A DNA stretch of 64,000 nt from assembly GCA_964344325.1 (NCBI GenBank), contig CAYFMX010000001.1, positions 202,233 through 266,232 on the forward strand, in the 5' to 3' direction. The notes under the pieces are model-generated. The model was not told the origin of the DNA and ran no database searches. It saw only the letters and a list, made by a program, of their open reading frames with translations. The position numbers and the translations under genes are program-made. Source of the DNA: an uncultured Piscirickettsiaceae bacterium. Its GTDB lineage: Bacteria; Pseudomonadota; Gammaproteobacteria; GCF-002020875. Positions 1-64,000 of the stretch are shown piece after piece. Positions within the stretch are counted from its first letter, which is position 1. Each line of letters starts with the position of its first letter.

Positions 1-81
1 CTATCCAATTAGCGGAACGCATTCTAAAGAGAAGCCCCCTACAAAACAAGGGAAATCTTGACCGATTTTTGAACACATCCC

Positions 82-1008
82 TTACTGGACATGCGCCAAA
101 ATCCCGTCCAGTTCATCTAACGAATTGTATTGAATTGTAATTTTCCCTTTCCCTTTCGCGCCTTGACGAATCGTTACCGCCGCGCCCAATTGTTCTGAAA
201 GCCGGTTTTGCAGCGCTTCTACATCTGGATCGACTATTCGCGCCGGTTTTTCCTGCACCGGATTGAGCAATCGTTGGACCAGTTTTTCGGTCTCCCGCAC
301 AGAAAGCCCACTGTGCACAACTTGTTCCGCCGCTTCCAGTTGCTGCCCACCTTCTAACGCCAGCAACGTCCGCGCATGCCCCATCTCCAGCTGACCTTGC
401 TCGACCATCGCACGCACTTTTTCGTGCAAATTGAGCAAGCGCAACAAATTGGTCACTGCCACCCGCGAACGCCCAACCGCCTCCGCCGCTGCTTGCTGGG
501 TCAAACCAAATTCCTGCACCAACCGCTGCAACGCCAATGCTTCATCAATCGGATTCAAATCTTCGCGCTGGATATTTTCAATCAGCGCAAACGCCATTGC
601 ATCGCGATCAGAGACTTCGCGCACAATGACAGGAACTTGTTGCAACTGCGCCAGTTGCGCCGCACGCCAGCGTCGTTCCCCGGCGATAATTTCGTATTGG
701 CTATCCGAGATTGGACGCACCACAATCGGTTGGATAATGCCCTGTGCACGAATTGATTCCGCCAGCTCTTCCAGCGTTTCCTGCTTAATCTCCCGGCGCG
801 GCTGATATTGCCCGCGTTGTAGCTGCTCAATCGGCAAGGTATCCGGGTATTTTTCCGAATGCTGCTGCGCGTTCTGCGCATCCGAACGATTTACCGCCTC
901 ATGATCACTCACAAGATTATCTGCTGAATTACCAACTTGCTTCTTTTGGCTAGCCACACCCAACAAAGAATCCAGTCCGCGCCCTAATCCGCCTTTCCGA
1001 CCTGACAT
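82..1008 (-). CDS. parB: chromosome partitioning protein ParB (Spo0J)
   Basis: 308-aa ORF with ParB-type HTH and the arginine-rich GERRWRAA motif; immediately downstream of parA. Confidence 0.9.
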   Translation of the reverse strand: MSGRKGGLGRGLDSLLGVASQKKQVGNSADNLVSDHEAVNRSDAQNAQQHSEKYPDTLPIEQLQRGQYQPRREIKQETLEELAESIRAQGIIQPIVVRPISDSQYEIIAGERRWRAAQLAQLQQVPVIVREVSDRDAMAFALIENIQREDLNPIDEALALQRLVQEFGLTQQAAAEAVGRSRVAVTNLLRLLNLHEKVRAMVEQGQLEMGHARTLLALEGGQQLEAAEQVVHSGLSVRETEKLVQRLLNPVQEKPARIVDPDVEALQNRLSEQLGAAVTIRQGAKGKGKITIQYNSLDELDGILAHVQ

Positions 1009-1010
1009 CG

Positions 1011-1805
1011 CTACGCCGCCTCTGCCTGTGTCTGATTTTGTGATTCATTGCGCTCCAGTACCTCCGCTGCCAAATCCATATAGGCGTATGCGCCGCGTGA
1101 TGTGGGTGCATGGTAAATCACGGAACGCCCGAAACTTGGCGCTTCTGCCAGTTTCACATTGCGCGGAATCACCGTTTCATATACTTGTTTGCCAAAATGG
1201 GAAATGAGTTGCTCGGAAACTTCCACCGCCAAACGGTTCCGTCCGTCATACATCGTGCGCACAATGCCTTGCAGATGCAGTTTCTGATTTTCCGTCTCGC
1301 TGACCCGCTCAATCGTCTGCATCAGCGCAGTCAATCCTTCCAACGCATAATACTCGCACTGCAATGGCACAATCACTGCTTCTGCCGCCACCAGTGCATT
1401 CAACGTCAACACATTCAGCGAGGGCGGACAATCAATAAAAATATAGTCGTAATTTCCAGTAAGTGGCTCCAGCACCTCCTGCAAACGGTGAAAGCGATCT
1501 TGCTCCAACAGCAAATCGACTTCCGCTGCTGTCAGGTCGCCATTCGCTGCCAACAAATCGTAGCCTGCCTCTTCAGTTTGCTGAATCGCTTCTTCGATTG
1601 TCGCTTCACGCAACAACACATCGACCCCACCATGCGCAATTTCATCTTTGTCTACACCGCTGCCCGTAGTTGCATTGCCTTGCGGGTCAAGATCAATCAG
1701 CAGAACCTTTTTCTCAAAATAGGCGAGCGCAGCCGCAAGATTGACGGAAGTCGTCGTTTTGCCGACTCCACCCTTCTGGTTCGCGATTGCGTAAATTTTT
1801 CCCAC
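1011..1805 (-). CDS. parA: chromosome partitioning ATPase ParA (Soj)
   Basis: 264 aa, deviant Walker A KGGVGKTT, adjacent to parB. Confidence 0.9.
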   Translation of the reverse strand: MGKIYAIANQKGGVGKTTTSVNLAAALAYFEKKVLLIDLDPQGNATTGSGVDKDEIAHGGVDVLLREATIEEAIQQTEEAGYDLLAANGDLTAAEVDLLLEQDRFHRLQEVLEPLTGNYDYIFIDCPPSLNVLTLNALVAAEAVIVPLQCEYYALEGLTALMQTIERVSETENQKLHLQGIVRTMYDGRNRLAVEVSEQLISHFGKQVYETVIPRNVKLAEAPSFGRSVIYHAPTSRGAYAYMDLAAEVLERNESQNQTQAEAA

Positions 1806-1820
1806 CGTCTTTAAATCTCT

Positions 1821-2477
1821 CTAACTTGTTCGCTGACAAACCACCATATGCCGTTCCGCGTTCAAATCTGGAACTGAAACCGACTCTACCCGTTCAATTT
1901 TGAATTCTGTACCCGACACGCAACCATTTTTATCCAATTGAAGATTTGCTTCTGGCTCCGGCCATTTCCCTTTCATTGCAAGAATTTGTCCTTCTGGCAA
2001 CAAAAACAATCCCACCTGCGCTAAAAATTGCGGCAACGAAGTAAACGCCCGGGAAGTAATTTGCTGGAATAGTTTCACATCCTGAAAATTTTCGATGCGT
2101 GAGTGTACAACAGTTGCGTTGCGCAAACCCAATTCAACAATCACCTGCTGGATAAATTTACACTTTTTGCCATTGCTGTCGAGCATTACGACTTGTAAAT
2201 CCGACTGCGCAATTGCAACTGGGATCCCCGGCAATCCTGCACCGCTGCCGACATCCAGCAACCATCCTGACTGCAAAAACGGCAAGACTGTAAAACTATC
2301 TAAAATATGGTGAATAAATTGCTGCTCTTGCCCTTTGATTGCGGTTAGATTGATGGTGCGATTCCATTTCTCTAACAACGCCAGATAGTGCAAGATTTGC
2401 TCGCCCTGCGTTTCAGACAATGCAACTGCCATCTCCGTTGAACGACGACAAATTTCTGTGACTGTTAAATTCCCCAT
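1821..2477 (-). CDS. rsmG: 16S rRNA (guanine527-N7)-methyltransferase RsmG (GidB)
   Basis: 218 aa with SAM-MTase motif DVGSGAGLPG; classic mnmG-rsmG-parAB arrangement. Confidence 0.9.
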   Translation of the reverse strand: MGNLTVTEICRRSTEMAVALSETQGEQILHYLALLEKWNRTINLTAIKGQEQQFIHHILDSFTVLPFLQSGWLLDVGSGAGLPGIPVAIAQSDLQVVMLDSNGKKCKFIQQVIVELGLRNATVVHSRIENFQDVKLFQQITSRAFTSLPQFLAQVGLFLLPEGQILAMKGKWPEPEANLQLDKNGCVSGTEFKIERVESVSVPDLNAERHMVVCQRTS

Positions 2478-2491
2478 AACAACGAAATTCT

Positions 2492-4375
2492 CTACGATTT
2501 TTGCATTGACCGTTTTTTCAAATAAATCCGCAACAACGAAATCGCTGCCGGTGTCACGCCCGGAATCCGCCCTGCCTGCCCCAAGGTTGCCGGTTGTTGC
2601 GCCTGCAATTTCTCCCGCACTTCCGTTGACAAGCCATCGACCTGCCCATAATCAAGTTTTTCCGGTAGCCTACTCTCTTCATCGCGGCGGTTTTTCTCAA
2701 TTTCGACTTTCTGGCGCTCAATATATCCGGCGTATTTCGCCTGAATTTCCACCTGTTCTAACGCCAATTCGTGCGTCTCGGGAGAAGCCATTCCCGGCAA
2801 ACCCATCAATTCTGCATAAACCACTTGTGGACGCGAAAGCAAATCCATTAGCGAGTGTTCGCGTGAAATAGGCTCGCCCAACACCCGTTCCAACTCCGCA
2901 TCGGCAATTTTTCCCGGTTGAATCCATGTAGACCGCAATCGCTCTTGCTCACGCGCAATCGCTTCGCGCTTTTCGCTGAAGGCTTGCCAACGCCCATCAT
3001 CCACTAAATCCAATTCGCGCCCTTTTTCCGTCAAACGCAAATCAGCATTATCTTCACGCAACAAAAGCCGGTACTCGGCGCGGCTAGTGAACATCCGATA
3101 AGGCTCATTGGTTCCACGTGTAATCAGATCATCCACCATCACGCCAATATAGCTTTCATCCCGACGCGGATGCCATGGCTCTTTTTCCTGCACCTGCCGC
3201 GCTGCATTGCAACCAGCAACCAATCCTTGCGCCGCCGCCTCTTCATAACCCGTCGTACCGTTGATTTGCCCAGCAAAAAAGAGGCCAGAAATCGCTTTTG
3301 TCTCCAACGACGGGCGCAAATCACGCGGATCGAAAAAGTCATATTCAATCGCGTAACCGGGACGGGTGATGTGCGCGTTTTCAAATCCTTGGATTGAGCG
3401 CACAAACTGGAGCTGCACATCAAACGGCAGACTGGTAGAGATGCCATTGGGGTAAATTTCGTGGGTATCCAATCCTTCTGGCTCGACAAAGATTTGATGT
3501 GAATCACGCTCCGCAAAACGCACAATTTTGTCCTCCACTGATGGACAATAGCGCGGTCCTACACCCTCAATCACGCCGCTGTACATCGGTGAACGATCCA
3601 GCCCTTCCCGAATCACATCATGTGTTTTTTCATTCGTATAGGTGATCCAGCACGAGCACTGTTCAGGATGATCTTCGCGCTTACCCAAAAACGAGAAAAC
3701 TGGCAGTGGTTCATCGCCCTTCTGCTCAGAAAGTTGGCTGTAATCAATCGTCTTGCCGTCGATGCGCGGCGGCGTGCCGGTTTTTAACCGTTCGACGCGA
3801 AACGGTAATTCACGCAGCCGTTCTGCCAGCCGAATGGAAGGCGGATCACCTATCCGTCCGCCCGACATATTGGATAATCCGACATGAATCACGCCATTGA
3901 GAAATGTTCCTGCCGTCAACACCACAGCGCGTGCGGAAAAATGGATACCGGATTGCGTCACTACACCCGCAACCTGCCCGTTTTCCACAATCAGGTCATC
4001 CACCGCTTGCTGAAACAATGTGAGATTCGGCTGGTTTTCCAACTTGTGACGAATCGCTTGCCGATAAAGCTGCCGGTCAGCCTGTGCGCGGGTCGCCCGC
4101 ACAGCCGCCCCTTTACTACGGTTGAGGATGCGGAACTGGATGCCCGCACGATCTGCTGCCCATGCCATCACACCACCCAGCGCATCGACTTCTTTAACCA
4201 GATGCCCCTTGCCAATCCCGCCAATCGCCGGATTGCAACTCATCTGCCCCAAGGTTTCGAGATTGTGCGTCAGCAATAGCGTTTTTGCGCCGATTCGCGC
4301 AGCTGCGAGAGCAGCTTCTGTGCCCGCATGACCGCCGCCGACAATAATGACATCAAATGTTTCCAGATAATTCAT
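2492..4375 (-). CDS. mnmG: tRNA uridine-5-carboxymethylaminomethyl synthesis enzyme MnmG (GidA)
   Basis: 627 aa, N-terminal FAD-binding [14 protein letters not shown], conserved GidA length and synteny. Confidence 0.95.
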
Positions 4376-4682
4376 CGGCGGATTATAGCGGAAACATTCA
4401 AACTGGATATGAAGTCATATACTTCCGCAACACATGGTTCATACGCGCTTGCCAATCCTGACCCGTTGTTCGGAGGTACTCCAGCACTTCCTGATCGAAC
4501 CGAAACACCCGCAGACCAACGGTATATGTAGAGCGGCTCAACGGACGGATCAGCGATATAAGGTTCATAAACACGCGAGACCTGACAACTACCACTTATT
4601 CTACAGAGGATATTTTGCGATTATGTACTGCTATACTGTGACTTTTTCGACTCCTTGTATAAAAATTTATGCGAAGTAACTT

Positions 4683-6434
4683 ATGCTCCCAAAGTTAAAA
4701 CTCCATAATAGTTTTGTTGCATTGTTTTTGTTGGTAGCTGGATGTTCCAGCGTTCCAGGAACATCCATGCAGGCGCAACCATTGGCACATGAACCAGATG
4801 ATTCTCTTTTCTTCAACGTATTGGCTGGGGAGATGGCCAGCCATCTAGGCGATTATCAAACTGCATATAACTATTACCATCGTGCATCCATCCAAACGGA
4901 TCTGAAATTTGTAGCAGAGCGCCATGCACAGCTTGCGATCCACCATCCAGATCCACAGAAAGCAATTAAGGCATTTAAATACTGGATTTCCCTGGAGCCA
5001 CATAACCACGATACACATATCATGTTGGCCACATTGTTGATCCGAAACAACCAGATTGATGCAGCAGTAATACAGTTTGCAGAGATGGTCGAAAAAACGG
5101 GAGCTTCCGAGGAAAAACAAGCAAAGAAAAAGCAAAAACCAAAGCTCAAATCTCGTGTTGATCTTTTCGTAGAAATAGCCGAACAGTTACGTTCTACAGC
5201 GGATCATAAAGTTGCACAACAGATCATGCAGACATTGGTTGATCGTTTTCCGAAAATGCCGGAAGCCAAGTTCGGACAGGCATGGCTCGTATCAAAAACA
5301 AATCAACTGGAATTGGCTCTGACAATAGTTGGACAAACATTGCGTTTGCGACCCGGCTGGGAGAAAGCCGTTGCTTTACGCGTGAAATTACTACAAAAAC
5401 TAGGACGCGATGTAGAAGCATTAGCATTTTTGAAGGATCAGGTTAAGCAATTCCCTAAAGAAGCTGATATTTATATGCATTATGGGAGATTTCTCTTCAA
5501 GAGCAGAAAGCTTCCTGAAGCGATTCAGCAATTTGAGACAGCGTTACGACTCCGCCCTGATCATAACAAGACAGAATTACTCCATCTGTTAAGTGCACTC
5601 TATATTGAACAGGGACAGTATGCGCGAGCAGAAGCAATGTTAATACAAATACTGGAGAAAGATGACAAGCCAGATAGTATCCGCTATGTATTGGGCGAAT
5701 TGGCTGAGCTTCAAGATAAGATAGACATAGCGATCAAATACTACTCTGCTATTGGGAAGGGTAAATTTTATTTTCAGGCACGGCTACGGGTTGCTTCGCT
5801 GGAATCAGAACGGGATATTCCAAAAGCACTTTCCATCTTGCACGGACTATCCCCAGACACTAAAAAACAACAATATCAACGTCTTCTGCTAGAAGCCACA
5901 TTTTTGGAAAAAGGGAAGCAGTACGCTGAAGCGGTGCAAATCTACAACCAAGCATTGGCTGAATTTCCGGAAGATGAAGAGTTGCTCTATGCACGAGCGA
6001 TGGCTTCGGACCAGGTGGGTGATCTAGCAACGCTGGAACGCGATCTCCATGCGATCCTGAAGAAAAATCCGAAGCACTACCATGCGTGGAATGCGCTCGG
6101 TTACACACTGGTGCTGCGTACAACCCGCTACGTGGAAGCGAAAAAATATCTGGAGAAAGCATTAGCGTTGCGTCCGGATGATTATTACACACTCGATAGT
6201 ATGGGTTGGCTGCTCTACAAAACCGGAAAACTGGATGAGGCATTGGATTACCTACAACGCGCATGGGAGGCCAGCCAACAGGAAGATGTCGAAATTGCAG
6301 CCCATTTCGGTGAAGTACGCTGGATGCAAGGCAACAAGGCTGGCGCGGAAGCAATCTGGAAAACTGCAAAAGAATTAGATGCGAAACATCCAGTATTGAT
6401 CGAAACGCTACGCCGTTTGAAAAACAAGCGATAG
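4683..6434 (+). CDS. TPR-repeat lipoprotein
   Basis: 583 aa, signal peptide with lipobox LLVAGCSS, multiple TPR-like helical repeats; a TPR protein precedes lolB in Pseudomonas-type synteny. Confidence 0.6.
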   Translation: MLPKLKLHNSFVALFLLVAGCSSVPGTSMQAQPLAHEPDDSLFFNVLAGEMASHLGDYQTAYNYYHRASIQTDLKFVAERHAQLAIHHPDPQKAIKAFKYWISLEPHNHDTHIMLATLLIRNNQIDAAVIQFAEMVEKTGASEEKQAKKKQKPKLKSRVDLFVEIAEQLRSTADHKVAQQIMQTLVDRFPKMPEAKFGQAWLVSKTNQLELALTIVGQTLRLRPGWEKAVALRVKLLQKLGRDVEALAFLKDQVKQFPKEADIYMHYGRFLFKSRKLPEAIQQFETALRLRPDHNKTELLHLLSALYIEQGQYARAEAMLIQILEKDDKPDSIRYVLGELAELQDKIDIAIKYYSAIGKGKFYFQARLRVASLESERDIPKALSILHGLSPDTKKQQYQRLLLEATFLEKGKQYAEAVQIYNQALAEFPEDEELLYARAMASDQVGDLATLERDLHAILKKNPKHYHAWNALGYTLVLRTTRYVEAKKYLEKALALRPDDYYTLDSMGWLLYKTGKLDEALDYLQRAWEASQQEDVEIAAHFGEVRWMQGNKAGAEAIWKTAKELDAKHPVLIETLRRLKNKR

Positions 6435-6441
6435 AAAAATC

Positions 6442-7116
6442 ATGATACGCCGATTCGTATATCCATTCGCAATTCTTCTATTCGGAAGCATGGTTTTATT
6501 GGGCAGCGGATGCTCGCTACAGCCAAAACCAGTCACAACTTCACAACAAGCAGAGCAAACCATTCTCAGTTGGGCAGAACGACAAGCATTATTGCGCGAA
6601 ATTAAAACATGGGAAATCCGCGGACGGGTTTCCGTGCAAGTTGCCGGACAAGCTTGGCAGAGTACATTTCTGTGGAAAAAAGAACCGGAAAGTGAGCATT
6701 TGCGACTGTTTGGCCTGTTGGGTGCGGGCGGTGCATCACTCCGACGGCACGGGGATAGCGTAGAAGCGATCTGGTCTGGCAAAAAATATCGTTGGGTTGG
6801 CAGTATTACGGAGCGTCTGGAAGAAGAGCTGGGCGAACCGGTTCCAGTCGATGCGTTCCATGCCTGGATGGTCGGCGTTCCTGCATGGAGCACACCATCT
6901 CAGTATAATCTGGACAAGAAAAATCGCATTCAGTCGCTTACGCAGCAAGGCTGGACAGTCGAAATTCCGCGTTACGATGAATCGCATCCAGTACATCTGC
7001 CAAAACGGCTGGAACTCCAGAAAGGCACGATCGAAGTGCGCATCTGGATTTCATCTTGGAAGATCAATAGCGACACGGAGAAACGAACAACCAGAAGAGA
7101 AATGAACGGAATATAA
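6442..7116 (+). CDS. lolB: outer-membrane lipoprotein LolB
   Basis: 224 aa, lipoprotein signal (LLGSGC), sits immediately upstream of ispE as in the lolB-ispE-prs operon. Confidence 0.65.
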   Translation: MIRRFVYPFAILLFGSMVLLGSGCSLQPKPVTTSQQAEQTILSWAERQALLREIKTWEIRGRVSVQVAGQAWQSTFLWKKEPESEHLRLFGLLGAGGASLRRHGDSVEAIWSGKKYRWVGSITERLEEELGEPVPVDAFHAWMVGVPAWSTPSQYNLDKKNRIQSLTQQGWTVEIPRYDESHPVHLPKRLELQKGTIEVRIWISSWKINSDTEKRTTRREMNGI

Positions 7117-7120
7117 CCAG

Positions 7121-7945
7121 ATGCGTTTTCCTGCACCTGCAAAACTCAATCTATTTCTGCACATCACAGGTCGCCGCGAAGATGGCTATCATGAATTACA
7201 GACCGTTTTTCAGTTCATTGATTTGGTCGACGAACTGGAAATTTCCGTGCGCGAAGATGGAAAAATTCTTCGTCCAACGGGTTTAACCGATGTGGAACCA
7301 GAAGCGGATCTGGTTGTCCGTGCCGCAAAATTACTGCAAAAAGAAACGAATTGCACATTAGGTGCGGAAATTTCCGTGCAAAAAAAGATTCCAGCAGGCG
7401 GAGGGTTGGGCGGCGGCAGTTCCGATGCTGCAACAACGTTGGTTGCGCTTAATCAACTTTGGAAAACTGGATTGTCCCGCGATCAATTGGCACAAATCGG
7501 ACTAAAACTGGGCGCAGATGTGCCGGTTTTTATCCATGGCGAAGCGGTCTGGGCCGAAGGGGTCGGTGAGCAATTTTTTCCGATTGAGTTGCCAGAATCG
7601 TGGTATTTGGTGATCGATCCACATATTTCTGTCTCTACTGCCGCAATTTTTGGCGCAGAGGAATTGACACGCGATACCCCAAAGAAGAGAATACGCAGCT
7701 TTCCTTCGGATGGGGGAAGAAATGACTGTGAGCCGGTTGTTACGGCACGCTATCCGGAAATTGGAGCAGCGTTGCAATGGCTTTCCCAATTTGGGGAAGC
7801 GAAATTGACTGGAACCGGTGGCTGTCTATTTGCGGCGTTTCAGGAACGTGCGCAGGCAGAACAGGAACAATCACAGTTGCCCTCGCAATGGGATGGGTTT
7901 GTGGTCAAAGGAATGAACCACTCGCCGCTTCATCAAAGGGCATAA
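7121..7945 (+). CDS. ispE: 4-diphosphocytidyl-2-C-methyl-D-erythritol kinase IspE
   Basis: 274 aa GHMP kinase, motif PAGGGLGGGSSDAA. Confidence 0.9.
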   Translation: MRFPAPAKLNLFLHITGRREDGYHELQTVFQFIDLVDELEISVREDGKILRPTGLTDVEPEADLVVRAAKLLQKETNCTLGAEISVQKKIPAGGGLGGGSSDAATTLVALNQLWKTGLSRDQLAQIGLKLGADVPVFIHGEAVWAEGVGEQFFPIELPESWYLVIDPHISVSTAAIFGAEELTRDTPKKRIRSFPSDGGRNDCEPVVTARYPEIGAALQWLSQFGEAKLTGTGGCLFAAFQERAQAEQEQSQLPSQWDGFVVKGMNHSPLHQRA

Positions 7946-7981
7946 GAAATAAGCGATAAAAGATACTGAGTAAAAGTTTAT

Positions 7982-8055
7982 TCGGGCGTCGTCTAACGGC
8001 AGGACAACAGGTTTTGATCCTGTGAATCGTGGTTCGAATCCATGCGCCCGAGCCA
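7982..8055 (+). tRNA. tRNA-Gln (anticodon UUG)
   Basis: 74 nt; 7-bp acceptor stem TCGGGCG/CGCCCGA, anticodon stem ACAGG/CCTGT with loop TTTTGAT, T-loop TTCGAAT, 3' CCA encoded; lies between ispE and prs. Confidence 0.8.
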
Positions 8056-8147
8056 TTTTTTGTACGACCGGTTTCCGGTCGTACTTGCGTTATAGCCGGG
8101 GAGGCACTGAAAAAATCGTGGATGACAAGCGATGTGCGGAAGAGCGA

Positions 8148-9086
8148 ATGATGGTCTTCTCCGGAAATGCAAATCCGGAACTGGCCAAAAAAGTCGCTGA
8201 TTATCTCAATTTGCAATTGGGTCAATCAAAAATCCGCCGTTTCAGCGATGGTGAAATCCGCGTCGAGATTGGTGAGAACGTGCGTGGACGTGAAGTGTTT
8301 ATCGTCCAACCCACCTGTGCACCAACCAATGACAACTTGATGGAGTTGCTGATCATGGTTGATGCGCTCCGTCGTTCCTCCGCAAAAAAAATTACGGCTG
8401 TGATCCCCTATTTCGGATATGCGCGGCAAGATCGCCGCCCGCGCTCTGAACGTGTGCCGATTACTGCGCGCCTAGTAGCAGACATGATTGGTCACTCCGG
8501 GATTGCACATGTGCTAACCATTGATTTGCATGCGGATCAGATCCAGGGATTTTTCCGCATTCCGGTGGACAATATTTATGCATCCAAATTACTGATGGGT
8601 GATGTGCAGCGGCATGAATATCCAAATTTGATCGTGGTTTCACCGGATGTAGGCGGTGTTGTCCGTGCACGTGCGATGGCAAAATTGTTGGGTGATACTG
8701 AATTGGCGATCATCGACAAACGCCGTCCAACCGCCAATGTAGCACAAGTGATGAACATTATTGGCGATGTGGAAGGCCGTTCCTGTATTTTGGTAGATGA
8801 TCTGGTCGATACAGCTGGGACACTCTGCAAAGCAGCATCGGCGTTGAAAGAGCATGGCGCGGCGCGGGTGAATGCATATTGTACCCATGCAGTGCTATCC
8901 GGTTTGGCTGTGGAAAATATCACCCGTTCCGAGCTAGACGAAGTGGTCGTTTCAGACACGATCCCGTTGCAGCAACCAGCAGAAGCATGCAGCAAAATCC
9001 GTCAAGTGAGCGTGGCGGAATTATTGGGCGAGACGATGTTGCGGATGAGCACCGGCGAATCGGTGAGTTCGCTCTATGCCGTGTAG
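8148..9086 (+). CDS. prs: ribose-phosphate pyrophosphokinase Prs
   Basis: Strong identity to Prs ([22 protein letters not shown]). Start set at the first ATG after the tRNA rather than the ORF-track start, which overlaps the tRNA. Confidence 0.9.
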
Positions 9087-9204
9087 CGTAGTAGATGTAG
9101 CGCAGATTTTTTGATTTGAATTGATTTAGACAGTTTTAATTTAGGCGATATTGAGTTTTAGGAAAAGGTTTGGTTGTGCAGACCGTGGTTTTGGAGAGTA
9201 GAAG

Positions 9205-9882
9205 ATGAGCATGAGTTTTGAACTGAGTGCGAAAGCACGGAACGATTTGGGCAAGGCGGCTTCCCGCCGTTTACGGAAGACAGGTCAAGTGCCAGCAGTC
9301 TTGTATGGCGGCGGTGGTGACAGTACGCCAACTTCTGTTTCTCTGCGCCACGACGATTTGCTGCACAGCCTAGAGCACGAAGAGTTCTACACACATCTGC
9401 TGACACTGGATATTGATGGTAAAAAAGAGAGTGTGGTACTGAAAGATTTGCATCGCCATCCGGCAAAACGGGTAGTTTTACATGCCGATTTCCTGCGCAT
9501 CGACAAGTCCAAGAAGATCAAGATGCTGGTTCCGCTGCACTTCCTGAACGAAGAAAGTTCACATGGTGTGAAGATGGAAGGTGGGGCAGTGAACCACTTG
9601 ATGAATGCTGTCGAAATCAGCTGCTTGCCAGATCAGCTTCCAGAAAGCATTGAAATTGATTTGCAGGAGATGAAGCTGGGCGACTCCATCAAGCTTTCTG
9701 AAATGACACTGCCGGAAGGCGTAAGTATTGCCTTGCTGGATCGTGGTGAAGAGTACGATCAAGCAATTGTAACGATCCAGAAAACACGCGGTTCTTCTGC
9801 TTCTGCTGACGATGAAGCTGAAGAAGCAGGCAGCGAAAAAGGCGGTGAAGGCGAAGCAGCTGCGGAAGAATCCAACGAATAA
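9205..9882 (+). CDS. rplY: 50S ribosomal protein L25 / general stress protein Ctc
   Basis: 225 aa, L25/Ctc fold with acidic C-terminal tail; prs-rplY-pth-ychF synteny. Confidence 0.85.
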   Translation: MSMSFELSAKARNDLGKAASRRLRKTGQVPAVLYGGGGDSTPTSVSLRHDDLLHSLEHEEFYTHLLTLDIDGKKESVVLKDLHRHPAKRVVLHADFLRIDKSKKIKMLVPLHFLNEESSHGVKMEGGAVNHLMNAVEISCLPDQLPESIEIDLQEMKLGDSIKLSEMTLPEGVSIALLDRGEEYDQAIVTIQKTRGSSASADDEAEEAGSEKGGEGEAAAEESNE

Positions 9883-9935
9883 TTTTATTCTGCTGTACTT
9901 TTGTTTATTTTGGACAATCTTGATCCGGGAGCAAC

Positions 9936-10511
9936 ATGAGCGGCAAAATTAAGCTAATTGTTGGACTGGGGAATCCCGGATCAAAATACGCAGAAACCCG
10001 GCACAATGCCGGGTTTTGGTTTGTTGAGGCTCTTGCTGAAAAGTATTCGGTTACTTTTCGGGAGGAGCCTAAATTTTTTGGGGAAGTGGCAAAAATCTCG
10101 TTGGAAGGTGAGTCGATTTGGTTGTTGAAGCCAACCACTTTTATGAACCGAAGCGGGCAAGCGGTTGCGGCGTTGGCCAATTATTACAAAATTCCGGTAC
10201 AGTCGATTCTGGCTGTGCATGATGAATTGGATCTACCATCGGGTCAGGTGCGCTTGAAATCAGGTGGCGGTCATGCGGGACACAACGGTTTACGCGACAT
10301 CACTGCACATTTGAGTGCAGATTTTCACCGCGTACGCGTTGGCATTGGACGACCTACTCAATCTGGCGCGGTGTCCGATTATGTGTTGGATTCGCCAAGC
10401 AAAGCGAAGCGGATTGAAATTGATGTGGCGCTGGATGCAGTTTTGAAGCATTTGCCGGAAATTGTGCGTGGTGAATTCCAGAAAGCGATGAATTCACTGC
10501 ACCAGAAATAG
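9936..10511 (+). CDS. pth: peptidyl-tRNA hydrolase Pth
   Basis: 191 aa, motif GLGNPG and the HNG catalytic region. Confidence 0.9.
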   Translation: MSGKIKLIVGLGNPGSKYAETRHNAGFWFVEALAEKYSVTFREEPKFFGEVAKISLEGESIWLLKPTTFMNRSGQAVAALANYYKIPVQSILAVHDELDLPSGQVRLKSGGGHAGHNGLRDITAHLSADFHRVRVGIGRPTQSGAVSDYVLDSPSKAKRIEIDVALDAVLKHLPEIVRGEFQKAMNSLHQK

Positions 10512-10513
10512 CA

Positions 10514-10588
10514 AAGACCACCCCGTCACTTCGTGTTACACCTCCAAGGGAGAGAAATGCCCTTTGAAGGGGGGCAAGCGCAGCCTGA
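10514..10588. repeat. about 75-bp structured intergenic repeat, copy A
   Basis: Shares the blocks aagaccaccccg, cctcca-agg-ag and tttgaagggg-gc-agcct with a second copy at 38920-38999; contains short hairpins. Confidence 0.45.
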
Positions 10589-10659
10589 CAGAGTAGTATT
10601 TTGGATTGAATAGCAGCGCTATGCAGGGAACGGACAAAAAATAGAAGAGGAACAAAGAG

Positions 10660-11751
10660 ATGGGCTTTAAATGCGGAATTGTCGGGTTGCCAAACGTAGG
10701 GAAATCAACGCTCTTCAACGCGTTGACTCAATCCGGAATTGATGCGGAAAACTACCCATTCTGTACCATCGACCCCAATGTTGGCATTGTTGAGGTGCCC
10801 GATGCGCGAATCAACAAGCTGGCAGAGATCGTCAGTCCACAAAAAATCGTTCCAGCGACGATGGAATTTGTCGATATTGCAGGCCTCGTGGCAGGCGCGT
10901 CCAAAGGGGAAGGACTAGGCAATAAATTCCTCGCCAATATCCGTGAAACCGATGCGATTGCACATGTTGTGCGCTGCTTTAAGGATGAAAACATCGTCCA
11001 TGTCGCGGGCACGATCAACCCGGCAGAAGATATTGAAATTATTAATACTGAATTGGCACTGGCTGATTTGGATACTGTGGAAAAAGCATTGATACGCGTC
11101 GGGAAAAGCACCAAATCGGGCAACAAAGAGGCATTAGCACGCCAAGCCGCGCTGGAAAAAGTGCGCGAGCATCTCGACAACGGTGCGCCGGTACGTGCGA
11201 TGGAGCGCGATGAATTCACCGAAGAGACGCTGACGGAATTACACTTGCTCACTATCAAACCAACGATGTACATTGCCAATGTAACGGAAGATGGTTTTGA
11301 GGGGAATCCATATCTGGATCAGGTACGCGAAATCGCCGAAAAAGAAGGTTCAGAAGTGGTTCCAGTTTGTGCGGCGATTGAATCGGAACTCGCCGATCTT
11401 GATGACACAGAAAAAGTCGATTTCTTGCAGGAGATGGGATTGGAAGAGCCGGGGCTGAACCGTGTTATCCGCGCGGGTTATCGTCTGCTAGGGCTGCAAA
11501 CCTACTTCACCGCTGGAGTGCAGGAAGTACGTGCGTGGACAGTTCCAGTCGGCGCGACCGCGCCACAGGCAGCCGGAAAAATCCACACCGATTTTGAGCG
11601 CGGTTTTATTCGTGCCGAAGTGACCGCCTACGATGATTTTGTTGCCTGCAATGGCGAGCATGGCGCAAAAGAGGCTGGGAAGTTACGGCTAGAGGGGAAA
11701 GAATACCTTGTAAAAGATGGAGATATTGTTCATTTCCGTTTCAACGTGTAA
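10660..11751 (+). CDS. ychF: ribosome-binding ATPase YchF (Obg family)
   Basis: 363 aa, G1 motif [12 protein letters not shown] domain C-terminus. Confidence 0.9.
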
Positions 11752-11823
11752 ATTTAACCGCCTTTTTGTAAAAAAAATTGTTGCACACATAAGTCTGCTT
11801 TATTACAATGCGCAGCACTTTAA

Positions 11824-11900
<77 letters not shown>

Positions 11901-11911
11901 TTTATGAAAAA

Positions 11912-11942
11912 AGCCAGTCTATTGTTGACTGGCTTTTTTTTT
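11912..11942 (+). terminator. rho-independent terminator after tRNA-Met
   Basis: Hairpin agccagtc-tattgtt-gactggct followed by T9. Confidence 0.6.
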
Positions 11943-12067
11943 CGAGATAAGAAAATTACATAGTTATATGTAAATGTTATTGATTTTTTCTTCTATAAAA
12001 AATGGTATAGCTGTTAATAGTTCACTATCACCTATACCATATTTTTATTTTCAATCTATTCTTTAAT

Positions 12068-13426
12068 CTACTGCGTTATTCGGCTTCGTTTGCCTTTTTC
12101 TGGCATTTTCTGAATAACCTGCTCCTTCATTCTTTCTGCTGCCTCTTTGGTTGGATACGGGCCGACCCGCACTCGATATAATTTCTTGGCACCTGTTGTG
12201 CTTGTTTTCACAAACGCCTCAACCCCTGCTTGGCGTGCTTCTGTTAGCAATCTATATGCTTTTACTTTCTCTGCTTCAGAAAAAGTATGTAGTTGTACCA
12301 CCCAGTCAGAGTTATTTTTTGGATCGGCTTTTTCTGCTTTCTCCTCAATTTTTGTTTTTGCGAATTGAGTGGATTCTCTTACCTGTTGTTTTTTCTTCGC
12401 TAGTTTACGTAGTGTGCTTATTCCTTCTAATGCAGTTGTATTGTCTGGTTGTAATTTCAATACTTCACGGTAACGCGGCTGCGATCCGCTTATATTTTCT
12501 TTTGAAATCAATTCCTTTTCTTCTACTAAATTTTGTTCTAAATCTTGTTCAGCTTGCTGGGACTGCGTTGCATCTTTCATCATGGATTGTATATTTTTCA
12601 TCCATGCGCGTATCCCTTCATAGCGTTTTCGATCTACAATCGGTGCTCCAGAATCGTACAAACTATTTAGAATATCCGCTGCTTCCTGTAGATTACCTTG
12701 ATACAAATATGCTTCTGCACGCAACAACCACTTTTTCTGGATTCCAGGATCAGAGAAGTGACGGGGTGCTGCTTCTAAGACAGCACTTTTCGTATTCTGT
12801 GGTTCCGTAGCTGTAGAAGCAACGTTTAGAGGGATATCCTCAGCCTTTATTGTTGATACCACAACAGTGTTTCTATCTGTTGTCAATTTCGCTTTTTTTG
12901 CCGCGTTTTTTACTGGTTTTTTTGATACTGCATAATCAGTAGCAGCTTTTGATTTCTTCGATTTATTTTTCTGTGCTGACTGAGTTGATGATAGCGAATT
13001 CGTGAAATCACTTTTATCACCCATTAATGAGTGGGAGCTTACACGTTGTGTGGGAACGTAGCGATAGGTCGGTTGTGTTTTCTCTTTTGCCGCTTGTAGA
13101 GCCGCATTAATTGCGCCTTTCCCAATGCCGCTTACGACTACTTTCTTAGGTTGACCCTGATTCTTTATTTTTTGTGTTTCTTGGACAGTCTGTCTCTTGT
13201 TCTCTTTAAATTTTAGTCTGGAAGTAGGTGGTTCGTAGGATTGTCCCAACAATTCCGGTGCTACAGCGGCAACGACACCTTCAGCTTTTTCCTGCACCTC
13301 CAAAACATTTCGGTTGAATTCATTAAAATGTTTTTCTACCACCTGTTCTGGACCGCCCACACAACCACTAATAAATGTGATGGAAGCCAATGTAATACTG
13401 ACCGGAAGTTTCTGTTTACTCATCAA
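12068..13426 (-). CDS. SPOR-domain lipoprotein (peptidoglycan-binding, TPR-like middle region)
   Basis: 452 aa, lipobox ISGC, lysine-rich low-complexity linker, C-terminal SPOR-like segment (WVVQLHTFSEAEKVKAY...YRVRVGPY). Confidence 0.55.
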   Translation of the reverse strand: MMSKQKLPVSITLASITFISGCVGGPEQVVEKHFNEFNRNVLEVQEKAEGVVAAVAPELLGQSYEPPTSRLKFKENKRQTVQETQKIKNQGQPKKVVVSGIGKGAINAALQAAKEKTQPTYRYVPTQRVSSHSLMGDKSDFTNSLSSTQSAQKNKSKKSKAATDYAVSKKPVKNAAKKAKLTTDRNTVVVSTIKAEDIPLNVASTATEPQNTKSAVLEAAPRHFSDPGIQKKWLLRAEAYLYQGNLQEAADILNSLYDSGAPIVDRKRYEGIRAWMKNIQSMMKDATQSQQAEQDLEQNLVEEKELISKENISGSQPRYREVLKLQPDNTTALEGISTLRKLAKKKQQVRESTQFAKTKIEEKAEKADPKNNSDWVVQLHTFSEAEKVKAYRLLTEARQAGVEAFVKTSTTGAKKLYRVRVGPYPTKEAAERMKEQVIQKMPEKGKRSRITQ

Positions 13427-13515
13427 TCTATACCTCCTTCAACTATCTCAAATCAAAAAACTATTATTCTGTGGGAACAGTAAACGCCTTGGAGGTCAAA
13501 TTCAAACTCTCTTCC

Positions 13516-13557
13516 CAAAAACACAAAAAAATTGCCGGACGCTCTCGCCCGGCAATT
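13516..13557 (-). terminator. rho-independent terminator of the glnK-amtB operon
   Basis: On the minus strand: hairpin TTGCCGG-N10-CCGGCAA followed by a T-run, directly after the amtB stop. Confidence 0.55.
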
Positions 13558-13609
13558 CCACACCACTAACAAAACAACCTGTTGTTACAGGAAAAAAGAC
13601 AACTTAGAG

Positions 13610-14905
13610 CTACAGATAATCATACCCACGTTCCTCATGGGAAACGATATCCAAACCCTGAGTCTCCTCTTCCTGCGTCACCCGCAGACCAACCATCAAG
13701 TCCACAACTTTCAGGATGACCCAAGTCACCACTGCTGTGTAGACAAAGGTAGAGACCACACCAATCGCCTGTACACCAATCTGGCTGGAGATGGTCATCC
13801 CTTCATTCAAACCTTGACCACTAAAGACACCGAGACCACCCGCTGCGAAGAAGCCTGCCATCAACGTACCAATCATGCCGCCGACACCATGCACCGGGAA
13901 TACGTCGAGTGAATCATCGATCTTCCAGACACGCTTAACCAGTTGCACTGCGCTGAAGCAGACAATACCTGCCACGATACCGATCACCAATGCGCCACCC
14001 GGGCCAACAAAACCGGAAGCTGGGGTAATCGTACCCAAACCAGCGACCATACCGGTCACCGTACCCAACGCCGTTGGACGCTTGAACTTCATCCACTCAA
14101 TGAACATCCAGGTCATTGCACCTGCTGCTGCGGAGATATGTGTCACCAACATCGCCATCGCAGCATCGCCATTCGCTGCCAAAGCACTACCGCCGTTGAA
14201 GCCAAACCAACCAACCCACAGCATCCCAGCACCAATGACTGTGATCACCAAATTGTGTGGAGGCATCGCCGTTTTCGGGAAGCCCTTACGTGGGCCAATC
14301 ACAATCGCCGCCACCAACGCTGCAACACCGGCTGTAATGTGAACCACAGTACCGCCTGCGAAATCAAGCAAGCCCATTTCGCCTAACCAGCCACCGCCCC
14401 AGACCCAATGGGTAATCGGTGCGTAGACCGCCAGCAACCAGATCGCAGAAAACAGTACCACTGCAGAAAATTTTGTGCGCTCTGCAAAACCACCCACAAT
14501 CAAAGCTGGGGTAATGATTGCAAAGGTCATCTGGAACAGTGCAAACAGCGACTCTGGCAGATTACCGCTCAACGTCTCTTCCAGCACGCCTGCGAACATA
14601 AAGTTGGAAAGCCCGCCAATAAACGCGTTACCTTCCGAAAACGCCAAGCTGTAGCCAATCACCAGCCACAGCACGGAGGCAATTCCTGCAATGGCAAAAC
14701 ATTGCATCAATACCGACAGCACGTTTTTAGAACGCACCAAACCACCATAAAACAGTGCCAATCCTGGCAATGTCATAAACAGCACCAATGCAGTGGAGGT
14801 TAAAATCCACGCAGTATTGGCCGAATCCAGTTCCTCCGCAAACGCGAATGCCGGGAATAACGCCAGCATCGTCAGGAGGGCAAATTTTGATCTTGTCTGA
14901 ATCAT
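13610..14905 (-). CDS. amtB: ammonium transporter AmtB
   Basis: 431 aa, signal peptide, 11 TM Amt/Rh family, paired with glnK. Confidence 0.9.
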   Translation of the reverse strand: MIQTRSKFALLTMLALFPAFAFAEELDSANTAWILTSTALVLFMTLPGLALFYGGLVRSKNVLSVLMQCFAIAGIASVLWLVIGYSLAFSEGNAFIGGLSNFMFAGVLEETLSGNLPESLFALFQMTFAIITPALIVGGFAERTKFSAVVLFSAIWLLAVYAPITHWVWGGGWLGEMGLLDFAGGTVVHITAGVAALVAAIVIGPRKGFPKTAMPPHNLVITVIGAGMLWVGWFGFNGGSALAANGDAAMAMLVTHISAAAGAMTWMFIEWMKFKRPTALGTVTGMVAGLGTITPASGFVGPGGALVIGIVAGIVCFSAVQLVKRVWKIDDSLDVFPVHGVGGMIGTLMAGFFAAGGLGVFSGQGLNEGMTISSQIGVQAIGVVSTFVYTAVVTWVILKVVDLMVGLRVTQEEETQGLDIVSHEERGYDYL

Positions 14906-14936
14906 TCTTTTACTCCTAAAGTCTCCTCAAATTCCC

Positions 14937-15302
<366 letters not shown>

Positions 15303-15868
15303 TCAAAATTGATACAAATAAACAGTTAAAACAATGAATTAAATAGAAATTGATTTGAAATCAACTTGAAATTAAGTTGAGATTTATTGACTCAAACAAA
15401 TCCAGATTTGTTTGGAATCATCAAAACCAATGGTTGAAGTAGAACTTTTGCTTCAGTACGCAATCGCTAATAAAGCAACATCCATACCGTTTTTTACAAA
15501 ACCGGAATTTTTGTTCGTCCAACTGCGTGTTTCAGCACTTTTCAAACAAGATTTAGACAAGATCATGAACACACAATTGCATCCATACGGATGCAACAGC
15601 GGAATCACGCACCAATATAATGCAATCAAAATCTTCAAGAACCAAATTTGTGCAGCGCAAGATTGCAGAAAAACAGTACATCAGATAACAACCGCACCAT
15701 AACTGCGCAAAAACTGAGAAAAATTGTGGTGTTGCAGCTATTTGTGCTTGCTCCCACCAATGTGCCGATTTTTGACATAACCGCGTCCTTTCTCCATCAT
15801 CAAGCAATTCAATAGATTCATTGAATCAATGAGCGACCTATATTTGTGCATTTGGGGGATTTCAGCAC

Positions 15869-16735
15869 ATGAATTGGCATAACTGGATTCTGGTAAATGA
15901 ATTGCCGATCCGCCTCGGATTTTTCTTCGGAATTTTCGCCCTGATGGCGGTATGGGAAATTTTTGCGCCGCGACGCACACTCACCGTTCCCAAAACTGTC
16001 CGCTGGACGAACAATCTGGGACTGGTTGTTTTCAACAGCTTGATTCTGCGTTTGCTATTTCCTGTCGCAGCCGTAGGCGTTGCGCTGTTCGCCGAACAAC
16101 ACGGCTGGGGGTTGCTCAATTATTACGAGACACTATTTCCGCTCGCAATTCTGATTGCTGTGGTAGCGATGGATTTTGTGATCTGGCTACAACATGTGAT
16201 GGTGCATGCGATTCCGTTGCTATGGCGTTTGCACCGTGTGCACCACGCCGATCTTGATTTTGATGTCACTACCGGCGTGCGTTTCCATACACTGGAAATC
16301 ATCCTTTCGATGTTGATCAAATTCGCCACGATTTTGCTGCTCGGCCCACCAGTTGTAGCCGTAGTGATTTTTGAAGTGCTGCTTAATGCCACGGCGATGT
16401 TCAACCACGGCAATATCCGTTTGCCGCTCCAAGTCGACCGAATCTTACGCTGGATTATTATCACGCCAGATATGCATCGTGTGCACCATTCGGTGGAAGA
16501 TGACGAAACGAATAGCAATTTTGGCTTCAATCTGCCGTGGTGGGATCGGCTTTTTGGCACGTATCGGGATCAGCCGAGAGAAACGCACGAAAAGATGACA
16601 ATTGGCATCCACAAATACCGCGATCCCAAACAGGTCAACCGATTGCCGGAAATGCTACTATTGCCGTTTGTTGGGAAAATTTCAGGCTATACGCTCAACC
16701 GCCGTCAATGGGAGAACACAGACGAAAAACAGTAA
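15869..16735 (+). CDS. sterol desaturase / fatty acid hydroxylase family membrane protein
   Basis: 288 aa, TM helices, histidine boxes HRVHHAD and HRVHHS. Confidence 0.7.
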   Translation: MNWHNWILVNELPIRLGFFFGIFALMAVWEIFAPRRTLTVPKTVRWTNNLGLVVFNSLILRLLFPVAAVGVALFAEQHGWGLLNYYETLFPLAILIAVVAMDFVIWLQHVMVHAIPLLWRLHRVHHADLDFDVTTGVRFHTLEIILSMLIKFATILLLGPPVVAVVIFEVLLNATAMFNHGNIRLPLQVDRILRWIIITPDMHRVHHSVEDDETNSNFGFNLPWWDRLFGTYRDQPRETHEKMTIGIHKYRDPKQVNRLPEMLLLPFVGKISGYTLNRRQWENTDEKQ

Positions 16736-16910
16736 ACGCTGAGAAGCTGTTTGGAAATTCCCGAGATTAGTGCAAATCTGGGATTTTGCCGATTAAAGAG
16801 GTAACTGTCAGGTCTCGAAAGATAATATTTCAGAAAAAAGCTACTCACTCTTCCGCGCCCGGGGGAGCATGGAACATGCTTGTCAACGATCTACAACAAG
16901 GCCAGAAACG

Positions 16911-17132
16911 ATGAACATCCATCCAAAAGCCAGGATCACCTCAGCAATCCGTGCTGAAATCCAATCCTCCCACCTGTCCCAACGGAAACTGGCGGAAAAG
17001 TATAACGTGACCCGCACCACAATCCAAAAATGGCAGGGCCGTGACAGCACCGGAAATTATAGCCACCACCCACACAAGCTGAACACCACTCTGTCAGAAG
17101 CGCAGGAGGAAATGGTAGTGGAAATTCGGTAG
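16911..17132 (+). pseudogene. IS481-family transposase, N-terminal HTH fragment (truncated)
   Basis: MNIHPKARIT... resembles the IS481 transposase N-terminus; the reading frame ends at a TAG created by the first bases of the IS1-like inverted repeat. Confidence 0.5.
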
Positions 17133-17153
17133 TTTAAAACTGTTAAATGATTT

Positions 17154-17598
17154 TAAATTTCCAGTTCCTGATTATAACAGTGTATAAAAAGTCGCAAACA
17201 AACCTCGTGCATATATTCCGATTTTGAAAAAGAGAGTGTCTTGCGAACAAAACGTGCCAGACGTTGGCGGAGGGTGTTGTTCCAACGTTCAATGAAATTG
17301 GTTTCTCCACTGCCTTTTTGAGTTGTCAGATGCTAGACCCAAGGGATCGCTTCTTTGTAAGTATCCCAGCCATCAGTAATGCAGATGGCTTTCTGGTAAA
17401 CCTCCGGCATCCGTGCCTATAGCTGTTTACAGGTTTCACCGTCGCAATCGCCTAATGCCCAGGAAATGATCTACCGGGTTTCACGGCAGATAGCCAGCCA
17501 GACCCACACCTTGTTGTTTTTGCTGCCAACAAATGACCAAAGTTCATCCATTTCAACCGCCGGGTTTTTGAATGATGGGGAAAATTTCAGACTCTTTT
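17154..17598 (-). pseudogene. insB: IS1 insB-like transposase ORF, interrupted by three in-frame TAG codons
   Basis: Manual translation gives contiguous InsB-like sequence with DDE-region motifs (TDGW, IERxNxTLRQ) and three amber stops but no frameshift. Confidence 0.55.
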
Positions 17599-17910
17599 TC
17601 ACTTCCGGGAGTTCGCTGTGCTTTTTTTTAACCGTTTCGACAAAGTGGGAATACTAACCCCATAAGTCCGCTGGATACCGCTCATACTGGAGCGTTCCTG
17701 ACAGGCGCGGATGATCTCTTCCTTGCGCTCTTCTACATACTTCACTTGTGGCTCCAGAACACCGCTTGAGCCACATTCCTTGCACCGGTATTGTTGGTTC
17801 CCACAAACATTTTTCCCATTTTTGACGATCTTTTCGCTGCCACATTTCCGGTAGGTATAATTTTTGGTAATCATGAGATTGAAAATTACTGGAAATTCTA
17901 TTTTTATCAT
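17599..17910 (-). CDS. insA: IS1 InsA-like protein (zinc-finger / HTH)
   Basis: 103 aa with C-x2-C...C-x2-C and a C-terminal HTH; resembles E. coli IS1 InsA. Confidence 0.6.
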   Translation of the reverse strand: MIKIEFPVIFNLMITKNYTYRKCGSEKIVKNGKNVCGNQQYRCKECGSSGVLEPQVKYVEERKEEIIRACQERSSMSGIQRTYGVSIPTLSKRLKKSTANSRK

Positions 17911-18074
17911 TTAATAAATTCAAACTACCTAATTATGATTTGAAATATTTTTTCAAGCGATTGCCCTGTCAAAATTAGTTAAATTATAGCGATTCTCCGA
18001 TGAACAACCTATAATTATGCCGTTTGTTTTTTCAGTTTTTCTATACCTTCCAGACGAGATTTCACCTTTTGGCT

Positions 18075-19082
18075 ATGAAGATTCTAGTTGTCCGTGTAGG
18101 ACGCCTCGGCGATGTAGTGATGATCACACCAGCATTGGTAGCGATTTTTGAAGTATTTCCTAACGCAGAAGTAACTGTTTTAACCGGCCCAGACGGTGTT
18201 CCTGTATTACGTAATTTCCATCCAAATTTGAAGCAAATTTGGGTACATGACCGCAAGAAACTGTTCTCTTTTATAGACCGACACAAACAAGCTCGTAATA
18301 TTCGTCACGAGCAGTTTGACCGCATCTACAATTTCGAGATGCATCCTGACTACCGTAGAATGTTCGAAAAAAGCAGTGGACAAGTTTTTCAATTAGGTGC
18401 GCGTGCACCAGATTTACACTATTCACAGCACTGCCTCAATTTAGTGAATGCTTCCGTTGAAACAGTCATTCCACAAAAATGGGAATATCTGCCTGTCACC
18501 GAATCAGGGCGAAACAAAGCACAAACGATGCTTATGGAAGCTGGAATTTCAAGCGATGATTTTGTACTTGGCCTGCATCCCTCATTCAGTGGTCTGAACA
18601 AGGCAAAATGGCGAAACCGGCAAGACCGAATTTGGCGTCATTGGCCTCCAAAACATTTTGGAAAGCTAGCAGCTTTACTCGCCACATATGCCAAGCAGCA
18701 AAATATTCCCTTGAAAATAGTGATGTCTTTGCTTCCCCATGAACGCCCGTTGGGAGAAGAAATCCAGAATCTCTCTGGAAACCATATCAATATTTTCACG
18801 CCACCGCCCGATTTCGACTATTACAAAGCAATGATTCAACGCATGGACTTACTAGTTACCGCAAATACTGGACCGATGCATATCGCCTCTGCAATCAATA
18901 CGCCTATCATCGCACTATATGCTGGTGCTATACCAGAAGATGGTGGTCCATTTACGTCACCAGAACAATACACTGTACTGCATGCGGAGGATACAGAATA
19001 TCCAGAATTGGGAATTACGGCCATTACGCCGGAAGTAGTCTTAGAAGCAGTGATTCCTTATTTCAAAAAAACTAAAAAATAG
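18075..19082 (+). CDS. GT9 family LPS heptosyltransferase
   Basis: N-terminal KILVVRVGRLGDVVMITPAL motif typical of ADP-heptose:LPS heptosyltransferases; start moved to the internal ATG. Confidence 0.7.
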   Translation: MKILVVRVGRLGDVVMITPALVAIFEVFPNAEVTVLTGPDGVPVLRNFHPNLKQIWVHDRKKLFSFIDRHKQARNIRHEQFDRIYNFEMHPDYRRMFEKSSGQVFQLGARAPDLHYSQHCLNLVNASVETVIPQKWEYLPVTESGRNKAQTMLMEAGISSDDFVLGLHPSFSGLNKAKWRNRQDRIWRHWPPKHFGKLAALLATYAKQQNIPLKIVMSLLPHERPLGEEIQNLSGNHINIFTPPPDFDYYKAMIQRMDLLVTANTGPMHIASAINTPIIALYAGAIPEDGGPFTSPEQYTVLHAEDTEYPELGITAITPEVVLEAVIPYFKKTKK

Positions 19083-19146
19083 ATGTTTTTTAACAAATAT
19101 TCAAGCAGCAGAAAAAATCAACCGAATTAAAACCGGGTTTCTAACT

Positions 19147-19536
19147 ATGAAAATCTCAGCACCAATTTCCATTGGAGAATTAATGGATAAAATAACGATT
19201 CTTGAGATCAAACTAGAACAATTCCAGGAACGATCCAAACTGGAAAATGTAAACAAAGAGATGACTGCGCTCAAGGAAAAACTATTCAAGAAGAATGTGG
19301 ATATTGAACAAATTGAAGAAGAAGTACATAAACTCAAACAGATCAATATTCAATTGTGGGAAATTGAAGATGCAATTCGTCTAAAGGAATCAAAAAAAGA
19401 ATTTGATGAAGAATTTATTGAATTAGCACGCTCTGTCTATTTCACAAATGATGAACGTGCGGAAGTAAAAAAAGAAATCAACTTAAAACTTGATTCTGAG
19501 TTAGTAGAGGAAAAATCCTACGCAGACTACGCATAA
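19147..19536 (+). CDS. hypothetical coiled-coil protein
   Basis: 129 aa, highly charged (E/K-rich) with heptad character, no recognisable catalytic motif; wedged between two GT9 genes. Confidence 0.4.
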   Translation: MKISAPISIGELMDKITILEIKLEQFQERSKLENVNKEMTALKEKLFKKNVDIEQIEEEVHKLKQINIQLWEIEDAIRLKESKKEFDEEFIELARSVYFTNDERAEVKKEINLKLDSELVEEKSYADYA

Positions 19537-19548
19537 ACTCAAATCAAT

Positions 19549-20592
19549 ATGCGTGATTCATCAGAAAAACGGATACTGATTATCCGCAATGATAAACTGG
19601 GCGATTTCATGCTAGCGTGGCCTAGTTTTGCGATGATCAAAAAAAATTGCCCAAATTGGAAAACTTATGCGCTAGTTCCAGAATATACACGGGAAATTGC
19701 AGAAATCTGTCCCCATATTGATGAAGTGTTGATTGATCCTGCTAGCGGAAAAAACTGGAAAGATATTTTTTATCTTTCGAATTTAATCAAACATCATCAA
19801 ATTGACGTAATCATTACCCTGTTTTCAACTACAAAAATCGGCATTACCGGGCTGCTTTCTGGTGTAAAAACAAGAGTTGCACCTGCCACAAAAATCGCGC
19901 AGATTTTTTATCCACAAACACTCAAACAACGACGTTCACGTTCTGAAAAACCGGAATATGAATACAATCTAGAACTAATTCGCATATTTTTAAAAACAAG
20001 TCAAACTAACGAAATTTTAGAACCAGAAGCACCTTATCTCTCTTTTCCAGAACAAGAGCTGAAGCAAATCCGAGATTCTTTAATTCAGGAAATTATATCT
20101 AAGAAATCAATAAATTATGCAAATAAAGAGCAGCAAGACCAAGCAGATAATGAAAAAATAATTTTGATCCACCCAGGAAGTGGTGGTTCTGCAAAAAACC
20201 TCTCCTTACAGCAATATTTTTCCCTTGCAGAAAAAATTTCAGCGCGTACAAAAACAACAGTTATTTTCACTGGAGGTCCTGGAGAAAAAAATCTGCTTCA
20301 GGAAGCTGAAGAATATTTTCCTACTTTTCAATCAAAAAGTGGAATTGTGTATTTTGCAAAAGTGATTGCGTGTGCAGATTTATTTATCAGCGGATCAACG
20401 GGGACACTCCATATTGCTGGTGCACTTAACCAAAAAACAGTTGGATTTTATCCATTACGCCGCTCTGCAACAGCACTACGCTGGCAAACAATCAACCAAA
20501 AAGAAAACCGGCTTTCTTTCTCTTTGCCAGATCAAAAAGAAGATATAAATTTAGAAGAGATTTCTGAAAAAATTATTCGTTATTTTTTCTAA
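19549..20592 (+). CDS. GT9 family LPS heptosyltransferase
   Basis: 347 aa, ILIIRNDKLGDFMLAWP N-terminal motif. Confidence 0.7.
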   Translation: MRDSSEKRILIIRNDKLGDFMLAWPSFAMIKKNCPNWKTYALVPEYTREIAEICPHIDEVLIDPASGKNWKDIFYLSNLIKHHQIDVIITLFSTTKIGITGLLSGVKTRVAPATKIAQIFYPQTLKQRRSRSEKPEYEYNLELIRIFLKTSQTNEILEPEAPYLSFPEQELKQIRDSLIQEIISKKSINYANKEQQDQADNEKIILIHPGSGGSAKNLSLQQYFSLAEKISARTKTTVIFTGGPGEKNLLQEAEEYFPTFQSKSGIVYFAKVIACADLFISGSTGTLHIAGALNQKTVGFYPLRRSATALRWQTINQKENRLSFSLPDQKEDINLEEISEKIIRYFF

Positions 20593-21380
20593 GAATTTTC
20601 GTTCTTATCACGATCATTCCAACGCACCCATAGTGCCGCATATTTTGCAAAGACAGAATGCGCAGAAAGCAACGCTAATAATAAGCCTTGTTTTCCGTCC
20701 AAAAAACCTAATTTCAGAATATACATCCGAAAAAAATACCAACTCCCGTGTGAGATAGCTTGTAATAGTGATGCTTTTTTCCCTTTTTGGAACCGCTGTT
20801 CCGACCACTCTGCGGCATATTTTGCAGATTTTTCTAAATAGTGTTGTAAATCCCGATAAGTATAGTGGAGCAAATCCCCTTTTAATCGCTTGATCTGAAT
20901 ATTTTCTTTCAGGAAATAGAGCTTTTCGTGGACCCGTTCATCGCCATATTTCGCGGCATAGCAAGAATAAAACCGTATTTTAGGCGCAGGATACCACCCA
21001 CTGTGTCGGATAAAACAACCAAATACCCAAGGAAGAATATCAATTTTATATACGATATTTTGGTTGTTTTCTGAAACAATTTTTTCAATGGATTGACGAA
21101 GTTCAGGAGTGACGCGCTCATCTGCGTCAATCATTAAAATCCAATCATTTGAAGCGTAAGATTGCGCCCGTTGACGCTGTATTCCAAAACCTTTCCAGTC
21201 CGTATTTTGAAAAATTTTATCTGTGAATTCCGATGCAATCTCTAATGTACGATCTGTACTACCATTATCTAAAATAACAATTTCATCTACCCATTGCACA
21301 GATTCTAATGAAGATCGTATAGAACCTTCCTCATTTTTTACAATCAAAACAACAGATAATTTACTTTGACTGTATTTCAC
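20589..21380 (-). CDS. GT2 family glycosyltransferase (LPS core, WaaE/KdtX-like)
   Basis: 263 aa, LSVVLIVKNEE...ILDNGSTD motif and DAD (DxD). Confidence 0.7.
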   Translation of the reverse strand: MKYSQSKLSVVLIVKNEEGSIRSSLESVQWVDEIVILDNGSTDRTLEIASEFTDKIFQNTDWKGFGIQRQRAQSYASNDWILMIDADERVTPELRQSIEKIVSENNQNIVYKIDILPWVFGCFIRHSGWYPAPKIRFYSCYAAKYGDERVHEKLYFLKENIQIKRLKGDLLHYTYRDLQHYLEKSAKYAAEWSEQRFQKGKKASLLQAISHGSWYFFRMYILKLGFLDGKQGLLLALLSAHSVFAKYAALWVRWNDRDKNENS

Positions 21381-22605
21381 GTTTTCTCGACATCATCGTT
21401 GCAATTGGAATCAATAAAAAAAGTAGAAAAACTCCCGGTGGCGATGAACGTGATAACCAATTTTGACTTAAACCAAATACTGCAAAAGAGACCAATGCCA
21501 TCATACCTATCATAATCCAAACATGATCTTGCTCTTCTGTATCCTGATTTATTTTTCTCCAAAGATAGAAAAAAGGAATTCCAAAAACACCTATCATGAT
21601 ACTTAGAAAACCTAATATGCCGGTTGTTGCTAAGAATTCTATGTATAAGTTATGCGCTTCTCCATAATTAGATATTTGTGCGTAACGTATATTATATTCT
21701 GCTAGTATTTTTTTATCTATATAATAGTCACCTAAGCCAGTACCAATCCACGGATTATCTTTCCAAATCTCAATTGCTGCTTCGGACATTAAAAGTCTTT
21801 GACCTACAGAACCTTCAATTTTTCCTTCCAGATAATTGGAAGATTCAACTTGTGCCTGATCCCAACGGTTTTTTACAGAATCCGGAAAAGCAAATATCAT
21901 TATTGTCAATGTTGTAAAAAATGTGAATAACAATATTATTGTATTTTTTCTCCACATTTTAAATTTCAATATACCCCAAATCATCAATAAAACTGCTGGG
22001 GGTAATGCAATCCATGCGCCACGCGTTCCTGAATAAAATGCCGCTGCAATTGCAAACAGTGAGGAAATTAAAGCCAATCCTCGGAACCAAAAAGTTTGTT
22101 GAGAAAAAAGAGCAACTGCTAGAGCCGAAAGCCCTATCACCATTGCGTAATCTCCATATAAAATAGAATTATACGATCCAACAGCAGTCTTTCCTGTACT
22201 CCATAAAAGATAAAATAAAATAGGCCCTGCTAGTAATATACCAATAGAAAAAAATCGACCTATTTGACCGCCAACTTTCCGTAGCATCAAATATGCTGGA
22301 ATCACAAACAAGAAACGCGCAACCCTTTCAAAACGTTTCATACTATTATGCATATCATCTACATTAATATAGCTGATGATTGATGCAATACATATCCCTA
22401 AAAAACCTAATAACAGCCATTTTTCCCATGAATCTAAATATTTCCATTCTGACCATGAAAAAAACAGGCCAAACAATGCAATTAATAAAACTGCTCCACT
22501 ACCTATACCTTTTACTATTGTCATCGCGACTGGAAAAATAACCACCAAACTAAACAGTATTATTTTTAAAAACTGCATACTATTTTTTTCGAACAGATAA
22601 TTCAC
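21361..22605 (-). CDS. O-antigen ligase family membrane protein (WaaL-like)
   Basis: 414 aa, about 10-12 TM helices, periplasmic loop with conserved Arg/His (GTRGAWIA...H), within the core-LPS cluster. Confidence 0.65.
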   Translation of the reverse strand: MNYLFEKNSMQFLKIILFSLVVIFPVAMTIVKGIGSGAVLLIALFGLFFSWSEWKYLDSWEKWLLLGFLGICIASIISYINVDDMHNSMKRFERVARFLFVIPAYLMLRKVGGQIGRFFSIGILLAGPILFYLLWSTGKTAVGSYNSILYGDYAMVIGLSALAVALFSQQTFWFRGLALISSLFAIAAAFYSGTRGAWIALPPAVLLMIWGILKFKMWRKNTIILLFTFFTTLTIMIFAFPDSVKNRWDQAQVESSNYLEGKIEGSVGQRLLMSEAAIEIWKDNPWIGTGLGDYYIDKKILAEYNIRYAQISNYGEAHNLYIEFLATTGILGFLSIMIGVFGIPFFYLWRKINQDTEEQDHVWIMIGMMALVSFAVFGLSQNWLSRSSPPGVFLLFLLIPIATMMSRKREIQSK

Positions 22606-23690
22606 TCTAAAATCTCTAAATACTCTTGAACTTCTCTTTCTTTCCTAAATAATTTTCTTGCTAGACCAATGTTTTCTATAGACTTTTCTTTTTCATACTT
22701 TATTTTAGAACAGACATCATAAAGAGTCTTATGTAACTCTATTTCATTTCTATTTTCCACAGCATGCCCATAAAAACCAAGGGAAAATATTTCTGGAATT
22801 GTAGTATTATCATAAGCAATGCAAACTAATCCACATCCTAATGATTCTGCTAAAACATTACCAAAGCCTTCACCGGAAGTTGGATATAAAAATACATCAT
22901 AATCTTGTAATTTACTAATAATATTCTCCACATGACCTAAAAATTTTATTCTATCTTTATAGTTAGTTAAAAGAGAAGTGTTTTTTAATTCTCGAAGATA
23001 TTCTTCTTCATCAAAATTTCCAATCAAATATAAATTGAATGGAATATTGTTTTCATAAAGTATCTGACATGCTTGAATAGCATCATCCTGTCCTTTACCT
23101 CTTGCAATTCTACCAACATGAACAACTTTAATTATCTTGTTAGTCTTTTCATGAGAAATTTCTGTTTTTTCTGAATATTGAAAAGAAGGATAAATTAATT
23201 TTATTTTCGAACTAGAGGAAATAGGAAATATATTGCGCACATTCCTTTTTAAATGATTGCTAATCACCACATGCCAATTAACACAGCTATACATCCATGT
23301 ATGAAACCAATCTTTCTTGCTATGCGACATAGTTGTGCCATGTCGAATGATGACATTCACACCTTTACCAATCAATCCAAAATAAATAGATTTTATTTCT
23401 GAAGTTCCAAAAAATATTATATTTTTTATATTTTCTGTAAAAACAAGGTCTCTTATAAAAAAAATCAATCTAAAACTAAAGTGTGACCGAAAATCACACG
23501 ACTTTACGCTAATTAAAGAAGAAATTTTTTTATCTTTTAGAATACGTTCTCTTATGTAGCTTTTATTTTTACATCCGACATATAACTTTCCGTATGGACT
23601 TAATTTTTCTGCCAAACGAACTGAATCAATCTCCATTCCTCCTTTTCCCATAGAAAAACAAAGGATTGCGGTATTGCCTATCTTATCCAT
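22602..23690 (-). CDS. GT4 family glycosyltransferase
   Basis: 362 aa, C-terminal EGFGNVLAESLGCGLVCIA motif of GT-B GT4 enzymes. Confidence 0.75.
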   Translation of the reverse strand: MDKIGNTAILCFSMGKGGMEIDSVRLAEKLSPYGKLYVGCKNKSYIRERILKDKKISSLISVKSCDFRSHFSFRLIFFIRDLVFTENIKNIIFFGTSEIKSIYFGLIGKGVNVIIRHGTTMSHSKKDWFHTWMYSCVNWHVVISNHLKRNVRNIFPISSSSKIKLIYPSFQYSEKTEISHEKTNKIIKVVHVGRIARGKGQDDAIQACQILYENNIPFNLYLIGNFDEEEYLRELKNTSLLTNYKDRIKFLGHVENIISKLQDYDVFLYPTSGEGFGNVLAESLGCGLVCIAYDNTTIPEIFSLGFYGHAVENRNEIELHKTLYDVCSKIKYEKEKSIENIGLARKLFRKEREVQEYLEILE

Positions 23691-23697
23691 TTTCTAT

Positions 23698-24720
23698 TCA
23701 TATAACATGAGAAGGAGAAATATTATTTAAACATTTCAAATGCTTAAAATAGCATTTTCGATCAAAACAAGGACTACATTCCAAACCCAAATAATATACC
23801 TTTTTTCTCCCCGTTAACGGCGGTGTATATTCTGGCGTAGAAGAACCATAAATCGCAATCACCTCCGTCCCCACTGCCGCTGCAACATGCATCAATCCGG
23901 AATCATTGGTAATCACTTTTTCGCACGCAGAAAGCAAATCAACCGCATCTTCAATGCGCGTCTTTCCACACAAATTAATCAGTGTTCGTTGTGAAATCTC
24001 AAAAATTTTTTCTCCAGCTTGGAAATCTTTTTTTGATCCTAAAATGATGACCTGATTCCCTTGATCAAACAATTTCTGACCCACTTCTGCAAAATACTCT
24101 AATGGCCACTGTTTTGCTGGACCATATTCTGCCCCCGGCAATAGTGCAATAATCTTCTTTTCTGAATAATCAAGATGATACTCTTTCTTTAAATTTTCTC
24201 TATTTTGCAAATCAATTTGTAGTTTTAGGAAAGGTACATTTACCTCTTTTTCAATTTCTTCTATGGTTTCTTTATCTGGAGCCAACGCCACATAGCGTTG
24301 CACGGTCTGTTTTAGACGGATTTTGTCCAATTCACGAATATCATTCAATAATCCATAACGCATTTCACCGCGATACCCCGTGCGTTGTGGAATCTTGGCA
24401 AAAAATGGAACCAATGCCGACTTCCAAGAACGCGGAATCACAATCGAACGATCATATTTTTCTGCACGTAATTTTTTTCCTAACTGCCGACACGCTTGTA
24501 ATCCTAATTTTCCATGTGGAACATCCAACGCAATCGCATTGGTCACTTCAGGCATCCGCTGAACAACGGGTAATGACCACGTCGGCGCAACGACATCAAT
24601 TTGCAGGTCTTCTAGAGTTCTATTTTTCTCTTTTTCTTGCTGTTGCAAAGTGATGCAGAGGCTTTGCATCATCACCATATCTCCAATCCAAGAAGGCCCA
24701 ACAATCAGGATTTTTTTCAT
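23698..24720 (-). CDS. waaF: ADP-heptose:LPS heptosyltransferase II WaaF
   Basis: 340 aa, long collinear similarity to E. coli RfaF (KILIVGPSWIGDMVM, GEMRYGLLND, LLPGAEYGPAK, VITNDSGLMHVAAA). Confidence 0.85.
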   Translation of the reverse strand: MKKILIVGPSWIGDMVMMQSLCITLQQQEKEKNRTLEDLQIDVVAPTWSLPVVQRMPEVTNAIALDVPHGKLGLQACRQLGKKLRAEKYDRSIVIPRSWKSALVPFFAKIPQRTGYRGEMRYGLLNDIRELDKIRLKQTVQRYVALAPDKETIEEIEKEVNVPFLKLQIDLQNRENLKKEYHLDYSEKKIIALLPGAEYGPAKQWPLEYFAEVGQKLFDQGNQVIILGSKKDFQAGEKIFEISQRTLINLCGKTRIEDAVDLLSACEKVITNDSGLMHVAAAVGTEVIAIYGSSTPEYTPPLTGRKKVYYLGLECSPCFDRKCYFKHLKCLNNISPSHVI

Positions 24721-24827
24721 GGTGAATCAGTAGGAACTCAAAAAATCATTTCAGAAAAAACGAAAGAGAAAAAACCAAAGAAAATTGATATAGAAGTTAC
24801 ACGAAAATATAGAGACAGAATGTAAAA

Positions 24828-25793
24828 TCAAGCGTTTAAAATGTCCAGATAATTCTGAACCCCTGCATTCACATCCAGAAATTCTTTCGCATAGCCCACG
24901 TTACGTAACGCAGACATATCTGCTTCTGTGAAACTCTGGTATGCGCCCTTCAAATGATCTGGAAACGGAATGTATTCAATTCTTCCATTCTGTCCCTGCG
25001 CTTGATGCCATGCAACCACTGCATTTGCCATGTCGTTGAAGGATTGTGATTTTCCGGTTCCCAAATTGAAAATCCCGGATTTTTCCGGATGACCCAAAAA
25101 CCAAAGGTTCACATCAACCGCGTCCCCAACGTAGACAAAATCGCGCCGCTGCTCGCCATCTCCATATCCATCACAACCTGCAAACAATTTCGCAACCCCA
25201 TTGTCCAAAATCTGGTTGTTAAAGTGAAACGCTGTGCTCGACATCGTTCCTTTATGCTGCTCCCGCGGCCCATAAACATTGAAATAGCGGAAACCAACTA
25301 CCTGGCTGTTCTGCGCTGCAATTTCCGGCTGCAGTCGACGTACATACTGATCAAACTGAAATTTGGAATAGGCGTACATATTGATCGGCTTTTCGTGCTG
25401 CCGATCTTCCTTGAATACCGCGCCGCTACCATATACCGACGCAGAAGAAGCATACAAATACTGCGCCTTGTTCCTCAGACACCAATGGAGCAACGATTTG
25501 GAATATTCGTAGTTGTTTTCCATGATGAACAACCCATCCCACTCTGTTGTCGCGGAACACGCGCCCTCATGGAAAATCGCCTGTACATTCCCGCCAAATT
25601 TTTCACCCATTTCAACCCGTTCGATGAAATCGTGACGATCCATATAGTCAGCAATATCCAGATCGGAAAGATTGACCATCTTCCGACCATTTTTCAGGTT
25701 ATCGACCACCAAAATGTCGCGCTCGCCGCGCTCGTTCAACGCTTTGACAATATTGCTACCGATAAATCCGGCTCCGCCTGTCACAATAATCAT
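24828..25793 (-). CDS. hldD: ADP-L-glycero-D-manno-heptose-6-epimerase HldD
   Basis: [14 protein letters not shown] Rossmann start, SDR-type epimerase; start taken at the internal Met rather than the MSRCCCK extension. Confidence 0.85.
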
Positions 25794-25809
25794 TTTTTTT
25801 ATCTTTTCC

Positions 25810-28800
25810 TTACAACAGCACCTGCTCAATGCCGTCGTCTGCTTTGATTTTTTTCAGGAATTTCTGCTGCCACTTTTCACCATGCAGGCGACGCGCCAAC
25901 TCCACCACCACATAATCAACACCTAATCCGGTTGACTCTTCATAACGCATCAGCCCTTGCTGGCAAGAAGGGCAACTAGTAAGAATTTTCACCTTGTCGC
26001 GTAAACCAACTTGCTCTTTCCCAATCAATGATTGGATACCTGTCTTTAATTCACGTTCTTTGCGAAATTTCACCTGCGTTGCAATATCAGGGCGGCTGAC
26101 CGCAAATGTTCCTGATTCGCCGCAACAACGGTCTGACAGCAACACGTCCTGCCCCATCAACGTGGAAACGGTTCGGACTGCATTCGTCGCCTTCATTGGC
26201 GTATGGCACGGATCGTGATACAGGTAATTTCCTGCATTATTTTTCTTACCAGCATCATCAGTTTCGAGCGTAACACCCTTCGCACGCAAATATTCGTGAA
26301 TATCCATCAATTTGCAATCGGGGAAAATCTGCTGGAATTCGTATTGCATCAACTGATCCATACAAGTTCCGCAAGAGACCAGCACCGTGCGAATATCCAG
26401 ATAATTCAGCGTATTGGCAATTCGGTGAAACAGTACCCGGTTGCCCATCGAAATTTGATGGCCTTGTTTCTCCTGCCCGGCTGCGCGTTGCGGGTAACCA
26501 CAGCAGAGATAACCCGGCGGCAAAATCGTCTGCACATCCAGCGCATAGAGCATGTTCAAAACTGCCAGCTCGACTTGCCCAAACAAACGCTCCGCGCCAC
26601 AACCCGGGAAAAAGAAAACTGCTTCCGAATCATCGGTTGTCGTTTTTGGATTGCGCAAGATCGGCACATAGCGTGGATCTTCCAAGCCCAGAATCGCACG
26701 TGGCATTTTGCCGCCGATCTTCTCGCCCGGCATCGGATGGCGTAGAAAATGAACCAACTGTTCCTGCAATTTCGGTGGTTCAGTCGTCGCCGTCGGACGC
26801 GGACGGGCGCGAAATTTCAGCAACGAACGCGTCCATTGATGCGCCAACCGCTGCATCCGATAACTAAACTGCACCAACCCCATCCGCATCAGCCGGATTG
26901 ACCCCGGATTGGTCGCATTCAAAAACCGCATCGACATCCAGTGTGCCGGACTTGATTTGCGCTTACCAAGCTTCTTCAGTACGGTGCGCATCTGCATCGT
27001 CACCTTGCCGAAATCAATATTGACCGGACATTTCGCCTCGCATCGGTGGCAAATTGTGCAATGGTCAGCGATATTGTTCATCTCGGTAAAATGGCGGAAT
27101 GAAATCCCCCGGCGCGTTTGTTCTTCGTAGAGTACTGCTTCAATCATCAAACCGGTTGCCAAGATTTTGTTACGCGGTGAATAGAGCAGATTCGCCGCAG
27201 GGACATGTGTCGTACAGACCGGCTTACACTTGCCGCAACGCAGACAATCCTTGATCGACTGGTTCATGTTGCGGAGATCGTTCGCCTCCAGAATCAACGC
27301 CTCTTGCTGAACAAGCTGCAATGATGGCGTATAGGCATTTTCCAGACCGGAATCGCGCATCAATTTGCCGCGATTGAAGTGGCCTTTCGGATCAACCGCT
27401 TGTTTATACTGCGCAAACGCGTCAATTTCCGCATCATCCAGATAACCGATTTTGGTCAATCCGATCCCGTGCTCACCGGAAATGACCCCGCCGAGTGAAC
27501 AGGCCAACTCCATGATCCGGTCAACAACCCGCTCTGCCTCCTGCAACATTCCGTAATCATTGGAGTGCACCGGAATGTTGGTGTGGACGTTGCCATCCCC
27601 GGCGTGCATGTGCGTCGCGACAAACAACCGCCGCGCTTTGACACTGCTGTGAAATTCATTGATTTTATGGCGAATTTCTTCCAGATTTCGCCCGGAAAAG
27701 AGTTCGCGTAACGGTTTTTCAATCTCCTCTTTCCAGGAGACGCGCAACTCTCGTCGTTGCAAGATTTGAAACAGCGTATCTGCGCCCGGATCAAAATCAA
27801 GCAGATGCTGGTGACGTGAAGCAGGCTCGTCCATCTTCTCCAGAAAGAGTGACCAGCGCGTTTGCACCTGTTTGAGATGGTCGGCTGCAAGCTGTTCTTT
27901 ATCCACAACAATTTTGTGGTATTCCTCGCCCTCTTCCGCTTCCAGACGCTCGCTAATCTGGCGCAACTGTTTGGAGAGGAACCCCAGCAATTGATCAATC
28001 CCGTCCAGTTTGTTCTGGATCGATTGCTCAATGTTGATGCGCTCAATTCCTTCCGCGTAATCGGCCAGACGTTCCAGCGGAATCACCACATCTTCGTTGA
28101 TTTTGAACGCATTGGTGTGTGCAGCAATCGCTGCAGTACGTGCCCGCTCTGCCCAGAATTTGCGCCGTGATTCCGGACTTTCTGCAATAAACCCTTCGCC
28201 ATCCCGTGACTGCGCAATCGCGACAACCGCTTTTGCCGCTTCGGACACGTTCTCTTCGTTTTCGCCACCAATATCAGCCAACAATACCATCCGCGGCAAA
28301 GTTGGGCGTGCCGCTTTGGTGGTGTATTTGACTGCCTTGATATAGCGTTCGTCGAGATGCTCCAGACCGATCAACGCCACACCATCCGTCTGTTTCAGTA
28401 GGTCAATCGTCTCGACAATCGCTGGAACCGCATGATGCAAATCCGAGCCAAAAAACTCCAGACAAACCGTCTGCAACACGCTGGATTGGCGATGCAGCAT
28501 AAAACGTGCAGAAGTGATTAAGCCATCACAACCCTCTTTTTGCGCTCCGGGTAATCCTTCCAGAAATTTTCGGGTCACATCCTTACCAAGACCGGGACGG
28601 CGCATTTTCTCGGTTGGGATTTTCAGGACATTGGGTTTGCCCTTGAACTGTTTTCCATCTCGCTCCAATGGCTGGACGCGAAATTCTGCATAGGGCGCAT
28701 CATGGAGTTTGCCGCGATTGTGGTTGAGCCGTTCAATCAGAATCCACTCTGCATCCGGCGTCACCATCTTCCAAGAAATCAGGTTATCAAGCGCCGTTCC

Positions 28801-29670
28801 CCAGCGCACCGCCTTTTTCCCGCCGGCATTCATCGCGATATTGCCGCCGATGGTCGAGGCGTTTTGCGAGGTAGGATCAACCGCAAAAGCCAACCCAGAT
28901 GACTCTGCTACATCGGTCACACGCTGGGTAACGACACCGGCTTCCGCACGAATACTCGCTACCCCACCGCCGCCACCGGGCAGATTGATACGCTCAATCT
29001 CGCTAATTTTTTCCAACCGTTCCAGATTGATGACAGCGGTATCCGCTTCCAGCGGCACTGCACTACCGGTATAACCCGTGCCGCCACCACGCGGGATCAT
29101 CGTCAAACCTAGCTCAATGCAAGCCTCGACAATGCCGCGTACTTCCTGTTCTGTATCGGGCGTAATGACGATAAATGGAAACTCGACGCGCCAATCCGAT
29201 GCATCCGTTGCATGAGAGACGCGTGCCAATCCATCAAAATGAATATTGTCTTTCGCAGTGACACGCGCCAGTTTGCGGAAGGTACGCTGGCGAAGTGGGG
29301 CTTGGCGGTTCAACCACTGTTCAAATTGGTCGACTGCATTTTCTGCGCTCTCCACTAATGCAAGTGTAAGCTGGTTGTTGTTGGCACGTTCCAGCACTTG
29401 CTGTAACCGAAAACGCAATGCATGAACCAACGACTGGCGGCGTTTCGCATTACCGATCAGATCATCCTGAATATAGGGGTTGCGGCGAATAACCCACATA
29501 TCGCCCAACGCTTCAAACATCATCCGCGCAGAACGCCCAGTTTTCCGCTGTCCGCGCAGTTGACTCAGAATCTCCCATGCCTCCTCACCCAGAAAACGGA
29601 TGACGATTTCACGGTCAGAAAACGAGGTGTAGTTATAGGGGATTTCGCGGATTCGGGGTGAAGATGACAT
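25810..29670 (-). CDS. DUF3683-FAD-binding oxidase fused to Fe-S (ferredoxin / CCG) oxidoreductase, YdiJ/GlcD-GlcF-like
   Basis: 1286 aa; FAD PCMH-type region, two CxxCxxCxxxCP 4Fe-4S motifs ([23 protein letters not shown]), C-terminal cysteine-rich CCG domains. Confidence 0.7.
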
Positions 29671-29842
29671 AAATTCGGAGAATTTCAGATCGTGCGCTCT
29701 ACAAAAGGGATATTTCGTAGATTCTTCGTGATATTCCTAATGAAATATTGCTGTTAAGTACTTCATTATACTGGAATGAAGCATAATTTCGCCAATAAAA
29801 CTGCGTTGATCGCGCACGTTTGCCCTGATAGACTCAAAGAGT

Positions 29843-31186
29843 TTGTTTATATTAAACGTTATGAGAATAGTTCAAAAGACAATGATTACAATGCCGACGG
29901 CTATGCGAAACTTTTTTGTGCGTTCTACTGCTCGTGGACGTCTTGTTACGCTAGTTTTGGCAATGTTTTTGCCTGTATTTCTAGTAGGGTGTCTTTCTGG
30001 AATAGAAGAACCGCGCACAGTTCAAGCCGTTGAAATTGATGCGGTTTCTTCTGCTGCACCTATCACGGCAAGCGTGAATCAAACTATGCCTAACGCTTCT
30101 GTAGCTGCATCTACCCCACAATTACAACCGGATCTGGTACAGCAAACAAAAGCTACTACCAAAACAAATCAGGACATTATCCTGCATTCTGCAAAACAGA
30201 CTGGGCTGAAAATAGCACAAACTACCATCAATAAAAAAACCGCAGATCATCACGACCAACCTCAGAAAAAGCCGGAAGCGTTTTCGGAAATTGCCCGGAA
30301 AACGATCGCAAAAAACGCTGTAAAACCTGAGAAAAAAGCAGCTCGAGAGGATAGCCAAAAAAACCGGCCTTGGATTATCCGCACAGGTATCATTACTAAC
30401 TCTTTGGCACAATCAGGCCGACACGCTAATATTCCACCCAACAAGATCGCAGAAATCCAGAAAATCTTCGGTACACAGATTAACTTTCATCGGGATATTC
30501 GCAAAGGCGACCGATTCACGATAATTTTTGAGAAAAAGCCAAACACCCCATTAAAAAAATCCAATATTCTGGCCGTAGAAATTGTTAATCAAGGTAAGGC
30601 AATACAAGCAATCCGTTATGCGAGTAACGGTATGGCTGGATATTATTCACCAGCAGGGCATTCGATGGAAAGCGGTTTTTTACGCAACCCAGTCCAAGGC
30701 AAATCACGAATTAGCTCCCATTTTTCTCATGGTCGAATGCATCCGATCCTAAAAGTCCGTCGTCCGCATCGAGGCACTGATTTTTCGGCAAGAATCGGCA
30801 CACCTGTCATTGCGACAGCGCATGGGGTTGTTGCTAAAAAAGAGAGACAGCGTGGATATGGTAACGTCATCTTTCTAAGGCATCATAGTGGAGAATATAT
30901 GACAGTGTACGCGCATTTATCTCGTTTCGCGCGTGGACTACGGGTTGGTAAACGCGTTACGCAAGGACAAATCATTGGCTATGTCGGCAGTACCGGACTT
31001 TCTTCCGGCCCACACCTTCATTACGAATTCCGCAAGTATGGCAAGCAGCTAAATCCAATGAAAGTGAAGTTGCCTCGTAACCAGCGTCTTTCAACAAATG
31101 AGCGTAAGCAGTTTTTGAAAGTAGCCGCATCTTTGCAAACCCAGCTACAGAACAGCGCCAATGATTTACGCGTAGCATCCAGATAA
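29843..31186 (+). CDS. M23 family metallo-endopeptidase (murein DD-endopeptidase-like)
   Basis: 447 aa, N-terminal TM/lipobox (LVGC), C-terminal M23 motifs HRGTDF and GPHLHYE. Confidence 0.75.
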   Translation: MFILNVMRIVQKTMITMPTAMRNFFVRSTARGRLVTLVLAMFLPVFLVGCLSGIEEPRTVQAVEIDAVSSAAPITASVNQTMPNASVAASTPQLQPDLVQQTKATTKTNQDIILHSAKQTGLKIAQTTINKKTADHHDQPQKKPEAFSEIARKTIAKNAVKPEKKAAREDSQKNRPWIIRTGIITNSLAQSGRHANIPPNKIAEIQKIFGTQINFHRDIRKGDRFTIIFEKKPNTPLKKSNILAVEIVNQGKAIQAIRYASNGMAGYYSPAGHSMESGFLRNPVQGKSRISSHFSHGRMHPILKVRRPHRGTDFSARIGTPVIATAHGVVAKKERQRGYGNVIFLRHHSGEYMTVYAHLSRFARGLRVGKRVTQGQIIGYVGSTGLSSGPHLHYEFRKYGKQLNPMKVKLPRNQRLSTNERKQFLKVAASLQTQLQNSANDLRVASR

Positions 31187-31214
31187 ACTAATAACCAAAC
31201 AGCATTTAGCAATA

Positions 31215-31255
31215 TCCGGAAAGTTGGCCTATTCATTTCCGGTTTTTTTGTTTTT
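31215..31255 (+). terminator. rho-independent terminator after the M23 peptidase gene
   Basis: Hairpin TCCGGAAA-N14-TTTCCGG followed by a T7/T5 run. Confidence 0.5.
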
Positions 31256-31319
31256 GATCATCATCAATATACATATATATAAAAATTACAAGTACAACTA
31301 GAAAACAGAAGCTTCCCTA

Positions 31320-32249
31320 ATGAGTAATTCGGATTTTTTGACTTTTCAGGACCTGATTCTTGCCCTGCAAACCTACTGGGCAGAAAAGGGATGTGTGTTG
31401 AACCAGCCGTATGATATGGAAGTGGGCGCAGGGACATTCCACCCGTCCACCTTCCTGCGGGCGATTGGCCCGGAGCCGTGGAGTGCTGCTTATGTGCAGC
31501 CTTCGCGTCGTCCAACGGATGGACGGTATGGTGAAAACCCGAACCGGTTGCAGCACTACTACCAGTTTCAGGTGGTGATCAAACCCTCACCGCTGGAAAT
31601 TCAGGAGATGTATCTTGACTCGTTGCGGATGCTCGGTATTGACCCACTGATCCACGACATTCGGTTTGTCGAAGACAACTGGGAATCGCCGACGCTTGGT
31701 GCATGGGGGCTGGGCTGGGAAGTGTGGCTCAATGGCATGGAAGTAACACAGTTTACCTATTTCCAACAGGTGGGTGGTCTTGATTGCCGCCCGGTGACAG
31801 GTGAAATTACCTACGGTCTAGAACGTATTGCGATGTACTTGCAAGGCGTCGAAAGTGTTTTTGACTTGGTCTGGACGGATGGTCCGTTGGGACGCGTCAC
31901 TTATGGCGATGTTTTCCATCAGAACGAAGTGGAAATGTCGACCTACAACTTTGAACACGCAAACGTGGAAGAGCTGTTCCACCAGTTCGACAGCTGCGAA
32001 ACGGCGAGCAAAGAGCTGATTGAAGCGAATTTGCCACTACCAGCCTATGAAATGATGCTGAAAACTTCACATCTCTTCAACTTACTGGATGCACGGAACG
32101 CGATTTCTGTCACTGAGCGTGCGCGTTTTATCGGACGCATCCGCAGCCTTGCGCGTGCGGTCGCCAATAGTTATTACGAACGCCGTGAAAACCTGGGCTT
32201 CCCGATGCTGAAAGGACAATCTGACAATCAAGGAGGAGCCAGCGCATGA
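31320..32249 (+). CDS. glyQ: glycine--tRNA ligase alpha subunit
   Basis: 309 aa, highly conserved GlyQ sequence; overlaps glyS start. Confidence 0.95.
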
Positions 32250-34339
32250 GCCAGAAAAATGCAACCCAAGACCTCCTGTTTGAACTCGGCACCGAAGAAT
32301 TGCCACCAAAATCCTTGCGCCGCTTGAGCGAAGCGTTGGGCAAGGAAATTTCCGATGGCTTACAACAGGCAAAACTGAATTTTGGCGAGGTGGCGTTGTA
32401 CGCCGCGCCGCGCCGTTTGGCTGTCTGGATTAAGGCGGTTGAAACACAACAGGCTGACCAGAAAAATCTGCGCAAAGGCCCAGCAGAAAAGGCCGCATTT
32501 GATGCGGATGGCAACCCGACCAAAGCACTGCAAGGATTTGCCAAATCGTGTGGCGTGGAAGTCGACCAGTTGGAAAAGGTCGAAACACCAAAAGGCAACT
32601 GGATGGCCTATCAGGTTGAGAAAAAAGGCGAAAAAACCGCCGATTTATTGCCTGCCATTCTCCAAACTGCGCTTGATCGCTTACCGATTGCGAAGCGGAT
32701 GCGTTGGGGGGCCTCCGATGCAGAGTTTTTGCGTCCGGTGCATTGGGTTGTCGTTCTGTTGGGCAACGAAACGGTTTCTGCGAATTTGTATGGTATCCAG
32801 TCGGGCAATTTCTCCTACGGACATCGGTTCCATCATCCGGAGCAAGTGACGATTGCTGCACCAGACCAGTATGAATCTGCGCTGAAAAATGAAGGCAAAG
32901 TAGTCGCCAGTTTTGAAGAACGCAAAACGACCGTCCGCGCACAAGTGGAGCAAGTTGCTAAAGATTTGGGCGGAAATGCGTTGATTGACGAAGATTTGCT
33001 GGAAGAAGTGGCAGCGTTATCCGAATGGCCGGTCGCGCTCAGTGGTAGCTTTGAAGAGAAATTTCTCACTGTGCCAGCAGAAGCATTGGTTGCATCGATG
33101 CAGGGACATCAAAAATTCTTCCCGGTGGTTGATGGCAACGGCAAGTTGATGGCGCATTTCATCACCATCAGCAACATCGAAAGCAAAAATCCGGAGATGG
33201 TTAAACATGGCAACGAGCGCGTGATCCGTCCGCGTCTTGCTGATGCAACCTTCTTCTGGGAACAGGATCGCAAACAGTCATTGTCTGCGCATCAGGATGG
33301 ACTGAAAAAAGTTGTCTATCAGGACAAACTCGGTTCTGTTTGGGACAAATCGGAACGTGTTGCCAAGCTTGCAGCAGAAATTGCCAAACAGTTGGGCAGC
33401 GATACAGAGATGGCACAACAGGCTGGTTTGCTCGCAAAATGTGACCTGCTGACCAACATGGTCAAGGAATTCCCGGAATTGCAGGGCATCATGGGCGAAT
33501 ACTATGCCAAACATGACAATGCCCCAGAAGCGGTTTCTACTGCAATCCGTGAACAATATCTGCCGCGTTTTGCAGGTGATGAATTGCCGTCCACACCAAC
33601 GGGGGAAGCGGTTGCGTTGGCAGAGCGGATTGACTCACTGGTGGGCATTTTTGGCATTGGCATGATTCCGACCGGCGATAAGGATCCATTTGCGTTGCGC
33701 CGCGCCGCATTGGGTGTGTTGCGTATTTTGGTCGAGAAACAACGTGATCTGAATTTGAAGTCGTTGGTTGATGCTGCTGTTGCAATTTATGGCAGCTTGC
33801 TGGAAGCAGGAACGGCAGAAAAAGTATTCGATTTTGTGCTGGAACGTCTCCGTGCTTACTACCAAGATCAAAACATCTCAGCGGATCTGTTCGAGTCTGT
33901 TTATGCGTGCCGTCCACAGCGTCCACTTGATTTTGATTTGCGGATTGCGGCAGTCAGCCAGTTTGTGAAATCCGACGCGGCGGAACCACTCAGTGCAGCA
34001 AACAAACGTATCCATAATTTGTTGAAGAAGAGCGCGGAAAGTTCTGAAGCGATTCCAGAGCAAATCAACGAAAGTTTGTTTGAAGAAGAAGCGGAGAAAA
34101 ATCTGGCGCAAAAACTGGCAGAAATTCGCCAGCAGGTTGACCAGCAAATTGAGGCTGGAAATTACGCCGATGCGCTCAACCAGCTTTCTACCTTACGCCA
34201 ACCGGTCGATGATTTCTTCGAGGCTGTGATGGTGATGAGCGACAACGCCGATTTACGCAAAAACCGTTTGGCATTGTTGACGCAGCTGCGCGACCAATTC
34301 TTGCGGATTGCCGATATTTCAGTGTTGCAATCGGCATAA
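32246..34339 (+). CDS. glyS: glycine--tRNA ligase beta subunit
   Basis: 697 aa, conserved GlyS. Confidence 0.95.
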
Positions 34340-34402
34340 AATGCTTTTGGCTCGTCTTTGACTCGCTTTTGATTCTTAAATCTGATCGTACGGGATTTTC
34401 TG

Positions 34403-34747
34403 ATGGAAGAAAAACTGGATTCGTATCAAGCGATGCTGGCAGCAGTGCAAGCGTTTCACGACAAGCACCAGTTCCGCGAAAAAGGCGGCGAAGAGATGAC
34501 CTACCGTATCTCGTTGATGGCGGAGGAACTGGGGGAAATCTCTTCCTGCGTCACAAAAGGGAAAAAGAAGGAAGAGTTGGCGGAAGAGTGTGCGGATTTG
34601 TTCATTTTGCTCGTCGGTACTGCCATTGCAGCAGAATTTGACCTGAAACAGGCGTTTTGGGACAAAATGGAAAAACTGGACAAGCGCAAATCACGGATTG
34701 TCGATGGACGCATCCGCGTTTCCGAATTTCGTGGCGTGGAAGGCTAA
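34403..34747 (+). CDS. MazG-like nucleotide pyrophosphohydrolase (small all-alpha NTP-PPase)
   Basis: 114 aa, EELGEI...EExADLFILL motif pattern of the MazG/HisE superfamily. Confidence 0.5.
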   Translation: MEEKLDSYQAMLAAVQAFHDKHQFREKGGEEMTYRISLMAEELGEISSCVTKGKKKEELAEECADLFILLVGTAIAAEFDLKQAFWDKMEKLDKRKSRIVDGRIRVSEFRGVEG

Positions 34748-34834
34748 TACTTTGATGTACAAGTTTGATGTGCAACACAGGTGGTAGTTTAATGTGTGGA
34801 TTGATACGCAAATATCAGTCCGTAAATCGGTAGG

Positions 34835-35401
34835 GTGAAACCAATGGATTTAATCATTCTGGATCGGGATGGAGTCATCAACGAAGATTCTGACGATTTC
34901 ATCAAATCGCCAGAAGAGTGGATTCCGATTCCCGGTAGTCCGGAGGCGATCGCACGTCTCAATCAAGCAGGGTATCACGTAGTCGTCTCTACGAATCAGT
35001 CAGGAATTGGTCGTCAGTTGTTTCCGGTAGAGACGCTGGCACAAATCCACAAAAAAATGCACCAGACTTTGCAACAGACTGGTGCATCGGTTGATGCAAT
35101 CTTTTTCTGCCCACATTTGCCGACTGATGAATGTGAGTGTCGCAAGCCCAAATCTGGCATGTTGCACGACATCCGCGAACGCCTCGGACAAGATTTGGAA
35201 AAACGCTATGTCGTGGGCGATTCGCTCCGCGATTTGCAATCAGCACAACAGGTCGATGCGCAGCCGATTCTGGTTAAAACCGGAAAAGGCCAAAAAACGC
35301 AGGAAGAGCATAAAGAAGTGCGAAATATTCCAACATTTGATGACCTTTCCAGCTTTGTAGATGCCCTACTGGATGATAAGCTTTCTGCAGAAACATCATG
35401 A
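34835..35401 (+). CDS. gmhB: D-glycero-beta-D-manno-heptose-1,7-bisphosphate 7-phosphatase GmhB
   Basis: 188 aa HAD, DRDGVIN motif plus the Zn-binding CxHxxxxxCxC (CPHLPTDECEC) and RKP. Confidence 0.85.
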   Translation: MKPMDLIILDRDGVINEDSDDFIKSPEEWIPIPGSPEAIARLNQAGYHVVVSTNQSGIGRQLFPVETLAQIHKKMHQTLQQTGASVDAIFFCPHLPTDECECRKPKSGMLHDIRERLGQDLEKRYVVGDSLRDLQSAQQVDAQPILVKTGKGQKTQEEHKEVRNIPTFDDLSSFVDALLDDKLSAETS

Positions 35402-35474
35402 AACAGCAATCATGAAAACCTGAAATCACTCAAAAAAACGACTCATAAACCTGTCACGAACCTGATCCTCCCCT

Positions 35475-36209
35475 ATGTTTTTCATACGGAAATCTCTCTA
35501 TTTTCTTGGTATTGCACTGACTTCAATCGTTTTTTCACCCTTTGGTTTTCTACTGTTTCTGGTTCCATTTCCGCTCCGCTATAAAATCATTACGTTTTGG
35601 TCTACATTTTCCATCTGGTGGCTATGGATTACGTGTGGCATTTCTGTGCAGCTGGAAGGAAAAGAGCATCTTGATGGTTCGATTCCTACAGTGGTGCTAG
35701 CGAACCATCAATCAGCCTGGGAGACAATGGCATTCCAGACCCTGTTTCCGCCACTCTCCTGGATTCTGAAGAAGGAGCTACTCTATATTCCATTCTTTGG
35801 CTGGGGGTTGGCGATGGTACGACCGATTGCGATCAACCGTTCTGCACGTCACTCCGCATTGAAATCAATCCTGCGCCAAGGTATCGCACGACTGCAAAAA
35901 GGGATTTGGGTCGTTATTTTCCCGGAAGGGACTCGCACTGCACCGGGAAAAAAACAATCTTTCTCATTAGGTGGCGCGATGCTGGCGGTCAAAGCCGGTT
36001 GTCGCGTGTTGCCGGTCGCCCACAATGCTGGAAAAGTTTGGCCTGCAAAACGGTTTCCAAAAAAACCGGGCATCGTTACGTTACGCATTGGCGCACCGAT
36101 TGAAACGCAGGGACGTTCTGTTGCAGAAGTAAACCAGCTTGCAGAAACATGGATACGCCAGCAACTGGAACAGCTGAATCAACCAGATCAACTAGACAAG
36201 ACTTCGTAA
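35475..36209 (+). CDS. plsC: 1-acyl-sn-glycerol-3-phosphate acyltransferase PlsC
   Basis: 244 aa, NHQSAWE and FPEGTR acyltransferase motifs. Confidence 0.8.
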   Translation: MFFIRKSLYFLGIALTSIVFSPFGFLLFLVPFPLRYKIITFWSTFSIWWLWITCGISVQLEGKEHLDGSIPTVVLANHQSAWETMAFQTLFPPLSWILKKELLYIPFFGWGLAMVRPIAINRSARHSALKSILRQGIARLQKGIWVVIFPEGTRTAPGKKQSFSLGGAMLAVKAGCRVLPVAHNAGKVWPAKRFPKKPGIVTLRIGAPIETQGRSVAEVNQLAETWIRQQLEQLNQPDQLDKTS

Positions 36210-36226
36210 CTAGAAAAGGCTTGGTC

Positions 36227-36862
36227 ATGAATACGAACGTAAAACAGATGAGCGCCATGAGTGCCGTACAACAACCCGTTCCAGAATCTGTACGGGAAAA
36301 AGCGCGACAAATTCGTCTGGTGATTTTTGATGTAGATGGCGTGTTGACTACCGGCGCGCTCTTTTTTGGCGATGACGGCCAGGAATATAAGGCATTCCAC
36401 TCTCGTGATGGTCTCGGGATGACAATGCTACTACGGAGTGGTGTTGAAATTGCGCTGATTACAGGGCGTACTTCTGATGTAGTGGAACACAGGGCGCATA
36501 ACCTCAAAATTCGGCATGTTTATCAAGGGCGAATGGAGAAAATTCCAGCGTTTGAGGAAATTTGTGCAAAACTCCAGCTTGCGTCCGAGCAGGTCGCCTA
36601 TGTTGGTGATGACGTAGTCGATCTACCGGTAATGTTGCGGGTTGGCATGCCGATTGCGGTTGGCAATGCACATCCATTGGTAAGGCAACATGCGGAATGG
36701 ACAACGGTTGCACACGGAGGGCAAGGTGCTGCACGGGAAGTGTGTGAATTGCTGATGGACGCACAAGGCACACTGGAAGCGCAATTTGCGTATTATGTAA
36801 ACGGTAAATCAGATAGCGCGAATCATCCGGACAATGTTGCGGACGGAACACTGGTTCAATGA
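36227..36862 (+). CDS. kdsC: 3-deoxy-D-manno-octulosonate 8-phosphate phosphatase KdsC
   Basis: HAD motif IFDVDGVLTTG, kdsC-lptC-lptA-lptB synteny; about 25-aa C-terminal extension relative to E. coli. Confidence 0.75.
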   Translation: MNTNVKQMSAMSAVQQPVPESVREKARQIRLVIFDVDGVLTTGALFFGDDGQEYKAFHSRDGLGMTMLLRSGVEIALITGRTSDVVEHRAHNLKIRHVYQGRMEKIPAFEEICAKLQLASEQVAYVGDDVVDLPVMLRVGMPIAVGNAHPLVRQHAEWTTVAHGGQGAAREVCELLMDAQGTLEAQFAYYVNGKSDSANHPDNVADGTLVQ

Positions 36863-37494
36863 AACTGAAGTTGCCTGTAAGACTACAGGAAAGATTACCT
36901 GCAAAATTGCACAGAATACTGCCGGCAATCCGCACACAGACGGTTTTGCTCACTTTACTGGTACTCGCCGTAGGGATTACTTGGGTATTGCGCGTTGAGA
37001 AAGAGAGCCGCATCACCTACTCCGAACCGAACCAGCCCGATTACCTCATCACCCAATTCGTCCAATACGCAACGAACGAATCTGGACAACTCGCCCACCG
37101 CGTACATGCCGATCAAGTCACCCATTTTCCGCACGAAGCATACCTTGTTTTCACGCAGCCCCGGGCAACCTTGTTTGAAATGGGCAATCCCCGCTGGAAT
37201 TTTCGTGCCAATCACGGTAAAAAGTGGGACAAAGAGAAAAAAACATTACTGACCGGTCAGGTCGAAGTCAACAAAGCGGTGCAACAGGCCGCAGAAAAGA
37301 CAACCATTACAACGGAAAAAATCGTGCTGTTCTCCAATACGGAATATGTGGAAACCGACGCGCCGATCCAGTTCAACACGGCGCAAATTGAGATGTCCGC
37401 GACCGGTGCAAATGCGTGGCTAGAAGAGGGGAAAATCCATCTGCTCTCCAACGTAGAGACCATTTATTGGCCGCAATTGCGCAAAGCCAAATAA
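36859..37494 (+). CDS. lptC: LPS export system protein LptC
   Basis: 211 aa, single N-terminal TM, position between kdsC and lptA, ATGA overlap with kdsC. Confidence 0.7.
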   Translation: MKLKLPVRLQERLPAKLHRILPAIRTQTVLLTLLVLAVGITWVLRVEKESRITYSEPNQPDYLITQFVQYATNESGQLAHRVHADQVTHFPHEAYLVFTQPRATLFEMGNPRWNFRANHGKKWDKEKKTLLTGQVEVNKAVQQAAEKTTITTEKIVLFSNTEYVETDAPIQFNTAQIEMSATGANAWLEEGKIHLLSNVETIYWPQLRKAK

Positions 37495-37513
37495 TCAGGC
37501 CGTTGAAAATCTG

Positions 37514-38110
37514 GTGATCCCTATGTACACGTGTAAAACATTTCTTCTTCCGTTTTCTCTACCTTCTTTTTTGTCCATTTTCACTTTTCTTTTGCCACTC
37601 TGTGGCATGTTATTTTCCAGCACGGCATCTGCGCTGCCTTCCGACCGCAAACAACCAGTGCGCATTTCCGCGCAATATGCGGAAATCAAGGAGAAAGAGG
37701 GCTACAGCTATTACAAGGGTAATGTACGTTTGCGACAGGGTTCCTTGCTGGTGGAAGCGGAAAAACTGGAGCTGTTCCATCCCAATAAGCAGCTGAAAAA
37801 AGTGGTGGCAAGCGGAACCAAAAAACAGCCGGTTTACTTCGAGCATCAACCGAAAAAAGGGGATGAAATCGCCAAAGGGATCGCAAAAACGCTAACCCGC
37901 CAACTCAAACCGGATCAGTTAATCCTCAAAGGCGATGCGCGGGTCTGTCAGAAAGGCAACGAGCAGCGCGGCGAGACCATCACCTACGAAATCCAGAAGC
38001 ACATCATGGAAGCGAAAAAGCGCACGTTGACGATCTTCACGCCGAAAGGGGTTACGCGCGACTGTTCCGAGATTGAAAAATACGCCTCTGCGAGCCGGAA
38101 GAAGAAATGA
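37514..38110 (+). CDS. lptA: LPS transport periplasmic protein LptA
   Basis: 198 aa, signal peptide, OstA-like beta-jellyroll. Confidence 0.8.
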
Positions 38111-38874
38111 CAGCACCCTCTCATTCACCAGGTCAGGCGGGTCAACCGAGCCAACTCTCCGCACATCATCTCCAGAAAAGCTTTGGCAAAAAGCAGGTGG
38201 TGCATGATGTCTCTATCCATGTCCGTAGCGGAGAGGCAGTGGGACTGTTGGGGCCAAATGGTGCTGGGAAAACCACCTCTTTCTACATGATGGTCGGCTT
38301 AGTCGCCGCTGATGATGGCAAAATTGAACTAGATGGCAAAGATTTGACTGACGTTCCGATGTATCAGCGTGCACAGCGCGGGCTAGGCTATTTGCCGCAG
38401 GAACCCTCCATTTTCCGAAAATTGACTGTAGAAGAAAATCTGTTGGCCATTCTGGAGTCGCGCCCTGAACTGGAACGCCATCAGCAACTCAGCGAAGCAC
38501 AAAATTTGATGGATGAATTTCATCTTTCTGATTTACGCGATTCGCTGGGAATGAGCCTCTCGGGCGGGGAACGTCGCCGCGTTGAGATTGCGCGTGCGCT
38601 GGCTGCCAATCCGCGTTTTATCTTGCTGGATGAGCCATTTGCGGGCGTTGACCCAATCTCCGTTTCCGATATCCAGTTGGTGATCCGCTACCTTTCTACC
38701 CACCGTAATATTGGCATTATTGTCACCGACCATAACGTGCGCGAGACGCTCAAGGTGTGCCAACGCGCTTACATCATCAGCGAGGGAACGGTGATTGCCG
38801 AAGGCGCACCGGATCAAATTCTGGAAAACCCCAAAGTGCGCGAGGCGTATTTGGGGCATGAATTTGAGATGTAA
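38107..38874 (+). CDS. lptB: LPS export ABC transporter ATPase LptB
   Basis: 255 aa, Walker [10 protein letters not shown], signature LSGGERRR, Walker B LLDEP. Confidence 0.9.
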
Positions 38875-38919
38875 TCAATTAAGGACCGTCATTGCGAAAA
38901 TTTTGGAAATTGTAGAAGA

Positions 38920-38999
38920 AAGACCACCCCGCCGCTACGCGTCACCCCTCCATAGGAGGGGAATTCTCCTTCTTTGAAGGGGTGGCAGGCAAAGCCTAA
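38920..38999. repeat. about 75-bp structured intergenic repeat, copy B
   Basis: Same sequence blocks as copy A; contains perfect hairpins CCCCTCC-ATA-GGAGGGG and CCTTC-TTT-GAAGG. Confidence 0.45.
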
Positions 39000-39073
39000 T
39001 GGGGTAGTTCTTTTCAAAATAACCCCGAACTTAATCATCACGTACTCAATATTAAATCAACCAAAACCAATTT

Positions 39074-40522
39074 ATGCTGAACCAATCCCTTCAAGTCCGC
39101 CTCGGGCAACAACTGAAAATGACTGCGCAATTGCAACACGCAATCCGCCTGTTGCAACTCTCCTCGCAAGAGTTACAGCAGGAAATTCAGGAAGTATTGC
39201 TCAACAACCCAATGTTGGAGGTCGATGAGGAGGAGATCAACACTGCAGATACGCCGTTGGAACAGCAGCGGCTGGAGTCGGAAATTGACCGCTCGATGGA
39301 GAACCAGGAAACACTCCCGGATGAACTGCCGGTCGATAGTCATTGGGAAGACACCTACGATATGCCTGTCTCTTCGACGGCTGCGCCAGATGACCAGACT
39401 GAATTTCAGGAAACCAACACCGCAGAACTGTCATTACGGGATCATTTGCTGGAACAACTCAATCTTGCTCCGGTTTCCGAGCGCGATTTCTCTATCACAC
39501 TGGCGTTGATTGATGCGATTGACCCAAAAGGCTATCTGGAAAGTTCGCTGGAAACGGTACAACAGGCATTGGAACTGGAACCGCCCGTCGAGCTGGATGA
39601 ACTAACCACCCAACTTCACCTGTTGCAACGATTTGATCCAACCGGCGTTGGCGCACGAGATTTACAAGAGTGCCTGTTGTTGCAATTGCAGCAACTTGAT
39701 CCGAACAAAAAAGAAGAACCCACCTATACGCTTGCACAACAGGTGCTGGAAGACCATTTTGATCTGCTCTCGGCGAAACAACAGACAAAACTCTGCAAAA
39801 AGCTGAAAACAACGCCAGAAAAGCTGGAAGCAACGATGGAGTTGATCCGTACCTTCAATCCGCATCCGGGCGAGGAAATCCAGTCGATCCAGACCGAATA
39901 CATCACACCGGATTTAATTATCCATCGCGGTGAAAAAGGGTGGATTGTCGAACTCGCGCCAGAAACGCGTACCAAATTGCGTGTCAGTCCTTACTACCAA
40001 TCGCTGAAACAGCAGCAAAAAACGGGCGAAGATGCACAATATATCCGCAAAAATGTGCAAGATGCGCGTTGGTTTTTGAAAAGCCTCAGCAACCGTAATG
40101 AGACGTTGCTGAAAGTGACAACCCATATTTTTCAGGTGCAATCAGCATTTCTGGATGGCGGTGCGTCTAAAATGAAAGCGTTAACTCTGAAAGCAATTGC
40201 CGGAGCAGTGGAAATGCACGAATCGACCATCTCGCGCGTCACCACCAACAAATATGTGCAAACCCCGCAGGGATTGTTTGAACTGAAATATTTCTTCTCT
40301 AGCCAGCTTGGCACGGCAGACGGAGATGGCACTTCATCAGTGGCAGTGCGTTCGCTGATCCAGAAAATTGTCGATGACGAAGATCAGAAAAAACCGGTCA
40401 GCGACCAGAAAATTTCCCAATTACTGGCAGAAGAAGGGATCAAAATTGCGCGGCGCACAGTGGCGAAATATCGGGATATATTAGCGATCCCGCCTTCCAA
40501 TGAGCGGAAACAACCCAAGTAA
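39074..40522 (+). CDS. rpoN: RNA polymerase sigma-54 factor RpoN
   Basis: 482 aa, N-terminal Gln/Leu-rich region I, C-terminal RpoN box ARRTVAKYR. Confidence 0.95.
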   Translation: MLNQSLQVRLGQQLKMTAQLQHAIRLLQLSSQELQQEIQEVLLNNPMLEVDEEEINTADTPLEQQRLESEIDRSMENQETLPDELPVDSHWEDTYDMPVSSTAAPDDQTEFQETNTAELSLRDHLLEQLNLAPVSERDFSITLALIDAIDPKGYLESSLETVQQALELEPPVELDELTTQLHLLQRFDPTGVGARDLQECLLLQLQQLDPNKKEEPTYTLAQQVLEDHFDLLSAKQQTKLCKKLKTTPEKLEATMELIRTFNPHPGEEIQSIQTEYITPDLIIHRGEKGWIVELAPETRTKLRVSPYYQSLKQQQKTGEDAQYIRKNVQDARWFLKSLSNRNETLLKVTTHIFQVQSAFLDGGASKMKALTLKAIAGAVEMHESTISRVTTNKYVQTPQGLFELKYFFSSQLGTADGDGTSSVAVRSLIQKIVDDEDQKKPVSDQKISQLLAEEGIKIARRTVAKYRDILAIPPSNERKQPK

Positions 40523-40821
40523 ATAAGATTAGTAATACAATTAAACAAGTGTCACTCCCGCGAAAGCGGGATTCTGGAAAAGAAAACGTTAGTAGATTCC
40601 CGATTACAGCATTCGGGAATGACGGATATTTAACGTAAAGAACTTCAAAACAAAGTCTTGCAAAACTGGAAATCTCCCCCAAATAAGTTCGTAAACACAT
40701 TTATAACCATTCATAAAATAACGCATAAGAATAAGAAAAAACCTCTATTTCCCCCGGCAAACGCGTTGGATCACAATCAGCGGGGGCACACCCTACATTG
40801 AGTCAGACAAAGGAGAACTGT

Positions 40822-41115
40822 ATGCAACTCAATATCACAGGCCACCACATGGACATCACTGAAGCACTCCATGACTACGTCACCGAAAAGATGAAAAAGC
40901 TGGAACGCCATTTTGACCATGTGACCAACGTCCACGTTGTGCTTAGCGTGGAGAAATTGCAGCAGAAGGCAGAAGCTACTTTCCACATCAGCGGCGCGGA
41001 AATTTTCGCTGAAAGTACGGAAGAGGATATGTACGCGGCAATTGATGGCCTGACCCACAAGCTGGATCGCCAGATCATCAAGCACAAGGAAAAGATCAGC
41101 AGCCACCGCAAATAA
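40822..41115 (+). CDS. hpf: ribosome hibernation promoting factor Hpf (sigma-54 modulation protein)
   Basis: Short RaiA/Hpf family protein, AGGAGA Shine-Dalgarno upstream, rpoN-hpf synteny. Confidence 0.85.
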   Translation: MQLNITGHHMDITEALHDYVTEKMKKLERHFDHVTNVHVVLSVEKLQQKAEATFHISGAEIFAESTEEDMYAAIDGLTHKLDRQIIKHKEKISSHRK

Positions 41116-41149
41116 TTTTCTGCGATAGAGAAAACAAAAAACACAACAA

Positions 41150-41216
41150 GAAAAGAGCTGTGTGTGCGGGAAATGCCATCATTGGTGATCCCTGTACATA
41201 CAGCTCTTTTTTATGC
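41150..41216 (+). terminator. putative terminator-like stem-loop after hpf
   Basis: AGAGCTGT...ACAGCTCT stem enclosing an internal palindrome, followed by TTTTTTAT. Confidence 0.35.
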
Positions 41217-41274
41217 GCGTATAATTTGCACAAATGCGTTATAGACTCCAAAACCAGTTACAGGGACAAACAGC

Positions 41275-43026
41275 ATGAGTTTGATGCTTCACGGCATTGG
41301 CGTTGCCGACGGGATTGCGATTGGCCGGGCGTACATCATGGAACGTGGTCAGCCCGACATCGCCGAGTACACCATCCCCGACTACCTGATTGATGCGGAA
41401 ATCGAGCGGTACAACTCGGCTGTTGCTGCCGCACGCGAGGAGCTGATCCAGGCACGGGAAAATATCCCGGAAACTTTGCCAGGCGAAGTGACCGAATTCA
41501 TTGATGCGCACCTGTTGATGTTGGAAGACAGCGCGTTGAGCCGCACGCCAGTCAAAACGATCCGCCACGAAAAATGCAATGCAGAGTGGGCGTTGAAGCA
41601 GCAACGCGCCGCGTTGGCGCAAGCGTTTCAGGAGATGGATGACGAATATCTACGCACCCGAAAAGATGATATTGATCATGTGATCAACCGCATACTCCGC
41701 ATTCTGCTCCAGCAGGAGAGCGATACACAGGAGTTGATCGACCCGGAAGAGGAAGAACATGCGCCACGAATTATCATTGCTGAACGTCTGAGTCCATCAG
41801 ATATTATTTTGTTGCACCATCAGGACATTAGCGGTGTGGTCACTGAACACGGTACACCCAACTCCCACACTGCAATTCTGTTACGCAGCCTCCATTTACC
41901 AACCGTAATGGGCGTTGCGCATGTGCAGCGGTATTTGAAGGAGGGTGAATCGGTCGTTATTGATGGTAAGGAAGGGATGGTACTGGCGACTGATGAGCCA
42001 ACGTTGCTCAACCGTTACCTGCACCTCCAAACGCAAGCTGCGCATGATGAAAATCAATTATCCAAGCTGCGCTCCGAAACTGCTATAACACGAGACGGCA
42101 CGGCGATCCATTTGCAGGCCAATATTGATCTGCCTGCAGAATCAGAAGAGATGGAGGCAGTCGGTATCACCGATGTAGGGCTCTACCGCACCGAATTTCT
42201 CTACCTCAACCGCACCGATTTTCCGAGTGAAGAGGAGCAGTTTGAACAATACCGTGCTGTGGCGGAACGGCTCCCCAACGGCACACTGACGATCCGCACA
42301 CTCGATATTGGTATGGATAAGACGGTTGCCATGCTCTCCAACGCAGTGTGTAGCGATAACCCTGCATTGGGGTTGCGTTCCATTCGTCTTAGTCTGAGGC
42401 ATACTGAACTACTAATTCCGCAAATCCGCGCTATTTTACGCGCCTCTGCGTTCGGAAAAATTCGTATGATGTTGCCGATGGTGAGTAATTTGCAGGAAGT
42501 CCGGCAGGTACAGGCACATATCGAACAGGAAAAACAGAATTTGCAAGAGGCAAGTATCGAATTTGACCCAGATATCCAGATCGGCGCAATGGTGGAGACT
42601 CCGGCAGCAGCACTCTCGGCAGATGGATTGGCGCAGTGTTCTGACTTCCTCTCTATCGGTACCAATGACCTGATCCAGTACACCTTGGCAATTGACCGTG
42701 CAGATGATCAGGTCAATTATCTGTTTGATCCATTTCATCCTTCCGTGTTGCGGCTGATTCATCAAGTGATTCAAGCCGGTCAACAAGCTGGAAAATCCGT
42801 CGAGATGTGCGGCGAGATGGCCGGTGATGAACGGTTCACCCAAATTTTGCTTGGGATCGGGTTGCGCTCGTTCAGCATGAGTCCTGCGGTGTTGCCGAAA
42901 GTGAAACGGCGCATTCGTGAGGTGAATCTGAAACAAATCGAACCCATCGCGCAAAAAATCATCGCCTCGCCGTTCCCGGAAGAGACATTGCAACTGATGT
43001 CACAGCTCAACAGCAACGCAAACTAG
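41275..43026 (+). CDS. phosphoenolpyruvate-protein phosphotransferase (PTS Enzyme I family, no GAF domain)
   Basis: 583 aa, PtsI/PtsP-type PEP-utilising enzyme with the phospho-histidine region (GTPNSHTAILLRSL) and C-terminal PEP-binding TIM barrel. Confidence 0.8.
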   Translation: MSLMLHGIGVADGIAIGRAYIMERGQPDIAEYTIPDYLIDAEIERYNSAVAAAREELIQARENIPETLPGEVTEFIDAHLLMLEDSALSRTPVKTIRHEKCNAEWALKQQRAALAQAFQEMDDEYLRTRKDDIDHVINRILRILLQQESDTQELIDPEEEEHAPRIIIAERLSPSDIILLHHQDISGVVTEHGTPNSHTAILLRSLHLPTVMGVAHVQRYLKEGESVVIDGKEGMVLATDEPTLLNRYLHLQTQAAHDENQLSKLRSETAITRDGTAIHLQANIDLPAESEEMEAVGITDVGLYRTEFLYLNRTDFPSEEEQFEQYRAVAERLPNGTLTIRTLDIGMDKTVAMLSNAVCSDNPALGLRSIRLSLRHTELLIPQIRAILRASAFGKIRMMLPMVSNLQEVRQVQAHIEQEKQNLQEASIEFDPDIQIGAMVETPAAALSADGLAQCSDFLSIGTNDLIQYTLAIDRADDQVNYLFDPFHPSVLRLIHQVIQAGQQAGKSVEMCGEMAGDERFTQILLGIGLRSFSMSPAVLPKVKRRIREVNLKQIEPIAQKIIASPFPEETLQLMSQLNSNAN

Positions 43027-43061
43027 CACAAAATTGGCTCAAAACTGATTGAACGACTGAC

Positions 43062-44420
43062 ATGGCAGAAAGCGGCGGACAGGAGAAAAAAACCCAGTGG
43101 CTGACCACGGTCGTCAGTGCGCTGGAAAATGATGATCCGCATGCTGTCCAGCCATTGGTGGAGAATCTCCACTGCTCCGATTCCGCCCATCTGGTCGAAT
43201 CACTGCCGCCCAAAGAGCGACAGGCATTCTGGGAGACACTAACCCCCGAACAACGCGCAGAAATCCTCCCGTGCCTGCACGATGAAGTCCGCGCCGGGTT
43301 GCTGGAGGCGATGGAGACGGAAGAGCTAACCGCCGTCGCCCACCAGATTGAAACGGATGACATGGCCGACCTGTTGCAGGACATGTCGTTCCAGCAGACG
43401 CAGGATGTGCTTCGTTCACTGGACGAGCAAAACCGCGAGCGTTTGGAGGAAGTGCTCTCCTACCCGGAAGATACGGCAGGCGGCTTGATGAATACCGACT
43501 GTATTCGTATCCGCCCCGATATTTCGATTGATGTGGTACTGCGTTACTTGCGGATGCGCGGCGAATTGCCGGAGATGACCAACAAACTGATGGTGGTTGA
43601 TCGGCACAATACCTTCCTTGGCGAACTACCTATCTCCATCATATTGACCACACCGCCGGAAGTAGAAGTTGGCGAAGTGATGCTCAAGGAGTGCGAATTC
43701 ATCCCGGCGATGACCTCAGATCATGAAGTTGCTGACTTGTTTGAAGATCACAATCTTGTCTCTGCGCCGGTGTTGGATGAACGTGGACGATTATTAGGGC
43801 GTATCACAATCGATGATGCGGTGGAGATTATTCGCGAAGAGGCGGAACGCACTCTCTTGAGTCGCGCCGGCATGAAGGAAGAGGAAGACACCTTCGCGCC
43901 GATCCGTACGAGCATGAAACGCCGCACCGTCTGGTTGGCGATCAACCTCGCAACGGCGTTTTTGGCAGCATGGGTGATCGGCCTGTTTGAACACACCTTG
44001 CAGCAAGTCATTGCGCTAGCCGTGCTGATGCCGATTGTTGCCAGCATGGGCGGCATCGCTGGCGGACAAACACTGACACTAGTGATCCGCGGCATGGCGA
44101 TGGATCAGATCAACGAAGCTAATACACGTTGGCTGATCCTGAAAGAACTAGCAGTCGGCGTGATGAATGGCGGGTTCTGGGCTGTGATTGTCGCAGCTAT
44201 TGCGGCACTTTGGTTCGGCGATCTAATGCTTGGTTTGGTAATTGCAGCAGCGATGCTGCTCAATTTGTCGATTGCCGCGCTGTCGGGCGTGGTAATCCCG
44301 ATGGTGCAGAAAAAAATGGGGATTGATCCAGCATTAGCGGGGTATGTAGTGTTGACGACCGTAACCGATGTGGTCGGTTTCTTTTCGTTTTTGGGGTTGG
44401 CAACGTTGATTTTATTGTAA
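43062..44420 (+). CDS. mgtE: magnesium transporter MgtE
   Basis: 452 aa, N-domain, tandem CBS, C-terminal 5-TM MgtE channel domain. Confidence 0.85.
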   Translation: MAESGGQEKKTQWLTTVVSALENDDPHAVQPLVENLHCSDSAHLVESLPPKERQAFWETLTPEQRAEILPCLHDEVRAGLLEAMETEELTAVAHQIETDDMADLLQDMSFQQTQDVLRSLDEQNRERLEEVLSYPEDTAGGLMNTDCIRIRPDISIDVVLRYLRMRGELPEMTNKLMVVDRHNTFLGELPISIILTTPPEVEVGEVMLKECEFIPAMTSDHEVADLFEDHNLVSAPVLDERGRLLGRITIDDAVEIIREEAERTLLSRAGMKEEEDTFAPIRTSMKRRTVWLAINLATAFLAAWVIGLFEHTLQQVIALAVLMPIVASMGGIAGGQTLTLVIRGMAMDQINEANTRWLILKELAVGVMNGGFWAVIVAAIAALWFGDLMLGLVIAAAMLLNLSIAALSGVVIPMVQKKMGIDPALAGYVVLTTVTDVVGFFSFLGLATLILL

Positions 44421-44454
44421 ATAGTGCTTGCGCGATATTCTATCTGTAGCCTTC

Positions 44455-44550
44455 CTATTTTTTATTCGCGTGCCTTACTGATTCCCAAACTACAATTCCC
44501 ATACCAATCAGAAAAATTGCCGTGATTAAAACAACCATCAAAAACTTCAT
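44455..44550 (-). CDS. 31-aa single-TM peptide (translationally coupled to the upstream ORF)
   Basis: Manual translation MKFLMVVLITAIFLIGMGIVVWESVRHANKK; its ATG overlaps the TAA of the 85-aa ORF (TAATG). Confidence 0.35.
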   Translation of the reverse strand: MKFLMVVLITAIFLIGMGIVVWESVRHANKK

Positions 44551-44807
44551 TACAACTCCTCCAATTGATCAATTTTCTTGTAAGCAAAATGGTTGATTCC
44601 TACGATGGACAACGTCACCAAAAAAGAAATACCGCCAATCAGAAACAGAAGCTTCCATGTAATTTGCTCCCAATTTTGAAACAACCAACCAATCAACGAC
44701 ACATCTATCGCAACCAGCAAGATATATGTCGCTTTCAACCAGCCAATCTCCTCTTTGATTTTCTCTGATCTCGACACGCTTTTCTCCATAAACTTCAAAA
44801 TCAGCAT
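44550..44807 (-). CDS. 85-aa two-TM small membrane protein
   Basis: ORF with two hydrophobic helices and a charged N-terminus; AT-rich accessory context. Confidence 0.4.
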   Translation of the reverse strand: MLILKFMEKSVSRSEKIKEEIGWLKATYILLVAIDVSLIGWLFQNWEQITWKLLFLIGGISFLVTLSIVGINHFAYKKIDQLEEL

Positions 44808-44881
44808 TGTACCTCAAACGTAAAAGAGCAAGCCCGCAGACCTGCCCTTCAATGGTAAATTTCGCAATCAATCACCAAATA

Positions 44882-45472
44882 TCAGAGCACTACAATCACC
44901 TGATTGCTCGGCAATGAACTGCCCACACTATTTTGCGCCACAACCTGATAGGCGACCTCTTCCCGTACTGGCTGATCCTGCAAGATGATTTCGCGGTCAA
45001 TCGCAACCTCTTCCGATCTCCCATCACGCACAATTCGGTAGTGAACCACTTTTCCACCATCGTTTGGCTCTTTCCAGCGCAGTGCAACCACGCCGGATAA
45101 AATCCGCTCTGCGGTCAATGTTCTGGGCTGTCCGGGAACCTTCGGCGCAGCACGCAAGTTGCGTCCGCCCCAACCGATCAAATTCAACTTAATATCATCA
45201 TTGCCGACCGTATTTTCTGCATAATTGATCGCGCTTCGCGCCATTGCTGCCAACTGCTCCAGATCGCCATTCTTTTTGGCAACCATCGCCTTTGCCAAGG
45301 CCTGCTGTGCAATCGTAGTCTCACGGGATGCATCAAATTCTGCAATGAGATCTTCAATTTCTTCCGGCGTGTTGGGCGGGGAAGGATACAAATCCACATT
45401 GTTCCGCAGCCCTTCTGCAAGGGAAGCAGCCAGTGCCCGTATTTCCAGCTCTTTTTTCGGGAAAACCGCCAT
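44882..45472 (-). CDS. hypothetical protein with C-terminal fibronectin type III-like domain
   Basis: 196 aa; helical N-half, C-terminal beta-rich FN3-like segment (PGQPRTLTAERILSGVVALRWKEP...). Confidence 0.45.
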   Translation of the reverse strand: MAVFPKKELEIRALAASLAEGLRNNVDLYPSPPNTPEEIEDLIAEFDASRETTIAQQALAKAMVAKKNGDLEQLAAMARSAINYAENTVGNDDIKLNLIGWGGRNLRAAPKVPGQPRTLTAERILSGVVALRWKEPNDGGKVVHYRIVRDGRSEEVAIDREIILQDQPVREEVAYQVVAQNSVGSSLPSNQVIVVL

Positions 45473-45693
45473 AATGACCTCCTAGTGACTCATCTATCTG
45501 ATACGCAGATCGTATTGGATAGAGATCATAAAGAGACGGAAAACCTTTTTAAAACAGAATGTTTTTATGGACGGAGAATATTTTCTTGTTGGTGGATGAA
45601 GTTGCAAAACAGTAGAATTCCCAGCTTTTTTAAGAAACAAACTCCTGCCAATAAACAAACGAAATTCTCTTGAAATTAAAGGGTATTGAACGA

Positions 45694-46773
45694 CTAAGGT
45701 ACTGCATTATGGCTGCATGGACGACATCGAGGACCTAACTCAACTCCCTGATATTTATATACTATCTCTTTTGCTTTAGTAACAACATCTCTCAACATTC
45801 CTTCATCGGGCGGACATCGACTACGAAGAGGAGTTGCTGGATCAGGACGAAATGGACTAAGAACTGGATCACAACCCCTTTCAGCCAAAGCTCTAATACC
45901 TTCCAGAGTCGATTCAATGCTTTCTAGTCCGACAAGTAGAGATGAACGAACACGCCCTACACCAAAAACTTCCACTGCCTGCTCAATAAATTCAAGATAG
46001 CACTCCCTAGATAATCCATACTTACGAGGAGTTATCTTTCTGGCTATTTGCTCATCAAAAACTTCAATATTTATTGATAAACCATAAATTCCTATGCGTT
46101 TAAGAAAATTTAAGTCAAGTAAGTCAGGATAAGGAACCATCATCACATCAATTTCAAGGTCAGGATAATAATTGCAGGTTGTCTCATAAACTTGTTGTAG
46201 ATACGAATAGTCTTCAACTTTAGGTGTTCCACCTGAGATCAACACATGACGTGGTGACAATTGTGGATCTTCTATCGCGACTCGGAGCGCATCCATCATT
46301 CGATCAATTGGATTTAGACGATATTTAGATGTGTAAGGTAAATCACAAAACGTACAGGTAATTGCGCATCCGTCCACCGGAGAGATACGCGCCCTATCTG
46401 CGTGTGTGTTTACATACTGAGTAAATGGCTCGCCCCATTGATTCAGTTTCCCATGATACGCAGGAACAGGAATTGGTGAAGCCATAATATTAGTATTAGG
46501 CCCAACCACGAAAAAACTACCACTGTTTGTCACAAGTTGATAAATTGGTTTTGTAACAAAGTTGTAATTATAATCGATGAAAGGTGTATTGACCCACACT
46601 TCTTGATTACGCATTGGATCAAATAGCTTTAGTGTAATTCCGTTTGTAGTAGCATAGTCTCCAGTAGTTAATTGATCAGTTCCCCAAATTTTGAAAAGCT
46701 CTGTGCGTGCATCTTGAGTAATCTCAATCCCTTTCGAATACAACGATAGTTTTAGAAATTCAATATTATTCAT
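45694..46773 (-). CDS. radical SAM enzyme
   Basis: 359 aa, CxxxCxxC cluster (CAITCTFC) after an N-terminal domain of about 130 aa, glycine-rich SAM-binding segment (ISGGTP); start overlaps the stop of the upstream NTPase gene. Confidence 0.75.
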   Translation of the reverse strand: MNNIEFLKLSLYSKGIEITQDARTELFKIWGTDQLTTGDYATTNGITLKLFDPMRNQEVWVNTPFIDYNYNFVTKPIYQLVTNSGSFFVVGPNTNIMASPIPVPAYHGKLNQWGEPFTQYVNTHADRARISPVDGCAITCTFCDLPYTSKYRLNPIDRMMDALRVAIEDPQLSPRHVLISGGTPKVEDYSYLQQVYETTCNYYPDLEIDVMMVPYPDLLDLNFLKRIGIYGLSINIEVFDEQIARKITPRKYGLSRECYLEFIEQAVEVFGVGRVRSSLLVGLESIESTLEGIRALAERGCDPVLSPFRPDPATPLRSRCPPDEGMLRDVVTKAKEIVYKYQGVELGPRCRPCSHNAVP

Positions 46774-48917
46774 TATTGTTCAGATTTAGTTTGCGAACCA
46801 CACGATATAATTTGATGCGCACTTGCATTAAGTAGTTTGGCACTACTTTGATCCCACATGCAATATTCAAACTTCGTTTCTTTGTTTGCAGAAATCACGC
46901 AACCATCAATGCTAACCAGTTGCTCCAAGCGAGCAAGCTGCACAGTAATATTATTAGACTTACCAAATGCAATAGCTGCTTTATCACTCTTATCGTGCTT
47001 CTGCTTAACCAACTCAGTAGGTCGTCCAACTTCTGAATCATAGTAAAAACTAACCTGGCATAATGTGGTTTCACCATCAAATGTTACATTTTCAAATCGA
47101 CAGCCCCTGAAATCAACTTGAGACTTTTCTTTAGCAATATCTATAAAGTCTGAGTCTTTGAATACACAGCACCAAAAAAGAACCCCTTGAAGATCGACAT
47201 TTCTAAATGTGCAATTGTCAAAGCTGATCCCTTTAAATATTGTTCCTTTGAAAGTCCATCCTGAAAAATCTATACCTGAAAACTCTGATAAATTCTGAAG
47301 TGATTTGAGATCTACATTTCCAATATCCGTAATGAAGGAACAACCCTGATAGAATTTAGCAGGTTGGAAATATGAGCTACTTAAATCTACTGACCCGCTC
47401 TGAAGCATAACATCTACTCCTACATTTTCTACAGGAGATGAGATACTATCTTCGAGCGTACCAAATATCTTTGACGCCCAATTACTTAATGCTGAACCTA
47501 AAAGATCATGAACTAGTTCAACACGCTTTCCTAAGCTATCTTCGCTATTATCATTATATGTCTTAAGAATATTCGCATTCTTAAGCACAGAAATGGTGTC
47601 ATTAAAATAAGATTCGATAGCCGATTGAGCATCTTCGTATATACCATATTTATTCATTAACTTCCGAGTATTGATCTCTTCATTTTCTATTAGCTTGTCG
47701 AGTAACTCCTTAGTGCGTATGGAAATCTTATAGTCACCAGCTGAAAGAAACGACGATATGCGTGCTGCTATCCAGCGAATATAGCCAACTCTACAAGACA
47801 TTTCAGTGTGATCACTATCACTGTTAAAGTCATTCAGCGACATTGTGATCCAACGTTCAAGTGCTTCAGAATAGACGAAAAGATAATCCTCTTCTTCCTG
47901 AGAATCTATGATGACTGATTGTTCATACCCCAATAGGTCTTCAATTAATACTCTTTTTTTCCCCTGTTTTTTAAGATACGAGAAAAACTCATAAGAAACA
48001 ACTTGTAAGGTGAGTAAGTTATTACTTCTGAAATCTAGTTTTTCTTCTATTCCTTTTTTCACCATAGAACAGTTCAGAATCAAACGATCTCTTGTATCTC
48101 TATCTAAGAATATATCTTCGCTCTCAAATGATTTTTCAATAATTAAGCCAACCTGCTTTGTGACACCATTCTGATCCGTAGAAGGTATAGCCTTGAGGAA
48201 ATATGCTCTGCGCATGATACTTCCTACCTCATGATCAAGGAAACGAAGTGCATGTAAATACTCTTCACGCAGAGAGATAAGAATACGAACTTGTTTGTTT
48301 AAATAATATAAATCCTTGATTAATTCTATTATTTCATTGCTTTCTTGCAACCTAGACCTAAATAGCTCCTCTAATTGGTCAAAAATTAATATTACTCCAC
48401 CATATTGCCTAACCAGTGACATAACGCTGGCGACAAACAGTTCGTTCTGGGCTCTGCTCCTAGCTTCATCTATCAATTGAGCTTTCTCCAGTATTCCACT
48501 TGCGATTTGGTAATCATTATGGTTCTTGAAGTCGGCTTCTTCCGGTGTTTTTTCAGGGTTAAGTCGTTCTATTGCTTCTGCCAAACTCATCCAGAGGTAT
48601 GTACGTAAATCAGCACTATTTGCGACTCCACCCCAGTCTCGAAATACAAGCACAGGGAAGGGATAGATAATTTTTTCAGAAGAATTTTCCAGAGATGCAT
48701 TTCGACGTTTTCCGAGTTCAGGTATTAAGCCAGCTCTCAGAAGCGATGTTTTACCAGCAGCACTTTCACCTGCTAAAACGTTAAGCTGCCAAAGCACCAT
48801 ATTCTGTATAAGTTCACCAATTTCTTTCTCACGGCCAAAAAAACGGGAATGGTGTCTCTCCTCATATGGAGTAGCACCCACAAATGGATTTGTACTTAGA
48901 TCGTTAATTGTATTCAT
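46773..48917 (-). CDS. STAND-type NTPase with C-terminal pentapeptide repeats
   Basis: 714 aa; FFGREKE-x-Walker A (GESAAGKTSLLRAGL), Walker B ILIFDQLEELF, large helical middle region, C-terminal pentapeptide-repeat beta-helix (DFSGWTFKGTIFKGISFDNCTFRNVDLQGVLF...). Confidence 0.7.
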   Translation of the reverse strand: MNTINDLSTNPFVGATPYEERHHSRFFGREKEIGELIQNMVLWQLNVLAGESAAGKTSLLRAGLIPELGKRRNASLENSSEKIIYPFPVLVFRDWGGVANSADLRTYLWMSLAEAIERLNPEKTPEEADFKNHNDYQIASGILEKAQLIDEARSRAQNELFVASVMSLVRQYGGVILIFDQLEELFRSRLQESNEIIELIKDLYYLNKQVRILISLREEYLHALRFLDHEVGSIMRRAYFLKAIPSTDQNGVTKQVGLIIEKSFESEDIFLDRDTRDRLILNCSMVKKGIEEKLDFRSNNLLTLQVVSYEFFSYLKKQGKKRVLIEDLLGYEQSVIIDSQEEEDYLFVYSEALERWITMSLNDFNSDSDHTEMSCRVGYIRWIAARISSFLSAGDYKISIRTKELLDKLIENEEINTRKLMNKYGIYEDAQSAIESYFNDTISVLKNANILKTYNDNSEDSLGKRVELVHDLLGSALSNWASKIFGTLEDSISSPVENVGVDVMLQSGSVDLSSSYFQPAKFYQGCSFITDIGNVDLKSLQNLSEFSGIDFSGWTFKGTIFKGISFDNCTFRNVDLQGVLFWCCVFKDSDFIDIAKEKSQVDFRGCRFENVTFDGETTLCQVSFYYDSEVGRPTELVKQKHDKSDKAAIAFGKSNNITVQLARLEQLVSIDGCVISANKETKFEYCMWDQSSAKLLNASAHQIISCGSQTKSEQ

Positions 48918-48962
48918 TTTATTAAAACCTGTGCAAACTAGAACAGTACTATATACACGATG

Positions 48963-50897
48963 TTAACGGCGTGTGAGATAAGATAGCGATCTGAAAAACA
49001 TATATAAATCGTCAGTTAGTGCAGGTTTAATATTGAGATTCTCACAATAAGCATGCTTTACCTCATCTTTAGACTGCATCACAGCGTATCGATGCCCATT
49101 TCTTTTATCATTCTGGCCTAGTGAAGGAGTCTCATTCTTACCTGTAGCCACTTGAAAATACAATTGTGAGCGTATATTCCAATCAGAAAGAGAATAGCCT
49201 AAAAACCAAAGACCGAATCTAGATCGTACAGTTTGTAGTGCAGCAAGAGGCATTTCGCGGCTAGTAGCTTCTGAAAGAACTTGGACATACCCACTTTCAG
49301 TGATGAGTGTCATATGGTTCCACCTAACTGAAGAAAATGGGCTCTGCTGCGGAATCTGTTCAGAAATGGAAGCAATATCAACGCTCGGTGCACCGTGTAA
49401 TTTCAATATAATTGGTCCTGGAATAGATTTATCATTGAGAATATTTTTTAAGCAATGACTCTGTGATTGTCCGCCTGACTGTGTATCACTATTTTCCGAC
49501 CGATCTTTACATATAATACTTGGTTCTAAACGGTGCACGCTATTTATTATAGTCTGTCGTACCCACGCAGTTTCTATCCCAGATGCACTATCTTGACTAC
49601 TATATTGACTAGAAGTGGAAATTTTTCCATCTAAATCTTGTGCCTTAGAAGAACTATCACCATCAAAGTGTATTTCCCGGTAAACTGGAAATAAAATATG
49701 AATAGCCCCCCATGGGGGATTTTCTACATTCATAAGAGCTATCTCAAGTGACTCATCATAGTTTGTTGTAAATAATAATGGAGGAATTTTTGGCTCGCAT
49801 GGATTATCCTTAATGCGTCGCTCGTTAGCTTGATACATCGCTTTTGTAACAGAAGCCAACGATTTATAGCCTGAACTTACAGGGAACAAATCTTTGGTTA
49901 TCCGGTGACAGTATGATATCCAGTTATCTATAACTTCAGAAACATGCTGTGGAAACATCTCTTGTTCACCATCCACGACAGCTAATGCCTCGGCAACCTG
50001 AGATAGTTCACCAACCACTCTGATTGGCTTTCCAGTTTTACGAAGAGTAAGTCGTAATGTTAATTCACGAGACGATGGTAGCAATGGATCGTCGAATCTG
50101 AACAAATGCCACAGAAAAGAAAATAACCATTGAATTTCATCGCCGAGAAAACTTAATTGCGAATCAGAGTATGCTCGCTTATTAACCGAATCAAATATTT
50201 CGACATGCTCGGGCGAAAAAAGATCAATCTCACCTCTTACTATTTTTGAAGCAAGATCTCTTAAAGCAGTTTCTATGCTTTCTGGGCACAATAAGAAGCA
50301 AATTTCGACATTTGTATCTTTTAAGAACTTCCTTATCTTAGTTGCATTCGATAGGCAATCATTTAATATCGAAACAGCTTCTCCTATACTTCGTTCGGGA
50401 ATAAGCAGTCTTGTATTAGGAAGCCAAGCAGTTAACGTGTTGCTATTTCTCGTTTGATCAGCAGCAACAGTATCTAAATAAACTAAGAATTTAAGAATAT
50501 TTTTTTGTAGTTGTATTAGTAACACTTCAAGTGGGCTTTCATCGAAAGCAATAGCCTCTGAACTATTAGCCCAGTTAGTATAAATCCCACACCAAGATAC
50601 CGTTTCTCTTCTTGCTTCAGAAAGGTAATTGATATCGGCAATGATATCGAGCAAGTGCTTTTCACTATCAGATGCAGAATATGATTTCAATCTGCCAAAT
50701 CGATATGCGCTAAGAGCTCCAGGTGCAGCCCGTAACATTTCGAAATCTTTATTATCAGATGATAATAGATTACTTATTACTTCAGGATCACGAAATGCTG
50801 AAACACCCGCACCTATGAAAGGAACAAAGCGCCCTGCTTCAACATCACGTCCTAAAAAACTGATCCATTCCTCCGTTTGCACTTTTGACACTCCCAT
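48963..50897 (-). CDS. SIR2-family (DHS-like NAD-binding) protein with large inserted middle region
   Basis: 644 aa; N-terminal FVPFIGAGVS (GAGxS) and C-terminal LWFLGYSLSDWNIR (GYSxxD) are the two hallmark motifs of the SIR2_2 family. Confidence 0.55.
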   Translation of the reverse strand: MGVSKVQTEEWISFLGRDVEAGRFVPFIGAGVSAFRDPEVISNLLSSDNKDFEMLRAAPGALSAYRFGRLKSYSASDSEKHLLDIIADINYLSEARRETVSWCGIYTNWANSSEAIAFDESPLEVLLIQLQKNILKFLVYLDTVAADQTRNSNTLTAWLPNTRLLIPERSIGEAVSILNDCLSNATKIRKFLKDTNVEICFLLCPESIETALRDLASKIVRGEIDLFSPEHVEIFDSVNKRAYSDSQLSFLGDEIQWLFSFLWHLFRFDDPLLPSSRELTLRLTLRKTGKPIRVVGELSQVAEALAVVDGEQEMFPQHVSEVIDNWISYCHRITKDLFPVSSGYKSLASVTKAMYQANERRIKDNPCEPKIPPLLFTTNYDESLEIALMNVENPPWGAIHILFPVYREIHFDGDSSSKAQDLDGKISTSSQYSSQDSASGIETAWVRQTIINSVHRLEPSIICKDRSENSDTQSGGQSQSHCLKNILNDKSIPGPIILKLHGAPSVDIASISEQIPQQSPFSSVRWNHMTLITESGYVQVLSEATSREMPLAALQTVRSRFGLWFLGYSLSDWNIRSQLYFQVATGKNETPSLGQNDKRNGHRYAVMQSKDEVKHAYCENLNIKPALTDDLYMFFRSLSYLTRR

Positions 50898-50913
50898 TGA
50901 ATTGGTATTTTAT

Positions 50914-52290
50914 TTAGAAAATAGATTTTATTTTTTGTATTTTATCTTGATATTCAAGAGTCAATTTACCATCAAGCTTGCTGACACTTTCATTCGTTTG
51001 AAAACGACATATTATTGCATTTGGATCCACTTTAATTCCAGATGGAGGTAGTACAGACAAAATACCATTAAATTCTCGTCCAACCTCTAGATTAATCTTT
51101 GGCTCAACCGGATTTTTCTCAAGATTACGAATCACTACATGACTCATCTCAGGCTGTTCTTCAACTAATTGACAAACATGCCTATCAGGAGGTGGACATA
51201 ACCCTAGATAAGCAGAAATATGTTCAATATACAAATCAGGCTGCCCGATTTGTTGATCAAGCAATGCTGCGACTGATGAAGAACCTTGAAAACGTGGATT
51301 AACCTCAACTAAATAGAGCTTATTTTCATAGATTAATGCATCAATACCGAATGCGCCTATATACCTTTCCTTATATAACCAATTGCCTACAAATCGCCCG
51401 AGTAAATCCAGTTCTCCTAAAAGTTCTGGCTCAATTCTTTTTATCAATCCAAAATCATTGCCACAATAGGAAAACGGATTTCTCGTAAGTGCAGGATCAC
51501 CTACAATTTGTATCGAAGGCCCATGGAGACGTACTTCCGATGTATTTGATGACTGCCCAGAAAATACACACCCATTTATACTTATAGGTATACTATCATG
51601 AATATATGGAGCAACCGAGCAGTATCCATCTCTATTATTTTCCAGTTTATCCCATATTTTATTTAAGCCATTTTCATTTTCTACTAGAAAAAGACCATTA
51701 CCACCGGTAGATCTATTTAACCTAACTACTAAAGAACCATTATTCAGCATCTCTTCAAGCATAGGTCTCGAAGAATCTGTTATTAGAAAATATTTCCAAT
51801 CAATAAAATTGATAGGAACTTGAATCTTATCTCGTTCTTTTTTTAACTCCGTCTCAACCCAAACTTTATGCTCAAATGCATTCTGACGTTCTTGAAAAAG
51901 ACCGGCGAATTGCGCATGATTTTCTCTTGGAAAAATTACTGAAGTTAAAACATTATATGGTCGATACGGAACAAGCACACAGCGTTGATCGACAGCTTTC
52001 GAAAGTAACTGCCATAATTCACAAACAGCTTTTTTTTCTACACTGTTAGAAGGCTTATCATCGACAGAATATGCATCAAGGTCAACTCTCCGCCCTGTTA
52101 ATGTCTCTAAGCATTGTCCTCCGATTCCAGGCCAATCATTAAGAGGCGAAATAATCGAAAACACATCTCCGAATTGCGGCAATTCCATCAGAGGCTTAGC
52201 ATCGCAACCTCGGGTGCCAAACCAAATGATCCGTTGCCCTTCAAGGGCAGACGAAAGAGTTTGGAGATAGTTGTGCCTAACATGCTCCAC
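50914..52290 (-). CDS. ATP-grasp family ligase
   Basis: 458 aa; glycine-rich loop GGNGLFLV, C-terminal LYLVEVNPRFQGSS (ATP-grasp E-x-N-x-R Mg-binding motif). Confidence 0.6.
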   Translation of the reverse strand: MEHVRHNYLQTLSSALEGQRIIWFGTRGCDAKPLMELPQFGDVFSIISPLNDWPGIGGQCLETLTGRRVDLDAYSVDDKPSNSVEKKAVCELWQLLSKAVDQRCVLVPYRPYNVLTSVIFPRENHAQFAGLFQERQNAFEHKVWVETELKKERDKIQVPINFIDWKYFLITDSSRPMLEEMLNNGSLVVRLNRSTGGNGLFLVENENGLNKIWDKLENNRDGYCSVAPYIHDSIPISINGCVFSGQSSNTSEVRLHGPSIQIVGDPALTRNPFSYCGNDFGLIKRIEPELLGELDLLGRFVGNWLYKERYIGAFGIDALIYENKLYLVEVNPRFQGSSSVAALLDQQIGQPDLYIEHISAYLGLCPPPDRHVCQLVEEQPEMSHVVIRNLEKNPVEPKINLEVGREFNGILSVLPPSGIKVDPNAIICRFQTNESVSKLDGKLTLEYQDKIQKIKSIF

Positions 52291-52385
52291 AGTAGTATTT
52301 ACCCCTTTAATATCTAAAATCTGTTAGTCTTTGATAAAGCTATTTCACGCACGATTCTTAAAAAAACCCAAGGAATCTAATGTAA

Positions 52386-53615
52386 ATGAACAACCCCAAA
52401 CAACTAGGCCCACATCCCACGGGGGGATGGATTTCAGAAGATGAAGCACTTATTTTTGAATTCCATAAAAAATTACCTGAATGGCTACTAGATATAACAC
52501 CACCTTGCTTTATTTATGACCTCGAAAAATTTCGAGAAGAAATCAAAACCATATTAGATACATTCCCACAGTACCGTTACCCATTGAAGTGTAATCCTCA
52601 TCCATCATTACTCGCTACTGTGTTGTCATTAGGTGCAGGGGTAGATGTTTGTTCTGTTGGAGAATTAGAAAAAGCCTTGATGGAAGATGCACCCGGTCAC
52701 TTAATTAATTACTGTAGCGTTTCTTATACTACTGCGCTCATCGACCATTTAGTGAGTATAGAAGCAACTGTCACACTAAACAACCTTGATGATCTACAAT
52801 TGATGTTAGCACGCCATCCTGCTCAGACACCAAGTTTACGTATAGAAGCAATTGATCCAAATACTCCTTATGGCGACAAATTCGGTTTTTCGATGAACCA
52901 ATGGAGCCATGTTGAGAAAATTTTGAATCAATATCAGACTTACTTGAGTGGTTTGCATATTCACACTTCTCATTCTCCTGATATAAACCAACTTACTCAA
53001 CGTTTATCCCCATTACTAGTAGCATTAGAAAGGTTAAAAGATTGGGTTCCAAAAATGCATTTTCTCAATCTAGGTGGAGGATGGCCTATGCTTTATGGTG
53101 CCCAGTTTCATTCTGTAACTGCGAAAGATTTTGAAAAAATTTTAGAAAAAGACTTCCTACCGAAAGCCAAGAAACTCGGCTTTAAGGGCGAAGTGTTAGT
53201 TGAACCTGGGGAATATGTAACTTCATCTATGGGATACTGGGTGGCTGAAGTCACTGGGGTTAAAAAAAACGAAATAAATTTACCAATAGTCTTCGCAAAT
53301 ACTCCAGGAGTAGTTCCATCAGCAGAGATTGCATATCCAACAGCATTATTTCGAAAATGCAAAGCTGGCTGGGAAAGAGTCCAAAATGAATTAGTCACTG
53401 TCAAAATTGTTGCAGCAACAAATTCCCCATTCGATACGATTCGCCCTACAGTAATGCTACCAATGCCTCAAGCTGGTGATCGGCTGGTATTTGGACAAAC
53501 TGGAGCATATCTACCTTGTTTGATGGGAACCTTTAATAGTATTCCGGCTCCCCACACATACATTGTCCACAAAAATACCTCTTCTCCTATTTCCCACCCC
53601 CGATCCTACACTTGA
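52386..53615 (+). CDS. fold-type III PLP-dependent decarboxylase (Orn/DAP/Arg decarboxylase family)
   Basis: 409 aa; YPLKCNPHP (PLP-lysine K-C-N motif), GAGVDVCSVGELE, C-terminal beta-sandwich with the GAY motif; divergent from the ATP-grasp gene. Confidence 0.7.
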   Translation: MNNPKQLGPHPTGGWISEDEALIFEFHKKLPEWLLDITPPCFIYDLEKFREEIKTILDTFPQYRYPLKCNPHPSLLATVLSLGAGVDVCSVGELEKALMEDAPGHLINYCSVSYTTALIDHLVSIEATVTLNNLDDLQLMLARHPAQTPSLRIEAIDPNTPYGDKFGFSMNQWSHVEKILNQYQTYLSGLHIHTSHSPDINQLTQRLSPLLVALERLKDWVPKMHFLNLGGGWPMLYGAQFHSVTAKDFEKILEKDFLPKAKKLGFKGEVLVEPGEYVTSSMGYWVAEVTGVKKNEINLPIVFANTPGVVPSAEIAYPTALFRKCKAGWERVQNELVTVKIVAATNSPFDTIRPTVMLPMPQAGDRLVFGQTGAYLPCLMGTFNSIPAPHTYIVHKNTSSPISHPRSYT

Positions 53616-53829
53616 AAAAATACATCATTTCATACTTGCCCCACATCACATTAAATCCGACATACTTCATCCCATACTTCCATCAACCTAAAACACTCCT
53701 CCCCCAAACCATCCCCTCCCTCACATTACCCAATTCCCCCTTCACCCTTCCCTTTTGAAGTATCACCGATAGAATGTCCGCCTTCACAAGCCGTTGCGCG
53801 GCTCTCCCTTTTCAGGAACCAAATCCCAC

Positions 53830-54192
53830 ATGGAACAAAACGAACTGCAAACCCTCGTCGTCAACGCGCTGGAGGATATGAAAGCCAACGACATCACCGT
53901 CATGGATGTCTCCGCACTGACCAGCATGACCAACACGCTGGTGATCGCCAGCGGAACCTCCGACCGCCACGTCCGCGCCTGCGCCAATGCCGTTTCACAG
54001 GAAGCCAAACAGGCTGGCGTAAAACCGCTGGGCACAGAAGGGGAAGATTCTGGAGAATGGGTACTGGTCGATTTGGGCGATATCATCGTCCATGTAATGA
54101 AACCGGAAGCCCGTGAATATTACGATCTGGAAAAATTCTGGACCGACTTTTCCCGCAATGGCGAAAAAGAATCCGGGTCAGAAAACGCGTGA
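53830..54192 (+). CDS. rsfS: ribosomal silencing factor RsfS (Iojap)
   Basis: About 120 aa, conserved RsfS sequence, followed by rlmH. Confidence 0.85.
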   Translation: MEQNELQTLVVNALEDMKANDITVMDVSALTSMTNTLVIASGTSDRHVRACANAVSQEAKQAGVKPLGTEGEDSGEWVLVDLGDIIVHVMKPEAREYYDLEKFWTDFSRNGEKESGSENA

Positions 54193-54677
54193 AAATCCGT
54201 CTGCTCTCCGTCGGCAAAAAAATGCCGGATTGGGTCAATTCGGGATTTGCCGAATATGCCAAGCGAATGCCGCGTGAATGTGCGCTGGAACTGACCGAAA
54301 TTGAACCGGCGATGCGCGGAAAAAGTGGCAATAAAAGTATCAGTGCAGCACAAGCAAACCAATGGAAAGAAGAAGAAGGGAAAAAAATCCTCTCACATAC
54401 AAATAAGGAGCACATCGTTGCGCTGGATGTGAAAGGAAAACCGTGGTCAACGGAACAACTCGCCAGCCAACTCGAAAACTGGATGCAAATCGGCTCTGAC
54501 CTCGCCCTGCTGATCGGCAGCCCGGAAGGGTTATCCAAAGCCTGCCTGCAACGTGCAAACCAACACTGGTCGCTCTCCCCGCTCACCTTCCCCCATCCGC
54601 TGGTACGCGTCATTGTCGCCGAACAACTCTATCGGGCGTGGACAATCACCCAGAATCATCCGTATCATCGCGCCTAA
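54189..54677 (+). CDS. rlmH: 23S rRNA (pseudouridine1915-N3)-methyltransferase RlmH
   Basis: 162 aa SPOUT family, rsfS-rlmH pair. Confidence 0.85.
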   Translation: MKIRLLSVGKKMPDWVNSGFAEYAKRMPRECALELTEIEPAMRGKSGNKSISAAQANQWKEEEGKKILSHTNKEHIVALDVKGKPWSTEQLASQLENWMQIGSDLALLIGSPEGLSKACLQRANQHWSLSPLTFPHPLVRVIVAEQLYRAWTITQNHPYHRA

Positions 54678-54815
54678 TACTTTACGAAATTCTCCAAAAC
54701 CTCCGGATTTCCAATTTTCTGTTTGAATGATTTCAGAAACCCAGAGAAAGCTTTTCCTTATGGGCGCAAGAAATCATTTGGACAGAAATAAAAATCTGTA
54801 ACAGGACACACCATT

Positions 54816-56294
54816 TTGAGCACCGAAATTCTGGTCAACGTAACCCCCCGCGAAACCCGCACCGCGCTAGTCGAAAGCGGCGTACTGCAAGAAGTCTATA
54901 TTGAACGCAGCAGCCAACTGGGGATGGTCGGCAACATCTACAAAGGCAAAGTGAGCCGCGTACTGCCGGGGATGCAAGCCGCATTCGTCGATGTCGGACT
55001 GGAACGCGCTGCCTTTTTGCATGTCTCCGATATCCGCCCTCGCGCCGCAAAAGAAGAAGTCGTCTGCGAAGAGGGTGAACCTGCGAAAACCATCACTGAA
55101 CTGGTTTCCGAAGGGCAAGAACTGCTGGTTCAAATCATCAAAGAACCGCTCGGCACCAAAGGCGCACGGCTGACGACTCAACTTTCGATCCCATCTCGTT
55201 ATCTCGTCTTTATGCCATCAATTGCCTGCATTGGCGTCTCCCAGCGCATCGAAGAGGAAGAAGAACGCACTCGTTTGCGCAGCACCATGCAGCAAATCGT
55301 CGATGAAAATAGTTCCGGCGGCTTCATCGTGCGCACCGTGGCGGAAGGTGTTTCTGAAGAGGAATTGCGGCGCGAAGCCGGTTTTTTGCACAAGTTGTGG
55401 GACTCCATCATGGAACAGGGCACAGCAGCAAAATCGTGCTCGTTGGTGCATCAGGATTTGCCTCTCGCACTACGCACCATTCGTGATCAGTTGAAAGATT
55501 CGGTCGAGCGGATGCGGATCGACTCTCGCCAAACCTATGAAAAATGTTTGAAATTTGCCTCGCAATTCAATCCGGAACTCGCTTCCCGCGTCGAGCACTA
55601 CATTGAAGAGTCGCCGATTTTTGATTTCTTCTCCATCGACAGCGAAATCCAGAAAGCATTGCAGCGTAAGGTTCCACTCAAGTCAGGAGGCTATCTGATC
55701 ATCGACCAGACCGAAGCGATGACGACGATTGATGTCAATACTGGCTCGTTTGTTGGTCATCATAACTTGGAAGAAACTATCTTCAAAACCAATCTCGAAG
55801 CAACACAGGCAATTGCCCGCCAGGTACGGCTGCGCAATCTGGGTGGCATCATCATCCTTGATTTGATTGATATGGAGCAAGAGGAGCACCGCCAGCAGGT
55901 GATGCGCTCGCTGCAAAAATATCTGGATCATGATCCGGCACGCACCCAAGTCAGCTCTGTTTCTGCACTTGGGCTCGTCGAAATGACCCGCAAACGTACG
56001 CGCGAAAGTCTGGAGTATGTACTCTGTCAAACCTGCCCTACCTGTAGCGGACGCGGCACATTGAAAACGGCAGAAACAGTTTGCTACGAAATCTTCCGCG
56101 AAATCATCCGCGAAGCGCGGCAATATGATGATTCGCGTGAATTTCTGGTACTTGCTGCACAGGAAATTGCCGATCTGTTGCTGGACGAAGAATCAAGCAG
56201 TGTCGCAGAACTGGAAGAATTCATCGGCAAGCCGATCCGGCTGCAGGTCGAGACCCTCTACACCCCGGAGCAGTTCGATGTGGTTCCTGTTTAA
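54816..56294 (+). CDS. rng: ribonuclease G
   Basis: 492 aa, N-terminal S1 domain, near-identical start to E. coli Rng (EILVNVTPRETR), followed by yhdP. Confidence 0.9.
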   Translation: MSTEILVNVTPRETRTALVESGVLQEVYIERSSQLGMVGNIYKGKVSRVLPGMQAAFVDVGLERAAFLHVSDIRPRAAKEEVVCEEGEPAKTITELVSEGQELLVQIIKEPLGTKGARLTTQLSIPSRYLVFMPSIACIGVSQRIEEEEERTRLRSTMQQIVDENSSGGFIVRTVAEGVSEEELRREAGFLHKLWDSIMEQGTAAKSCSLVHQDLPLALRTIRDQLKDSVERMRIDSRQTYEKCLKFASQFNPELASRVEHYIEESPIFDFFSIDSEIQKALQRKVPLKSGGYLIIDQTEAMTTIDVNTGSFVGHHNLEETIFKTNLEATQAIARQVRLRNLGGIIILDLIDMEQEEHRQQVMRSLQKYLDHDPARTQVSSVSALGLVEMTRKRTRESLEYVLCQTCPTCSGRGTLKTAETVCYEIFREIIREARQYDDSREFLVLAAQEIADLLLDEESSSVAELEEFIGKPIRLQVETLYTPEQFDVVPV

Positions 56295-56389
56295 TTTAGT
56301 CTATCTTTACAATGAATTTTAGAGGCTAACCAAACGCTGATGAAATTCGAATTTTGATCAATAATTGGTAGTTTGATGATGAATATGCA

Positions 56390-59300
56390 ATGAATCCACA
56401 AGCTCGGGAAATTCCCGATTTCTTCCGCATGTTCTATTTTTCACGTTTTCCTCATTTCTGGAAAACGGTCAGAGTATTATTTTTCAGTATTATCAGTATG
56501 CTGTTGGTATTGTGGGGCATATTGTGGACGCTTGTGCCCGTTTCCAGCCTTTACCAGCAACAAGTCGAACAATCTATCTCTGATTTTCTGGATGCACCCT
56601 TTACGTTTGAAACGGTTGAAGCCGAGTTAAACGGCACAATACTTTCTCTCTCCCTTCAGGGCGCAAATGCCAAAAACCAAACAGGTGAAAAAATTCTCCT
56701 GTTTGAAGAAATGCATGCAGAGATTAACCTGCTCCAATCCTTACTCGCATGGGAATGGATTACCAATGAACTGATTTTGTGGAAACCGCAGCTTGCAGTC
56801 CACAAACGCACAGATGGTCAAATGACAGTGAACGGTTTTGTGATGATTCCAGCATCTGTCGATGCTCAAACACACACGAAACAGCAACAAACCGGACAAC
56901 ACATTGAGCAAACTGAAATTTCAGAAATCGAATTCTGGCTTGATTCATTAGAGGAATTGGGCTGGTTATGGAAGCAACCCTATCTGCGTCTGGAACAGGC
57001 TACTTTCTCGTGGAAAATAGATCACCCGGCAGGGCAGTTACATTGGGCGCTTCCTGAAATAAATAGTGTAATTCGTAACGGAAAAGCACGACATCAATTG
57101 TCTGGAACAGCTCAAGTTGGTACTGGAGGCCAAGGGACGTTGCAGTTGGAAGCTGACTGGACTGGCGCATGGAATAATCCGCGTAACTGGCAAGGTGTAC
57201 TACATATTCAAGGCGAATCAGTAGAGATGAAAAATCTGCTCGGTGGTTCAGAAAGCCCATGGCCAGAATTAATTCAAGGACAGCGTGATCTCTCTTTTTG
57301 GGGAGTACATGGCGGGACTGGAAATTGGGAAGTCGTTACTGATTTAGCTGTTGCGGAAAATCAAACAACGAATCAGGGATTACTAGATGGTCAAATTGCG
57401 TGGAAACGCTCTGGAGATGGGAACTGGCGACTAGGGCTCAGTAATTTTTTCTGGTCAGGATATCAACCACTGACTGTATTGATAGAACAACAGGTCTCTC
57501 AGAATGGAGAAACTACCTGGCTAGGACAAACTGAACAACTTGACTTATCTGTACTCAATCCATTTTTACACAATCGGGGCATACAATATCTATTTCCACA
57601 ATTACCTGCACAATTTGATATAGGTGGCTCTTTAGAACAAGCTAATTTTCGTCTGCTGGATCATGGAAAAACTTGGATGGATCGACTACGAGTAGAGGCT
57701 ACGCTGAATCAACTTTCTGCTAAACAGATCAATACAGCTACCCAGTTCGCTGGAATCAGTGGAAAAATACAATGGCGGAAAAACGCAGGTGAATTTATTT
57801 ATCCAAAAAACACCATCCAATTAGCACATCATCATATTGCACCAGAACTACTGCATATGGAGCTAACACCTGGCGTTGTATCATGGACTAAACAAAGCCA
57901 AGGTTGGCAAGTTTCAGCAAAAGAAATTCATTTATCGGATGGTAACCTCATATTCAACAGCGATCTCTCTCTTTTCCTGGAAGAAGGAAAATCACCGCTA
58001 ATTGATGCCAATACCGGTTTCTCTGTACATGATACGGCACCATTATTCCGTAATTTGTCGCAGAGCACATTAGGGCAGCAAGAAATCTGGTTACAGTACG
58101 GCATCCGTCAGGCAGAGCTGGTTAATGGCAAGGTCATACTACGTGGATATCTGGATCAGTTCCCTTACCACCAAGAAGAAGGGGAATTTAAAGTCACCTG
58201 TGATATTCACAATGCTGAAGTGAGATTCATGCGGAATTGGCCACTGCTTAAAAATGCAAATGCACAATTCCAGTTTGATCATCATGGAATGAATGTGGCG
58301 ATTCATTCTGGAGAAATTGCTGGAAATCCAGTACAGCAAGCAAATGTGAAAATCCGCTCATTCCAGAAAAAAGAGCTAGAGGTTGATGTACAACTTGCCA
58401 GCGAGAGTAGAAATCTTATTCATCTTCTGGAACGGGGAGTACTCCAGAAACGCTTAGAAAGTCGATCGTTACCACTATATATAACGGGTATTGCAAACTT
58501 GGATGTGAATATGTTTGTGCCATTACACAATCCAAAACAAACCCAGATACAAGGCACATTACAACTCACTGATAATCAGTTACATCTACCTGATCTTGAT
58601 TTACGGGCGGAAAAACTGTCCGGTGCTATCGCATTTACTAAAAGCACGATCACTGCAGAACAGATTAATGGCCAGATGCTGGGAGGACCTATTCGTATTT
58701 CTGCATCCACGCAACAACAATCCCGAATCAATAATCCAACACAATCTGACTCTCATTTTGTAAAGCTTGTGCTGAAAGGAAAATCTAATCTTCATCACTG
58801 GCCGCCTTGGCAGCAATGGATTAACCCAAAAAAGCAAAAAAATTTAGAGCCACAAAAACATTCCATGTGGCATAGCATTGGAATCATTCCGTTGTCAGCA
58901 TTTCAGGAAAATGAAAAACAACCCATTAGATTTTTGTTCCGTTCTGATCTGGAAGGAGTCGCGATTCCATTGCCGAAACCGCTCCAAAAACAGGTTGGTG
59001 AGCGCTGGCCAACTATGTTTAACGCCGAGATCGGTCAAACACTAGATATGCAATTCATGGTCGATCAACGTCTCCAAGCCAGTGTGATACGAGAAAATAG
59101 CGAGACAGAATTAGAATCTAAAAACATATGGCGTGCCAGCGTATCATTAGGTGATTCACTATATGAAACCAAAACACCTCAACCTGCAACAAAAGCAGTT
59201 TCAGTACGAGATGGAATCTCACTACAAGGAGAGTTTAAAACATTATCACTGCAGCCGTGGTTAGAGACAATCCGTGATCTCATGGATAGAAAACAAGACG

Positions 59301-60496
59301 CAAATTCTTCTATTCCATTACAACAGGCGAATCTCAAAATTGGTGAGCTGAATGCGTATAGCAAGCCACTTCAGAAAGTTACATTGCACATTACACCTCA
59401 AAAATCACAAAATCACAAACAAGCAGATTGGCAAGTACAGATTGATAGCAATCAACTGACAGGCAATATTCTGATTCCAGCTGAGAACAAAAAAAGAGGG
59501 AAAAACACTGATCGTCCCATTGTGTTCAATTTAAAACACATTGCATTGCAAACAAATGACACTAATGAGACAGAAAATGACGCAGCAAATGACACAGAAA
59601 AAAAACAGAAAGCTGCGTCACAGAATGACACGGATACATTTTTTGATCTTCGCACAGTTCCAAAGATGAAAATAACCAGTAACCATTTGCTAGTAGATCA
59701 GAAAGACTGGGGAAAACTTCAACTAGACGTAAAACCAACCAAAGCCGGAATTCTGGTACATCCAATTCATCTCTCTTCCGAATTATTAGATGCCGAAGCA
59801 ACACTTTACTGGGATAAGCAACAAAACGAACATCCACAACGTTCCTCAGTGGCACTAAAAATACAAGGCGACGCACTAAGCAAAGTACTTGATCGCCTCT
59901 CTTCACAGCAAGGCATCATGCAGAAGGGAAAATTTGCGCTTGCTGCTGATGTGGCATGGGAAGGATCGCCAATGCAGTTTATGTGGCCCCGTAGTAGCGG
60001 TGTTGTCCAGATTCATGTTGCAGAAGGTAATATGATTGATCTGGATCAGGGGATTGGACGAGTTTTGAGCTTATTGGGCGTGCATACTCTATTGCGCCGT
60101 CTTTCCCTAGATTTTTCCGATGTTTCTGATCAAGGATTTCCGTTTGATTCAATTACAGGCAATCTGACTATCCAGAATGGCATTGCACAAACGAACGATC
60201 TGACCATTGATGGCATGGCTGCAAAAATCCGTATTGTCGGAAACAGTGATCTGGCAGCTCGAACTTATGACCATACTGTGTTCGTAACACCAAAAATTTC
60301 TGAAACATTACCTGTCACTGGCGCATTGGTAGCGGGCCCAACCGGCGTGGCGATCGGCTCAGCATTGTGGCTCACCGAAAAGGTGCTCAAACGAAACAAA
60401 GGAATCGTCTCCAAAGAATATCTATTGACTGGGAGTTGGGACAATCCACAAATTGAAGAAAAACGTGCTGGAGTATTGGGTGCATTGTTTGACTAA
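56390..60496 (+). CDS. yhdP: YhdP family (AsmA-like) inner-membrane/periplasm-spanning protein
   Basis: 1368 aa, N-terminal TM, long beta-rich repetitive body, conserved rng-yhdP synteny. Confidence 0.75.
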   Translation: MNPQAREIPDFFRMFYFSRFPHFWKTVRVLFFSIISMLLVLWGILWTLVPVSSLYQQQVEQSISDFLDAPFTFETVEAELNGTILSLSLQGANAKNQTGEKILLFEEMHAEINLLQSLLAWEWITNELILWKPQLAVHKRTDGQMTVNGFVMIPASVDAQTHTKQQQTGQHIEQTEISEIEFWLDSLEELGWLWKQPYLRLEQATFSWKIDHPAGQLHWALPEINSVIRNGKARHQLSGTAQVGTGGQGTLQLEADWTGAWNNPRNWQGVLHIQGESVEMKNLLGGSESPWPELIQGQRDLSFWGVHGGTGNWEVVTDLAVAENQTTNQGLLDGQIAWKRSGDGNWRLGLSNFFWSGYQPLTVLIEQQVSQNGETTWLGQTEQLDLSVLNPFLHNRGIQYLFPQLPAQFDIGGSLEQANFRLLDHGKTWMDRLRVEATLNQLSAKQINTATQFAGISGKIQWRKNAGEFIYPKNTIQLAHHHIAPELLHMELTPGVVSWTKQSQGWQVSAKEIHLSDGNLIFNSDLSLFLEEGKSPLIDANTGFSVHDTAPLFRNLSQSTLGQQEIWLQYGIRQAELVNGKVILRGYLDQFPYHQEEGEFKVTCDIHNAEVRFMRNWPLLKNANAQFQFDHHGMNVAIHSGEIAGNPVQQANVKIRSFQKKELEVDVQLASESRNLIHLLERGVLQKRLESRSLPLYITGIANLDVNMFVPLHNPKQTQIQGTLQLTDNQLHLPDLDLRAEKLSGAIAFTKSTITAEQINGQMLGGPIRISASTQQQSRINNPTQSDSHFVKLVLKGKSNLHHWPPWQQWINPKKQKNLEPQKHSMWHSIGIIPLSAFQENEKQPIRFLFRSDLEGVAIPLPKPLQKQVGERWPTMFNAEIGQTLDMQFMVDQRLQASVIRENSETELESKNIWRASVSLGDSLYETKTPQPATKAVSVRDGISLQGEFKTLSLQPWLETIRDLMDRKQDANSSIPLQQANLKIGELNAYSKPLQKVTLHITPQKSQNHKQADWQVQIDSNQLTGNILIPAENKKRGKNTDRPIVFNLKHIALQTNDTNETENDAANDTEKKQKAASQNDTDTFFDLRTVPKMKITSNHLLVDQKDWGKLQLDVKPTKAGILVHPIHLSSELLDAEATLYWDKQQNEHPQRSSVALKIQGDALSKVLDRLSSQQGIMQKGKFALAADVAWEGSPMQFMWPRSSGVVQIHVAEGNMIDLDQGIGRVLSLLGVHTLLRRLSLDFSDVSDQGFPFDSITGNLTIQNGIAQTNDLTIDGMAAKIRIVGNSDLAARTYDHTVFVTPKISETLPVTGALVAGPTGVAIGSALWLTEKVLKRNKGIVSKEYLLTGSWDNPQIEEKRAGVLGALFD

Positions 60497-60579
60497 AAAA
60501 CAATAGATCCCTTTTATATCAGTTTCTTAACGATTATTCAGGCGATTTCCCCGACTAAGTTGACCACAACATTTAACTC

Positions 60580-61197
60580 CTACAAACTACCGCCATGAAA
60601 CAACAAACGCGGTAATGTTTCCTCGTCCCCAAAATGGTCAATCTGGATACGTGTGATTTTTGCATTTGATACTTGAATACGGAACATATTTTCCGGCGCA
60701 ACGCCAAGCACATGACAAAGAATCATCCGCATCATCCCGGCATGACCAACCATCAGCAAATGCTCCCCGGCAAATTTTTGTGTAACTTGTTCCCAGCTTT
60801 CTGAAATTCGTTGTTGGAATTCCAGTACTGTCTCCGCACCGGGCGGTGTGTTGTTGAGCGGATCGCTCCAGAAACGGTAGAGAATTTCCGGGTCAGACTC
60901 CATCAACTCTTGCGAAGTTTTCCCTTCCCATTCTCCGAAACCGATCTCCATCAGCCCTGGCTCCGCTTCGACTGGAATGTTATAGCGTTCTCCTACTTCC
61001 TGTGCAAACTCTGCGCAACGACTGAGCGGTGAAGTGACAATTTGTGTCCAAGGATGATGATCGCCGACTGCGTTGCGCATTTGAGACCATCCTTTTTCGC
61101 TAAGTGGATCATCCATTTGCCCACGATAGCGTTTTCCGCCTACTGGCTCACCGTGGCGGATTAGGTCAACGGTAGTGGTGATTATTTGGTCAGACAT
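60580..61197 (-). CDS. histidine phosphatase family protein (phosphoglycerate mutase-like)
   Basis: 205 aa, catalytic RHGE motif near the N-terminus (LIRHGEP), second His in the GHAG region. Confidence 0.7.
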   Translation of the reverse strand: MSDQIITTTVDLIRHGEPVGGKRYRGQMDDPLSEKGWSQMRNAVGDHHPWTQIVTSPLSRCAEFAQEVGERYNIPVEAEPGLMEIGFGEWEGKTSQELMESDPEILYRFWSDPLNNTPPGAETVLEFQQRISESWEQVTQKFAGEHLLMVGHAGMMRMILCHVLGVAPENMFRIQVSNAKITRIQIDHFGDEETLPRLLFHGGSL

Positions 61198-61283
61198 CAG
61201 TTTATCTCTCCGTAGGGACGAATAGCATTCGCCCTAAACATAAAAAATAGGGCGTATTGCAATACGCCCCTACAGAATCCTAT

Positions 61284-61835
61284 CTATAACAATGAACGAA
61301 ACCGTACCCAATCAAACACTGCACCCGGATCAGTTTTCCGCCCCGGCGCAATATCGCAATGCCCGACGATTCGCGCTTGGGTAATTTTCGGATAATGGTT
61401 CTGGATCGCCTGTGCCAGCAGCACAAGTTGTTCATATTGCGCGTCCGTGTAAGGGATCACATCTGTCCCTTCCAACTCAATGCCGATGGAAAAATCATTG
61501 CACTTTTCACGTCCTTGAAAAACAGATTTTCCAGCATGCCATGCACGTTTTTCGAATGGAACATATTGCACGACTTCACCAGTACGGTGAATTAGACAGT
61601 GGCTGGAAACTTGTAATTTCGCTAATTCCAAAAAATCCGGGTATGCATTCACATCCAATGTATTGGTGAACAATTGATCGATATAAGGCGTACCAAACTC
61701 TCCAGCAGGTAAGCTAATCCCGTGAATGACAAGTAAATCAATCGCTGTTTTTTCTGGACGCGTATCGCAGTTTGGGGAAGGAAGATGACGAATATTTGTG
61801 ATCCACCCCTCTTCATCAATCTGGAATGTTTTAAT
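61284..61835 (-). CDS. ampD: 1,6-anhydro-N-acetylmuramyl-L-alanine amidase AmpD
   Basis: Manual translation upstream of the ORF-track start recovers the full AmpD N-terminus (ITNIRHLPSPNCDTRPE...LLVIHGISLPAGEFGTPYIDQLF), giving 183 aa as in E. coli; the only possible initiator is ATT at 61833-61835. Confidence 0.65.
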   Translation of the reverse strand: MKTFQIDEEGWITNIRHLPSPNCDTRPEKTAIDLLVIHGISLPAGEFGTPYIDQLFTNTLDVNAYPDFLELAKLQVSSHCLIHRTGEVVQYVPFEKRAWHAGKSVFQGREKCNDFSIGIELEGTDVIPYTDAQYEQLVLLAQAIQNHYPKITQARIVGHCDIAPGRKTDPGAVFDWVRFRSLL

Positions 61836-62235
61836 CGTGTGGCATCCCTTTCAGTACCAGATCAGTCAAGCTGACAATCCCGATTACCTCACGGTCTTTA
61901 ATGACAGGTGCACGGGAGAGGTGGAATTGGCCAAACAGACGTGCACAGTAGCGGATGTCCATATCCGGATCGACCGTTACCACTGGCTTGGTCATCACTT
62001 CATAAACATTGACTCGCGATGGAGCGCGGTCTTTACCAAGCACCTGGCGGGCGATATCAGAGACCAGTAACATTCCATATTCGTCATCTTCGTGACGCTT
62101 TTTCACAATCATTGCTTTGGTTTCAACATGTTTCATGTGCGCTAACGCATCAGCAATCGTATCCAGGCCATCCGCCAGATCAAATTCCGTTTTCATCACG
62201 TCCCGTACGCGGACGGTTTTCTTCTCTTCGCTCAT
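61831..62235 (-). CDS. CBS-pair domain protein
   Basis: 134 aa, tandem CBS motifs; start at the internal Met (MSEEKK) abutting the stop of the P-II-like gene. Confidence 0.6.
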   Translation of the reverse strand: MSEEKKTVRVRDVMKTEFDLADGLDTIADALAHMKHVETKAMIVKKRHEDDEYGMLLVSDIARQVLGKDRAPSRVNVYEVMTKPVVTVDPDMDIRYCARLFGQFHLSRAPVIKDREVIGIVSLTDLVLKGMPHD

Positions 62236-62576
62236 ATCTGTTCCTCCACCACATCCGTCAGTTTGCGGATATGTCCTTCCAGTCCAATCATATCTTCCAC
62301 ATCCAGCTGGAAAACCACGCCATCGCCATTGTCGAAATTCCCGGCTTCGGCAACCTTCTCCAGAATATTGCGGCTGAGATGCTCTTCCACCAACGTCAAT
62401 ACCATATCGCGCTGGGTATTGATCGCCAGTCCCCAAAACCCTTTCGCCCCTTCCAGGCCTTCACCACGCACCTGATTAAGCACGGTAACCCCCGTTGCGC
62501 CTGCATCTCGCGCTGCTTTGATCACTGCATCGGTTTTCCCGTCATCCACCAACGCCACCAATAATTTGAAATGCAT
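62232..62576 (-). CDS. P-II-like (GlnB superfamily) signalling protein
   Basis: 114 aa, ferredoxin-like fold with a glycine-rich T-loop-like region (RGEGLEGAKG); not canonical GlnB/GlnK. Confidence 0.55.
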   Translation of the reverse strand: MHFKLLVALVDDGKTDAVIKAARDAGATGVTVLNQVRGEGLEGAKGFWGLAINTQRDMVLTLVEEHLSRNILEKVAEAGNFDNGDGVVFQLDVEDMIGLEGHIRKLTDVVEEQI

Positions 62577-62698
62577 CAGGAAATTCTCCTTTGCGCCATA
62601 AAAGTAATTTATAAATTAAATTCTGAAATTAATTTTTTTGAATTTGAAGAGTAAAACGAGAAATTTGGAAAATAGAAGAAAATAAAAATAAGCAGCTA

Positions 62699-63496
62699 CT
62701 ATTTCGCACTCATCTTCTTTGATTTTGATTTCGCAATCCAGCCAGAAATTTGTACGTATCCCATCACTGTCATAATCGGAAAGAGGCAGGTAAATGCGAT
62801 CAGTCCAAATCCATCCAACATGGCGCTTCGTCCTGGCACGGAACTCGCCAGCCCAAGCCCCAACGCCGCGACCAGTGGTACGGTTACTGTTGAAGTGGTC
62901 ACACCACCTGAATCATAGGCTAACGCAGTGATCGTACGGGGAGCATAATAAGTTTGAATCATGACCACAATATAACCAGCGATAATAAAGTAATAGAGTG
63001 GAATACCGACCACAATTCTCCATGAGCCTAATGCAATGCCGGTCGCCGCACCCACTGCCACGGCAATACGTAAGCCCGTCGCAGAAACCGTTCCGCCAGA
63101 AACCTGCTGCGCCTTCAACGCCACTGCTAATAAAGATGGTTCAGCAATCGTGGTCGAAAAACCGAGGGTAAAGGCGAAGATATAAACCCATTTGTAATCC
63201 TGCCATCGCAATGCCGTCGCCACGCTTTCTGCACCATCGGTAATGCCTTTGATAAACGTAGGATCCGAAAGCTGCGTTGCCATCAATTTTCCGATTGGGA
63301 ACAGCGCTTGATCCAAGCCCATCAAAAACAGCGTCAGTCCAAGCAGTACATAGACAAAGCCAACCACCATTTTGGATAAATTCGGAATCGGTTTGCGAAT
63401 CACAAACAATTGGAAACCGATCACAATGACCAAAATGGGCAACAGGTCGCGCATCGTTGCCAGCAAGGTAGAAAGAAAAGTGGTGAGTGTTTCCAT
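62699..63496 (-). CDS. DUF1538 family integral membrane protein
   Basis: 265 aa, multi-TM, conserved [22 protein letters not shown] segment shared with the next gene. Confidence 0.6.
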   Translation of the reverse strand: METLTTFLSTLLATMRDLLPILVIVIGFQLFVIRKPIPNLSKMVVGFVYVLLGLTLFLMGLDQALFPIGKLMATQLSDPTFIKGITDGAESVATALRWQDYKWVYIFAFTLGFSTTIAEPSLLAVALKAQQVSGGTVSATGLRIAVAVGAATGIALGSWRIVVGIPLYYFIIAGYIVVMIQTYYAPRTITALAYDSGGVTTSTVTVPLVAALGLGLASSVPGRSAMLDGFGLIAFTCLFPIMTVMGYVQISGWIAKSKSKKMSAK

Positions 63497-64000
63497 TACA
63501 GCAACATCCCGTATCCCATGACGAAAATCATCGGTGTCAGTGAGGCAAATGCAATCAGACCGAAGCCGTCCGTCATCGGATTGCGTCCTTTGATCGACGT
63601 CGCCAATCCAACACCCAATGCAGTTACCAGTGGCACGGTCACCGTTGAGGTGGTGACGCCACCTGCATCGTAGGCAATCCCAATAATTTCGGTGGGCGCA
63701 AACAAGGTCATTGCCACCACGCCGAGGTAGCCGCCGATAATCAGATAGTGGATCGGCCAGCCTTTCAGAATGCGTAACACACCAATCAAAATTGCAAACC
63801 CGACCGCCAGAGCAACGGTGTAACGCAGGCCGCTGGCGTAAGATTCTTTTGCTTCTTCAGATTGCTCCAGTAAACCACCTGCAGCAGCGATTTCTGCCGC
63901 TTCTTTGGCAACTGCAATCAACGCCGGTTCTGCAACAGTGGTACTAAATCCAAGCAAAAATGCGAAGGTGAGTAACCAGAATAGACTTCCTTTTTTGGCG
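63496..64000 (-). CDS. DUF1538 family integral membrane protein (paralog; 5' end beyond the window)
   Basis: Reading frame continues to the window edge; paralogous to the preceding gene ([22 protein letters not shown]). Confidence 0.55.

Follow-up and report, generated by a model that had tools for sequence, protein, structure and literature searches.

Introduction

Few signal proteins are as widespread as those of the P-II family, whose known transporter targets handle nitrogen (AmtB) and inorganic carbon (SbtA). Bateman modules of ion transporters, in turn, are expected to be sensors of ionic strength or of adenosine ligands. In both known P-II/transporter pairs, AmtB-GlnK and SbtA-SbtB, the cargo is a nutrient. 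The literature searched gave no description of a consistent pairing between a dedicated P-II-like protein and membrane proteins of the DUF1538 family (PF07556), a family singled out among pH-adaptation Pfam families together with Mrp and K+ transporters.

The characterised member of this family is UmpAB of Halomonas zhaodongensis, a Na+(Li+,K+)/H+ antiporter made of two DUF1538 subunits (Meng 2017, PMC5484666). Antiport was assigned in a single heterologous study by complementation of E. coli KNabc and by acridine-orange dequenching; in vesicles, the K0.5 was 0.26-0.46 mM and the pH optimum 9 (PMC5484666). Heterodimer formation was shown by co-immunoprecipitation and by the requirement for co-expression of both genes, and both this and the antiport activity are known from the Halomonas proteins only (PMC5484666). 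The two subunits carry specific loops, located between helices III and IV in UmpA and between II and III in UmpB, which also has a hydrophilic C-terminal tail (PMC5484666), and NCBIfam has a model for each (NF041627 and NF041628). umpAB without partners is active in E. coli, and the published Halomonas clone stopped at umpB, so that the downstream genes lay outside that work (PMC5484666). A second point of reference is CBS-CP12 of Microcystis aeruginosa (5nmu), a Calvin-cycle regulator acting on the soluble enzyme phosphoribulokinase, whose CBS pair binds AMP and not ADP, ATP or cAMP (Hackenberg 2018, PMC6142219). Here we describe a locus in which two DUF1538 genes are followed by genes for a P-II-like protein and a CBS-pair protein.

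Results

Organisation of the locus

The window (the whole stretch of DNA that was analysed, 64,000 nt) carries four genes, all on the minus strand, encoding two DUF1538 proteins, a P-II-family protein and a CBS-pair protein. Gene 1 (63496..64000), encoding the UmpA-type DUF1538 subunit A, is truncated by the window end. The window holds its 3' part, the final 167 codons (63999..63499) and the stop codon (63498..63496); on the source contig the full gene (L001:1400-2134) encodes 244 aa. Gene 2 (62699..63496) encodes the UmpB-type subunit B of 265 aa. Both proteins score far above the Pfam gathering score of 22.6 for DUF1538 (2.5e-52 for A, 4.3e-65 for B). The stop codon of A and the start codon of B share 1 nt (TAATG). 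An AT-rich spacer of 122 nt (62577..62698) separates B from the P-II-like gene (62232..62576, 114 aa; PF00543, 8e-13, 49 bits against a cut-off of 25), and a Shine-Dalgarno sequence, AAAGGAG, is found in the spacer 5' of the P-II-like ATG. The last gene (61831..62235, ATG at 62235) encodes a stand-alone Bateman module of 134 aa (Pfam CBS, PF00571, 1.4e-16, 61 bits) and overlaps the P-II-like gene by 4 nt (ATGA). The A/B and P-II/CBS overlaps suggest translational coupling. This gene set, with its tandem paralogs and overlaps of 1 and 4 nt, is the one claimed in the original prediction, and both Pfam and the sequence bear it out; the spacer was not mentioned there.

The cluster is followed by ampD with a 3' hairpin resembling an intrinsic terminator (61249..61820, minus strand; AmpD PRK11789, 281 bits); the terminator-like site spans window positions 61270-61249 (L001 4360-4381). 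A histidine phosphatase gene follows as well (TIGR03162, alpha-ribazole phosphatase, 166 bits, cut-off 162.9). The adjacency of these two genes had been noted correctly, and ampD is probably co-transcribed with the four-gene cluster here.

Of its counterparts at 79 related loci, which have a median length of about 12 nt, 78 are shorter than this spacer. Riboswitches and other RNA elements were ruled out for the operon and the spacer alike: an Rfam search at E<=1 gave nothing but a spurious miRNA match outside the spacer; the spacer folds no better than shuffled sequence (z = +1.27); its sequence is unique within the window, and its length is not kept at other loci. Neither a promoter-like nor a terminator-like site was found in it. 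An anti-phage defence system was likewise ruled out, with zero PADLOC matches among the four proteins.

The membrane pair is of the UmpAB type

Sequence identity between A and B is 51%, and a core of 17 residues is common to both. As proposed, they are adjacent paralogs; the tandem duplication is ancient, and across the family the A-type and B-type lineages can be told apart. The best NCBIfam match of A is UmpA (274 bits with the window fragment, 370 with the complete protein), and that of B is UmpB, with 345 bits. The models discriminate clearly between the subunits, A scoring 370 bits with UmpA versus 197 with UmpB and B scoring 345 with UmpB versus 205 with UmpA, at levels under the equivalog cut-offs of 490 bits (UmpA) and 500 bits (UmpB). 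Since the proteins of a Halomonas-labelled MAG (L061) score likewise (356 bits for UmpA, 345 for UmpB), the models themselves appear to be very narrow. None of the proteins returned by a homologue search from the B subunit of this MAG was named UmpB.

Alignment placed an UmpA-type insertion in loop III-IV of A, and an UmpB-type insertion in loop II-III of B together with a basic C-terminal tail; residues D17, E119, D195 and D228 of B are invariant in the family alignment. The locus thus shares with UmpAB two adjacent paralogous DUF1538 genes joined by a TAATG overlap, the order of the subunits as judged by best matches, the subunit-specific insertions, the basic tail of B and the conserved Asp/Glu positions. 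It differs from UmpAB in its lower model scores and in its P-II-like and CBS partners, which are absent from the described system, covering umpAB alone. Judged by these sequence features, A is a homologue of UmpA, and B of UmpB. The cluster had been called uncharacterised, which is out of date given the 2017 report and the best matches to the NCBIfam models, and its substrate had been called unknown, although UmpAB is reported as a Na+(Li+,K+)/H+ antiporter. The heterodimeric transporter that had been suggested finds support through the same homologue. Because A and B score under the equivalog cut-offs, an identical substrate here would be an extrapolation over roughly 55-65% identity.

A PDB sequence search with DUF1538 returned zero matches. 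A fused A+B protein has a confident AlphaFold model, and no solved fold matched it: the sole Foldseek matches of any probability were VcINDY and EAATs (E 8e-3, probability 0.85), at a TM-score of 0.20. With the sequence search empty and VcINDY at this TM-score, no solved structural homologue can be assigned to DUF1538. Each half of the model contains two short helix-break-helix elements, the tips of which bear the motifs A-E-P and Y-D-x-G-G-V-T-T. In the secondary structure of the model, which is the sole basis of this comparison, these elements may resemble the re-entrant hairpins of elevator-type Na+ symporters, and we regard this as a lead.

The P-II-like protein belongs to a distinct subfamily

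Structure prediction for the P-II-like protein drew on database proteins only and gave a moderate model (pLDDT 68), with a beta-alpha-beta-beta-alpha-beta core and a low-confidence T-loop at residues 39-51. Foldseek matched this model about equally to GlnB/GlnK, SbtB and CPII, the likeness to SbtB being no better than that to GlnB; among 187 PDB matches at E<=1e-3, the best 50 were all P-II or P-II-like. Together, the fold with its T-loop and the PF00543 score place the protein in the P-II superfamily.

The protein does not have the characteristics of a canonical GlnB/GlnK, namely the ATP and 2-oxoglutarate residues and a 20-residue T-loop with Tyr51. Compared with GlnB, five site residues are changed (R38 to L, Q39 to E, K90 to V, R101 to G and R103 to E), which removes four of the five basic ATP-phosphate residues (R38, K90, R101 and R103); the K58 position is possibly filled by a conserved R56. 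Relative to GlnB the T-loop lacks 5 residues, and no Tyr occupies the position of Tyr51, hence no modification site of that type. Lacking the four basic residues, the protein may bind neither ATP nor ADP; the adenine-nucleotide sensing put forward for it in the original prediction is not supported. The T-loop is nevertheless conserved, K45, T46, F47, G49 and L50 being invariant or nearly so within the motif K-T-F-F-G-L.

Nor is the protein an SbtB, as its neighbour is DUF1538 and not SbtA, and its C-terminus, LTDVVEEQI, is without cysteines and thus without the redox-sensitive, Cys-containing R-loop of SbtB. A search of the window protein against the c-di-AMP receptor family of PstA/DarA (PF06153, CdAMP_rec) gave no match at E<=0.01; its homologue at the distant locus L085 stayed at 15.5 bits (E 0.02), the cut-off being 27. 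Most pairs of DUF1538-linked P-II-like proteins score each other at 25-125 bits versus 0-22 bits for E. coli GlnB, indicating that they are a distinct subfamily.

The CBS protein is related to an AMP-binding CBS pair

The CBS protein aligns over its full length with solved CBS pairs, such as 5nmu (residues 7-126) and 1pvm. Among solved structures, the CBS pair of CBS-CP12 (5nmu) is closest to it (E 2e-24, 37.5% identity over 120 residues), and of the 31 positions that antiporter-linked CBS proteins conserve, 23 are common to the two. The likeness is thus to an AMP-specific CBS pair and ends there: the protein stops 5 residues past the CBS pair and the CP12 domain is absent, leaving no basis for a hexamer or for action on phosphoribulokinase, and the genomic context differs. 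We also obtained weak NCBIfam matches to ClcB and MgtE. As in MgtE, ClC, OpuA/OpuC and CNNM/CorC, a Bateman module is linked here to an ion transporter; in contrast to those systems, it is a separate polypeptide, encoded by a gene that overlaps the P-II-like gene.

The four genes are conserved together

A genome scan with a three-sequence alignment returned 80 loci, all fairly close (59-69% identity to B). A, B and the P-II-like gene are present in 79 of them and the CBS gene in 76, with constant order and strand; two of the four loci without a CBS match are at a contig edge. The neighbourhood check advised in the original prediction, which would have counted against the cluster had the genes not been kept together, therefore showed co-conservation. 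The genes of A and B overlap in 62/80 loci, and those of the P-II-like and CBS proteins in 69/76 (by 4 nt in 59 and by 1 nt in 10). Apart from these four, every gene family is limited to at most 15 of the 80 flanks. ampD follows immediately in 15/80 loci and the histidine phosphatase gene is adjacent in a few of the 80; both were on this ground rejected as members of the system, the adjacency of ampD being a lineage feature outside the conserved unit. Carriers include Thiohalomonadaceae, Beggiatoa, Sedimenticola, Thiomicrorhabdus and Methylophaga, which are sulfur-oxidising or methylotrophic autotrophs, as well as the heterotrophs Vibrio, Colwellia, Thalassotalea and Photobacterium and, outside these 80 loci, Paraclostridium.

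P-II is the general partner of DUF1538

Distant DUF1538 contexts, at 28-42% identity and with Bacillota included, were sampled individually. In all seven assessable contexts DUF1538 is followed by a P-II-like gene, the match at L094 being a faint one. The arrangement varies: P-II stands alone after DUF1538 at L093, two P-II-like genes are found at L086-89, and a tandem two-domain P-II at L091, L092 and L095 (Paraclostridium). Among the sampled distant loci a CBS gene is present at one, L085 (37% identity), where DUF1538 is followed by P-II, plus CBS. P-II is thus the general partner of DUF1538, and CBS partners only part of the family; the suggestion that both proteins serve as partners holds generally for the former, but not for the latter.

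Four proteins join the components covalently, P0122 as A+B+P-II and P0131, P0153 and P0160 as B+P-II. Each is known from one contig, and two of these contigs measure 1.2-1.4 kb; the fusions could be assembly or frameshift artefacts. For a putative ligand-dependent complex of P-II protein and transporter, they are the one line of support, and an indirect one.

As in GlnK-AmtB and SbtB-SbtA, a small P-II-fold protein with a conserved T-loop is encoded beside a transporter and is kept with it across phyla; adjacency of this kind across distant taxa is the mark of a P-II/transporter pair. By analogy, a ligand-dependent plug role would be expected here. The DUF1538 systems differ from these pairs in that the transporter is unrelated, its fold being without a solved homologue, and in that they add a CBS partner or a second P-II domain.

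Discussion

We think it probable, with real room for doubt, that the cluster specifies a heterodimeric antiporter of the UmpAB type, exchanging monovalent cations for protons, and two dedicated sensor subunits in the cytoplasm, which would gate it. Control of the transporter by the P-II-like and CBS proteins is a natural inference by analogy with the known pairs. The transporter family, UmpAB, is already known; its pairing with a dedicated P-II-like protein is apparently new.

We propose that the P-II-like protein, presumably a trimer as other P-II proteins are, docks on the cytoplasmic side near the C-terminus of B, where its short conserved T-loop would gate or plug the transporter in the manner of GlnK on AmtB and SbtB on SbtA. 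A trimeric stoichiometry, (AB)3(P-II)3, may be imagined by pure inference. The CBS pair, produced in step with P-II, would report the level of an adenosine nucleotide, most likely AMP, or energy status, and its signal would shift the balance between P-II and transporter. Exchange of Na+/K+ for H+, at the cost of proton-motive force, could in this way be throttled at low energy. Since umpAB alone is active in E. coli, the partners would be modulators, dispensable for transport itself.

The Na+/H+ exchange reported for UmpAB may not reflect the true substrate of DUF1538. If the cargo were instead a small metabolite or an anion moved together with Na+, inorganic carbon for example, the exchange detected in E. 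coli would be secondary, and the P-II-like/CBS pair would adjust uptake to the status of carbon or energy, much as SbtB adjusts SbtA. The nutrient cargo of AmtB and SbtA, the helix-break-helix tips with their family motifs, which in the model may be like elevator-type Na+ symporter hairpins, the Foldseek matches to VcINDY and EAATs (at a TM-score of only 0.20), the many autotrophs among the carriers and the origin of the closest CBS relative in a Calvin-cycle regulator all point this way. Yet cation/H+ exchange by UmpAB was measured directly in vesicles with a sub-millimolar K0.5, heterotrophs carry the cluster equally, and the 80 flanks show no conserved gene for a carboxysome, for RubisCO or for anything else specific to a substrate; we consider a nutrient substrate unlikely, though worth keeping in mind.

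Control might also run in the opposite direction, from transporter to P-II, with the membrane pair acting mainly as a sensor or anchor that sequesters the P-II-like and CBS proteins or releases them toward other cytoplasmic targets. P-II proteins are usually multi-target, soluble enzymes being further targets of GlnK and SbtB; glycogen metabolism, too, is under SbtB control. The target of CBS-CP12 is soluble as well, and in E. coli umpAB is fully active by itself. Against this, the P-II-like subfamily stands beside DUF1538 in every context seen, with no third conserved partner gene, and covalent fusion is easier to reconcile with a regulator that is local and dedicated than with a signal protein that shuttles, so that we give a sensor or anchor role only a slim chance. 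That the gene order reflects neutral inheritance in one gammaproteobacterial lineage, with functionally uncoupled membrane and soluble proteins, is very improbable: ancestry alone could preserve order among 80 fairly close loci, but their flanks are otherwise unrelated, P-II again accompanies DUF1538 in relatives at 28-42% identity, Bacillota among them, and the genes overlap and their products occur as fusions.

The gated antiporter remains our preferred reading, and beyond this locus it leads to a wider proposal, which we advance tentatively and with slightly less than even confidence. DUF1538 proteins and their dedicated P-II-like partners would constitute, after AmtB/GlnK and SbtA/SbtB, a third class of transporter under P-II control, ancient and spread across phyla, with a fold that has no solved relative and contains re-entrant hairpins, tying P-II to Na+/K+/H+ (pH and salt) homeostasis and joined in the gammaproteobacterial branch by an AMP-sensing CBS protein. 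As the DUF1538 fold is without a solved homologue, the complex is an attractive structural target. If the proposal is true, the single published study of UmpAB, on the membrane pair alone, would gain its missing regulatory context, and the principle of P-II control would extend from nitrogen and carbon transport to cation/proton and pH homeostasis.

Gene organization of the cluster

All genes of the cluster are located on the minus strand. The first DUF1538 membrane gene (A) is cut by the window end, so that only its last 167 codons (63999..63499, stop 63498..63496) are present; the complete gene, of 244 amino acids, lies on the source contig (112 kb, ENA metagenome), where a divergent Kdo-kinase-like gene precedes it. 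The second, gene B (63496..62699, 265 amino acids), begins with an ATG that has one base in common with the stop of A (TAATG), and the two proteins are 51% identical and share a conserved core. An AT-rich spacer of 122 nt (62698..62577) separates B from the P-II-family gene (62576..62232, 114 amino acids), which overlaps the CBS-pair gene (62235..61831, 134 amino acids) by ATGA. Downstream are ampD (about 61820..61284), a terminator-like hairpin (61270..61249) and a histidine phosphatase gene of the alpha-ribazole phosphatase type (61197..60580, 205 amino acids). Pfam confirmed all gene assignments. Thus, the original prediction had the gene set, the arrangement and the 1-nt and 4-nt overlaps right, while omitting the truncation of A and the 122-nt spacing. 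The spacer showed no Rfam match, promoter-like or terminator-like site, or stable fold.

No ATG, GTG or TTG precedes the conserved ampD N-terminus (IDEEGWITNIRHLPSPN...) in frame (61800-61830, minus strand); translation starts either at ATT 61820 or at ATG 61816 with a one-base frame shift across a GGGG run. The same sequence is found in two other assemblies, from different runs of the same metagenome project, and ampD starts in related loci are ordinary ATG or GTG. On the plus strand, upstream of the histidine phosphatase gene, we noticed genes encoding a YhdP-family protein of 1368 amino acids (56390-60496) and an RNase E/G-family protein (54816-56294), an ordinary gammaproteobacterial housekeeping context.

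Genes A and B encode a UmpAB-type membrane pair

Comparison with NCBIfam models showed that A matches UmpA best (370 bits, full-length, vs 197 for UmpB) and B matches UmpB best (345 bits, vs 205 for UmpA). Neither reaches the equivalog cut-offs (490 bits for UmpA, 500 for UmpB); these models are narrow, since the proteins of a Halomonas-labelled MAG also fall below them (356 and 345 bits). In the accessible literature, the sole DUF1538 pair studied is UmpAB of Halomonas zhaodongensis. As reported for this pair (PMC5484666), umpA and umpB overlap by TAATG, E. coli KNabc is rescued on NaCl, on LiCl and at alkaline pH only when both genes are present, UmpA and UmpB co-immunoprecipitate, and antiport of Na+, Li+ and K+ against H+ was measured in everted vesicles, with K0.5 values of 0.26-0.46 mM and highest activity at pH 9. 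The window pair has the same TAATG overlap and the subunit signatures described there, a long loop III-IV in A and a long loop II-III with a basic C-tail in B. In addition, acidic residues D17, E119, D195 and D228, invariant in an alignment of 13 diverse sequences, are kept. We therefore class A and B as UmpA-type and UmpB-type homologues, short of proven iso-functional orthologues. In a machine-learning study, DUF1538 is one of the Pfam families that predict growth pH, beside Mrp and K+ transporters, which fits a cation/proton role. Calling the cluster uncharacterised, with unknown substrate, is therefore outdated, and it should be labelled a UmpAB-type antiporter whose dedicated P-II-like and CBS partners are unstudied. 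The physiological substrate may nevertheless differ from the reported Na+, Li+, K+/H+ exchange.

For the fold, we used an AlphaFold model of P0121, a natural A+B fusion from the database (54% identical to B, 33 aligned sequences), which was confident (pLDDT 91.2, pTM 0.90). Each half consists of long helices and two short helix-break-helix elements (residues 84-100/103-115 and 170-182/188-202 in the first half), and the secondary-structure string places the most conserved motifs, A-E-P and Y-D-x-G-G-V-T-T, at the predicted breaks. Foldseek found no match at E<=1e-3, the top matches, VcINDY and EAATs, having TM-scores of about 0.2; as modelled, the DUF1538 fold resembles no solved structure.

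The P-II-like and CBS proteins

The P-II-like protein is only distantly related to solved GlnK/GlnB structures (best E 3e-4). Its AlphaFold model has the expected beta-alpha-beta-beta-alpha-beta core, with low confidence in the T-loop and C-terminus (mean pLDDT 68), and Foldseek matched it about equally to GlnB/GlnK/GlnZ, SbtB and CPII (E about 1e-5 to 1e-4, TM-score 0.5-0.6). Aligned with E. coli GlnB, it retains the glycine-rich nucleotide cradle (G-A-T-G-x-T-V, R-G-E-G, G-x-G), whereas L, E, V, G and E stand in place of R38, Q39, K90, R101 and R103; the K58 position alone may still be filled, by the conserved R56. Compared with that of GlnB, the T-loop is shorter by five residues and has no counterpart of Tyr51. 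The 48 family members show little or no variation in T-loop residues K45 T46 F47 x G49 L50 or in the motifs R56-D57-M, V63-E-E-H-x-S-R and F-Q-x-D-V-E-D-A-x-G. That the T-loop is conserved while the phosphate-binding residues have degenerated points to a fixed protein partner and to a ligand that is non-canonical or absent.

Among solved structures, much the closest to the CBS protein is that of the Microcystis CBS-CP12 CBS pair (5nmu; E 2e-24, 37.5% identity across 120 residues), which binds AMP but not ADP, ATP or cAMP (PMC6142219). Of the 31 positions that are conserved across 72 CBS proteins linked to the antiporter, the window protein and CBS-CP12 share 23; the window protein lacks the CP12 domain. 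Stand-alone homologues of similar length (about 134 amino acids) are abundant and bear generic names only.

Conservation among close and distant relatives

Scanning a single genome for each species gave at least 584 relatives, the best 80 loci of which (59-69% identity to B) were kept. They include Vibrio, Enterovibrio, Photobacterium, Aliivibrio, Colwellia, Thalassotalea, Amphritea, Motiliproteus, Methylophaga, Sedimenticola, Thiomicrorhabdus, Beggiatoa-like and Thiomargarita MAGs, one Desulfobacula MAG, and others. Using tblastn with the window proteins, we found A-B-P-II, with order and strand preserved, in 79 of these 80 loci, and CBS in 76; the co-conservation on which the original prediction depended is decisively borne out. 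In the exception, from Thiomargarita (L037), which also has no CBS match, no P-II gene was found in the remaining 670 bp. Two of the four loci without a CBS match (L052, L071) stop at a contig edge, and one close relative, a Thiomicrorhabdus MAG (L054), truly lacks CBS. Directly after its P-II-like gene lies a convergent gene for a putative Kef-type CPA2 cation/proton antiporter of 662 amino acids (L054:7348-9336, minus).

A and B overlap by 1 or 4 nt in 62/80 loci, and P-II and CBS by 4 nt in 59/76 and 1 nt in 10/76, so P-II and its CBS partner, a relative of an AMP sensor, are translationally coupled in this gammaproteobacterial branch. Between B and P-II the median gap is about 12 nt, and only one other locus surpasses the 122 nt of the window. 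Clustering of flanking ORFs detected no other family in more than 15 loci (commonest, ampD in 15/80 and a 282-aa family in 12/80), indicating that the four genes move as a self-contained, autonomous module through unrelated neighbourhoods.

Several variants were observed. At about 5110-6760 in L035, L036 and L064 (about 65% identity), A and B form one ORF of 553-556 amino acids with a linker of about 57, a natural single-chain version of the heterodimer. The Halomonas-labelled MAG has two successive P-II-like genes, A-B-P-II-P-II-CBS (L061:6789-7930). Contigs labelled Halobacteria archaeon, Bathyarchaeota and Acidobacteriota (L006, L051, L081) carry clusters 62-67% identical to that of the window and are probably mis-binned.

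Among 1.84 billion cluster representatives, 2,666 relatives of DUF1538 were found at E<=1e-3, many being A+B fusions in one chain of about 500 amino acids, and distant members were sampled individually. L085 (37% identity to B) is A-B-P-II-CBS; L093 (42%) is A-B-P-II without CBS, with a universal stress protein (Usp) gene upstream. The others have fused AB: L086-L089 (28% identity to B) carry two 102-aa P-II-like genes (L086:5638-6267), L091 and L092 tandem two-domain P-II-likes of at least 201 (1792-2394) and 216 amino acids (5815-6465), and L094 a 388-aa protein with a faint P-II match. On a Paraclostridium bifermentans plasmid (Bacillota; L095), a 500-aa fused DUF1538 gene is overlapped by a 222-aa gene (5566-6234) annotated in RefSeq as 'P-II family nitrogen regulator'. 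Altogether, a P-II-family gene lies downstream in 7/7 distant contexts with a visible downstream gene, counting the faint match of L094. The tandem or paired P-II-likes of these distant clades come without CBS, and their first domain is far more degenerate than the second. P-II is the deep-rooted partner of DUF1538, which CBS joined later. Compared pairwise with phmmer, most P-II-likes linked to DUF1538 reach 25-125 bits against each other but only 0-22 against E. coli GlnB, and hence form one dedicated subfamily.

Some representatives join these proteins in one chain: P0122 is A+B+P-II in a single 659-aa ORF, and P0131, P0153, P0160, P0137 and P0261 are B+P-II fusions. As each was found on one contig only, and two of these contigs are very short, the fusions are supportive, not conclusive. 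In P0123 (724 amino acids), the C-terminal domain fused to A+B is a cytidylate-kinase-like P-loop domain rather than P-II, another nucleotide-binding module on a DUF1538 transporter.

Discussion

A UmpAB-type membrane pair is accompanied by a DUF1538-dedicated P-II-like subfamily in every context sampled. Since umpAB alone is active in E. coli, the P-II-like and CBS partners would be modulators. The P-II-like protein would dock on the cytoplasmic side close to the C-terminus of B, the end at which the fusions carry it, and its T-loop could gate the antiporter, in the manner of GlnK on AmtB and SbtB on SbtA; the CBS pair might tune this gating by AMP or energy state. Alternatively, the transporter may serve as a sensing element through which P-II signals to other targets. 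Neutral gene order can effectively be dismissed as an account of the cluster. Gating of the antiporter is the reading we favour. In distant clades a second P-II domain stands where CBS does here, which suggests that a two-part regulator is the general design.

A full-text search of DUF1538/UmpAB literature, covering freely accessible papers, found no link to P-II or CBS, and the P-II-like literature of the same scope yielded nothing on DUF1538 pairing, a prior mention in subscription-only papers being possible. P-II-controlled transporters are known, as is UmpAB-type antiport; it is the dedicated P-II-like and CBS partners of an antiporter that are unstudied.
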